A DNA stretch of 42,266 nt from Pedobacter sp. (GTDB taxonomy: Bacteria; Bacteroidota; Bacteroidia; Sphingobacteriales; Sphingobacteriaceae), in assembly GCF_035566355.1 (NCBI RefSeq), contig NZ_DATMRL010000661.1:1-42266 (forward strand), in the 5' to 3' direction. How positions within the stretch are numbered: position 1 is the stretch's first letter; each line of letters opens with the position of its first letter. Below, piece after piece: positions 1-42,266 of the stretch. A model generated the notes under the pieces. The model did no database searches, was not told the origin of the DNA, and worked only from the letters and a program-made list of their open reading frames with translations. A program made the position numbers and the translations under genes.

Positions 1-1
1 A

Positions 2-451
2 AGCAAACAACTTGTGCAACAACCCGTGCTGGCCACCATACTTCGCGCAGGGCTACCTATGCATAAGGGATTACTGAATATCTTCGATATGGCAGACTCT
101 GCCTTTATTACCGCCTTCAGAAAAACGCACAAAAGCGGCGATTTTGAGATCCAGATGGAATATATTTCTTCACCAGACCTCACAGACAGGACGGTGATCG
201 TTGCAGATCCTATGCTTGCTACTGGTCTGAGTATGGTGATCTGCTGCAAAGAATTACTCAACCGTTTCAGCATCAAAGAACTTCACATCGTAACTGCCAT
301 TGCCAGTGCGGAAGGTATTCGCCACGTGAGGGCCAATCTTCCCCATGCTAAACTGTGGGTGGGCGCAATAGATGAAGAGATGACAACAAAGGCCTATATC
401 GTTCCCGGTCTTGGAGATGCCGGTGACCTGGCCTATGGCCCAAAACTTTAA
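2..451 (+). CDS. upp: Uracil phosphoribosyltransferase, 5'-truncated by the window edge
   Basis: ILRAG motif, PRPP-binding VADPMLATG and C-terminal YIVPGLGDAGD; frame is open from base 2. Confidence 0.95.
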   Translation, partial: SKQLVQQPVLATILRAGLPMHKGLLNIFDMADSAFITAFRKTHKSGDFEIQMEYISSPDLTDRTVIVADPMLATGLSMVICCKELLNRFSIKELHIVTAIASAEGIRHVRANLPHAKLWVGAIDEEMTTKAYIVPGLGDAGDLAYGPKL

Positions 452-453
452 TC

Positions 454-1143
454 ATGATCAAACATATCTTTTTTGACCTGGATCATACCATCTGGGATTT
501 CGATAAAAATGCAGAAGAAACACTGAAGGAGCTCTATCAGACCTACCAGCTTCAAACACTCGGTTTAACTTCTACAGAAGAGTTCATTCAAACTTACACA
601 GAAAATAACCACCGGCTCTGGGCCGCCTACCATGTGGGCAAAATCAGCAAGGAAACCCTTAGGTCTGAAAGATTCAGCACTACCTTTATCCAGTTGGGCA
701 TACACCCTGACCATATACCGAAGCAATTTGAGGACGATTATGTCCGGATCACTCCAACCAAAACAAATTTATTTGAGGGATCAGAAAAAGTACTGTCTTA
801 CCTGCAAAAAAAATACAGCCTTCATATCATTTCCAATGGTTTCAAAGAAAGTACCCTAACCAAAATGGAGGTTTCCGCTTTGAATCCTTATTTCAAAAAT
901 GTGATCATTTCCGAAGATGTAGGCGTTAACAAGCCCGACAAGGCTATTTTTGAACATGCTTTACAAAAAGCAGAAGCACTAAAAGAAGAAAGCATTATGA
1001 TTGGCGACAGTCTGGAAGCCGACATTACCGGCGCCCAGAACTTTGGAATGAAGGCTATTTTCTTTAATCCGCTGAAGAAAGAAGCACCGGAATATGTGGA
1101 CTGGCAAATACATCACCTCGAAGAATTACTCCAGTACTTCTAA
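454..1143 (+). CDS. YjjG-family HAD pyrimidine nucleotidase
   Basis: HAD motif I FFDLDHTIWD, ISNG, KPD and MIGDSLEADI; adjacent to upp. Confidence 0.9.
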   Translation: MIKHIFFDLDHTIWDFDKNAEETLKELYQTYQLQTLGLTSTEEFIQTYTENNHRLWAAYHVGKISKETLRSERFSTTFIQLGIHPDHIPKQFEDDYVRITPTKTNLFEGSEKVLSYLQKKYSLHIISNGFKESTLTKMEVSALNPYFKNVIISEDVGVNKPDKAIFEHALQKAEALKEESIMIGDSLEADITGAQNFGMKAIFFNPLKKEAPEYVDWQIHHLEELLQYF

Positions 1144-1201
1144 AATTCTGTCAACGTGGTATGAGATTCGTAATATGGTTTCTACACACAAATGAAACCA
1201 A

Positions 1202-1915
1202 ATGAAAAAGATCATCTTATTGCTTGCTGTACTGCTGCAAACTACCGCAATTTTTGCCCAGCGAAGGGCTCAGACCTCGGAACTGTTTCTTGAAATCGCT
1301 GACCGGGGAAAATTTACCGTTTACCTGAATGAAGAATATGCCGGATCTTCCCAGGGCAGGTTCCGCTTCTTTGAAGTTTCAGACCCAAACCCAGTGCTCA
1401 CTATACTGCAGGAAAACCGACCCGTCTTTAAGCAACGCATCCGCCTGGAAGGTAATAAAAGGATTATTGCCTCTTATTCTCAAAGACGTGGATTTCAGAT
1501 CAGCTCAGCACTTGCAATATTTAACCGGGGCCAGTATCTTCTTGATGACTGGGACGGTAATCTACATGCTCAGCCCGGTTATCCTCCTGTACATCCAGGC
1601 TATCCTGACCAGGGTTATGCCATGAACCCGGAAGATTTTACGCAATTCATGAACTCTGTGCATGCAGAACACTTCGACAAAGACAGGATCAGGATTATAG
1701 ACATCGCCCTGAAAAACAATTATTTCAGCACCAAACAGGTTGGAGAAATCATTCGCTCCCTGGATTTTGAAGATCAGGGACTGGACATTGCAAAAAGAGC
1801 CTACAGCGTAACTGTAGACAAGAACAATTATTATACTTTAAAAAACAGCTTCAAATTCCTCAGCGGACAGAATGGCTTGATGGACTTTTTAAAGAATGCA
1901 CCCTCAAACCGTTAA
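1202..1915 (+). CDS. Secreted DUF4476-like domain protein
   Basis: Signal peptide MKKIILLLAVLLQTTAIFAQ, PGYP-rich linker, C-terminal helical domain (AMNPEDF...FDKDRI...LDIAKRAY...VDKNNY) resembling DUF4476. Confidence 0.7.
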   Translation: MKKIILLLAVLLQTTAIFAQRRAQTSELFLEIADRGKFTVYLNEEYAGSSQGRFRFFEVSDPNPVLTILQENRPVFKQRIRLEGNKRIIASYSQRRGFQISSALAIFNRGQYLLDDWDGNLHAQPGYPPVHPGYPDQGYAMNPEDFTQFMNSVHAEHFDKDRIRIIDIALKNNYFSTKQVGEIIRSLDFEDQGLDIAKRAYSVTVDKNNYYTLKNSFKFLSGQNGLMDFLKNAPSNR

Positions 1916-1916
1916 A

Positions 1917-2432
1917 ATGAATACAACCACCATTTTCTCTTCCCTGCAAAGGATTACAGATGCTTATAACGACAAGCTGCAGAGCATCAGTGATGTCCAG
2001 TTCCAGACCAGCCCCCCCATCGGCGGCTGGTCTTACAGTGAAGTATATGCACATATTTTTGACGCAAGCCTCTTGTCACTGCATGCTATGGAAGATTGTT
2101 TAAACGGAAAAGGAAAGGATAAGCCGACTGCGTTTGCAGTAAAGCTTATTCTTTTCTTTGGCGCTTTGCCTCCTGGACGGTACAAAATCCCTAAACAACT
2201 GGAGGGCAGGGCAAAAGTCATCACCAAAAAAGAAGCACAAGACCTGATCGGCCAATTTAAAAAACAACTGGAAGCCGATTACAAACAAATCCCCAGGGCC
2301 AGGGACAATGTTAAATCCAAACACCCGCGGCTGGGTTACCTCAATGCCCGGCAATGGTTCCGCTTTACTGAGGTTCATTTAAAGCACCATTTAAAACAAT
2401 TGCACAGGATCGAGAAAAGCTTCGCCCAATAA
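1917..2432 (+). CDS. DinB/DUF1569-like four-helix protein
   Basis: GWSYSEVYAHI, HPRLGYL and HLKHHLKQL His motifs; ATG at 1917 directly follows the upstream stop. Confidence 0.8.
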   Translation: MNTTTIFSSLQRITDAYNDKLQSISDVQFQTSPPIGGWSYSEVYAHIFDASLLSLHAMEDCLNGKGKDKPTAFAVKLILFFGALPPGRYKIPKQLEGRAKVITKKEAQDLIGQFKKQLEADYKQIPRARDNVKSKHPRLGYLNARQWFRFTEVHLKHHLKQLHRIEKSFAQ

Positions 2433-2457
2433 CCGCAATTTTCACATCTTTGCAAGA

Positions 2458-3777
2458 ATGAGAATCCCCGGACTTAAAGGTTTTGATGAAGCCGCATTTA
2501 GCAAGTATTTCAAAAACACCAGCTGGCTGATGTTTGGCAAAATACTCAGTATGCTGGTGAGTTTCCTGATTGTACGTTATTTAGGCCCCGTATCCTTTGG
2601 AGACCTGAGTTTTGCAGATGCCCTAACTGCAATTGTTGCAGCGGTGGGTACGCTGGGGCTCGACTCCTTTATCATTCGGGAAATTATTAACCAACCTGAA
2701 AAAAGAGATGAAATTCTGGGCACTTCACTCTGGTTGCGTATCGGGGTCAATGTTATCCTTATTCCGCTCAGCATTGGTCTTTACCTGGTCTTCCACCATT
2801 TTTCAGCTCAACCCGGCAAACCCCTGACGGCTATTGTGGCCTTACTTTCCCTGGCTTCTTTTTTCAAGTCTTTTAATGTCATAGACTCTTACTTTCAATC
2901 CCAGGTTCAGTCCAAATATGTAGTGCATGTACAAAACATTTGCGTGGTCCTTTCCGCACTGGTTAAAATTTTTCTGGTATGGATAAAGGCGCCTGTGATC
3001 TGGTTTGCTGCAGCCTTAACATTTGACGGTTTCATTCTCGCTATAGGATTGGTTTTAATCTATCGTCAAAGGGGTTTAAAAATCACGACATGGACATTTC
3101 GTTACGAACGCGCATTATCTTTATTAAAACAATCCTTTCCATTGATTTTAACAGCAGTAATGGTTACAATCTATATGAAAATCGACCAGGTCATGCTTAA
3201 AAGTGAGGGCAGTGGTGAAGTTGGGATTTACAGTGCAGCGGCAAAAATAAGCGAGGCCTGGTATTTTATTCCCATGGCCATTGTCACTTCTGTTTTTCCA
3301 GCATTGATTCTTGCCCGAAAAACAGATCCGGAAAGATACCATAAACGCCTCAACAATCTGTATGACCTGCTGGTCTTCATCAGTCTGCCAGTGGCTATTG
3401 TAATCAGTTTTCTTGGAACAGATATCATCCACCTGCTCTACGGGAACCGTTTTATCGGAGCAGGCACCATGCTGAGCATCCATATCTGGTCTGGCATATT
3501 CGTATTTTTTGGAGTTGCCAGTTCCCAATACCTAATCAATGAAGGATTCACTATGATCTCCTTTCAGAGAACAGCCGCAGGTGCCATCATCAATATCGCG
3601 CTGAACTTTTGGCTGATTCCGCATTACGGGGGTATCGGTGCTTCAATAGCGACGTTGATTGCCTGCGTGGTCTCTACTTTTTATATTTTATTCATTCCTA
3701 AAACAAGACAGCAGGGTATAATGATGTTAAAATCATTATTTTTGATCTCTGCATTTCAAAAAATAATAAAACGTTGA
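2458..3777 (+). CDS. wzx: Wzx-type oligosaccharide flippase (MOP family)
   Basis: Many TM segments; RYLGP..FG, MKIDQVML, VGIYSAA and LIPHYGGIGASIAT flippase motifs. Confidence 0.9.
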   Translation: MRIPGLKGFDEAAFSKYFKNTSWLMFGKILSMLVSFLIVRYLGPVSFGDLSFADALTAIVAAVGTLGLDSFIIREIINQPEKRDEILGTSLWLRIGVNVILIPLSIGLYLVFHHFSAQPGKPLTAIVALLSLASFFKSFNVIDSYFQSQVQSKYVVHVQNICVVLSALVKIFLVWIKAPVIWFAAALTFDGFILAIGLVLIYRQRGLKITTWTFRYERALSLLKQSFPLILTAVMVTIYMKIDQVMLKSEGSGEVGIYSAAAKISEAWYFIPMAIVTSVFPALILARKTDPERYHKRLNNLYDLLVFISLPVAIVISFLGTDIIHLLYGNRFIGAGTMLSIHIWSGIFVFFGVASSQYLINEGFTMISFQRTAAGAIINIALNFWLIPHYGGIGASIATLIACVVSTFYILFIPKTRQQGIMMLKSLFLISAFQKIIKR

Positions 3778-4421
3778 GTAAACTTAAAGCATTAGCTACC
3801 CTACTTTCTAAGCCCGACCGGCTCGCCGCTCTATTATCTTATGGCCATAAAGGTTACCTTACCAGTATTGGTTGGTTTAGGGCGTTTGATACCAAACAAG
3901 CCGTTGATGGCAAAGGTGAAGCCCTTCCATGGGTAACTTATTCCTTTATTGACTTTATTACCAGCAGGCTGAACAAATCTCAAACGGTATTTGAATATGG
4001 TTCGGGGAGCTCAACACTGTTCTATGCACAACGTGTAGGTAAAGTGGTATCCGTAGAGCATGACGAAAGCTGGTATCATAAAATTGCAGGCACCAAACCT
4101 CAAAATGCCGAAATGATCTTTACCAAGCTGGAAAGAGGCGGAGAATACAGTAAAAAAGCCAGACTCCTGGGCACAAAGTTCGACATTATTATTGTAGACG
4201 GACGCGACCGGGTGAACTGCTGCATAGAAAGCATACAGGCCCTTAGCCCTTCCGGAGTAATTGTTCTTGACGACTCTGAACGTCCGGAATACGAACAAGC
4301 CCGGAGCTTTCTGAAAGAAAATCAGTTCAAAGAACTTTCTTTCTCTGGTATCTCGCCAGGACTGTTCTACCTGAAAGCGACCTCTGTTTTTTACCGTACC
4401 GAAAACTGTTTGGATATCTAG
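3774..4421 (+). CDS. Class I SAM-dependent methyltransferase (FkbM/Methyltransf_24-like)
   Basis: VFEYGSGSST motif I, VSVEHD, FDIIIVDG and VIVLDD; TTG start overlaps the wzx stop. Confidence 0.8.
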   Translation: MSKLKALATLLSKPDRLAALLSYGHKGYLTSIGWFRAFDTKQAVDGKGEALPWVTYSFIDFITSRLNKSQTVFEYGSGSSTLFYAQRVGKVVSVEHDESWYHKIAGTKPQNAEMIFTKLERGGEYSKKARLLGTKFDIIIVDGRDRVNCCIESIQALSPSGVIVLDDSERPEYEQARSFLKENQFKELSFSGISPGLFYLKATSVFYRTENCLDI

Positions 4422-4424
4422 AAA

Positions 4425-5324
4425 ATGCAGCATCTCGCCCCCATAGCCCTGTTTGTTTACAACCGGCCTAAGCATACAGAACGTACGCTTAAGTTTTTGC
4501 AGCAGAATGAGCTGGCCGCAGAAAGCCGGCTGTTTATTTTTTCTGACGGACCCAAAACTCCCTCAGATCAGGAAAAGGTACAAGAGCTAAGGGATTTTCT
4601 AAAAACTGTCGACGGTTTCCGTTCCGTAGAGATCATCGAACGGAAAGAGAATATGGGCCTGGCCAATTCAATAATCGCCGGAGTAAGCCGGCTGGTTAAA
4701 GACTACGGACAAATCATTGTCTTTGAAGATGACCTGATCAGCTCTCCGCATACCCTCACTTATTTTAACGAAGCACTCAACCTATACAGAAAAGAAGAAA
4801 AGGTGATGCATATTGGTGCTTACATGTATCCTTTAAAGGATAAGCAATTACCGGAATCTTTCTTTTACCGTGCTGCAACCAGCTGGGGCTGGGCAACCTG
4901 GGAGCGGGCCTGGCAACATTTCGAACCCAATATCGATGTACTGCTGAAGCAATTTGACGCCCCTAAAAGAAATGCCTTCTCCATTGAGAAGACCATGAAT
5001 TTCTGGAAGCAAATGCAGGACTTTAAAAAGGGCAGAAATAATTCATGGGCTATCCGCTGGTATGCATCAATCTTCCTGAAAGGTGGCTTAACTTTAAATC
5101 CTGCACAATCCCTGGTCAACAATATAGGACATGACGGCTCTGGCATCCATTCCGGCATCAACGACATCTATAATGTGGTGATCAATCCAAAACCGGTAAA
5201 AGCCTTTCCAACAGAGATCAAAGAGAACCCGGAAGCTTATGAAGCCATTAAATATTTCCTCTCTAATAGAAAAGGAAGTCTATGGCAGCGCATTAAACGA
5301 CTGATCAAAGAAAAGCTGGGCTGA
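4425..5324 (+). CDS. GT-A fold glycosyltransferase (GT2-like)
   Basis: PIALFVYNRP, IFSDG, IVFEDD (DxD-like), SWGWATW and NIGHDGSG. Confidence 0.85.
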   Translation: MQHLAPIALFVYNRPKHTERTLKFLQQNELAAESRLFIFSDGPKTPSDQEKVQELRDFLKTVDGFRSVEIIERKENMGLANSIIAGVSRLVKDYGQIIVFEDDLISSPHTLTYFNEALNLYRKEEKVMHIGAYMYPLKDKQLPESFFYRAATSWGWATWERAWQHFEPNIDVLLKQFDAPKRNAFSIEKTMNFWKQMQDFKKGRNNSWAIRWYASIFLKGGLTLNPAQSLVNNIGHDGSGIHSGINDIYNVVINPKPVKAFPTEIKENPEAYEAIKYFLSNRKGSLWQRIKRLIKEKLG

Positions 5325-5365
5325 TTTGCTTTTTAAGCATTTATCTACCCACAACTACTCCGGAA

Positions 5366-6124
5366 CTATAAAATCCCGCTTTTTTTCGCCTGCAAAACAA
5401 TATAAGGAGAAAGCTGTCTGGAGTTAAAAGGAAAGACCTTTGTAAGCACCTTCCCACCTGTCCAAAGTATTTTTTTAAACATTCGGACAGCGAATGATCT
5501 TTGTTTTTCATTTTCAAGCCATAAGCTAAAATGGCCATAATATGCCGATTCTACCTGTTCCAGCCCAGCAGCCCGGCAAATACCGGCCAACAATTCCGGG
5601 TCCATGCAGTCAATATTATGTTTATCGTAATTGTCTTTGTCAAATTTCCTTTGAAACCATCCATTCACAGCGTTGAAATTAGGCAAGGTAATAAACAAGG
5701 TCCCTCCTGGCTTTAAAAAAGCAATATGCCGGTTAACGATATCAGCCGTATCTTTAAAATGTTCAATCAGTCCGCAGGATAAAACAAGATCGTATTTTTG
5801 TTCAGGGACGTATTTAAACAGATCGGTTTCAATGATATGGATATCGCTTTCCTCCAGTCCGTTACTCTGCAACAACTCATTGGTAATGGGTGGATGAACA
5901 AAATAATCCAGTAAGGTCACCTCTAAATGAAGATATTTCTTCAAAAAAACTGCATAATAACCCGGGAAACCGCCCAGTTCAATCGCACTTTTTAAGCCTT
6001 GCTTTTGCACAACGTCCTTAAGCTCTTTGCTAAATAAATAATTTTCAGGAATATTAACAGAGAGATCTGTCTTGCTTTCCCAATAATTCACCCAAAATTC
6101 TCTGTCTGTTAACAGGTTGTTCAT
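5366..6124 (-). CDS. Class I SAM-dependent methyltransferase
   Basis: IELGGFPG motif I, YDLVLSCGLIEHF and LKPGG. Confidence 0.85.
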   Translation of the reverse strand: MNNLLTDREFWVNYWESKTDLSVNIPENYLFSKELKDVVQKQGLKSAIELGGFPGYYAVFLKKYLHLEVTLLDYFVHPPITNELLQSNGLEESDIHIIETDLFKYVPEQKYDLVLSCGLIEHFKDTADIVNRHIAFLKPGGTLFITLPNFNAVNGWFQRKFDKDNYDKHNIDCMDPELLAGICRAAGLEQVESAYYGHFSLWLENEKQRSFAVRMFKKILWTGGKVLTKVFPFNSRQLSPYIVLQAKKSGIL

Positions 6125-6218
6125 CAGTATATAATTTTTTTAACGGTTATGATTTATCATATGCGACCAAAATTTTCCGCAGCACGCCCATTTTCACTCC
6201 CTCATCTTCGCGGTTCAG

Positions 6219-6226
6219 CAAATGTA
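6219..6226 (-). promoter_or_regulatory. Bacteroidota sigma-A -7 box (TACATTTG) upstream of the methyltransferase
   Basis: Exact TAnnTTTG match on the minus strand about 95 nt upstream of the ATG at 6124. Confidence 0.5.
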
Positions 6227-6291
6227 TCAGTAATATTTTTTTCAAGGGTCTAAATATACTGATATTTAGATTTAAGTTACCGGAACCAGCA

Positions 6292-7833
6292 CTATTCGAT
6301 TTTCTCCAACCTTACCCGGAGTTCTTCACCAAGTTCGCTCATTTCTGTCATGATTGCAGTGATCTCCCGTTGATACTGCTTATTCCCTGCCTCTGTTTGC
6401 TTGTACATTAAACTGGCCAGCAGGTATCCTTTTTCTGCCATTTTCGAATTGTAGCGCCGCCGTAACTGATATTTTTCATCCAGTACCAACTGCTCCATTT
6501 GTTTAACAATGTGCTGATTCGCCTTCCATTTATCCAGACCGGAAGATTGAATGATCTGAAGTTTCTGCACCTTCGGAAAAGATCGTTCGATATAATATAC
6601 CTGGTTAAAAGCCCTTGAGTTCTCCAAAAAATCACCCTGGAGTTTTTCAAATTCTTTCTGCTGGTAGTTTGGCATCCATAAAATAGACAACCCTGCAGTC
6701 AGAACAACAAGTAAAATTGAAACCATATAACGAACAGCAACAGGCATCCCCACGCGAAACGGCCGTTCATTATACAAAAGATAACAAATCACAAAGCCAG
6801 AAATCAGTCCTCCAATATGTGCTGCATTATCCACCCGACGAGTGAATGCACCATTAATCAACATATAAGCCACCAGGATGGCCGTACTTATAAACAAGGC
6901 TTTATTCGCATTTTTTTCGAAAGCTTTGCAAAGCATGAGTGCCAGGAGTGCGCCAAACATTCCTAAAATAGGCCCCGATGCACCCCCCATTATTCCGGTC
7001 GTATGCATGCCTACGCTCAAAATTCCACCACAGACACCACTCAAAATATAAACAACCAATGTCTTTGTACTTCCCAGTTTAGGCTCTACCATCAAGCCGA
7101 TATAAATCAGCGCATACATATTAAAAAAAAGATGAAAGAAGGAAAAATGCATAAATTGTTGCGTAAGCAGCCGCCACCATTCTCCCTTAAGCACCAGAGC
7201 TCTGGAATTAGCCCCCAGTTTCAGGTATAAACTCTGCAATTGAAAAACGTCACCCTGCTGTCCCAGTTTCCCACGGATGTATAGTACAATTGCAATATTC
7301 AAAAAGACGACACAGAATAACCAGAAAAAGATATTGATCAATACAATCACCGGAGTAACCCGATATCCTTTCTGCGGATAGAACAAATACAAAACATTTT
7401 TGATCTTATCCTTATTGACCAGTGGTGCCCTTTCAAAATAAGAATCATCCTGCGTAGCCTTCAATTGCTCAAAAACATCAATTTCCTGTTCCCAAATGCC
7501 TTCCAGATGATATTCAACATATTCAAACTCATTGAAGAAGCGCTCCATATTCTGCTCGTTTTTCCCGTAATCGGTAAACAGCATCTGCACGCCTATGCAC
7601 TCGCTTTTGAACAGCGCAAAATTTGAATTTATCCGTATAGATACCTCCTCACTATAAGATTGAAAAGAGATATTGGTATAAGCGATAATTCCTGTTGCAG
7701 AAACATGGCTCAGCTTCCAGCCGAGATTTTCAATCACACGCGTAGCGATAATCAAATACCTGTCTGCAGAAAAACTACCGAGCGGTATAAATTTCTCCAC
7801 TTTCGGAGAATAACCCCACTTCCAGGCACCCAT
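6292..7833 (-). CDS. Rhomboid family intramembrane serine protease with N- and C-terminal extensions
   Basis: EWWRLLT..FMH, HLFFNM, catalytic GASG and DNAAHIGG. Confidence 0.92.
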   Translation of the reverse strand: MGAWKWGYSPKVEKFIPLGSFSADRYLIIATRVIENLGWKLSHVSATGIIAYTNISFQSYSEEVSIRINSNFALFKSECIGVQMLFTDYGKNEQNMERFFNEFEYVEYHLEGIWEQEIDVFEQLKATQDDSYFERAPLVNKDKIKNVLYLFYPQKGYRVTPVIVLINIFFWLFCVVFLNIAIVLYIRGKLGQQGDVFQLQSLYLKLGANSRALVLKGEWWRLLTQQFMHFSFFHLFFNMYALIYIGLMVEPKLGSTKTLVVYILSGVCGGILSVGMHTTGIMGGASGPILGMFGALLALMLCKAFEKNANKALFISTAILVAYMLINGAFTRRVDNAAHIGGLISGFVICYLLYNERPFRVGMPVAVRYMVSILLVVLTAGLSILWMPNYQQKEFEKLQGDFLENSRAFNQVYYIERSFPKVQKLQIIQSSGLDKWKANQHIVKQMEQLVLDEKYQLRRRYNSKMAEKGYLLASLMYKQTEAGNKQYQREITAIMTEMSELGEELRVRLEKIE

Positions 7834-8108
7834 CAGTTCTGAACAGAAAAAAAGCCCCTAAGAGGCGCAACAATAACATTCATAGACAAAAACTATAAAT
7901 TAAAATATTCCCATTAAAATAAACAATAATTCATCTGAACAGTCAGATTTCTATTTGGAAAGAAAACTCATCAGAAGTTTCCCTGAACCGAGCGTTATTG
8001 TATTATCAGAATTGAAATTACACAACAATTTGAAGAAAACTAAGCAATATTATGTATTTTTCGCCCGGAAGCTATTTTTTAACCATGTTCAGCATACGCG
8101 GGCAGTTT

Positions 8109-8116
8109 TATCTTTG
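8109..8116 (+). promoter_or_regulatory. -7 box TATCTTTG upstream of the GT4 gene
   Basis: Exact TAnnTTTG match 6 nt before TTG 8123. Confidence 0.55.
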
Positions 8117-8122
8117 GGGCAA

Positions 8123-9394
8123 TTGAAAGTATTACATATAAACACTTACGAAGGAAATGGAGGCGCAGGCAGGGCATGCCTGAGGTTAAGTGACGCTTTA
8201 AATACAGCTGGTGTCCAATCTGAGGTCATGGTCTATTTTCAGTTCAATGAAAGCACTAAAACGAAAACTTTTAGTAAATCGCCCCTGCAAAAGGCCATTG
8301 CCATATTTAACATCCTTTCAGAACGGTACCTTTCTAAATTCTTTTCCAAAGCCTTAAAAACCCCGTTCTCGCTGCAGTGGTTTGGACGGTCTATTGTGAG
8401 AAACCGGATATTAAAAGAGGCAGACATCATCCACCTGCACTGGATCAACCATGGCTTTCTCACACCAAAGCTGCTTGCACAAATCGACGACCTGGACAAA
8501 CCAATTGTGTGGACTTTTCATGACAGCAATGCTTTCACAGGAGGCTGCCATGTACGATATGCCTGCGAAAACTACCACCAGCAATGCGGTCATTGCCCCT
8601 TGCTAAAATTTAGCGGAGAAAATGATTTTTCCCATAAGAACTGGCTCCGCAAGAAGAAAGCCTATTCGAACCTGAACTATCATGTTGTAGCGCCCAGTAA
8701 CTGGATGGCCGAATCTGTAAGAATCAGTAGTTTAATGGGGGCAAGACCTATAGACGTTATACCAAACACCATAGAAACAACCATCTTTAAGCCCTATGTT
8801 AAAACAGAAGCGAAAAAGATCTTAAAAATTGCCCCCGAAAAATTCGTTTTAATGAGTGGTTTTATGCCCTCTAAAAATGACAAACACAAAGGCACCTCTT
8901 ACCTGGTAGAGGCATTAAACAGCTTTTCTAAAAGACCAGGTATTCGTAAAGAAGATATCGAACTGGTGATTTTTGGGAATAAGGAAAATGCAGAAATGCC
9001 TGAATTCCCGTTTAAAACCACTTTTTTAGGTACCATTAGTAACGATGAGCACCTGGCAAAATGTTATTCTGCAGCAGATGCCTTCCTTACACCCTCACTT
9101 GAAGACAACCTTCCCAATACAGTTATGGAAAGTCTTTCCTGTGCAACACCCGTTATTGCTTTTAAAACGGGCGGTATCCCGGATATGGTGAAACATCTGG
9201 AGAACGGCTATCTCGCCGACTATCAATCTTCAGAAGACCTGGCCAACGGCATGGAGTGGTTGTACCTCCACAAAAATCAGGAAGAAATTCAAAAAGAGGC
9301 ACGCAGAACAATTCTGACGCAGTTTTCTCCAGCCGTTATTGCCGAAAAACACTTACTTTTGTACCAATCTCTTATCAATTTACAGCCGCGCTGA
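8123..9394 (+). CDS. GT4 family glycosyltransferase (WcaC-like)
   Basis: MKVLHINTY..GGAGRA N-terminus, IIHLHW, WTFHD..FTGGCH and EDNLPNTVMES; start placed at TTG 8123 rather than 7955. Confidence 0.9.
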   Translation: MKVLHINTYEGNGGAGRACLRLSDALNTAGVQSEVMVYFQFNESTKTKTFSKSPLQKAIAIFNILSERYLSKFFSKALKTPFSLQWFGRSIVRNRILKEADIIHLHWINHGFLTPKLLAQIDDLDKPIVWTFHDSNAFTGGCHVRYACENYHQQCGHCPLLKFSGENDFSHKNWLRKKKAYSNLNYHVVAPSNWMAESVRISSLMGARPIDVIPNTIETTIFKPYVKTEAKKILKIAPEKFVLMSGFMPSKNDKHKGTSYLVEALNSFSKRPGIRKEDIELVIFGNKENAEMPEFPFKTTFLGTISNDEHLAKCYSAADAFLTPSLEDNLPNTVMESLSCATPVIAFKTGGIPDMVKHLENGYLADYQSSEDLANGMEWLYLHKNQEEIQKEARRTILTQFSPAVIAEKHLLLYQSLINLQPR

Positions 9395-9406
9395 TCTAAA
9401 ACCTGC

Positions 9407-10156
9407 ATGCAACCTAAGTTAACCGTTATTACGATCGTATACAATAATGTAAAGGACATAGAACGCACGATGCTTTCTGTATTACATCAAACCTATACAA
9501 ACATAGAGTATATAGTCATAGATGGCGCATCTACAGATGGAACGCTCGAAGTGATCAACAGCTATAGATCCCAATTATCTAAAGTGCTGTCTGAAAAAGA
9601 CAGAGGTATTTATGATGCGATGAACAAAGGCCTGGCGCTTGCAAGCGGCGATTATGTTCTATTCATGAATTCCGGAGATGAGATCTATGATGAAAATACT
9701 GTAGCTGCTGTATTCAGCACTGCAGAACATGCGGATATCTATTATGGTGAGACAGAAATGTATAACGAAAACTGGGAAAGCCTGGGCAGAAGACGGCATC
9801 AGGTTCCTGAAAATTTCAACTGGAAAAGTTTCAGATATGGAATGAACATCAGCCACCAGGCCATTTATATTAAAAAGAGTCTGACCGAGCCTTATGACCT
9901 TCAATATAAATACAGCTCTGATATAGACTGGATCATTAAAGCAGCAAAAAAAGCAAAGCTTACCATAAACACACACCGCTATGTCGCGAAATATCTGGTT
10001 GGCGGTGTTTCCAAGAAAAAACACCTGGATAGCCTGAAGGAACGTTTCAGGATCTTCAGTAAGTACTACGGTCTGATCCCTAATCTATTCCATCATTTTC
10101 TGATCGCCCTGAACCTGACGGGTTACTTTATCAAACACCGCAGAACCAATGACTAG
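9407..10156 (+). CDS. GT2 family glycosyltransferase (WcaE-like)
   Basis: ITIVYN, IDGASTDGT, GIYDAMNKG, FMNSGD and HQA. Confidence 0.9.
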   Translation: MQPKLTVITIVYNNVKDIERTMLSVLHQTYTNIEYIVIDGASTDGTLEVINSYRSQLSKVLSEKDRGIYDAMNKGLALASGDYVLFMNSGDEIYDENTVAAVFSTAEHADIYYGETEMYNENWESLGRRRHQVPENFNWKSFRYGMNISHQAIYIKKSLTEPYDLQYKYSSDIDWIIKAAKKAKLTINTHRYVAKYLVGGVSKKKHLDSLKERFRIFSKYYGLIPNLFHHFLIALNLTGYFIKHRRTND

Positions 10157-10175
10157 TCCTGCGGCGATATAAATT

Positions 10176-10892
10176 CTATGGATTTGTAGACCAGAGCCCA
10201 GCCTCTTTAACAAATACCCTTCTGTTCAGCTTCAATTGAGCAACAATCAGTTCTGCAAAATCTTCCGGTTGCATCACGCGGTCAGGATTACCGTCGGTGA
10301 GTTTCAAGTCTTTTGCCATATCCGTAGCAATGGTGCTTGGGGTTAATGTCGTTACCCGTATATTATGTTTTCTTACTTCCTGCATTAAAGACTCAGACAT
10401 TCCAATCAATGCAAATTTAGAAGCACTATAGGCACTGGTTACCGCAGCACCATTTTTACCTGCTGTAGAGGAGATGTTCACAATATCGCCCGTTTTTCTG
10501 TTGATCATATCTGGCAATACGGCACGTGTAACATAATAAGGCCCAAATAAATTCACTTTCACGATCTGCTCCCAGCGTTCCGGCTCAAGTTCCATGAAAG
10601 ACCCAAAGCTGCTAATGCCTGCATTGTTTATTAAAATATCTACTGTCCCTAATCCAGCTTTTATTTCAGCAACGGCAGCATTTACCTCTGCGATATTCGA
10701 AACGTCTGCTATCGCTGTCACCACCTTCACCGGCCAGGCACTTAATTCCTCTGCCACTTTATCCAGATCTGCCTTTGTGCGGGCTACCAGACCAACATGT
10801 ACACCTTCTTTAGCCAATTCGATAGCCAACGCCCTACCTATTCCTTTACCCGCTCCAGTAATCAGCGCGTTTCTTCCTTGTAATGATTCCAT
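10176..10892 (-). CDS. Short-chain dehydrogenase/reductase (3-ketoacyl-ACP reductase-like)
   Basis: [12 protein letters not shown] and catalytic YSASK; ATG at 10892 lies downstream of a TAGCTTTG box at 10912-10919. Confidence 0.9.
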
Positions 10893-11018
10893 AGCATTCA
10901 ATATTTAAACTCAAAGCTAAAAAGATAATATTTGATATCAGAATTACAGGCTAAGCTTGACAATTGTTTAACTCACTATTCACATAGGCTCAATACTTTT
11001 ACATGAAAAGATATTTTA

Positions 11019-11714
11019 ATGCCACCCCCACTTTTCAAAAAACTCTGGAGCCTCCCTTATTATTTTCTGCTAGCGCTGGCCTTTGCACTGGCCTCTTCCC
11101 TTTTCATCTTTCTTCATACCAAAGAAGAGGGCTTTACACTTCTCAATCCATTCCATACCAGTTGGCTGGACCTCTTCTTTATGGTCTATACCAATCTGGG
11201 AGATGGACTTACCTGTCTCGCGGTTATTATACTGTTGCTGATCCGCAACAAGAGAAAAAAAGCCATTACTCTATTTGTCGCTTTCCTGAGTTCAGGAATG
11301 ATGGCTTCTTTGCTGAAGATCATCTTTCATCAGCCCAGGCCAAAGCTTTATTTCCAAACAGAAGGGCTGAATACCCCGGCTTTTATGAACCAAATGAGTT
11401 TGTACAGCTCTAATTCATTTCCATCAGGCCATACCACAACTGCTTTTGCCCTGGCTACCGTACTTGTTCTTGTTTATAAAAAGAACAGAATCTCTATCCC
11501 CTGCCTGCTGGGCGCCATATTGGTTGGTTATTCCCGGATCTACCTGGCGCAGCATTTCCCCGTCGATGTACTGGCAGGTATGTGTGTTGGGGTCTTCTTT
11601 GGTATGCTGAGCTACCACGTGGTTTACCATGTTAAGGTTCTGAAAGCAGTCAAAAAATGGCGGAAAAGCCAATCGAAAGCAAGTCATACAGCTTTAAAGA
11701 ACAGCATTTTCTAA
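11019..11714 (+). CDS. PAP2 family membrane phosphatase (possible undecaprenyl-PP or lipid A phosphatase)
   Basis: K.IFHQPRP, SFPSGH and SRIYLAQHFP.D signature motifs. Confidence 0.9.
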   Translation: MPPPLFKKLWSLPYYFLLALAFALASSLFIFLHTKEEGFTLLNPFHTSWLDLFFMVYTNLGDGLTCLAVIILLLIRNKRKKAITLFVAFLSSGMMASLLKIIFHQPRPKLYFQTEGLNTPAFMNQMSLYSSNSFPSGHTTTAFALATVLVLVYKKNRISIPCLLGAILVGYSRIYLAQHFPVDVLAGMCVGVFFGMLSYHVVYHVKVLKAVKKWRKSQSKASHTALKNSIF

Positions 11715-11731
11715 AACCGCTACCATCCGGC

Positions 11732-11769
11732 AAAAAAAAATCCTGATGGCCATGCCACCAGGATTTTTT
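11732..11769. terminator. Bidirectional intrinsic terminator between PAP2 and typA
   Basis: A-tract, TCCTGATGGC-CAT-GCCACCAGGA stem-loop, T-tract, between convergent genes. Confidence 0.85.
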
Positions 11770-11791
11770 ATATTTAAATCCGTCTTAGAAA

Positions 11792-13600
11792 TTAAGACTG
11801 GAATTTTTTAGCATTGATCTTACGCTCATTTTCTGTCAGGTAGATCTTACGTAAACGCATACTTACCGGAGTAATTTCGATATACTCATCAGCCTGGATA
11901 TACTCCATAGCCTCTTCCAATGAGAATTTAATTGCTGGTGCAATACGTGTGTTGTCATCCGTACCAGAAGCACGCATGTTAGTCAAGGCTTTACCTTTAA
12001 CAATATTTACAACTAAATCGTTGTCACGGATGTGCTCACCCAGGATCTGACCTTCGTAAATGTCTACGCCCGGATCAACAAAGAAACGACCGCGATCCTG
12101 CAATTTATCAATAGAATAAGCCGTAGTAGTACCTTTATCCATAGAAACCAGTACACCATTTAACCTTCCAGGAATTACACCTTTCCAAGGCTCGTAAGAT
12201 TTAAAACGGTGTGCCATAATTGCTTCTCCTGCTGTTGCAGTCAATACATTGTTTCTTAATCCAATGATTCCACGTGATGGAATTTCGAATTCCAAATGTT
12301 GTAAATCACCTTTTGGCTCCATGATCAGCAATTCACCTTTACGTTGTGTCACCAGTTCAATTACCTTTCCGGCAACTTCACCCGGTACATCAACAATCAG
12401 GGTCTCCACCGGCTCACATTTTTTACCGTCAATTTCTTTAACGATTACCTGTGGCTGACCTACCTGGATTTCATATCCTTCGCGACGCATGGTCTCGATC
12501 AAAACAGATAAATGCAGAATACCCCTTCCGTAAACCAGATAAGAATCCGGAGATTCCGTTTCCACAACCTTTAAGGCAAGGTTTTTCTCCATCTCTTTGT
12601 ACAAACGTTCTTTAATACGCTGAGAAGTCACAAATTTACCTTCTTTACCGAAGAAAGGAGAGTTATTGATGGTAAACAACATGTTCATTGTCGGCTCATC
12701 AATTTTGATTACAGGTAATTGTTCTGGTGCATCAAAATCAGCAATAGTATCACCAATTTCGAAACCGTCAATACCTACAACAGCGCAGATATCTCCTGAA
12801 CTTACTTCCTGTGCACGGATTTTTCCAAGACCTTCAAAAACGTATAGTTCTTTTACTCTTGATTTCACCATCTTGCCATCACGTTTAATCAAAGTAACCG
12901 GCTGGTTTTCTCTGATTGTACCGCGGTGAACACGACCAATAGCAATACGACCTACGAAAGAAGAATAATCTAAAGAAGTGATTTGCATCTGTAAAGTACC
13001 TTCATTGATCGGTGCTGCAGGGATATGCTCTACTACCGCATCTAAAAGAGGGAAAATATCAGTAGTCGGCTTGGTATAGTCTGTGCTCATCCATCCTTGT
13101 TTAGATGAACCATAGATCACAGGGAAATCAAGCTGCTCTTCGGTAGCCGCCAGGTTAAAGAACAATTCAAAGATCTGCTCATAAACCTCTTCCGGACGAC
13201 AGTTTTCTTTATCTACTTTGTTTACAACTACAATTGGTTTTAATCCCAATGCAAGTGCTTTCTGAGTAACGAAACGGGTTTGAGGCATTGCACCTTCAAA
13301 AGCATCGCATAATAAAAGAACACCATCAGCCATTTTCAATACACGTTCTACCTCACCGCCAAAATCCGCGTGACCAGGAGTATCAATAATATTGATTTTA
13401 TAGTCTTTGTATCTTACTGAAACGTTTTTGGAAACAATAGTAATTCCCCGTTCACGCTCAAGATCGTTGTTATCAAGTATTAAATCACCTGTTTGTTCGT
13501 TATCACGAAAAATAGAACAAGTGTGTAAAATCTTATCAACCAGCGTAGTTTTACCGTGGTCAACGTGTGCTATGATAGCTATATTTCTTATTTTTTGCAT
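11792..13600 (-). CDS. typA: Translational GTPase TypA/BipA
   Basis: IRNIAIIAHVDHGKTTLVD, ERERGITI, DTPGHADFGGEVER, GRGILHL and TNMRASG. Confidence 0.98.
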   Translation of the reverse strand: MQKIRNIAIIAHVDHGKTTLVDKILHTCSIFRDNEQTGDLILDNNDLERERGITIVSKNVSVRYKDYKINIIDTPGHADFGGEVERVLKMADGVLLLCDAFEGAMPQTRFVTQKALALGLKPIVVVNKVDKENCRPEEVYEQIFELFFNLAATEEQLDFPVIYGSSKQGWMSTDYTKPTTDIFPLLDAVVEHIPAAPINEGTLQMQITSLDYSSFVGRIAIGRVHRGTIRENQPVTLIKRDGKMVKSRVKELYVFEGLGKIRAQEVSSGDICAVVGIDGFEIGDTIADFDAPEQLPVIKIDEPTMNMLFTINNSPFFGKEGKFVTSQRIKERLYKEMEKNLALKVVETESPDSYLVYGRGILHLSVLIETMRREGYEIQVGQPQVIVKEIDGKKCEPVETLIVDVPGEVAGKVIELVTQRKGELLIMEPKGDLQHLEFEIPSRGIIGLRNNVLTATAGEAIMAHRFKSYEPWKGVIPGRLNGVLVSMDKGTTTAYSIDKLQDRGRFFVDPGVDIYEGQILGEHIRDNDLVVNIVKGKALTNMRASGTDDNTRIAPAIKFSLEEAMEYIQADEYIEITPVSMRLRKIYLTENERKINAKKFQS

Positions 13601-13622
13601 ATAATGCGCCCTAAATTTGGCG

Positions 13623-13630
13623 CAAAGATA
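13623..13630 (-). promoter_or_regulatory. -7 box TATCTTTG of typA, followed by a short GCGCC/GGCGC leader hairpin
   Basis: Exact TAnnTTTG match 22 nt upstream of the typA ATG. Confidence 0.65.
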
Positions 13631-13688
13631 TGATTTTTAATCGATATATCAGCCTATTAACTAGGTATATAATAAAGGAATTGCTGAT

Positions 13689-13783
13689 AAAAAATAATAT
13701 ACTCTTCGAGGACTGGACTCCTTACCCCGCTTCGCTCTTGTGGCAAGGCGCCCTGAGGTCCTCTCGGAGTAATATTATTTTTT
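13689..13783 (-). repeat. Copy A of a 95-nt self-complementary structured repeat
   Basis: Reverse complement of 13696-13776 matches 14006-14086 at 78/81 nt; own 12-bp terminal stem AAAAAATAATAT/ATATTATTTTTT. Confidence 0.9.
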
Positions 13784-13998
13784 TGGGCGCATAACCGGGC
13801 GGGGTGTCCGGGAAAGGAGTCAATTGGATAAGCCAAAACTGGAAACGGGATAGCGCAATGCTTCAATTTATAGTAATAATTTTTGTAATAACACCTACGT
13901 CTTCTGTAATTAATATATCCGTAGCAGCCAAAAGATAAGAACAAATTGCATAACCTTTTCTGCGCCATACCCGGACTCCCCCCAATTAAGCGCCCTAT

Positions 13999-14093
13999 AA
14001 AAATCAATATTACTCCGAGAGGACCTCAGGGCGTCTTGCCACAAGAGCGAAGCGAGGCAAGGAGTCCAGTCCTCGAAGAGTATATTGATTTTT
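13999..14093 (+). repeat. Copy B of the 95-nt structured repeat, inverted relative to copy A
   Basis: Terminal stem AAAAATCAATAT/ATATTGATTTTT; internal TCTTGCC/GGCAAGG stem; GCGAAGC apical mini-hairpin. Confidence 0.9.
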
Positions 14094-14151
14094 TCAAACA
14101 GCTTTTATCTTCAAAACTCTTATATTGTCTAGCTAATTACATTTAACAGTT

Positions 14152-14931
14152 ATGAATGCAAAAAAATCCTTTTTCAGTGCTGCGCTCCTTATTTCGGGTT
14201 GTGTATCCATGGCAACCGCACAGGGAGCCAAACACGAAGACACAGAGTTTTACACCCCGGTACCCAAAGTCGTAACACCAGGAAAAATAAATTCAGACGC
14301 GCCATCCGATGCCATTGTTCTTTTTGATGGCACAAACCTTGATCAATGGGTCATGACAGACGATCGTTCCCAGCCAGCCAAATGGAAAGTTTCAGGAGGT
14401 ATTTTAACAGTAGACAAGAAAACAGGAAATATTGAAACCAAACAATCCTTTGGCAATTACCAACTGCACCTGGAATGGAGAGTTCCTGCGAACATCACCG
14501 GAGAAGGCCAGCTAAGAGGCAATAGCGGACTATTCCTCGCCTCTATAGGCAAAGGAGATTTGGGTTATGAACTGCAAATCCTGGATTCCTACAACAATAA
14601 AACCTATACAAATGGAATGGCCGGCAGTATCTACAAACAAACTACACCAATGTTCAATGCAGCCAGGAAACCTGGCGAATGGCAAACCTATGATGTGATC
14701 TGGACAGCCCCTGTTTTTAATGCAGACAGCTCATTGAAATCACCAGCAAAGGTTACCGTACTGTTTAACGGAATCATTGTACAAAATAATTTCGAATTGA
14801 AAGGCCCGACCCAATACGTTGGCTTACCTGCATACAGAAAAGCACATGGCCCATCACCTATCAAATTACAGGCACATGGAGACAAAAGCGAACCGCTGAG
14901 TTTCCGCAATATCTGGGTAAGAGAACTCTAA
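14152..14931 (+). CDS. Secreted DUF1080 (3-keto-disaccharide hydrolase family) protein
   Basis: Signal peptide; PSDAIVLFDG, QLHLEW, GNSG, YELQILDS, GSIY, GEWQTYD, LQAHG and FRNIWVREL. Confidence 0.9.
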   Translation: MNAKKSFFSAALLISGCVSMATAQGAKHEDTEFYTPVPKVVTPGKINSDAPSDAIVLFDGTNLDQWVMTDDRSQPAKWKVSGGILTVDKKTGNIETKQSFGNYQLHLEWRVPANITGEGQLRGNSGLFLASIGKGDLGYELQILDSYNNKTYTNGMAGSIYKQTTPMFNAARKPGEWQTYDVIWTAPVFNADSSLKSPAKVTVLFNGIIVQNNFELKGPTQYVGLPAYRKAHGPSPIKLQAHGDKSEPLSFRNIWVREL

Positions 14932-14983
14932 TTGTTTTTCCGGGGGAGGAAAACTTCTCCCGGTCTACATTGTTATTCAACAT

Positions 14984-15643
14984 ATGGGCAAAAAAGCAAT
15001 TCTCTTAGGCGCAAGCGGACTCATTGGCACACATCTTCTTTCTCTGCTGCTCAACAGCAGCACTTACGAACAGGTATTGATCCTGGTCCGGAAAGAATTG
15101 GATATACAACATCCGAAACTCCGTCAGCTGGTTGTAGACTTTGAGCTTTTAAATCAATATGCGCATGAAATCAAAGGCAATGTGGTGTTTTGCTGTTTAG
15201 GTACCACCAAGAGTAAAACCCCAGACCCTGCTCAATACAGAAAAATTGATCTTCAATACCCGGTAGATGTGGCCTGGATGGCGCAATCCAACGGCGCAGA
15301 ACAATATCATCTGGTATCAGCCTTGGGGGCCAACAGGAATTCTTCCATTTTCTATTCTAAACTAAAGGGGGAAGCCGAGCACGAGATCAAAGCCGTTCCA
15401 TTCAAAGCTATTCACATCTATCAGCCTTCCTTGTTGGATGGAGATAGAAAAGAAAGCCGTTTTGGAGAACTCACCATGATCAGGATCATGCGCGTCCTTA
15501 ACCCTCTGCTTATTGGTCCGCTGAAAAAATACAGGAGCATTAAGGTCAGCAAAGTGGCCATGGCCATGTTCCTGAAGTCAACAGAAGAGCATAAAGGCAT
15601 CTATACCTATACCTCTGAACAGATAGAAACTATAGGTTCGTAA
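14984..15643 (+). CDS. NAD(P)-binding oxidoreductase, TIP30/CC3 (YraR-like) atypical SDR
   Basis: LGASGLIG, FCCLGTT, VSALGA..S..FYSKLKGE and PSLL.G.R. Confidence 0.85.
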   Translation: MGKKAILLGASGLIGTHLLSLLLNSSTYEQVLILVRKELDIQHPKLRQLVVDFELLNQYAHEIKGNVVFCCLGTTKSKTPDPAQYRKIDLQYPVDVAWMAQSNGAEQYHLVSALGANRNSSIFYSKLKGEAEHEIKAVPFKAIHIYQPSLLDGDRKESRFGELTMIRIMRVLNPLLIGPLKKYRSIKVSKVAMAMFLKSTEEHKGIYTYTSEQIETIGS

Positions 15644-16463
15644 ACCTCGGTTTTCTTGGAAATGCCCAGGTCAGAAATGCAGGCAATGCTTTTGCCCAGG
15701 TGGCCACTTCATGCTTTCCGCCCACCATCTCATAATAAAAGATATCCTCAGGCCGCTTATAGCTTTTTGCCATCAATTCCTTGATCACATCAACAGTATC
15801 ATCGATAGAATCTATAATAAAATTCCGGTTCCGGTCAGCCGTTTCATCATCCGTACCGGTCATCAGCCAGAACTGGGCTTCGGGTTTTCCTGTTGTGGTT
15901 CTGATCATTTCATGCAAAATCCTGTCCTGATCATCCCGGTAACCATCTTTCAGGTCTTTTTTCCGCCACCAGAAAGATCCAGAAAATACCCCGGCTACAT
16001 CAAATAAGTTATCATTGTTCCAAACGATATCAAATGCAGACAAGCCACCCAGGGAAAAACCAGCAAAAGCCCGTTTACCATTTACAGGAACAGACACTTC
16101 AGCCTGCACAAAAGGAAGTAACTCATTGGTAATAAAAGCGGTATACTTATCCGCTTTCGCCCCTCTCCCAAGGAAATCAGGAACACCGGCAACACCATAT
16201 TCCTGAACACGATCTTCTGAAGCCTTAATGGCAACAACAATCAGCGGTTCAATTTTACCAGAAGTATACAATTGAGAAAGTGCATCCTGAACTTGCATCG
16301 CTTCCGATTCCTGGCCATCATTTAACAACAACAGATTCACTTCTTCATTCCCCATCAGCTCATCGGGACTGTACATCTCCAGTTCCACTGTTCTGTTTAG
16401 ATGGAGCGATTTAATGCGATGCGTTGATTTGATAATTTCAGATGATAACATGGTTGTATACAT
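15630..16463 (-). CDS. Alpha/beta hydrolase, esterase family (Fes/PF00756-like)
   Basis: LLNDGQ, nucleophile elbow GFSLGG, FSGSFWW and C-terminal GGKH. Confidence 0.85.
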   Translation of the reverse strand: MYTTMLSSEIIKSTHRIKSLHLNRTVELEMYSPDELMGNEEVNLLLLNDGQESEAMQVQDALSQLYTSGKIEPLIVVAIKASEDRVQEYGVAGVPDFLGRGAKADKYTAFITNELLPFVQAEVSVPVNGKRAFAGFSLGGLSAFDIVWNNDNLFDVAGVFSGSFWWRKKDLKDGYRDDQDRILHEMIRTTTGKPEAQFWLMTGTDDETADRNRNFIIDSIDDTVDVIKELMAKSYKRPEDIFYYEMVGGKHEVATWAKALPAFLTWAFPRKPRFTNL

Positions 16464-16496
16464 AATTCAGCAATTCCCTTTCACAAAAATTTTTCG

Positions 16497-16504
16497 CAAA
16501 GATA
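16497..16504 (-). promoter_or_regulatory. -7 box TATCTTTG for the divergent esterase
   Basis: Exact TAnnTTTG match 33 nt upstream of ATG 16463. Confidence 0.6.
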
Positions 16505-16637
16505 TTAATCTGTATAAATTTTGAGATAACACTTCTGTTTTTTTACTTAAAACACAGATTTATAGTAAGAAAACACCCTTAAATACTTGTTTATAAAAAG
16601 GTTCTTTCTTACCTTTTAGCACCTAAATTTTCGATTT

Positions 16638-17342
16638 ATGCAAGAAGACTATATAAAGTGGTATAGCCCAAACCTGAGTGCAGATTTCGAAATGCTCACT
16701 TTTGGCCATGGCGGTTACCCCATCGTACTATTCCCTACAAGCAAGGGACGTTATTATGAGAACAAGGATTTTAAACTTATCGAATCCGCAAGGCATTTAA
16801 TTGAGGAAGGAAAAGTTAAGATTTATTGTCCTGACGGAATTGACGACCTCAGCTGGTACAACAAAAGCATTCATCCGGCCGACCGGGTAAAGAACCACAT
16901 CTGGTACGATAAAATGCTGCTGGAAGAAGTAGCGCCCCGTGCCAGACAGGAAACCGGATTTGAAAAGATCATTACTGCCGGATGCAGTTTTGGGGGTTAC
17001 CATGCCGCAAACTTTGCCTTCCGGCATCCCTGGCTGGTCAGTCATTTATTCAGTATGAGTGGTGCTTTTGATCTCAGAGGGCAAATGGACGGCTTTTACA
17101 ACGGCGATTTCTATTACAACAACCCTATTGATTTTCTACCGAACGATCAGAGTGCCGCACTCTGGGATATGAAAGTCGTTTTGGGTGCCGCCGACAGGGA
17201 TATTTGCCGGCACGACAACGAAAGGTTGTCTGAAATATTAAGCCGCAAAGGGATGAACCACTGGCTGGACATTCGTCACAACGCAGATCATGACTGGGTC
17301 ATCTGGCGGCAAATGTTTCCCGAATACCTTGGACAACTTTAA
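16638..17342 (+). CDS. Alpha/beta hydrolase, esterase family
   Basis: FGHGGYPIVLFPT, GCSFGGYHA nucleophile motif and HDWVIW catalytic His. Confidence 0.85.
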   Translation: MQEDYIKWYSPNLSADFEMLTFGHGGYPIVLFPTSKGRYYENKDFKLIESARHLIEEGKVKIYCPDGIDDLSWYNKSIHPADRVKNHIWYDKMLLEEVAPRARQETGFEKIITAGCSFGGYHAANFAFRHPWLVSHLFSMSGAFDLRGQMDGFYNGDFYYNNPIDFLPNDQSAALWDMKVVLGAADRDICRHDNERLSEILSRKGMNHWLDIRHNADHDWVIWRQMFPEYLGQL

Positions 17343-17379
17343 AAAACACATACAAACAGCATTTAAAAACGATATATTT

Positions 17380-18432
17380 ATGAAGAAAATAGGCATCCTG
17401 TTCGGTAAAGAAAGATCTTTTCCGGAAGCTTTCGTAAAACGAGTTAACCAAATTGCCGGCAAAGATATCCGTGCAGAATTTGTAAGTATCGATAAAATAT
17501 TCCAGGCTGAACCCCTGGATTACGCCGTCATTATCGACCGTATATCCCAGGATGTTCCATTTTACAGGGCCGCCTTAAAAAACGCAGCCATTACCGGAAC
17601 TGCCGTCATCAACAATCCGTTTTGGTGGAGTGCAGACGAGAAATTCTTCAACAATGCCCTGGCCGTAAAACTCGGCATCCCAGTACCCAAAACAGCCTTG
17701 ATCCCTTCAAAGGAACATCCCGATGATACTTCAGAACAGTCCTTCAGTAATCTGGCATATCCCATGGACTGGAATACCATATTTGATTACACTGGTTTTC
17801 CAGCCTATATGAAACCTTTTGACGGTGGCGGATGGAAAGAGGTTTATAAGCTTCACGACAAAGAAGACTTTTTTGACAAACACAGCCAAACTAAACAAAC
17901 GGTAATGATGCTCCAGGAAGAGATCATTTTTGATGAATATTACCGGTGCTACTGTATTGGAGGGAAGTATGTACGCATCATGCAGTACGAGCCGAGAAAC
18001 CCTTTTCATTTGCGCTACTCCGTAAACACCCCTCCTTCCAGCGAAAAATTGCTAAAAACCATACACGATTATGTGATTAAATTGAACCAATACCTGGGAT
18101 ACGACTTCAATACCGTAGAATTTGCGGTGAGAGACGGTATCCCTTATGCTATAGATTTCTGTAATCCGGCCCCGGATGCCGAAGTGACCAGTGTCGGACA
18201 GGAGAATTTTGACTGGGTCGTAGAACATGCTGCAAAATATGCCATTGAAAGAGCCCAAGCACACAAAACAGATCAGGATAACCTGACATGGGGCGAATAC
18301 ATTAAGACTTCAGCAGCAGGAAAACCACTGGTTGCCCCCAAAAAAACTGCAACTCCGGCAGGCAAACCCCTTGTCCAGGAAAAAGCAAAACCAGCTCCAG
18401 CAAAGAAAGCTCCGGTTAAAAAAACAAAATAA
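17380..18432 (+). CDS. RimK-like ATP-grasp ligase with Lys/Ala/Pro-rich tail
   Basis: VINNP, DEKFF, GIPVPKT, PAYMKPFDGGGW and LQEEI; ATG 17380 follows an AT-rich leader (ORF-track start 17290 overlaps the upstream gene). Confidence 0.85.
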   Translation: MKKIGILFGKERSFPEAFVKRVNQIAGKDIRAEFVSIDKIFQAEPLDYAVIIDRISQDVPFYRAALKNAAITGTAVINNPFWWSADEKFFNNALAVKLGIPVPKTALIPSKEHPDDTSEQSFSNLAYPMDWNTIFDYTGFPAYMKPFDGGGWKEVYKLHDKEDFFDKHSQTKQTVMMLQEEIIFDEYYRCYCIGGKYVRIMQYEPRNPFHLRYSVNTPPSSEKLLKTIHDYVIKLNQYLGYDFNTVEFAVRDGIPYAIDFCNPAPDAEVTSVGQENFDWVVEHAAKYAIERAQAHKTDQDNLTWGEYIKTSAAGKPLVAPKKTATPAGKPLVQEKAKPAPAKKAPVKKTK

Positions 18433-18479
18433 GCCAATAAAGGCAAACCAGATAAACACCTATAGAAATACCAAATATA

Positions 18480-19583
18480 ATGATGAATGATTTCACACTG
18501 GGAATAGAAGAAGAGTACATGGTCATTGATCCTGTTACCCGCGAGCTGACTTCTCATGACCAAAAAATTGTAGAAGCAGCTCAAAAAATACATAAAGATC
18601 AGGTTAAGGCTGAAATGCACCAGGCTGTAGTAGAAGTTGGGACCGGAATTTGCAGGAACACCAGCCAGGCCAGGGAGGAAATCACCCAGTTGAGACATAC
18701 CGTTTCCCAGCTGGCCGGAGAACAGGGTCTGCGGATCGGAGCCTCGGGAACACATCCCTTTTCCCACTGGGAGAAACAGCTGATTACTGAACACCCACGT
18801 TACAGCGAAATTGTAAATGAACTGCAGGAAGCTGCCCGTTCTAACCTGATCTTTGGCCTGCACGTACATGTAGGTTTTCAATCCCGGGAGCTGGCCATAC
18901 ATATTGCCAATCAGGTACGATATTTTCTACCGCATGTCTTTGCCTTGTCTGCCAATTCTCCATTCTGGGAAGGCAGAAACACAGGATATAAGTCTTTCAG
19001 AACCAAAGTTTTTGATAAATTTCCCCGTACAGGAATCCCCGATATTTTCAACAGCATTGAAGATTATGACAATTATGTAAAACTGCTCATCAAAACCAAC
19101 AGCATAGACAACGCCAAGAAAATCTGGTGGGACATCCGGGTTCACCCTTTCTTCGAAACCATTGAGTTCAGGATTTGTGACTGCCCGATGCTGGTCGATG
19201 AAACCATGGCTTTTACAGCCCTGTTCCAGGCACTTTGTGCCAAACTCTACAAACTCAGACTGCAAAACATGAAATTTATCAGTTACTCCAGAGCTCTTAT
19301 CAATGAGAACAAATGGCGGGCTGCCCGTTATGGTATAGACGGCAACCTGATCGACTTTGGAAAAGAAATGGAGGTGAACTGTCGCAACCTGGTCTTGGAA
19401 CTTCTGGACTTTGTAGACGATGTAGTGGACGAACTGGGCTGCAGGGAAGACTTGAACTATGTCCATAAGATCTTACAGAATGGAACCGGCGCAGACCGGC
19501 AACTGGCGGTATACGAACAAACTGGCAGTTTTGAATCGGTAGTAGACTATATCACCACCCAAACCCTCCTGGGAACAAAATAA
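18480..19583 (+). CDS. YbdK/GCS2 family carboxylate-amine (glutamate-cysteine ligase-like) ligase
   Basis: TLGIEEEY, GTHPF, FGLHVHVG, ALSANSPFW.G, WWDIR, TIEFRICD and ENKWRAARYG. Confidence 0.93.
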   Translation: MMNDFTLGIEEEYMVIDPVTRELTSHDQKIVEAAQKIHKDQVKAEMHQAVVEVGTGICRNTSQAREEITQLRHTVSQLAGEQGLRIGASGTHPFSHWEKQLITEHPRYSEIVNELQEAARSNLIFGLHVHVGFQSRELAIHIANQVRYFLPHVFALSANSPFWEGRNTGYKSFRTKVFDKFPRTGIPDIFNSIEDYDNYVKLLIKTNSIDNAKKIWWDIRVHPFFETIEFRICDCPMLVDETMAFTALFQALCAKLYKLRLQNMKFISYSRALINENKWRAARYGIDGNLIDFGKEMEVNCRNLVLELLDFVDDVVDELGCREDLNYVHKILQNGTGADRQLAVYEQTGSFESVVDYITTQTLLGTK

Positions 19584-19584
19584 C

Positions 19585-20430
19585 ATGAGCAGCAAAAGAG
19601 CGATCAAAGTGGCCGTTATCGATATGAATAACGGCGCTCCGAATCAGGGCATGAGGGGAATTAAAGAGATCCTGCATCAATATAAAATGCAAACTGGCAC
19701 ACCTCTTTCTTTCGAAGTCTTTGACCTGAGACAAAAAGAGGAAATCCCAGGTATAGACTATGATATTTATATCTCCTCCGGTGGCCCCGGAAGTCCATAT
19801 GAAGGAGAAGGTCTGGCATGGGAGACACATTTCTTCCATCTGCTGGACCAGGTAGAGGAGTTCAACAAGGAAAACGAACGAAAAAAATCCTTCTTTTTTA
19901 TCTGCCATTCTTTCCAGTTGGCTTGCAGAAAGTACGGTCTGGGCAAGGTCACCCGACGCAAGTCAAACGCCTTCGGCATCTTCCCCATTACCCTCACCAG
20001 CGAAGGTGAAAAGGACCTGATCTACCAGGGCCTGCCGAATCCTTTCTATTCAGTAGACAGCCGCGACTGGCAGGTGATCTCCCCGGATGAAGACAAATTC
20101 AGCAACACCGGAGCAGAAATACTCGCCATTGAAAAAGAAAGACCACATGTAGACCTGGAACGCTGCATTATGTCCATCCGTTTTTCCAGAGAATTTGTGG
20201 GCACGCAATTCCATCCGGAAGCCGACCCGGTTGGCATGAAAATGTACTTACTGCAGGATGAAAAAAAAGCCGCAATTACAGAGAACCATGGAGAAGAAAA
20301 ATACCTGGATATGCTCAACAGCCTGGACGATCCGGAACGTATTAGCCTTACCCAGCGGATTATTTTGCCCAATTTTTTAAACGAAGCCATTCAACTATTA
20401 CAGGAGAAGGAACATGATCAGCAAGTATAG
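19585..20430 (+). CDS. Class I glutamine amidotransferase-like protein
   Basis: SGGPGSP oxyanion motif, ICHSFQ nucleophile Cys and QFHPE His-Glu. Confidence 0.88.
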   Translation: MSSKRAIKVAVIDMNNGAPNQGMRGIKEILHQYKMQTGTPLSFEVFDLRQKEEIPGIDYDIYISSGGPGSPYEGEGLAWETHFFHLLDQVEEFNKENERKKSFFFICHSFQLACRKYGLGKVTRRKSNAFGIFPITLTSEGEKDLIYQGLPNPFYSVDSRDWQVISPDEDKFSNTGAEILAIEKERPHVDLERCIMSIRFSREFVGTQFHPEADPVGMKMYLLQDEKKAAITENHGEEKYLDMLNSLDDPERISLTQRIILPNFLNEAIQLLQEKEHDQQV

Positions 20431-21607
20431 AAAACAATTCAACAGCAATTTTACGCATCAGAAATATAGCTTGTTCCTCCAAAACCTAACAAAGGATCTT
20501 CTTCCAATTTCCTTCAGGGTTGCAGAAACACCTATATTTATCCCCCCCGAACTGAAGGAGAAACTTATTTCCGCCGGCGAAGAGATCATTAACCTGATCC
20601 GTCAGCCGGATTTTAAGGAGCTGACCAGCAAATCCATTCCGGATCAATGGAAAGTCCCGGGAGAAGAAAAACATCCACATTTTTTAACTTTTGATTTTGG
20701 GATATGTAAAGATCAAAATGGGGAACTGATCCCCAAACTGATAGAGATGCAGGGGTTTCCATCACTCTATGGTTTTCAGGCACACCTGGCCGAACGATAC
20801 ATCGACAGCTATGAACTGGATGAAATGGCTTCGTTCAGCCCGTTCTTCAACCAGCTGAACAAGGAGCAATACGTCAATCTGCTAAAAGAAGTCCTGATCG
20901 GAGCACATGAGCCACACGAAGTTGCCCTCATGGACATTGATGCGCCTGATCAAAAAACCGCGATCGACTTTTACCTCACCCAGAAATATACCGGACTGAA
21001 AATACTCAGCCTCACCGATATTTTCAGAGAAGGCAATCAGTTATTCTATGAAGAAAACGGAAAGAAAATCCGTTTAAAACGCATTTATAACCGCTTAATC
21101 TTTGATGAGATAGAAAACAAAACGCATTTGTTTGAGCAGAGTTTTGACCCCAGGACAACCCTGGATATTGAATGGATCACCCACCCCAATTGGTTTTACA
21201 GGATCAGCAAGTATACCATGCCTTTCCTGAAAAGTGATTTTGTACCCGAAACCCGGTTCCTGAACCAAATCGATCCCCTTCCGTCAGACCTGGAGAACTA
21301 TGTGCTGAAACCGCTGTTTTCTTTTGCCGGCCTGGGTGTAATCATTGATGTAAAACTTCAGGACATTAAAAATGTAAAAGATCCGCATAACTGGATCCTG
21401 CAACGAAAAGTGCAGTACGAACCTGTAGTGCAGGCCCTGGATGGCGGGGTAAAAGCAGAAATCCGCCTTATGTATCTGTGGCCTGAAAACGGCGAACCAC
21501 AGCTTTGCATTAATCTGGCAAGGCTGAGCCGGGGAAAAATGATCGGCGTACGTTATAATAAAGATTTTGACTGGGTGGGTGGAACTGTTGGATTAATGGA
21601 GAAGTAA
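20414..21607 (+). CDS. Circularly permuted ATP-grasp-like ligase (glutathionylspermidine synthetase-like)
   Basis: FDF...PKLIEMQG precedes IYNR, RISK, YVLKPLFSFAGLGV and WILQRKV, the motif order expected for a circular permutation. Confidence 0.65.
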   Translation: MISKYRKQFNSNFTHQKYSLFLQNLTKDLLPISFRVAETPIFIPPELKEKLISAGEEIINLIRQPDFKELTSKSIPDQWKVPGEEKHPHFLTFDFGICKDQNGELIPKLIEMQGFPSLYGFQAHLAERYIDSYELDEMASFSPFFNQLNKEQYVNLLKEVLIGAHEPHEVALMDIDAPDQKTAIDFYLTQKYTGLKILSLTDIFREGNQLFYEENGKKIRLKRIYNRLIFDEIENKTHLFEQSFDPRTTLDIEWITHPNWFYRISKYTMPFLKSDFVPETRFLNQIDPLPSDLENYVLKPLFSFAGLGVIIDVKLQDIKNVKDPHNWILQRKVQYEPVVQALDGGVKAEIRLMYLWPENGEPQLCINLARLSRGKMIGVRYNKDFDWVGGTVGLMEK

Positions 21608-21657
21608 ATTTACATTTGAAAGACGGCATCGCTTCAATTCTTTTTTATTTTTGTGTT

Positions 21658-21816
21658 ATGGATATTCAGACCATATTAGTGATCATTCTTTTTGCAGGCG
21701 CACTGTTCTACGTTGGCCGCATGGTGTACAAATCTATCAGTCCCAAAAAAGGTGGCTGCGGATCCAACTGCAAGTGTGGTGTAGATTTTTCCAATATCGG
21801 ACCAGAAAAAAAATAG
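21658..21816 (+). CDS. FeoB-associated Cys-rich small membrane protein family
   Basis: One TM helix followed by KKGGCGSNCKCG; TATTTTTG box at 21646-21653 just upstream. Confidence 0.7.
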   Translation: MDIQTILVIILFAGALFYVGRMVYKSISPKKGGCGSNCKCGVDFSNIGPEKK

Positions 21817-21834
21817 ACTTTATCTATATCCCCT

Positions 21835-22422
21835 ATGCTTGAACCTTTCAAGGAATATCTGCAAAAGAAAGTAGCGATAACTGATGAACAATTTGATCTT
21901 ATTTCACATAAACTGAAGGTAAAAACTTTCAGTAAAAATGAAATGATCCTGATGAAAGGTGATTTTTCGACACAAGGCTTTTTCGTGCTTAGCGGATTGC
22001 TGCGCAGTTACTCCATCGATGCCAAAGGAAAAACCCACATCATCCAGTTTGCACCTGAACAATGGTGGCTTTCTGAACGCAACGGCCATTTCAATGAACC
22101 ATCTGATTTCTTTATAGATGCCATTGAGTCCACTCAGGCCATCCTGATGCCAAAAGACTTCATCAATGAGGCGGCAGAAATTGTGCCCTGTATGAATCCG
22201 CTCAACAGTACTATGCTGAATAATGCCATTCGTTTTATGCAGAAACGCATCAATATGCTCTTAAGCGCCACGGCAGAAGAGCGGTACCTTGACTTTATAA
22301 AGCTCTATCCCAATCTCACTTTAAGGGTTCCCCAATGGATGATTGCCTCTTATTTGGGCATCACACCTGAATCGTTAAGCCGGGTACGTAAAGACCTTGC
22401 ACACAAACATTTCCACCCATAA
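21835..22422 (+). CDS. Crp/Fnr family transcriptional regulator
   Basis: cNMP-binding-like N-terminus (FVLSGLLRSY) and HTH IASYLGITPESLSRVRK. Confidence 0.92.
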   Translation: MLEPFKEYLQKKVAITDEQFDLISHKLKVKTFSKNEMILMKGDFSTQGFFVLSGLLRSYSIDAKGKTHIIQFAPEQWWLSERNGHFNEPSDFFIDAIESTQAILMPKDFINEAAEIVPCMNPLNSTMLNNAIRFMQKRINMLLSATAEERYLDFIKLYPNLTLRVPQWMIASYLGITPESLSRVRKDLAHKHFHP

Positions 22423-22429
22423 GCATTTC

Positions 22430-22473
22430 TTATCCTAGATCAATGCGGAGCTGATGACTTGGCTGTAATTTTG
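22430..22473 (+). promoter_or_regulatory. Candidate Crp/Fnr site (TTATCCTAGATCAA) plus -7 box (TAATTTTG) for yceI-pirin
   Basis: 14-bp imperfect palindrome with an ATCAA half-site at 22430-22443; exact TAnnTTTG at 22466-22473. Confidence 0.5.
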
Positions 22474-22509
22474 TGCTGTATTATTAATCAATCTAATAAT
22501 TAAAATATT

Positions 22510-23040
22510 ATGGCAACAACTAAATGGTCTTTAGACCCAACCCACAGCGAACTGGAATTCAAGGTAAAACATTTAATGATCACTACGGTGACCGGAAAAT
22601 TAAACGAATTCACTTCCGAACTCGTTTCTGAAGGTGACGATTTCAATCATGCAAAAGTTTCTTTCGAAGCGAAACTTTCCTCGGTAGACACCGGTAACAC
22701 AGATCGAGACAACCATTTGAAAAGTCCTGACTTCTTTGATGCAGACCAGTTCCCTTTACTAACGTTCGACTCTGGTGTATTGTCTGAAGACGGAGATGAC
22801 TATGCATTAAAAGGAAATCTAACGATTAAAGGCATTACCAAACCCGTTCAACTGACCGTTGAATTTGGTGGTATTGCAACAGATCCCTGGGGAAATACCA
22901 AAGCCGGTTTTACACTGAGCGGCAAGATAAAAAGAACCGACTTTGGACTAAACTGGAATGCAGCTCTGGAAACAGGTGGTGTAATGGTGAGTGAAGAAGT
23001 CCGCATACTGGGTGAATTGCAATTTGTAAAACAAGCCTAA
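22510..23040 (+). CDS. YceI family (polyisoprenoid-binding) protein
   Basis: WSLDPTHS..F.VKHLMI, RDNHLKSPDFFD, GNLTIKG and DPWG. Confidence 0.93.
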   Translation: MATTKWSLDPTHSELEFKVKHLMITTVTGKLNEFTSELVSEGDDFNHAKVSFEAKLSSVDTGNTDRDNHLKSPDFFDADQFPLLTFDSGVLSEDGDDYALKGNLTIKGITKPVQLTVEFGGIATDPWGNTKAGFTLSGKIKRTDFGLNWNAALETGGVMVSEEVRILGELQFVKQA

Positions 23041-23073
23041 TTGCAACATCCTTTTTCAACAGAAAGGAAACAA

Positions 23074-23949
23074 ATGAAAACAACAATAAAGTCGGTTGCT
23101 GCCGTTTTAAATGCGCCGGCACCTCATATGGTGGGCGACGGTTTCAGGGTCCACAATTTTTTCCCTGGAGGCTATAAAATAAATATGAGCCCGTTCTACC
23201 TGCTCGATTACAATGCGAAAATTGATTTTTCAGCACGAAATGAACCAAGAGGGGTCGGAGTGCATCCCCACAGAGGGTTTGAAACGGTGACCATCGCTTA
23301 TCATGGTGCCGTAGCGCATCATGACAGCGCCGGAAACAGCGGTGTTATTTACCCGGGAGATGTGCAATGGATGACCGCTGCAAGCGGAATTCTGCATAAA
23401 GAATACCATGAAGAAACCTATAGCAAAAGCGGAGGTCCTTTTCAAATGGTCCAGCTCTGGGTAAACCTGCCGTCGCAATACAAAATGACCAGGCCCAAAT
23501 ATCAGGCCCTGAAACATGATGAAATCAACCGGGTCAATCTACCAGACCATAGCGGACAAATTGAAGTCATTGCAGGCAACTATCAAGGTATAAAAGGTTC
23601 CGCCAGTACCTTTACTCCAGTTCACGTATATAATGCCAGGCTGAATACTGGAGCAAAAGCCTCCTTTGACTTTCCTGCAGCGTACAACACAGGTTTTGTG
23701 GTTATTGAAGGAAAGATCAGGATCAATCAAACAGAGACTGCCCTGGCCAATCAGTTCATTCACTTCGGCCCTGAGGGCGAGGAAATTGAAATAGAAGCTT
23801 TAGAACCTAGCGTAGTGCTGATTCTAAGCGGGGAACCTATTGATGAACCTGTTACTGCCTATGGTCCGTTCTTAATGAATACGCCCGAAGAAATACAACA
23901 GGCGATCAGCGATTACAACCAGGGGAAATTTGGTTTCCTGGAAGACTAG
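23074..23949 (+). CDS. Pirin family protein
   Basis: HPHRGFETVT, HHDS.G, VQWMTA.SGI.H.E, QLWVNLP and YGPFLMN; ATG at 23074. Confidence 0.93.
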   Translation: MKTTIKSVAAVLNAPAPHMVGDGFRVHNFFPGGYKINMSPFYLLDYNAKIDFSARNEPRGVGVHPHRGFETVTIAYHGAVAHHDSAGNSGVIYPGDVQWMTAASGILHKEYHEETYSKSGGPFQMVQLWVNLPSQYKMTRPKYQALKHDEINRVNLPDHSGQIEVIAGNYQGIKGSASTFTPVHVYNARLNTGAKASFDFPAAYNTGFVVIEGKIRINQTETALANQFIHFGPEGEEIEIEALEPSVVLILSGEPIDEPVTAYGPFLMNTPEEIQQAISDYNQGKFGFLED

Positions 23950-23967
23950 TTTTCCAGGAAAATTGAT

Positions 23968-24006
23968 AAAAAAGGCTTTAACCAGATAGTGGTTAAAGCC
24001 TTTTTT
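23968..24006. terminator. Bidirectional intrinsic terminator
   Basis: Perfect inverted repeat AAAAAAGGCTTTAACCA-GATAG-TGGTTAAAGCCTTTTTT between convergent genes. Confidence 0.9.
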
Positions 24007-24253
24007 ATGGCTTTTTGCTTTTTGCCGTACTATCTGTTTTTACCGTATCTTTCATAATGGTCCCTCTTCCGGTATTCACTGCTGGTGCTTCATTAATACC
24101 CGTACCAGTTGATCCCGCATTTGGATCAGAATGTTTTGAAGTATCTACCTTTAAAGTATCTGTTCTGTTCTCACTTCCCTTATCGCCAATACAGCCAACG
24201 GCGAGCAGCACCGGCAAAGCAACTAAAAAGCTATATTTCTTTAAATTTCTCAT
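24005..24253 (-). CDS. Small low-complexity lipoprotein
   Basis: MRNLKK, hydrophobic stretch, lipobox LAVG-C and a Thr/Asp/Lys-rich mature part. Confidence 0.75.
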   Translation of the reverse strand: MRNLKKYSFLVALPVLLAVGCIGDKGSENRTDTLKVDTSKHSDPNAGSTGTGINEAPAVNTGRGTIMKDTVKTDSTAKSKKP

Positions 24254-24309
24254 AACAAAAGGATTTCAACTAAAAACCCTTACCTCTTGCAATTGTTTGC
24301 TGGGAGCGC

Positions 24310-24789
24310 TTAATTTTTCTCGATCAGACAAACCGCATAAGCCACAACCCCCTCTTCCCTACCAATAAAACCCATTTGCTCATTTGTAGTGGCCTTAATA
24401 GAAATATCTTCTTCAGAAAGGCCAATGGCCTCCGCAATATTTTTCTGCATTGCAGGAATATGCGGGTTGATCTTAGGCGCTTCCAGGCAAAGCATCGCAT
24501 CTATGTTTCCAATAGACCAGCCCTTTTCCTGCAACATTCTGGCGGTTTCCTGCAACAGGATCACACTGCTGATTCCCTTCCATCTTGGATCTGTATTCTT
24601 AAAATGAAAGCCGATATCTCTTAAATTTGCAGCCCCTAGCAAGGCATCACAAATAGCATGTAACAATACATCTGCATCAGAATGGCCAAAAGCACCTTTA
24701 TGGTGTTCCAAATGAACACCCCCTACTACAAATGGATGCTGATCCTTTAACTGGTGCACATCAAATCCAAATCCTACTTTAATCTTCAT
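24310..24789 (-). CDS. ispF: 2-C-methyl-D-erythritol 2,4-cyclodiphosphate synthase
   Basis: GFGFDVH, GHSDADVLLHAICDALLGA and KATTNE.MGF.GR.EG. Confidence 0.98.
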   Translation of the reverse strand: MKIKVGFGFDVHQLKDQHPFVVGGVHLEHHKGAFGHSDADVLLHAICDALLGAANLRDIGFHFKNTDPRWKGISSVILLQETARMLQEKGWSIGNIDAMLCLEAPKINPHIPAMQKNIAEAIGLSEEDISIKATTNEQMGFIGREEGVVAYAVCLIEKN

Positions 24790-24805
24790 ATGTATTCTCT
24801 ATAAA

Positions 24806-25987
24806 TTATTTGCTGCCGCCTCCAAAATTGAACAGCAGGGTGAACCGGAGTGTATTCGCCATCGGACTTTTTTGAGGAGAAGCCACCAGATAAGCGAAAT
24901 CTATATTTAAAACATCATATTTAAAACCAGTCCCAAGGGTAAGGTAACGACGGTTTCCCTTATCCGGACTTTCATAAAAATATCCCCCGCGCAATGCGAA
25001 TTTACCTGCATACAAGTATTCAAGACCCGCGGCTATATTAATTTCTTTAAGTTCTTCACTAAACCCACCAGGTGCATCCCCAAAAGAACCAAAAATCCCG
25101 GCAGGAACCGAAACATTTGGATCCCTTCCCTTAATGATATGGCCATTTCCATCATACTGCGGCTGCGTAGGGACCAACAGCTTGTTAAAATCAATAGCCA
25201 GGGTAAACTGGTTCATATCATCCAGCAAAAAGGTAGACGCCCCCCCAATTCTAAGATTGGTTGGCAAAAAATAGGCATTACCCGCATCTGTATAGCTCAT
25301 CTTTGTCCCAATATTAGAGATATTGGCACCGGCAGCCAGGATGGCATCAGCGCCAAGGAAATAGGTTTGCTTTTTAAAATAAGCAGAAACATCCACAGCA
25401 ACCGACTGTCCTGCCTTTACCTGCTGCCCGGCGCTAAACTGTCCGGTAGACAAAGCTGAACGGATATACCTTAAAGAAGTTCCTAAAGAAAAGGAGTCGC
25501 CAAAACGTCTTGAAAAGGTACCGTCTATGGCAAATTCATTGGGACTGTAGGTCCCCAGATCCTGCTTATTGGCATCTGTAAGCTGTATTTTCCCATAGGA
25601 GAAATACCGCAAAGAGCCCCCTACTATATTCCGGTCGTCAATTTTATAAAAACCACTTAAATAACCCAGGTTAATATCCGAAACCAGGTTTCTCAACCAT
25701 GGGCTATAAGACAGGGACAAGCCATAACGTTGATCCAGAAAAGCAAGCTTAGATGGGTTATTGCTCATCGCATTCGCGTCCGGAAGTACCGCAACCCCTG
25801 CCTCTCCCATACCTCCAGCTCTCGCATCGGGGGAAATCAGCAGGAACGGGACTGCAGTTATGATATTACTTCCCCCACTTCCATTGCTCTGTGCACCTGA
25901 CGGAAGTCCCTGAGCCTTCAAATCGCCGGAAAGAATAAGCAATCCCAACAAGCCAATACCTGCGATCAGAAAACACTTAAAACCCAT
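24806..25987 (-). CDS. porV: Type IX secretion outer-membrane shuttle PorV
   Basis: ITAVPFLLISPDARAGGMGE, SYSPWL, LPTNLRIG, KGNRRY and NTLRFTL; position next to gldJ and ispF. Confidence 0.88.
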   Translation of the reverse strand: MGFKCFLIAGIGLLGLLILSGDLKAQGLPSGAQSNGSGGSNIITAVPFLLISPDARAGGMGEAGVAVLPDANAMSNNPSKLAFLDQRYGLSLSYSPWLRNLVSDINLGYLSGFYKIDDRNIVGGSLRYFSYGKIQLTDANKQDLGTYSPNEFAIDGTFSRRFGDSFSLGTSLRYIRSALSTGQFSAGQQVKAGQSVAVDVSAYFKKQTYFLGADAILAAGANISNIGTKMSYTDAGNAYFLPTNLRIGGASTFLLDDMNQFTLAIDFNKLLVPTQPQYDGNGHIIKGRDPNVSVPAGIFGSFGDAPGGFSEELKEINIAAGLEYLYAGKFALRGGYFYESPDKGNRRYLTLGTGFKYDVLNIDFAYLVASPQKSPMANTLRFTLLFNFGGGSK

Positions 25988-26304
25988 ATGTTATAATTCT
26001 GTTACGCAAGTTAGCACTGCGTTTCCGATTTTCAAATTATTATTCAGGTTTAAGACTGTTTTAATTCATCTCCGCCCGGATCTGTGGTTTTATAAGCTTA
26101 AACAGCCTTTATAATAAATATTTTGGCGCATAAACCTTTTTTTATGTAATTTTATCAAGTGGGTGCGATTTACCAGCACCTGCAAGAAAAAAACACTCGG
26201 TTCCGATGAACCCAAGAGGATTAAAAGAATGATTCCGTGCACAGGGCAATAGTTATTTTAATCATCAAAGGCTTCATCTGACAAAAAACAAAATAAAACA
26301 ATAG

Positions 26305-27948
26305 ATGAAAAGAATCCCCCTATATTCATTTAGTTTCTTAACGATCATAATCTTGTTTACTTCATGTTCCTCCAAAAAAAACGGCACTTCCGATAAAACA
26401 GGAATGGCTTACAATAAAAAGGAGTACGGGGGATTTCAAGTTAACAATAAGTTTAAAAGAGGTCCGGGCCCCGGGCTCGTAGAAATTGAGGGTGGTGTTT
26501 TCGTGATGAGCGGCAGCGCTATAGAAGCACCCGGTCAGGAACTCGGAAATTACAACCAGAAAAGAGAAACTACAGTTTCTTCCTTCTATATGGACGAGAC
26601 AGAAGTCTCCAACACCAACTGGCTCGAGTATCTGGACTGGATCAGAAGAACTTACCCGAATGACCATGAATACTATTATGATGAAATTCCGGACACCCTG
26701 GTTTGGCGCAGACCGCTTTCCTATAATGAGCCTTATGTAGACAATTACCTGAGACATCCGGCCTATCAGGACTATCCTGTAGTTGGTGTAACCTGGGAGC
26801 AGGCCAATCGTTATTGCGCCTGGAGAACAGATCGGGTCAATGAACTTCTGCTTCGCGACCGCGGTTATATGACTTCCTTTAAAGATTTAAACGGTGGTGG
26901 AAAAGGTGCTGCTATCGCCTCCTCTCCAAAACCAACAGAGCCCTTTAATACAGACATGTACCTGAATGGCCAGATTGATGACAAAGGGAAAAAAGCAATG
27001 AAAGACCTGAGTCCTTCAGCCACCCAAACCACCAACAACACCAGGAATGCACCAACCCGTACTGTAAGGCTCGAAGATGGTATTCTAAAACAACCTTACC
27101 GCCTACCTACAGAGGCCGAATGGGAATATGCTGCCTTGGGTCTGATTGGAAATACCCAATACGAAAATATCAACACCAATAAAATCTATCCATGGAACGG
27201 CCTTGGTCTGAGTTCTGCAAAGAAAAAGACAAGAGGTATGATCCTGGCCAATTTTAAACGCACAAAGGGCGATTATATGGGTGTAGGTGGAGCGTTAAAC
27301 GATAAGGGAGGAATTACAGCTCCGGTAAGATCTTACACGCCAAACGATTTTGGGCTGTATAACATGGCAGGAAACGTAAATGAATGGGTTGCCGACGTTT
27401 ATCGTCCAACCACATTTGAAGCCGTGGACCCGCTGAACCCTTACCGCGGAAACTTCTACCAGGATAAAAAGACAATGGATCCCATCACAGGAAAAATTGC
27501 CAAAGATAAATACGGAAAACCGATTCTGTTGCCTGCAGTAAATGCTAAAAAGCAAACCTGGGCAGAGCGTCAGGCAGGAATCCCTGCGGGAAGTGCCCCG
27601 GTTACTGCTCCTGCAGTTACAGATACGGCAGCTAAAGCAAAACCTGCTGCTGCAGCCCCTTCTAACACCTATGCAGATCAAAGAGGCTACAGGGACCGCG
27701 AAAACGGCCTTTACGGAGAAACTACACTGGTCAACAATAAATCAAGAGTGTATAAAGGAGGCTCCTGGAATGACCAGGCCATCTGGTTAAATCCGGCAGC
27801 AAGACGGTTCCTACAACAGGATGAATCCTCTGCAGATATCGGTTTCCGATGTGCAATGACTATGCTGGGTGCTTCAGAAATCAGTACCGCAGGGAAACGC
27901 GAATTCAAAGTAAAACCTCAAAAGAAATTCAGTTCAAACAAGTTCTAA
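26305..27948 (+). CDS. gldJ: Gliding motility lipoprotein GldJ (FGE-sulfatase domain)
   Basis: Lipobox FTS-C; FYMDETEV, PDTLVWR, YLRHPAY..YPVVGV, YRLPTEAEWEYAA, GLYNMAGNV.EWV and IGFRCAM; divergent from porV. Confidence 0.85.
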   Translation: MKRIPLYSFSFLTIIILFTSCSSKKNGTSDKTGMAYNKKEYGGFQVNNKFKRGPGPGLVEIEGGVFVMSGSAIEAPGQELGNYNQKRETTVSSFYMDETEVSNTNWLEYLDWIRRTYPNDHEYYYDEIPDTLVWRRPLSYNEPYVDNYLRHPAYQDYPVVGVTWEQANRYCAWRTDRVNELLLRDRGYMTSFKDLNGGGKGAAIASSPKPTEPFNTDMYLNGQIDDKGKKAMKDLSPSATQTTNNTRNAPTRTVRLEDGILKQPYRLPTEAEWEYAALGLIGNTQYENINTNKIYPWNGLGLSSAKKKTRGMILANFKRTKGDYMGVGGALNDKGGITAPVRSYTPNDFGLYNMAGNVNEWVADVYRPTTFEAVDPLNPYRGNFYQDKKTMDPITGKIAKDKYGKPILLPAVNAKKQTWAERQAGIPAGSAPVTAPAVTDTAAKAKPAAAAPSNTYADQRGYRDRENGLYGETTLVNNKSRVYKGGSWNDQAIWLNPAARRFLQQDESSADIGFRCAMTMLGASEISTAGKREFKVKPQKKFSSNKF

Positions 27949-27974
27949 ATAGAACAAGCTTCCTGACTTATATA

Positions 27975-28007
27975 GAAAAAGCCCTCCAGACAAAAGAGGG
28001 CTTTTTC
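27975..28007. terminator. Bidirectional intrinsic terminator
   Basis: GAAAAAGCCCTC...GAGGGCTTTTTC between convergent genes. Confidence 0.85.
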
Positions 28008-28030
28008 ATGTTTATTCCCACGGAGCGGTA

Positions 28031-28531
28031 TTACGAAAACTGCAGCAATACTGCATTCTTATCCACCTTTTCCCCGTGTTTAACAGCAATCTTTTTCACT
28101 ATACCATCTGTACTGGATTTTATAATATTTTCCATCTTCATAGCCTCCAGCACCAATAAACTATCTCCTTTCTTCACTTCCTGCCCCTCAGTAACCAGGA
28201 CATTTAACACCAGGCCAGGCATTGGCGCTTTGATCTCCTGCACCTTGTTTGCCGACAAATTATCCATTCCAAGTTGCTTCAGCAACTGATCAAACTGGTC
28301 CTCCACGTTAACAACGTACATTCTTCCGTTCACTTTAACCTCCAGCTGCTTTGCATCCCGGTCTTCAGAAACCATTTCTATACGATAGGAACGGTCCTTA
28401 TAAATCATATGGGCATGGCCACCTGTCAACACAGCTCTATCTACATTCAACATTTCCCCGTTCACTTTCAAGCCCTCTTGTTCTGCTTCAATTTCGAAGC
28501 TGTACCGATCGTTTACTTTTACTTTGTACAT
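28031..28531 (-). CDS. Biotin carboxyl carrier protein (acyl-CoA carboxylase subunit)
   Basis: APMPG and biotinylation motif EAMKMEN. Confidence 0.92.
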   Translation of the reverse strand: MYKVKVNDRYSFEIEAEQEGLKVNGEMLNVDRAVLTGGHAHMIYKDRSYRIEMVSEDRDAKQLEVKVNGRMYVVNVEDQFDQLLKQLGMDNLSANKVQEIKAPMPGLVLNVLVTEGQEVKKGDSLLVLEAMKMENIIKSSTDGIVKKIAVKHGEKVDKNAVLLQFS

Positions 28532-28533
28532 AA

Positions 28534-29193
28534 TTATTGTGTTAAAGCATATTGTATTAGATTTGCGCCCATTTTAAGCGCCTCTGTTCTCTTTTCTTGT
28601 GTATCGCCAGGATAAGTCCCATAGTCTTCCCATCCATTCCCCAGATCGCATTCATAGGTATAAAAACACACCACCCGGCCCTTCCAGATCAAAGCAAAGC
28701 CCTGTGCCCGCTTTCCATCATGCTCATGAATCTTTGGAAGTCCATTGGGAAACTTAAAGTGCTGCTGGTAGAGCGGATGGCTGACCGGCAGTTCCACGAA
28801 AGACAATTCGGGAAATACCTTTTTCATTTCCTTGCGGATAAACTTATCCAGCCCATAATTATCATCGATGTGGAGAAAACCACCACCAACCAGGTATTTT
28901 CTGAGGTTTGCCGCCTCCGCATCACTGAATACCACATTGCCATGTCCTGTCAGGTACACGAACGGATAATCAAAGATTTCAGCACTTCCAACCTCAACCG
29001 TTGCCTCATCAGTTGAAAAATTTGTAAAAATGTTTTGGTTGCAAAATTTCACCAGGTTAGGTAAGGCAGTACGGTTACCATACCAGTCACCTCCACCACT
29101 ATACTTCAGTTTAGCAATTTTATAGGTAGGCGGGCTGAAACTGCTCAGCAGCAAGATCAGTCCGGCAAAGAAAACAAGCTGTCTGGTGTTCAT
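28534..29193 (-). CDS. DUF4159 domain protein
   Basis: Signal peptide; KYSGGGDWY, YPFVYLTGHG, YL.GGGFL.IDD and DLGNGW. Confidence 0.8.
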   Translation of the reverse strand: MNTRQLVFFAGLILLLSSFSPPTYKIAKLKYSGGGDWYGNRTALPNLVKFCNQNIFTNFSTDEATVEVGSAEIFDYPFVYLTGHGNVVFSDAEAANLRKYLVGGGFLHIDDNYGLDKFIRKEMKKVFPELSFVELPVSHPLYQQHFKFPNGLPKIHEHDGKRAQGFALIWKGRVVCFYTYECDLGNGWEDYGTYPGDTQEKRTEALKMGANLIQYALTQ

Positions 29194-29894
29194 CGATTTA
29201 AGTAATTCACCTCAAAACAGACTGCAAGTGCTGCAGTTTCGGTTCTGAGCCGGGTATTACCTAAAGTTAAAGGTTTAAAACCATTTTCCAAAGTCAGGGC
29301 AATTTCATTTGGACTGAAATCTCCCTCGGGGCCAATTAAAATGGTATACTGTTCTTGCGGCCGGATCAGCTCGCTGATGTATTGTCTGGGTTCACCATCC
29401 ACGCAATGTGCAACCATTTTAGTTCCGGCATGACTTTGCTTTACAAAATCAGTTAAGGATACAGCTGCGTTAAGTACCGGATGATAGGCCTGCAATGATT
29501 GTTTAACGGCAGAGGTGATCACTTTGAACAAGCGATCCTCTTTAACCACTTTACGTTCTGAACGCTCACAGATAATTGGCGTAATCTCGTCAATTCCAAT
29601 CTCTGTAGCCTTTTCCAGAAACCACTCTATCCGGTCGATATTTTTAGTAGGTGCTACAGCAATGTGCAGATGATGGTTTCTCTTTTGATATTCCTGCTGC
29701 ACATTCAGTACATGAAGGGAAACATTTCTTTTGGTTTCCCGGATAATTTCCGCCTCATAAAATCCACCCTTTCCATCAATCAGAAAAACGTGGTCACCAA
29801 GTGTCAGACGTAATACTTTTGTACAATGCCTGCTTTCCTCTTCATTTAAAGTATACTGATCAGCATTGATATCCGGCGTATAGAAAACATGCAT
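29190..29894 (-). CDS. rsmE: 16S rRNA m3U1498 methyltransferase
   Basis: HC.KVLR, EKATEIG, IGPEGDFS and LGNTRLRTETA. Confidence 0.95.
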   Translation of the reverse strand: MHVFYTPDINADQYTLNEEESRHCTKVLRLTLGDHVFLIDGKGGFYEAEIIRETKRNVSLHVLNVQQEYQKRNHHLHIAVAPTKNIDRIEWFLEKATEIGIDEITPIICERSERKVVKEDRLFKVITSAVKQSLQAYHPVLNAAVSLTDFVKQSHAGTKMVAHCVDGEPRQYISELIRPQEQYTILIGPEGDFSPNEIALTLENGFKPLTLGNTRLRTETAALAVCFEVNYLNR

Positions 29895-29905
29895 GTGCAG
29901 AAGGT

Positions 29906-31231
29906 TTAATGATTATCGACCTGATCTTCTTTAGCAATCACCAGTTCCAGTTTAATGGTCTCAATATTCTGCTCCGTCTTTTTCAAAATGGTAAACAGAT
30001 AACCATAACATTCCTCGCTGTCTCCAACTTCCGGAATTCTTCCAAAAGCATGAGAAACCAAACCTCCAACGGTGTCAAAATCTTCATCTTCCGGAAGGTC
30101 ATGCGGCAAATGCTCATTCACATCGTAAACAGTTGCATAGGCATTGATGATAAATTCCGTATCGGAGATCTTCTCCACATTCGGTTTTTCCTCATCATAC
30201 TCATCCTGGATTTCCCCCACAATCTCTTCCACAATATCCTCCAGGGTCACCATACCTGCAGTTCCGCCAAATTCATCAATCACAATAGCAATCTGGATCC
30301 TTTTCTGCTGAAGTTCACTCAGCAGATCATTGATCTTTTTGGTTTCAGGAACGAAATAAGGTTTACGGATAATGTCCTTTAAAGTCCAGTCTTTATGACT
30401 CGCCAGTAAAGGCAATACATCCTTGGCGTGAATGATCCCTATGATCTTGTCAATAATATCATCATAAACAGGCAAACGCGAATACCCTTCAGCAATGATC
30501 TTTTCAATCACCTCTTCTTTAGGGGTAGATAATTCTATACCTGAAATCTTGGTTCTCGGAACCATGATGTTCTTCACCACACGCTCATTAAAATCAAAAA
30601 CGTTCCGGATCAGTTCATGTTCATTAGTATCCAAAGCACCACTTTCCTTTCCCTGGTCCAGCAGGTAGTACAGTTCTTCGGTACTGTGTACGGCTTCATG
30701 ACCGCCTACTGTATTGATGCCAAATGCCTTCAGGATAATATTGGCAAAGCCATTGAGCAACCAGATAAATGGCCTGAACACCACATAAAAAACCTGCAGG
30801 GGTAAAGACACAAATAATGTAGTTGCAACCGGCCTTTGTATGGCAACAGATTTTGGGGCAAGTTCACCAAATACAATGTGCATAACGGTGATGAAACAAA
30901 AAGCAATAATAGGCGCAGCAGTCTTTGAAAACGAATCTATAAACTCCGGAGAAGACCCCAGTACCGTTAACAGATTGTGTAAAAGATGCTCCATAACAGA
31001 TTCTCCAACCCAGCCCAAACCAAGAGACGCCAGTGTAATACCCAGCTGCGTTGCAGCCAGGTATCCATCCAAATGTTGGGTAATGTATTTGGCAATATTA
31101 GCTACTCTACTACCTGATTTAGCTTTAATCTCTATTTGTGAAGCACGGACCTTTACAATTGCAAACTCTGCTGCAACAAAGAAACCGTTCAACACAACCA
31201 GGAAAAAGGTTAAAAATATCTGAAAGCCCAT
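29906..31231 (-). CDS. CNNM/HlyC-CorC family transporter (DUF21-CBS-CorC, 'hemolysin family')
   Basis: NGFFVAAEFA, QLGIT, GELAPK, MVPR, YSRLPVY and DEFGGT.G.VT.EDI.EEIVGEI.DE. Confidence 0.92.
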   Translation of the reverse strand: MGFQIFLTFFLVVLNGFFVAAEFAIVKVRASQIEIKAKSGSRVANIAKYITQHLDGYLAATQLGITLASLGLGWVGESVMEHLLHNLLTVLGSSPEFIDSFSKTAAPIIAFCFITVMHIVFGELAPKSVAIQRPVATTLFVSLPLQVFYVVFRPFIWLLNGFANIILKAFGINTVGGHEAVHSTEELYYLLDQGKESGALDTNEHELIRNVFDFNERVVKNIMVPRTKISGIELSTPKEEVIEKIIAEGYSRLPVYDDIIDKIIGIIHAKDVLPLLASHKDWTLKDIIRKPYFVPETKKINDLLSELQQKRIQIAIVIDEFGGTAGMVTLEDIVEEIVGEIQDEYDEEKPNVEKISDTEFIINAYATVYDVNEHLPHDLPEDEDFDTVGGLVSHAFGRIPEVGDSEECYGYLFTILKKTEQNIETIKLELVIAKEDQVDNH

Positions 31232-31783
31232 TTAAGAATTATTTCTGAATGTTTTATCGTAAAGCTCTATGCTTTCATGGATCACTTTGTGTGCAAATTT
31301 TACACCCAGTAAATCCTCAATAGTTACATTTTTATTCTCCAGCGCCTTATAATCCTGGAAGAAACGCACAATTTCTTTCATAGTATGCGGAGGAAGCTCT
31401 GAAATGTCGTTGATGTAATTTACAGACATATCATTTTTAGCTACTGCAATGATCTTATCATCCTGTTCGCCATTGTCTACCATATGCATTACCCCAATCA
31501 CTTTCGCTTCGATAATAGAAAGCGGGTACACATCTACAGAACAAAGAACCAGGATGTCCAAAGGGTCATTATCGTCGCAATACGTTTGAGGAATAAAGCC
31601 ATAATTGGCCGGATACATTACTGAAGAGAAAAGAACACGATCTAATTTAATTAAATTGGATTCTTTATCTATCTCATACTTTGCTTTGGATCCTTTAGGA
31701 ATTTCGATAATTGCATTTACAAATTCAGGCAGTTTAGCGCCGGGAGAAACATTATGCCACGGATGGTGATCGTCTTTAGTCAT
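31232..31783 (-). CDS. ppa: Inorganic pyrophosphatase (family I)
   Basis: [30 protein letters not shown] and FFQDYK. Confidence 0.97.
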
Positions 31784-31789
31784 TTTTTA

Positions 31790-32449
31790 TTAATCAGTGT
31801 TTGTTGTTTTATCATTATCGCTGCTCAGCACCTTCCCTTTAACAAAGGTATAAATCAAGGGGATCGATGTGATCACAATAAATCCAGTAATTATATATAA
31901 TAAATAAGCATTAATCTCTTTTTCAAATCTTTTACCCAAAAAATAGCCCAGTAAAGTTAAGGATGAAATCCATAATAATCCACCGGCTATGTTATAAAAT
32001 GCGAACCTTTTAAATTCCAGTTTAACCACACCAGCAAAAATCGGTGCAAAAGTTCGAACAATCGGTACAAATCTACCCATAATCAATGCAAATGCGCCCT
32101 GTTTATTGTAATATTCTTCCGCTGCCTTTAAATACTTCTTTTTAAAAAAGAAGGTGTCTTTTCTATGGTACAACACAGGCCCGGTTTTTCGCCCAAACCA
32201 GTAACCTGTAAAATTACCCAGCACTGCAGCTATAAAAAGCCCCAGAACCAGCACATAAATACTAACGTCTAATTTACCTGTAGCAACGAACATGCCAGCC
32301 AGGAACAACAGATAATCTCCGGGTAAAAAGAATCCGAAAAACAAGCCCGTTTCTGCAAAAATCACGAACAACACCACATAAAAACCACCTTCTTTTAGTA
32401 ATTTCTCAGGATCGATGAAGTGCTGTAATGAATTCCAGAATTCGTGCAT
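31790..32449 (-). CDS. DedA family membrane protein
   Basis: FAETGLFFGFFLPGD and RFVPIVRTFAP. Confidence 0.93.
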   Translation of the reverse strand: MHEFWNSLQHFIDPEKLLKEGGFYVVLFVIFAETGLFFGFFLPGDYLLFLAGMFVATGKLDVSIYVLVLGLFIAAVLGNFTGYWFGRKTGPVLYHRKDTFFFKKKYLKAAEEYYNKQGAFALIMGRFVPIVRTFAPIFAGVVKLEFKRFAFYNIAGGLLWISSLTLLGYFLGKRFEKEINAYLLYIITGFIVITSIPLIYTFVKGKVLSSDNDKTTNTD

Positions 32450-32495
32450 AGTTCAATTATTCGTAAAACTACAAATAATTATCAAGAGAAGCCCG

Positions 32496-33869
32496 TTATA
32501 TCAAATTTAAAATTATGGACGGAAATATGCCCAAAAGGACAGTAACAGCTACCGAAAGAACCAGTACAACTTTGTATTGCACAGGTGTATCCAGACTGAC
32601 TTCATTGCCTTCTTTAAAGTACATGGCCACAATGACTCTGAAGTAATAATAGAAGCCAACCAAGGCATTTAAAATTGCAAAAGCAACCAGGAAGATTCTA
32701 TAATCATTCATCACATTCAGGAACATGACATATTTACCGATAAAGCCCGCTGTTAAAGGAATACCTGCCAGAGACAACATAGCAACAGTCAGGACCAATG
32801 CGGCAAGCGGGTTCTTCTTAGCCAGGCCATTAAAGCTTTCAAAGTTATCGCTGCCTGTCTTTTGTTTCACCAGGATCAATACGCCAAAAGCCACAATACT
32901 GGCAAAAGTATAAGCAGAAGCATAAACAAGCACATCACCTGCTGATCTTGAAGTCAACGCCACCAGAGAGAATAATAAATAACCAGCATGAGAGATACTT
33001 GAATAAGCCAGCATTCTTTTGAAGCTTTTCTGGAACAGTGCCGTTACGTTACCAATCAGTAAAGTCAAACAAACAATGACCATCAGCGGTGGCAACCAAA
33101 AATCATGCAACGGAGCAAACGTATCGGCGAACAAGCGCAAAAAGGCTGCAAATCCCGCAGTTTTAACTACTGTAGACATAAAAGCTGTTACCAGGCTTGG
33201 AGATCCTTCATACACGTCCGGAGTCCAGAAATGAAAAGGCGCAGCACCTACCTTAAAACTCAGGCCGATCATCATTAAAATGATGCCCGGATAGAACAAA
33301 GGAGAAACCGCCGTATAATTTCCAACCAGGTATTTATTGATCACTTCTAAATCGAAAGATCCGGTAGCACCATAGATCAGTGTAATTCCAAACAACAGGA
33401 AACCTGTAGAGAAGGCACCCATTAAGAAATATTTCAGCGAAGCTTCATTGGAAGCAAAATTGTTTTTACGGATACCCGCCAGGATGTATAAACTCACCGA
33501 CATAATTTCAAGGCCAATGAACAACATCGACATGTTTTTATAAGAAACCATGATCACAATCCCAGCAAGGGCAAAAAGAATCAAAGTCAGATATTCTGCA
33601 ATATTTTCACTGTCTTTGGAGAAGTAGTTCTGTGTCAGTAATAAGATCAGAAGGGTACCCAAAATGGTCAGGCCAGAAAAAGCAAGCGCAAAATTGTCCA
33701 TTTGCATCATGCCGTAAAACACCTGATTGGTATTCCATGAGGTAACAACAAAAGCCAGTGAGGTAAGCAGACCAATAATGGAAATAGGTAATAACGCTTT
33801 TTTAGCTTTAAACAAACCTGCATAAAGAACTACTAAAGCTGTAACCGCAATTGTTATAATGATATTCAT
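32496..33869 (-). CDS. nuoN: NADH-quinone oxidoreductase subunit N
   Basis: EASLKYF, FKVGAAPFHFWTPDVYEG and KRMLAYSSI.HAGY; operon order. Confidence 0.95.
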   Translation of the reverse strand: MNIIITIAVTALVVLYAGLFKAKKALLPISIIGLLTSLAFVVTSWNTNQVFYGMMQMDNFALAFSGLTILGTLLILLLTQNYFSKDSENIAEYLTLILFALAGIVIMVSYKNMSMLFIGLEIMSVSLYILAGIRKNNFASNEASLKYFLMGAFSTGFLLFGITLIYGATGSFDLEVINKYLVGNYTAVSPLFYPGIILMMIGLSFKVGAAPFHFWTPDVYEGSPSLVTAFMSTVVKTAGFAAFLRLFADTFAPLHDFWLPPLMVIVCLTLLIGNVTALFQKSFKRMLAYSSISHAGYLLFSLVALTSRSAGDVLVYASAYTFASIVAFGVLILVKQKTGSDNFESFNGLAKKNPLAALVLTVAMLSLAGIPLTAGFIGKYVMFLNVMNDYRIFLVAFAILNALVGFYYYFRVIVAMYFKEGNEVSLDTPVQYKVVLVLSVAVTVLLGIFPSIILNLI

Positions 33870-33873
33870 TTCC

Positions 33874-35340
33874 TTAGTTTACCGATGTTAATTTTTGATT
33901 TACCTGTTCTATTAATTGTTGTACAGCCGCTTCAGATAAGTGAAGGACAGGCTTTGGATATACACCCAATACAATGATCAACGCACAAATGATATATAAT
34001 ACTAATTTTTCAGATCCTTTAATGTCTGTAAAGCCAATGGTCAGCTCGTTGGTTTTACCCAGCATAATGCCCTGATACATTCTCAGCATGTATACTGCAC
34101 CGAAAATGATGGTCAGTCCGGCAAATACCGCTGCCCACAGATTAAACTGATAAACGCCCATCAGCAGCAGGAACTCCCCGATAAACCCGTTGGTTCCAGG
34201 TAAAGCAACCGTACCAAACACGATGATCAGAAAAGCAATCGCCAAATGCGGTGCCTGGCTCGCAATACCACCCAGATCTGCAATTTTATTGGTCTTCATC
34301 CGGTTAAAAATGATGTCCAGAACAAAGAACAGACCGATCACATTGATACCATGGCTCAACATCTGGATCATCGCCCCTTGCATACCTTGAGTATTCAAAG
34401 CAAAGATACCTGCAGAGATCAGCCCAACGTGTGCAATAGAAGAATAGGCCACCAGCCTTTTTGCATTCTTTTGTGTAAAAGCAATAACAGAGGCATAAAC
34501 AATACCAATAATGGATAATATAATAGCTGTAGTACCCCAATCCTGAACACCTGCAGGAACGATTGGTAATAACCATCTGATCACCCCATAAATACCCATT
34601 TTCAGCATAATACCTGCCAGGAGCATCGTTCCCGTTGCAGGCGCCTCCGTATAAGTATCCGGTTGCCAGGTATGGAATGGAAATACCGGCATTTTAATCG
34701 CAAAAGCTATAAAGAAAGACCAGAAAATCCAACCTTGTTGTGTAGCATCCAGGTTCAGCTTATAAAAAGCCTGAATATCAAAATTGTGCGCCGGGTTTTG
34801 TAAGTACAGATAGATAATACCCAAAAGCATAAATAAAGAACCTGCGATGGTATACACAAAAAATTTCATGTTTACTTTAATACGGTCCTTACCTCCCCAA
34901 ACCGCGCAGATAAAATACACAGGAATCAATGCCGCTTCCCAGCCAATATAAAATAGAAAAGCATCTAAAGCGGTAAATACCACTAATAAACCAGCCTGCA
35001 TAAATAAGATCAGGGCATAAAAAGCATTTGCTCTTTTGTAATCATGCTGATAACTGGCCAGGACAATGATCGGAATCAAAACATTGGTCAAAAGGACAGT
35101 GATCAGGCTAATGCCGTCAATCCCCGCATGAAAATTAATGCCCAGTTCCTGGATCCACGGGCAGTTCACCACAAACTGAGTGCTGGCATCCGGAATAAAA
35201 TTAACCGCTACAACAGCTGTAACAGCCAAAGATACGATTGCAGAGATTAAAGCTACATATTTTGCTGCTTTGCCGGCAAACGCCGTCACTAAAGCACCAG
35301 CCAGAGGTAGAAATATAAGAAGTATTAAAAGTTGTTCCAT
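33874..35340 (-). CDS. nuoM: NADH-quinone oxidoreductase subunit M
   Basis: KMPVFPFHTWQPD, LKMG.YG and LPGT.GF.GEF; operon order. Confidence 0.95.
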   Translation of the reverse strand: MEQLLILLIFLPLAGALVTAFAGKAAKYVALISAIVSLAVTAVVAVNFIPDASTQFVVNCPWIQELGINFHAGIDGISLITVLLTNVLIPIIVLASYQHDYKRANAFYALILFMQAGLLVVFTALDAFLFYIGWEAALIPVYFICAVWGGKDRIKVNMKFFVYTIAGSLFMLLGIIYLYLQNPAHNFDIQAFYKLNLDATQQGWIFWSFFIAFAIKMPVFPFHTWQPDTYTEAPATGTMLLAGIMLKMGIYGVIRWLLPIVPAGVQDWGTTAIILSIIGIVYASVIAFTQKNAKRLVAYSSIAHVGLISAGIFALNTQGMQGAMIQMLSHGINVIGLFFVLDIIFNRMKTNKIADLGGIASQAPHLAIAFLIIVFGTVALPGTNGFIGEFLLLMGVYQFNLWAAVFAGLTIIFGAVYMLRMYQGIMLGKTNELTIGFTDIKGSEKLVLYIICALIIVLGVYPKPVLHLSEAAVQQLIEQVNQKLTSVN

Positions 35341-35361
35341 TATGCTTGTTTGAACGATCTT

Positions 35362-37254
35362 TTAGATAGATAAATAAGTATACAATAACAAAGAGATGAT
35401 TCCGGCCACCATCATGAAAATATAGAACCCTACATTTCCAGTCTGCAATAAACGCAAACCTTTACTGGTTTCCGAAGTACCCCAGCCCAAACCATTCACA
35501 ATTCCGTCTATGATCTTACGGTCAACGATTTTGTAGAAGAACGTAGAAAACGCATCCAGCGGCCTCCTGATGATCAGATCGTAAAGTTCATCAATATAAA
35601 ATTTATGGTAGGAAAGATTTGCAAAAGCAGATCTCTTTGCTTCATCAGGAACAGGTACATGACCTTGTTTATTGTATTTGTTGTAAGCTATAGCGATCGA
35701 GATCAATACCCCGACTACAGAAACCCCCATCAGCATATATTCTGTAGCATGATCAGGCCCTTCTGCATGATGAGCGATCACCGGTGTCAGCCAATGCGCC
35801 AGCCATTGATTTCCCCCTAAAGATTCAGGGATGTTCAACGCACCGCCGATCACAGATAAAACCGCCAGCACAATCAATGGCAATGTCATGGTCGAAGGCG
35901 ATTCATGAATATGCTCTTCTGCATGATGTGTTCCCCGGTATTTACCATAAAAAGTTAAATACAACATTCTGAACATATAGAAGGCCGTCAGGAAAGCGGT
36001 AAATACACCAATCGCCCAAACGACTTTATTGTATTGATAAGCATGCGCCAGGATTTCGTCTTTAGAAAAGAAACCAGAAAAAGGCGGTAAACCTGCAATA
36101 GCAATAGTACCAATCAGCATCGTAATAAAAGTAACCGGTAATTTCTTACGTAAACCACCCATATGTCTCATATCCTGTTCATGGTGCATTGCATGGATCA
36201 CAGAACCTGCACACAGGAATAATAAAGCTTTAAAGAAAGCATGGGTAATTACATGGAAGAAGGCCCCATCATAAGCACCAACACCAAGACCAAGGAACAT
36301 ATAGCCCAATTGAGATACGGTAGAATAAGCCAGTACCTTTTTAATATCCGTTTGTGTAATCGCAATCAGTGCACCCAGTACAGCCGTAGCCAAACCGATG
36401 ATGGCAATCAAATGCTGGATCACAGGGGCCAGGTCGAACAGCACATTAGATCTTGCAATCATATAGATACCTGCCGTTACCATCGTCGCTGCGTGGATCA
36501 AAGCCGAAACCGGCGTTGGGCCTGCCATCGCATCCGGCAACCAGGTAAACAATGGAATTTGTGCAGATTTACCGCAGGCACCGATAAACAGCAACAGGGT
36601 AATCAATACCACAGTAGAATGACCTGGCATTAAATTCGCTGCCTGAGGAAATACCTTTGAAAACTCTACACTTCCAAAAGTGGTAAAGATCAGGAACACG
36701 GCCAGTAAAAAACCAAGGTCACCGATTCTGTTCATCACGAAAGCCTTTTTGGCTGCCGAAGCGTAACTGCTGTTGGTGAACCAGAAGCCGATCAGCAGGT
36801 AAGAACATAAACCTACGCCCTCCCAGCCAATGAACATGACAATATAATTTGATCCAAGGACCAGTAATAACATGAAGAAGATAAACAGGTTCAGGTAGCT
36901 GAAAAACTTACCAAAACCCTCATCGCTGTGCATATATCCAATAGAATATACATGGATCAGGAAACCTACCCCTGTTATGATCAGCAGCATAATACTGCTT
37001 AAAGGATCAACTAAAAAAGACAGGGGAATGTGTAAACTACCTGCATTGATCCAGTCGAAAAGGAAGATCTCATGCGATTTGTTCGCATCAGCACCCAATG
37101 CAAAAAAGATCCCCACGCTAATGGCAAATGAAATGAAAATCACTCCGCTTCCAATAAACCCGATCAGGTTTTTAGATAATGTATTTCTTCCAAGGCCATT
37201 AATTACAAAGCCTAAAAGAGGAATCAACGGAACCAGCCAAACTAAATCTATCAT
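35362..37254 (-). CDS. nuoL: NADH-quinone oxidoreductase subunit L
   Basis: GKSAQIPL.TWLPDAMAGPTPVSALIHAATMVTAG and THAFFKALLF. Confidence 0.97.
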   Translation of the reverse strand: MIDLVWLVPLIPLLGFVINGLGRNTLSKNLIGFIGSGVIFISFAISVGIFFALGADANKSHEIFLFDWINAGSLHIPLSFLVDPLSSIMLLIITGVGFLIHVYSIGYMHSDEGFGKFFSYLNLFIFFMLLLVLGSNYIVMFIGWEGVGLCSYLLIGFWFTNSSYASAAKKAFVMNRIGDLGFLLAVFLIFTTFGSVEFSKVFPQAANLMPGHSTVVLITLLLFIGACGKSAQIPLFTWLPDAMAGPTPVSALIHAATMVTAGIYMIARSNVLFDLAPVIQHLIAIIGLATAVLGALIAITQTDIKKVLAYSTVSQLGYMFLGLGVGAYDGAFFHVITHAFFKALLFLCAGSVIHAMHHEQDMRHMGGLRKKLPVTFITMLIGTIAIAGLPPFSGFFSKDEILAHAYQYNKVVWAIGVFTAFLTAFYMFRMLYLTFYGKYRGTHHAEEHIHESPSTMTLPLIVLAVLSVIGGALNIPESLGGNQWLAHWLTPVIAHHAEGPDHATEYMLMGVSVVGVLISIAIAYNKYNKQGHVPVPDEAKRSAFANLSYHKFYIDELYDLIIRRPLDAFSTFFYKIVDRKIIDGIVNGLGWGTSETSKGLRLLQTGNVGFYIFMMVAGIISLLLYTYLSI

Positions 37255-37276
37255 TTTATAATTCTATTCTTAATAA

Positions 37277-37606
37277 TTACCACTTAAGGCGATTCAATAC
37301 ATTAACATCAGTAGACTGGGTATTCCTGTAGACCATTACAATAATACTCAGGCCCACAGCAACCTCGGCGGCTGCAAGTGCCATAATAAAAAACACGAAT
37401 ACCTGTCCTGAGGGATCGTTACTGTGTACCGAAAAAGCGGTCAGCAGTAAATTAACTGCATTCAGCATCAACTCCACCGACATAAAAATCACAATGGCAT
37501 TTCTGCGGGTCAATACCCCAACAACACCAATCGTGAAAATAATAGCGCTCAGCCAGATGTAATGGTTAAGCGGCACTCCCTGCAATGTTTGCGTTAGATT
37601 TCCCAC
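37277..37606 (-). CDS. nuoK: NADH-quinone oxidoreductase subunit K
   Basis: RRN....MSVELMLNA and AAAEVAVGL; GTG start overlaps the nuoJ stop. Confidence 0.93.
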   Translation of the reverse strand: MGNLTQTLQGVPLNHYIWLSAIIFTIGVVGVLTRRNAIVIFMSVELMLNAVNLLLTAFSVHSNDPSGQVFVFFIMALAAAEVAVGLSIIVMVYRNTQSTDVNVLNRLKW

Positions 37607-38103
37607 TATACTTTTTCTTTTTTAGTTAACAATACCGCTCCTACCATCGCTGTCAGCAATAAAATGGAAGACAATTCAAATGGAAGCATAAACGGACCAA
37701 ATAATTCTTTACCCAGGTTTTTCACCAGACCCAGGTCCGGGTTCTGCAAAACCAGCGGATTAGAAAGTGTCGTTGCTTTGAAAGAACCAATCAGCGTCAC
37801 CACCAGGCAGCAGCCGGCAATGATCCCCACCACCTTGATCAGGTTGGATTTGGATGGTTCGTTTTCCTTATTGAGGTTCAATAGCATCAGCACAAAGAGG
37901 AAAAGTACCATAATAGCCCCCATGTACACGATAAAATTCACTACCGCAAGAAACTGCGCATTTAATAAAACGTAATGAACCGTGAAGGTGAAAAAAGTAA
38001 CGATCAGGTAAAGCACACTGTGCACCGGGTTCTTCGAAAAGATCACCATCAGTGAAAAGAAGATGCTTAAAGCTGCGACTACATAGAATACAGATGTACC
38101 CAT
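37606..38103 (-). CDS. nuoJ: NADH-quinone oxidoreductase subunit J
   Basis: NPVHSVL, VYMGAIMVLFLFV.M and PFEL.S.LLL. Confidence 0.93.
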   Translation of the reverse strand: MGTSVFYVVAALSIFFSLMVIFSKNPVHSVLYLIVTFFTFTVHYVLLNAQFLAVVNFIVYMGAIMVLFLFVLMLLNLNKENEPSKSNLIKVVGIIAGCCLVVTLIGSFKATTLSNPLVLQNPDLGLVKNLGKELFGPFMLPFELSSILLLTAMVGAVLLTKKEKV

Positions 38104-38136
38104 TTATTATTTTGTTTTAAAGCCGTTTAAAAGCGA

Positions 38137-38144
38137 CAAATGTA
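38137..38144 (-). promoter_or_regulatory. Candidate internal -7 box (TACATTTG) upstream of nuoJ
   Basis: Exact TAnnTTTG match in the 50-nt nuoI-nuoJ gap. Confidence 0.45.
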
Positions 38145-38153
38145 TTAAACTAT

Positions 38154-38654
38154 TTATTTTTTCTCTAATGGTGCCTCTACCAGTTTATCTTTTCCGTAAA
38201 TGAAATCCTTACGCAGGTAATCAGCCGGAACAATAGGTCCGTCTAAGTAAATGGCCTCTTTAGGACAAGCTTCTTCACATAAACCACAGAAAATACAACG
38301 CAGCATATTGATTTCATACACTGCAGCATATTTTTCCTCTCTGTACAGTTCTTTCTCTTCCGGTTTGCGTTCAGCAGCAATCATAGTGATGGCCTCTGCC
38401 GGGCAGGACAATGCACATAAACCACAGGCCGTGCAGCGCTCCCTTCCGTCTTCGTCTCTTTTTAAGGAGTGCATTCCCCTGAAGTTGGTCGAAAATTCTC
38501 TTTCTACCTCAGGATAGCGTATCGTAGCTTCCTTTTTAAAGAAGTGACTGATGGTGATAGACATCCCCTTCATAATCGCCGGCAGATACATACGCTCTGC
38601 AAACGTTAAGGGCTTTTGTTCTAATACTTTCTTTTTACTGGTTAATGGTTCCAT
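38154..38654 (-). CDS. nuoI: NADH-quinone oxidoreductase subunit I
   Basis: Two 4Fe-4S motifs, CTACGLCALSCP and CIFCGLCEEACP. Confidence 0.97.
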   Translation of the reverse strand: MEPLTSKKKVLEQKPLTFAERMYLPAIMKGMSITISHFFKKEATIRYPEVEREFSTNFRGMHSLKRDEDGRERCTACGLCALSCPAEAITMIAAERKPEEKELYREEKYAAVYEINMLRCIFCGLCEEACPKEAIYLDGPIVPADYLRKDFIYGKDKLVEAPLEKK

Positions 38655-38688
38655 TAAACCTCCTTTTATTTTTACCGCTGCGCGGGAG

Positions 38689-39726
38689 TTAAAACTTTTC
38701 TATATAAGCAATCACAAGTCCTGTGACAATAATATTCGCAATAGCCAGTGGAATTAACATCTTCCAGCCCAAATGCATCAACTGATCATAACGGAAACGC
38801 GGAATGGTCCAGCGCACCCACATAAAGAAGAATATAAATGCAAAGATCTTAATGAAGAATACCCCAGTGCCAATCAATGGTCCGATCACCGATCCTGTAT
38901 GAGCGAGTACCCAGTCCATACCCGGATAGTTATAACCTCCAAAATAAAGCGTAGCCATTACCGCCGAAGACACAAACATATTGATGTACTCTGCAAACAG
39001 GTAAAAGCCCAGTTTCATGGAAGAATACTCTGTATGGTATCCACCGATCAGTTCCGTTTCACATTCCGGTAAATCGAAAGGTGCACGGTTGGTTTCTGCA
39101 AAAGCACAAACCATAAACAGAATGAAGCCAACCGGTTGATACAACACATTCCAGTGCCAGCCATGCTGTTGTTCCGTAATTTCTTTTAAACTCATGGTAC
39201 CCGTTACCAGCAATAAAGCGATAATGGATAAACCCATGGCAATTTCATAACTGATGTTTTGAGAAGCGGCACGGATCGCAGACAATAATGAATATTTATT
39301 GTTGGATGCCCAGCCTCCGATCATTACACCGTAAACCCCTAAAGAAACCACACCAAAAATGTATAAAAGACCTACATTGATGTCTGTTACCTGCAAAGGA
39401 ATGACACGGCCACCTATCGTGATCGGTGAGCCCCAAGGAATTACTGCTGTACCGATACAAGCCGTCAGCATGGCCAGACCAGGTCCAACCATAAACAACC
39501 ATTTACTCGAATTTGCAGGTACGATCTCTTCTTTCATGAACATCTTTACCCCATCCGCAAGCGGCTGTAAAATCCCGAAGGGACCTGCTCTGTCTGGACC
39601 TAAACGGTCTTGTAAAAATGCCGCCACTTTTCTTTCAGCATACGTGGAATACATCGCAATCAGTAAGCTGATCCCGAAAATGATCGCCACCAGTATAAAT
39701 TTTTCTATAACAAACGAGATATCCAT
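38689..39726 (-). CDS. nuoH: NADH-quinone oxidoreductase subunit H
   Basis: ERKV...Q.R.GP, QPLAD..K...KE and ETNRAPFDL.E.E.EL..G...EYS. Confidence 0.97.
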   Translation of the reverse strand: MDISFVIEKFILVAIIFGISLLIAMYSTYAERKVAAFLQDRLGPDRAGPFGILQPLADGVKMFMKEEIVPANSSKWLFMVGPGLAMLTACIGTAVIPWGSPITIGGRVIPLQVTDINVGLLYIFGVVSLGVYGVMIGGWASNNKYSLLSAIRAASQNISYEIAMGLSIIALLLVTGTMSLKEITEQQHGWHWNVLYQPVGFILFMVCAFAETNRAPFDLPECETELIGGYHTEYSSMKLGFYLFAEYINMFVSSAVMATLYFGGYNYPGMDWVLAHTGSVIGPLIGTGVFFIKIFAFIFFFMWVRWTIPRFRYDQLMHLGWKMLIPLAIANIIVTGLVIAYIEKF

Positions 39727-40730
39727 TAGAATTTAGTGGTTTTTTCTAGTTCTATTTTATTTGCAAGCTGCAATTTAGGATTGTCCTGAATTACAGGTAA
39801 AGGTTTCATGGTTTCATAGTGATTAGAAGAAATCACTGAAGTATCACTGATGTGCGTAGGATGTTCAATAACCCAGTCTGCAGTCTTTTTCTTATCAAAA
39901 CGACAAGTATTGCAGATGAACTCTTCCACCTCACCATACACATCCTTACGGGCAGTTACCCTCAGTACATCTTCTCCCTTATACCACAGCGTTACTTTAC
40001 CGCTGCAGGTCGGGCAGTCACGGTGTGCATCAATCGGTTTAGTAAACCAAACCCGGTTTTTAAACCTGAACGTTTTATCTGTTAATGCACCTACAGGGCA
40101 AACATCAATTACGTTTCCGGAGAAATCATTGTCTACAGCCGTTTGGATATAGGTAGAAATCTCTGAATGATCACCCCTGTTTAAGATACCATGAACACGT
40201 TTATTGGTGATCTGATCTGCAGTAAACACACAACGATAGCATAAAATGCAACGGTTCATGTGCAGCTGGATCTTATCGCCAATATCTATGCGCTCAAAAG
40301 TACGGCGCTCAAATTCATATCTTGTTTTCTGCAAACCGTGCTCATAGCCCAGGTTCTGCAAATCGCATTCTCCTGCCTGATCGCATACCGGGCAATCCAG
40401 CGGGTGGTTGATCAATAACATCTCTACAACCCCGCTGCGGGCTTCCAAAACCTCCGGAGAAGTAATGTTCTGCACTTCCATACCATCCATTACCGTTGTA
40501 CGGCAGGAAGCCACCAGTTTAGGCATCGGTCTCGGGTCTTTTTCAGAGCCCTTGCTTACCTTAACAATACAGGTACGGCATTTACCTCCGCTGCCTTCCA
40601 GCTTGGAATAATAGCACATTGCCGGAGGTACAATATCCCCCCCAATTTGCCTTGCAGCATTCAGGATCGTCGTACCAGGATCTACTTCAACAGTTATCCC
40701 GTCTATGGTTACCTTAACTTTATCACTCAT
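39726..40730 (-). CDS. nuoG: NADH-quinone oxidoreductase subunit G (short form, Fe-S domains only)
   Basis: CY....G.CRTC (N1b), HPLDCPVCDQAGEC (N5) and CILCYRC...CPVGAL (N4). Confidence 0.92.
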   Translation of the reverse strand: MSDKVKVTIDGITVEVDPGTTILNAARQIGGDIVPPAMCYYSKLEGSGGKCRTCIVKVSKGSEKDPRPMPKLVASCRTTVMDGMEVQNITSPEVLEARSGVVEMLLINHPLDCPVCDQAGECDLQNLGYEHGLQKTRYEFERRTFERIDIGDKIQLHMNRCILCYRCVFTADQITNKRVHGILNRGDHSEISTYIQTAVDNDFSGNVIDVCPVGALTDKTFRFKNRVWFTKPIDAHRDCPTCSGKVTLWYKGEDVLRVTARKDVYGEVEEFICNTCRFDKKKTADWVIEHPTHISDTSVISSNHYETMKPLPVIQDNPKLQLANKIELEKTTKF

Positions 40731-40745
40731 TGTTGCAGCTATTCT

Positions 40746-42110
40746 TTAATTTTCAGTAGTCACTTCTGCTTTCGCAATCGGGTTGGCATAATTAGCCAAA
40801 CCATAATTTGTATCCAGACATTTAACCGGTTCTTTTACATGCCATTCAAATTCATCTCTGAAATGTCTGATGGCACTCGCTACCGGCCATGCTGCTGCAT
40901 CTCCCAACGGACAGATGGTATTTCCTTCTATCTTCCTGGATACATCCACCAACAGGTCAATATCACTCATTTTACCATGTCCGTATTCCAGGCGGTGCAA
41001 TACCTTTTCCATCCATCCTGTACCTTCACGGCAAGGGGAGCATTGTCCGCAGCTTTCATGGTGATAGAACCTTGCAAAGTTCCAGGTATTTCTAACGATA
41101 CACTGATCCTCATCAAAAGCAATAAAGCCACCAGATCCCATCATGGTCCCTGTAGCAAAACCGCCCTCAGATAAAGATTCATAGCTCATCAGCCTTGGAT
41201 CACCATTCGCTAACTTTAAAGTTAAATTAGCCGGCAATACAGGAACAGAAGAACCTCCGGCCACGGTGGCTTTCAGTCTCTTTCCATTGGCAATACCACC
41301 ACAATATTCATCAGAATAAATAAACTCTTCTACGGGTAAACCCAGCTCTATTTCATAAACACCCGGTCTCACGAGGTTACCTGAAGCAGAAATCAGTTTG
41401 GTTCCGGTACTGCGGCCGATACCGATTTTAGCGTACTCATCGCCACCATCGTTGATGATCGGAACAGTAGCCGCAATAGATTCAACGTTATTCACTACCG
41501 TAGGGCAGCCATATAATCCGGCAATCGCAGGAAAAGGAGGTTTAATCCTCGGGTTTCCCCTCTTGCCTTCCAAAGATTCCAATAAAGCCGTCTCTTCACC
41601 GCAAATATAAGCACCGCCCCCAGGTTGAACATACAGTTCCAGGTCATAACCCGAACCTAAAATATTCTTGCCTAAAAAGCCTGCATTCTTTGCTTCAGCA
41701 ATCGCTCTTTCCAAAATACGGATCTGCGGCATCATTTCACCCCTTACATAGATGTAAGACGTTTTGGCCCCAAGCGCAAAACTGGATACGATCATTCCCT
41801 CAATCAAAGCATGAGGAATATAGGTCATCAGGTACCTGTCCTTAAAGGTTCCAGGTTCAGATTCATCCGCATTACAAACCAGGTAACGTGGCACACCTTC
41901 CGGCTTAGCCAGAAAGCTCCATTTCATTCCTGTAGGGAATCCTGCACCACCACGACCGCGTAATCCTGATTTCTTTACTTCTTCCACAACCTCGTCCGGG
42001 GTCATTTTCAAAGCTTTTTCCACAGCGCGGTAACCACCTTTCTGGCGGTACACATCAAAAGTATTGATGCCGGGTACGTTGATATGTTCTAATAATAGTT
42101 TACGGGCCAT
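40746..42110 (-). CDS. nuoF: NADH-quinone oxidoreductase subunit F
   Basis: SGLRGRGGAGFPTG, NADESEPG, YICGEETAL and ESCGQC.PCREG. Confidence 0.98.
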   Translation of the reverse strand: MARKLLLEHINVPGINTFDVYRQKGGYRAVEKALKMTPDEVVEEVKKSGLRGRGGAGFPTGMKWSFLAKPEGVPRYLVCNADESEPGTFKDRYLMTYIPHALIEGMIVSSFALGAKTSYIYVRGEMMPQIRILERAIAEAKNAGFLGKNILGSGYDLELYVQPGGGAYICGEETALLESLEGKRGNPRIKPPFPAIAGLYGCPTVVNNVESIAATVPIINDGGDEYAKIGIGRSTGTKLISASGNLVRPGVYEIELGLPVEEFIYSDEYCGGIANGKRLKATVAGGSSVPVLPANLTLKLANGDPRLMSYESLSEGGFATGTMMGSGGFIAFDEDQCIVRNTWNFARFYHHESCGQCSPCREGTGWMEKVLHRLEYGHGKMSDIDLLVDVSRKIEGNTICPLGDAAAWPVASAIRHFRDEFEWHVKEPVKCLDTNYGLANYANPIAKAEVTTEN

Positions 42111-42265
42111 TATTTCTTACGTAAGTCCTCTATTAAATCGTCTACCTTTTGTTCATTCAGGTTCTCATAGAATGTATATTCAGGGCCGATCTGTAAGACA
42201 GGTCCATAACCGCATGCGGCCAGACATTCTACACCTCTCCAGCTGAACAAGCCATCAGGCGTTAC
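42110..42265 (-). CDS. nuoE: NADH-quinone oxidoreductase subunit E, C-terminal fragment (runs off the window)
   Basis: Manual translation VTPDGLFSWRGVECLAACGYGPVLQIGPEYTFYENLNEQKVDDLIEDLRKK*; TAATG overlap with nuoF; absent from the ORF track. Confidence 0.93.
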   Translation of the reverse strand, partial: VTPDGLFSWRGVECLAACGYGPVLQIGPEYTFYENLNEQKVDDLIEDLRKK

Positions 42266-42266
42266 T

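Follow-up and report, generated by a model that had tools for sequence, protein, structure and literature searches.

A recurrent cluster of amide ligases and partly interchangeable hydrolases in Bacteroidota and Acidobacteriota that may make and recycle a small glutamyl peptide

The ATP-grasp ligases RimK, LysX and ArgX act in vivo on protein acceptors. A gene neighbourhood that joins a CP_ATPgrasp_2 (PF14403) ligase to a GCS2 ligase, an alpha/beta-hydrolase and a peptidase was reportedly predicted by Iyer, Abhiman, Burroughs and Aravind in 2009. RimK also produces poly-alpha-Glu of up to 46-mers from free Glu (PMC6920838). E. coli YbdK (GCS2, PF04107; 1r8g, 1tt4) has gamma-Glu-Cys ligase activity, as given in a title cited in PMC13674229, and that article presents gamma-Glu-2-thiohistidine as a product of both RimK-like and YbdK-like enzymes. 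PMC12568646 describes YgiC as a peptide-spermidine ligase.

Here, we analysed a window of 42,266 nucleotides from a Pedobacter-like bacterium, in which six open reading frames encode three proteins of amide-ligase type and three of hydrolase type. As described in the initial annotation, the six genes, their co-orientation apart from one divergent esterase, the 1-nt gap between the YbdK and GATase genes, and the 17-nt overlap between the GATase gene and that of the 397-aa protein were all confirmed:

15630..16463, minus strand: estA, PF00756 alpha/beta serine hydrolase of 277 aa (GFSLG at 135-139, His251)
16497..16504, minus strand: TAnnTTTG box 5' of estA, a promoter consensus match
16638..17342, plus strand: estB, alpha/beta serine hydrolase of 234 aa (G115-C-S117-F-G119, D188, H218)
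17380..18432, plus strand: classical ATP-grasp ligase of 350 aa with a predicted RimK/LysX/ArgX fold, core gene
18316..18429, plus strand: C-terminal tail of the ATP-grasp, rich in Lys, Ala and Pro and variable among homologues
18480..19583, plus strand: YbdK/GCS2 carboxylate-amine ligase of 367 aa (PF04107, NF010039), likely accessory
19585..20430, plus strand: class I GATase-fold cysteine enzyme of 281 aa (C107-H210-E212), in a slot that alternates with an M29 aminopeptidase
20414..21607, plus strand: predicted circularly permuted ATP-grasp of 397 aa with a YgiC/GspS/eukaryotic glutathione synthetase fold, outside existing Pfam families

This gene set is a conserved operon, with estB as its first gene, plus the divergently transcribed accessory member estA. 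Judging from homologue starts, the ATP-grasp most likely begins at 17380 rather than at the longer ORF start, 17290. A crude hydropathy test, which is not a signal-peptide predictor, revealed no N-terminal hydrophobic stretch in the six proteins (highest 11-residue mean 0.98), in agreement with the earlier remark that none has an evident signal peptide. One RNA run (X1) gave flat coverage over genes and spacers in contigs of 4-15 kb at ~94% identity and resembles DNA of a relative.

The cluster was followed through 201 sampled Bacteroidota genomes; these genomes and their loci are related, and the counts therefore overstate independence. The classical ATP-grasp was found in 57 genomes, 54 of which also encode a permuted ligase. 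Conversely, 46 of the 47 genomes with the 397-aa family, and every one of the 35 with the GATase, contain the ATP-grasp. A YbdK orthologue was present in 47/57 ATP-grasp genomes and, at a threshold of at least 46% identity, in 0/144 others; for the estB family the counts were 55/57 versus 10/144. Among the best 80 of 594 ATP-grasp-anchored Bacteroidota loci, YbdK lay within 8 kb of the ATP-grasp in 77, estA in 70, the GATase in 52, the 397-aa family in 49 and estB in 43. The cluster is single-copy and highly conserved, and it also occurs in Terriglobales and Bryobacteraceae (Acidobacteriota), whose protein clusters contain hundreds to ~2000 members. Several lineages have the genes dispersed along the chromosome, and plasmids gave no ATP-grasp match. 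The expectation that the neighbourhood is conserved in other genomes was thus borne out, as the core recurs over both phyla with co-occurrence above chance. A literature search, with subscription papers and supplements (mutant-fitness and proteomics tables) outside its scope, returned no study or product of the cluster, and its description as a multi-ligase, multi-hydrolase unit without an assigned product still holds. Flanking genes for an epimerase (3/80 loci) and a Crp family protein (13/80) were rejected as cluster parts, as was a FeoB-associated peptide confined to Sphingobacteriaceae-type loci.

Like the neighbourhood reportedly predicted in 2009, the locus combines a permuted ATP-grasp, a GCS2 ligase, an alpha/beta hydrolase and a peptidase. 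However, its 397-aa ligase lies outside PF14403, being a remote homologue with altered motifs, and its GATase is of class I.

The predicted structure of the 350-aa ATP-grasp (pLDDT 91) matched RimK best (Z 21.5), followed by ArgX and LysX/ArgX (21.1), and nucleotide- and metal-binding residues are kept; K88, K145, Q179-E180, R189, E247, D259 and N262 are conserved. In contrast to these ligases, with which it shares 15-17% identity, its consensus is devoid of their R-S-N-x-x-x-G-G loop. It also fell far below the cut-offs of the RimK family models (TIGR00768, 31.3 vs 143.4 bits; TIGR02144, 24.7 vs 275.6 bits). Its earlier label "RimK-like" therefore applies to the predicted fold and not to the family. 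Given that Ddl, synapsin and inositol kinases reached Z 18-19, the acceptor can hardly be deduced from the fold. The C-terminal tail (24% K, 21% A, 9% P) comprises at least 15 aa in 102/183 homologues and fewer than 15 aa in 81/183.

The 397-aa protein had no Pfam or NCBIfam match at E<=0.05, including PF14403, PF04174 and PF03738. Its model (pLDDT 96) resembled YgiC (Z 25.9, rmsd 3.2, 329 aligned), GspS (24.5), 3n6x (24.2) and Cp1B (23.2); ten permuted enzymes scored Z 25.9-20.3 versus 8.2 for the best classical ATP-grasp, and a profile of the family matched YgiC with E 6e-4. The predicted fold fits the original assignment as a circularly permuted ATP-grasp, and the contrary outcome, lack of an ATP-grasp fold, was not seen. 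D94, E111, K266 and R370 occur in 108/108 family members and K299 in 107/108; these are presumably the metal- and ATP-binding Asp, Glu and two Lys plus the C-terminal Arg. R227 is likewise invariant. As for R-x-D and E-x-N, the active-site motifs of the GspS/CP_ATPgrasp families, the 397-aa family has no conserved Arg two positions ahead of D94, position 92 being variable (A 35, Q 25, T 9 and L 9 of 108), and Gln replaces Asn at 113 (Q113 in 106/108), giving E-x-Q. These changes suggest that the chemistry may differ from that of GspS and YgiC. E. coli YgiC/YjfC and GspSA are comparable in predicted fold and in the pairing of a ligase with a cysteine hydrolase. They differ in sequence (13% identity) and in both motifs, GspSA carries a fused CHAP amidase where the present cluster encodes its hydrolase separately, as a class I GATase fold or an M29 peptidase, and the window's operon contains two more ligases in hosts in which glutathione genes were not found.

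The permuted ligase itself is exchanged. Among the 55 canonical ATP-grasp genomes, 54 encode one, 46 of the 397-aa type and 8 of a PF14403 type (450-470 aa), and none has both. Remote homology links the two types (hhalign 92%, E 6e-7). The PF14403-type ligase stands beside the same ATP-grasp and GATase in the 8 sampled genomes; four of the seven scanned (L091, L093, L094 and L222) pass the PF14403 cut-off, which the window's protein does not, and both R-x-D and E-x-N are invariant in all seven. An in-frame fusion of the permuted ligase to a sodium:solute symporter in three cases (L101, L102, P0251) hints weakly that the substrate is small and imported.

The YbdK protein passed every curated cut-off (PF04107, 212.6 vs 21; NF010039, 543 vs 371; TIGR02050, 302 vs 176), and its profile matched 1r8g with E 9e-49. 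While it shares family membership with E. coli YbdK, it belongs to a PRK13515 subfamily tied to the cluster (55-92% identity, 44/47 counted genomes). It is likely accessory because no orthologue was found in 8/55 canonical genomes that retain both other ligases, which also weakens the earlier proposal of up to three amide bonds, read as steps in series. The thioglutine clusters offer a parallel, in that RimK-like and YbdK-like enzymes form the same gamma-glutamyl dipeptide there (PMC13674229); such overlap would account for a dispensable YbdK. Those clusters have a sulfoxide synthase as their defining enzyme, and none was seen among the recurring neighbours here.

The GATase-fold enzyme scored 51 bits against a PF00117 cut-off of 22.8, and C107, H210 and E212 are present in 29/29 sequences. 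Its nearest NCBIfam models are the stand-alone glutamine amidotransferases PRK07567, PRK09065 and PRK08250, all far under cut-off, and no MetA model was listed among the matches. Its profile matched the GATase-like protein 3l7n (E 6.3e-4) and also the MetA homoserine acyltransferase 2vdj (E 6.6e-4), which makes acyl transfer a possible role. Single-sequence PDB searches with the GATase, the M29 and the 397-aa proteins gave no matches. Among 192 ATP-grasp-anchored loci, 64 contained the GATase, 50 an M29 peptidase and none both. The M29 gene follows YbdK in 50/50 loci and precedes the permuted ligase in 40, and its consensus retains the Glu/His/Asp motifs of the family. On a quick tree of 62 ATP-grasps from anchored loci, the GATase/M29 label requires three changes, with at least two of them forced by well-supported branches. 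Distant M29 paralogues (26-32% identity) occur in seven GATase genomes.

The GATase-fold enzyme is likely a hydrolase because an M29 aminopeptidase fills the same slot and the two never occur together. Considering that an aminopeptidase cannot donate ammonia, their common job would most simply be to hydrolyse peptides whose N-terminus is free, and the replacement in 50 loci argues against ammonia supply to a partner synthetase. Both GATase and cluster-type M29 are missing in 14/55 canonical genomes, three of which have an Amidohydro_3 gene beside the permuted ligase instead.

Both esterases matched PF00756 in the Pfam search. In NCBIfam, they gave weak matches of enterochelin-esterase type and none to the S-formylglutathione hydrolase family model, and their PDB profile matches were generic and ferulic-acid esterases. 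The estA gene adjoins the ATP-grasp in 70/80 Bacteroidota loci but in only 8/80 metagenome loci. TAnnTTTG, the Bacteroidota -7 promoter consensus, was found on the estA strand in 27/36 divergent estA/estB spacers and on the estB strand in 4/36. A dedicated operator or alternative-sigma motif 5' of estB was rejected, as the candidate was just a degenerate -7-like box in Pedobacter; sigma-70 and terminator scans matched at chance level. A predicted complex of the ATP-grasp with estB scored 0.00 in two runs and was counted neither for nor against a contact. A link to glycogen or sugars, hinted at by a 4-alpha-glucanotransferase in one locus (L093) and a MalK-type gene in seven, was discarded; further estB-family genes had no recurring partner across 20 loci.

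We consider it somewhat more probable than the contrary that the cluster makes a small glutamyl peptide or peptide-amine independently of the ribosome and recycles it. Gene content, order, families, catalytic residues, co-occurrence and the two exchanges were observed, and the two ATP-grasp folds were predicted; from these we infer every substrate, the step order and the purpose. In such a cytoplasmic pathway, the classical ATP-grasp, as a core enzyme, would convert the carboxyl of glutamate or a glutamyl peptide into an acyl phosphate and join it to an amino acid, with YbdK as an accessory or partly redundant enzyme that would add a gamma-glutamyl group. The permuted ATP-grasp, also core, would activate the short peptide at its C-terminal carboxyl and couple a final amine (polyamine or amino acid), as in YgiC and GspS. 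The GATase-fold enzyme or its M29 replacement may then remove N-terminal residues, so that the product is recycled or matured, and the serine hydrolases may have an ester or amide form of this compound as their substrate. The build-and-recycle logic proposed at the outset is supported, and the GATase/M29 exchange strengthens it. Its likely purpose is to store or buffer an amine or amino acid reversibly, and not to serve as a redox thiol. Small-molecule precedents favour this reading: YgiC, the best fold match of the permuted ligase, is described as joining peptides to spermidine (PMC12568646), RimK makes poly-alpha-Glu (PMC6920838), and RimK-like and YbdK-like enzymes both yield gamma-Glu-2-thiohistidine (PMC13674229). 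On the other side stand the 14 canonical genomes with neither hydrolase, the dispersed genes of several lineages, the MetA match of the GATase profile, the altered motifs of the 397-aa family, the distant M29 paralogues in GATase genomes and the protein acceptors of RimK, LysX and ArgX. A deoxyhypusine-synthase-family gene was noted in the window's genome; it says nothing specific about a polyamine substrate.

A bolder version, which we regard as unlikely, is a reversible conjugation system of Bacteroidota and Acidobacteriota, in which proteins, or a core metabolite such as bacillithiol or a polyamine, would receive a branched glutamyl-peptide tag from three mechanistically distinct ligases and lose it again to interchangeable cysteine or metallo-peptidases, and the 397-aa enzyme, with its non-canonical active site, would represent a new ligase chemistry. 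Reversible protein tagging, with the RimK/LysX-fold enzyme priming a protein carboxyl, the other ligases extending or capping the tag and the hydrolases as erasers, appears decidedly unlikely. The best fold matches of the ATP-grasp all have protein acceptors, and its frequent Lys/Ala/Pro tail could localise the enzyme to a polyanion. However, the fold is little informative on the acceptor, the RimK family cut-off was missed by more than 100 bits, and the fold neighbours of the permuted ligase with known activity all use small molecules. Moreover, a screen of 1906 small ORFs found none within 600 nt of the cluster that is conserved between lineages, nor any recurrent acidic-tailed ORF resembling LysW, and a carrier peptide encoded beside the cluster was rejected. 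This search, local to the cluster, weakens the tagging alternative raised initially.

A low-molecular-weight thiol, whether the two ATP-grasps extend gamma-Glu-Cys or bacillithiol is conjugated at its free cysteinyl amine or malate carboxyls, seems quite improbable. The cited gamma-Glu-Cys activity of E. coli YbdK, the predicted glutathione-synthetase fold of the permuted ligase and the availability of bacillithiol speak for it. Yet YbdK, the sole step with a cysteine precedent, is dispensable, and the bacillithiol gene bshC, found in 55/55 canonical genomes, has a background of 193/201 sampled genomes, which undoes the co-occurrence (54/54 relatives) as specific evidence and leaves a second buffer unneeded. 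GST_N was found in 0/55 canonical genomes (0/54 relatives and none in the window's genome). The window's genome (G000, 94% complete) gave no GshB or GGT match, and it has two GSHPx-family genes. The recurring neighbours included no recognisable redox gene, nor a reductase, peroxidase or transferase. The product is unlikely to be a glutathione substitute because the hosts carry bshC and gave no GST_N match, and the "glutathione-like" wording of the initial annotation loses ground accordingly.

We give little credence to a storage polymer (poly-glutamate or cyanophycin-like) mobilised by the hydrolases. The poly-alpha-Glu made by RimK (PMC6920838) is a precedent, and a Lys-rich tail could bind a polyanion, but that tail is short in nearly half of the homologues (81/183), and permuted ATP-grasps of known activity catalyse single terminal ligations. 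An M29 exopeptidase or GATase-fold hydrolase partner also recalls the logic of cyanophycinase. One-way biosynthesis with the GATase-fold enzyme as a MetA-like acyltransferase or amidotransferase capping the product is very improbable, as the profile match to MetA 2vdj (including an F-x-x-x-x-S-R stretch), the translational coupling to the permuted ligase through the overlap and the joining of a succinate-type acid to amino acids by Cp1B are set against an M29 aminopeptidase that, following two or more exchanges, occupies this slot to the exclusion of the GATase and against NCBIfam neighbours, far under cut-off, among which MetA is unlisted.

The cluster core recurs with interchangeable parts, namely the hydrolase (GATase or M29) and the permuted ligase (397-aa or PF14403 type), and the classical ATP-grasp together with a permuted one likely makes up its minimal set. 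The exchanges make the question directly testable, since a peptidase assay of the GATase is feasible and the M29 or the PF14403-type ligase should cross-complement. The three new amide-ligase subfamilies would be candidates for biocatalysts. If the cluster makes a metabolite, this would be a common compound of abundant environmental bacteria.

The window's proteins have their closest named relatives in Pedobacter, and every cluster gene is single-copy in the genome (6.4 Mb, 94% complete). All six open reading frames of the initial annotation, with their 1-nt gap and 17-nt overlap, were found again. The start of the ATP-grasp gene is most likely at 17380, because homologues share that N-terminus. 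The cluster and its surroundings read as follows:

14984-15643, forward strand: NAD-binding epimerase-like gene, whose 3' end overlaps that of estA by 14 nt
15630-16463, reverse strand: esterase estA
16638-17342, forward strand: esterase estB
17380-18432, forward strand: classical 350-aa ATP-grasp ligase; 18316-18429 encode a histone-H1-like Lys/Ala/Pro tail
18480-19583, forward strand: YbdK
19585-20430, forward strand: class I GATase
20414-21607, forward strand: 397-aa protein
21658-21816, forward strand: 52-aa FeoB-associated Cys-rich membrane protein (PF12669), directly 3' of the operon
21835-23949, forward strand: Crp-family regulator, then two further genes that we take to be YceI-like and pirin-like

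The class I GATase call was confirmed by a PF00117 match and a triad, C107-H210-E212, invariant in 29/29 aligned proteins. Both esterases match PF00756 and carry the G-x-S-x-G elbow and a C-terminal His, and YbdK scores 543 bits against NF010039 (cut-off 371). In agreement with the claim that none has an evident signal peptide, a crude hydropathy test showed no N-terminal hydrophobic stretch in 6/6 proteins. The FeoB-associated gene occurs in 18 loci, the window among them and all of Sphingobacteriaceae type, and the trio beginning with the Crp-family regulator lies 3' of the operon in ~13 Pedobacter-type loci.

The 350-aa ligase had been called RimK-like, which stood for the predicted fold but not for family membership. 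Its model (pLDDT 91) is closest to RimK (Z 21.5), followed by ArgX and LysX/ArgX (21.1); Ddl, synapsin and inositol kinases reach 18-19. The protein falls more than 100 bits short of the RimK family cut-off and thus resembles RimK without being a member. The Lys/Ala/Pro tail recurs in homologues (L009, L115, P0216, P0494) at variable length, ~200 aa at most (P0494), and many homologues have none. Two diverged stand-alone homologues (L095:8631-9599 in genome G006; L096:8883-9872 in G137) share 34-36% identity, sit on very long branches and occur in genomes without other cluster genes; the L095 protein has lost the K-P-x-x-G-G-G-W loop, and both are possibly inactive or repurposed.

The 397-aa protein matched no Pfam or NCBIfam entry in profile searches. 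Its model, built from a 108-sequence alignment (pLDDT 96), matches YgiC best (Z 25.9, rmsd 3.2, 329 residues), then GspS (24.5), 3n6x (24.2) and Cp1B (23.2), with trypanothione synthetase and eukaryotic glutathione synthetases also among the matches. The best classical ATP-grasp reached only 8.2, and Foldseek agreed with the permuted matches, so that the predicted structure bears out the ATP-grasp fold claimed for this protein. D94, E111, R227, K266 and R370 are invariant in the alignment. From R-x-D and E-x-N, which we take to be the GspS motifs, the family departs at position 92, which is not Arg, and at position 113, which is Gln in 106/108 sequences. Given the permuted fold matches and these altered positions, we place the protein in its own subfamily of permuted ATP-grasps. 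Elsewhere, a PF00474 sodium:solute symporter is joined in frame to the permuted ligase (L101:6890-9538, L102:6637-9240 and protein P0251; one cluster member carries the name Candidatus Thermochlorobacter); this may be a genuine fusion or reflect loss of a stop codon. Four homologues of the 397-aa protein (P0267, P0285, P0304, P0310) bear N-terminal extensions of 150-190 aa with signal-peptide-like beginnings and no Pfam match.

Co-occurrence of the genes in other genomes, as the initial annotation expected, was borne out within Bacteroidota. Within 8 kb of the ATP-grasp in the best 80 of 594 anchored loci, some shortened by contig ends, we counted YbdK (77 loci), estA (70), GATase (52), the 397-aa family (49) and estB (43); the flanking epimerase and Crp families were found in 3 and 13. 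We also searched for each part in one sample of 201 genomes, spread evenly over the phylum and each with a completeness of 90% or more; since these genomes are related, the counts are descriptions, not independent tests. The ATP-grasp is present in 57/201 genomes (diverged in G006 and G137) and accompanies the 397-aa family in 46 of its 47 genomes, the GATase (E<=1e-20) in all 35, and YbdK in 47/47, counting only the matches with at least 46% identity (47 of 53; six at 28-38% were left out). The estB family occurs in 55/57 ATP-grasp genomes versus 10/144 others.

Scanning metagenomes with a distant alignment yielded 80 loci, most of them of 52-65% GC, containing YbdK (60), estB (57), the 397-aa family (36), estA (8) and GATase (1). 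Ten of these ATP-grasps were looked up: the clusters of seven include Terriglobales, Sulfotelmatobacter or Bryobacteraceae members, and the remaining clusters carry no taxon name. Look-alike clusters in the ESM Atlas came from Acidobacteriota and Chloroflexota too. A second, stand-alone estB-family subfamily (~30-45% identity) lies off-cluster in L201-L220, with no recurring neighbour in those loci. Seven loci from several lineages (L030, L046, L075, L086, L089, L090, L115) have a MalK-type ABC ATPase close to the cluster.

In eight genomes, a 450-470-aa PF14403-type ligase replaces the 397-aa type and sits between ATP-grasp and GATase. The ATP-grasps of these genomes group in a single branch; for one of them, most named relatives are Rhodothermia. 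The two permuted ligases are remote homologues; the PF14403 type keeps R-x-D and E-x-N, whereas the 397-aa type does not. One permuted ligase, never both types, is present in 54/55 canonical genomes (those without the two diverged ATP-grasps), and no YbdK orthologue was found in 8/55 (three of one family, five of the PF14403 type). On these grounds, gene content points to a core of classical ATP-grasp, permuted ATP-grasp and estB-family esterase, with YbdK a likely accessory. One PF14403-type locus carries a fourth ATP-grasp (PF13535) after the esterase (L091:13136-14311).

The hydrolase is also exchanged. In metagenome-type loci, an M29 metallopeptidase sits between YbdK and the permuted ligase; its consensus retains the family's Glu, His and Asp motifs. 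Among 192 ATP-grasp-anchored loci, 64 have GATase, 50 have M29, which comes after YbdK in 50/50, and none has both. Cluster-type M29 (at least 61% identity) occurs in six genomes, always cluster-adjacent and never with GATase; 22 other genomes, seven of them GATase genomes, have only distant paralogues (26-32%). A quick tree covering 62 of the 192 ATP-grasps requires three changes of the GATase/M29 label, at least two of them forced by well-supported branches. Because M29 exchanges with GATase, we infer hydrolysis as the role of the GATase-fold enzyme and a free N-terminus on the cluster product. Two observations speak against it: both enzymes are absent from 14/55 canonical genomes, and the GATase profile hits MetA in addition to a GATase-like protein. 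In L105, L106 and L108, whose genomes lack both, the permuted ligase is detached from the cluster and adjoins an Amidohydro_3 gene, possibly a third hydrolase type.

We lean slightly towards a cluster that makes and recycles a short glutamyl peptide or peptide-amine independently of the ribosome. In this proposal, whose substrates, order of steps and purpose we infer, the peptide bond would come from the classical ATP-grasp and a gamma-glutamyl group from YbdK; the permuted ligase would attach an amine as a cap to the peptide C-terminus, and trimming from the N-terminus would fall to GATase or M29. As precedents, published reports describe YgiC and YjfC as peptide-polyamine ligases and Cp1B as joining epoxysuccinate to amino acids (PMC12568646), state that YgiC lacks GspS activity (PMC12506659), and describe polymerisation of free Glu by RimK (PMC6920838) and one gamma-Glu dipeptide made by both RimK-like and YbdK-like enzymes (PMC13674229).

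Protein tagging, also suggested initially, is allowed by the predicted fold of the classical ATP-grasp, but no small ORF recurs across lineages beside the cluster, a screen of 1906 small ORFs gave no acidic-tailed carrier, and the Lys/Ala/Pro tail varies and is frequently missing. A glutathione-like product is probably not made: the hosts already own a thiol pathway, with bshC in the window's genome and in 54/54 relatives with a canonical ATP-grasp, GST_N matched in 0/54 of these, and the recurring neighbours, scanned for the commonest clusters, included no recognised redox gene. The 94% complete window genome has no GshB, GST_N or GGT match and contains two GSHPx-family genes. The bacillithiol pathway is general in the sample, and bshC in cluster hosts is background because 193/201 genomes carry it (PF10079).

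We found no product of, or experiment on, this cluster in the open literature. A 2009 amidoligase survey reportedly predicted small-peptide synthesis for neighbourhoods with permuted ATP-grasp, GCS2, alpha/beta hydrolase and peptidases, and the Pfam text for PF14403 is said to do the same. The window's cluster is a variant of that predicted PF14403/GCS2/hydrolase kind, since it has another ligase subfamily and a class I GATase. The cluster is real and widespread, of a kind anticipated computationally, and amenable to testing.
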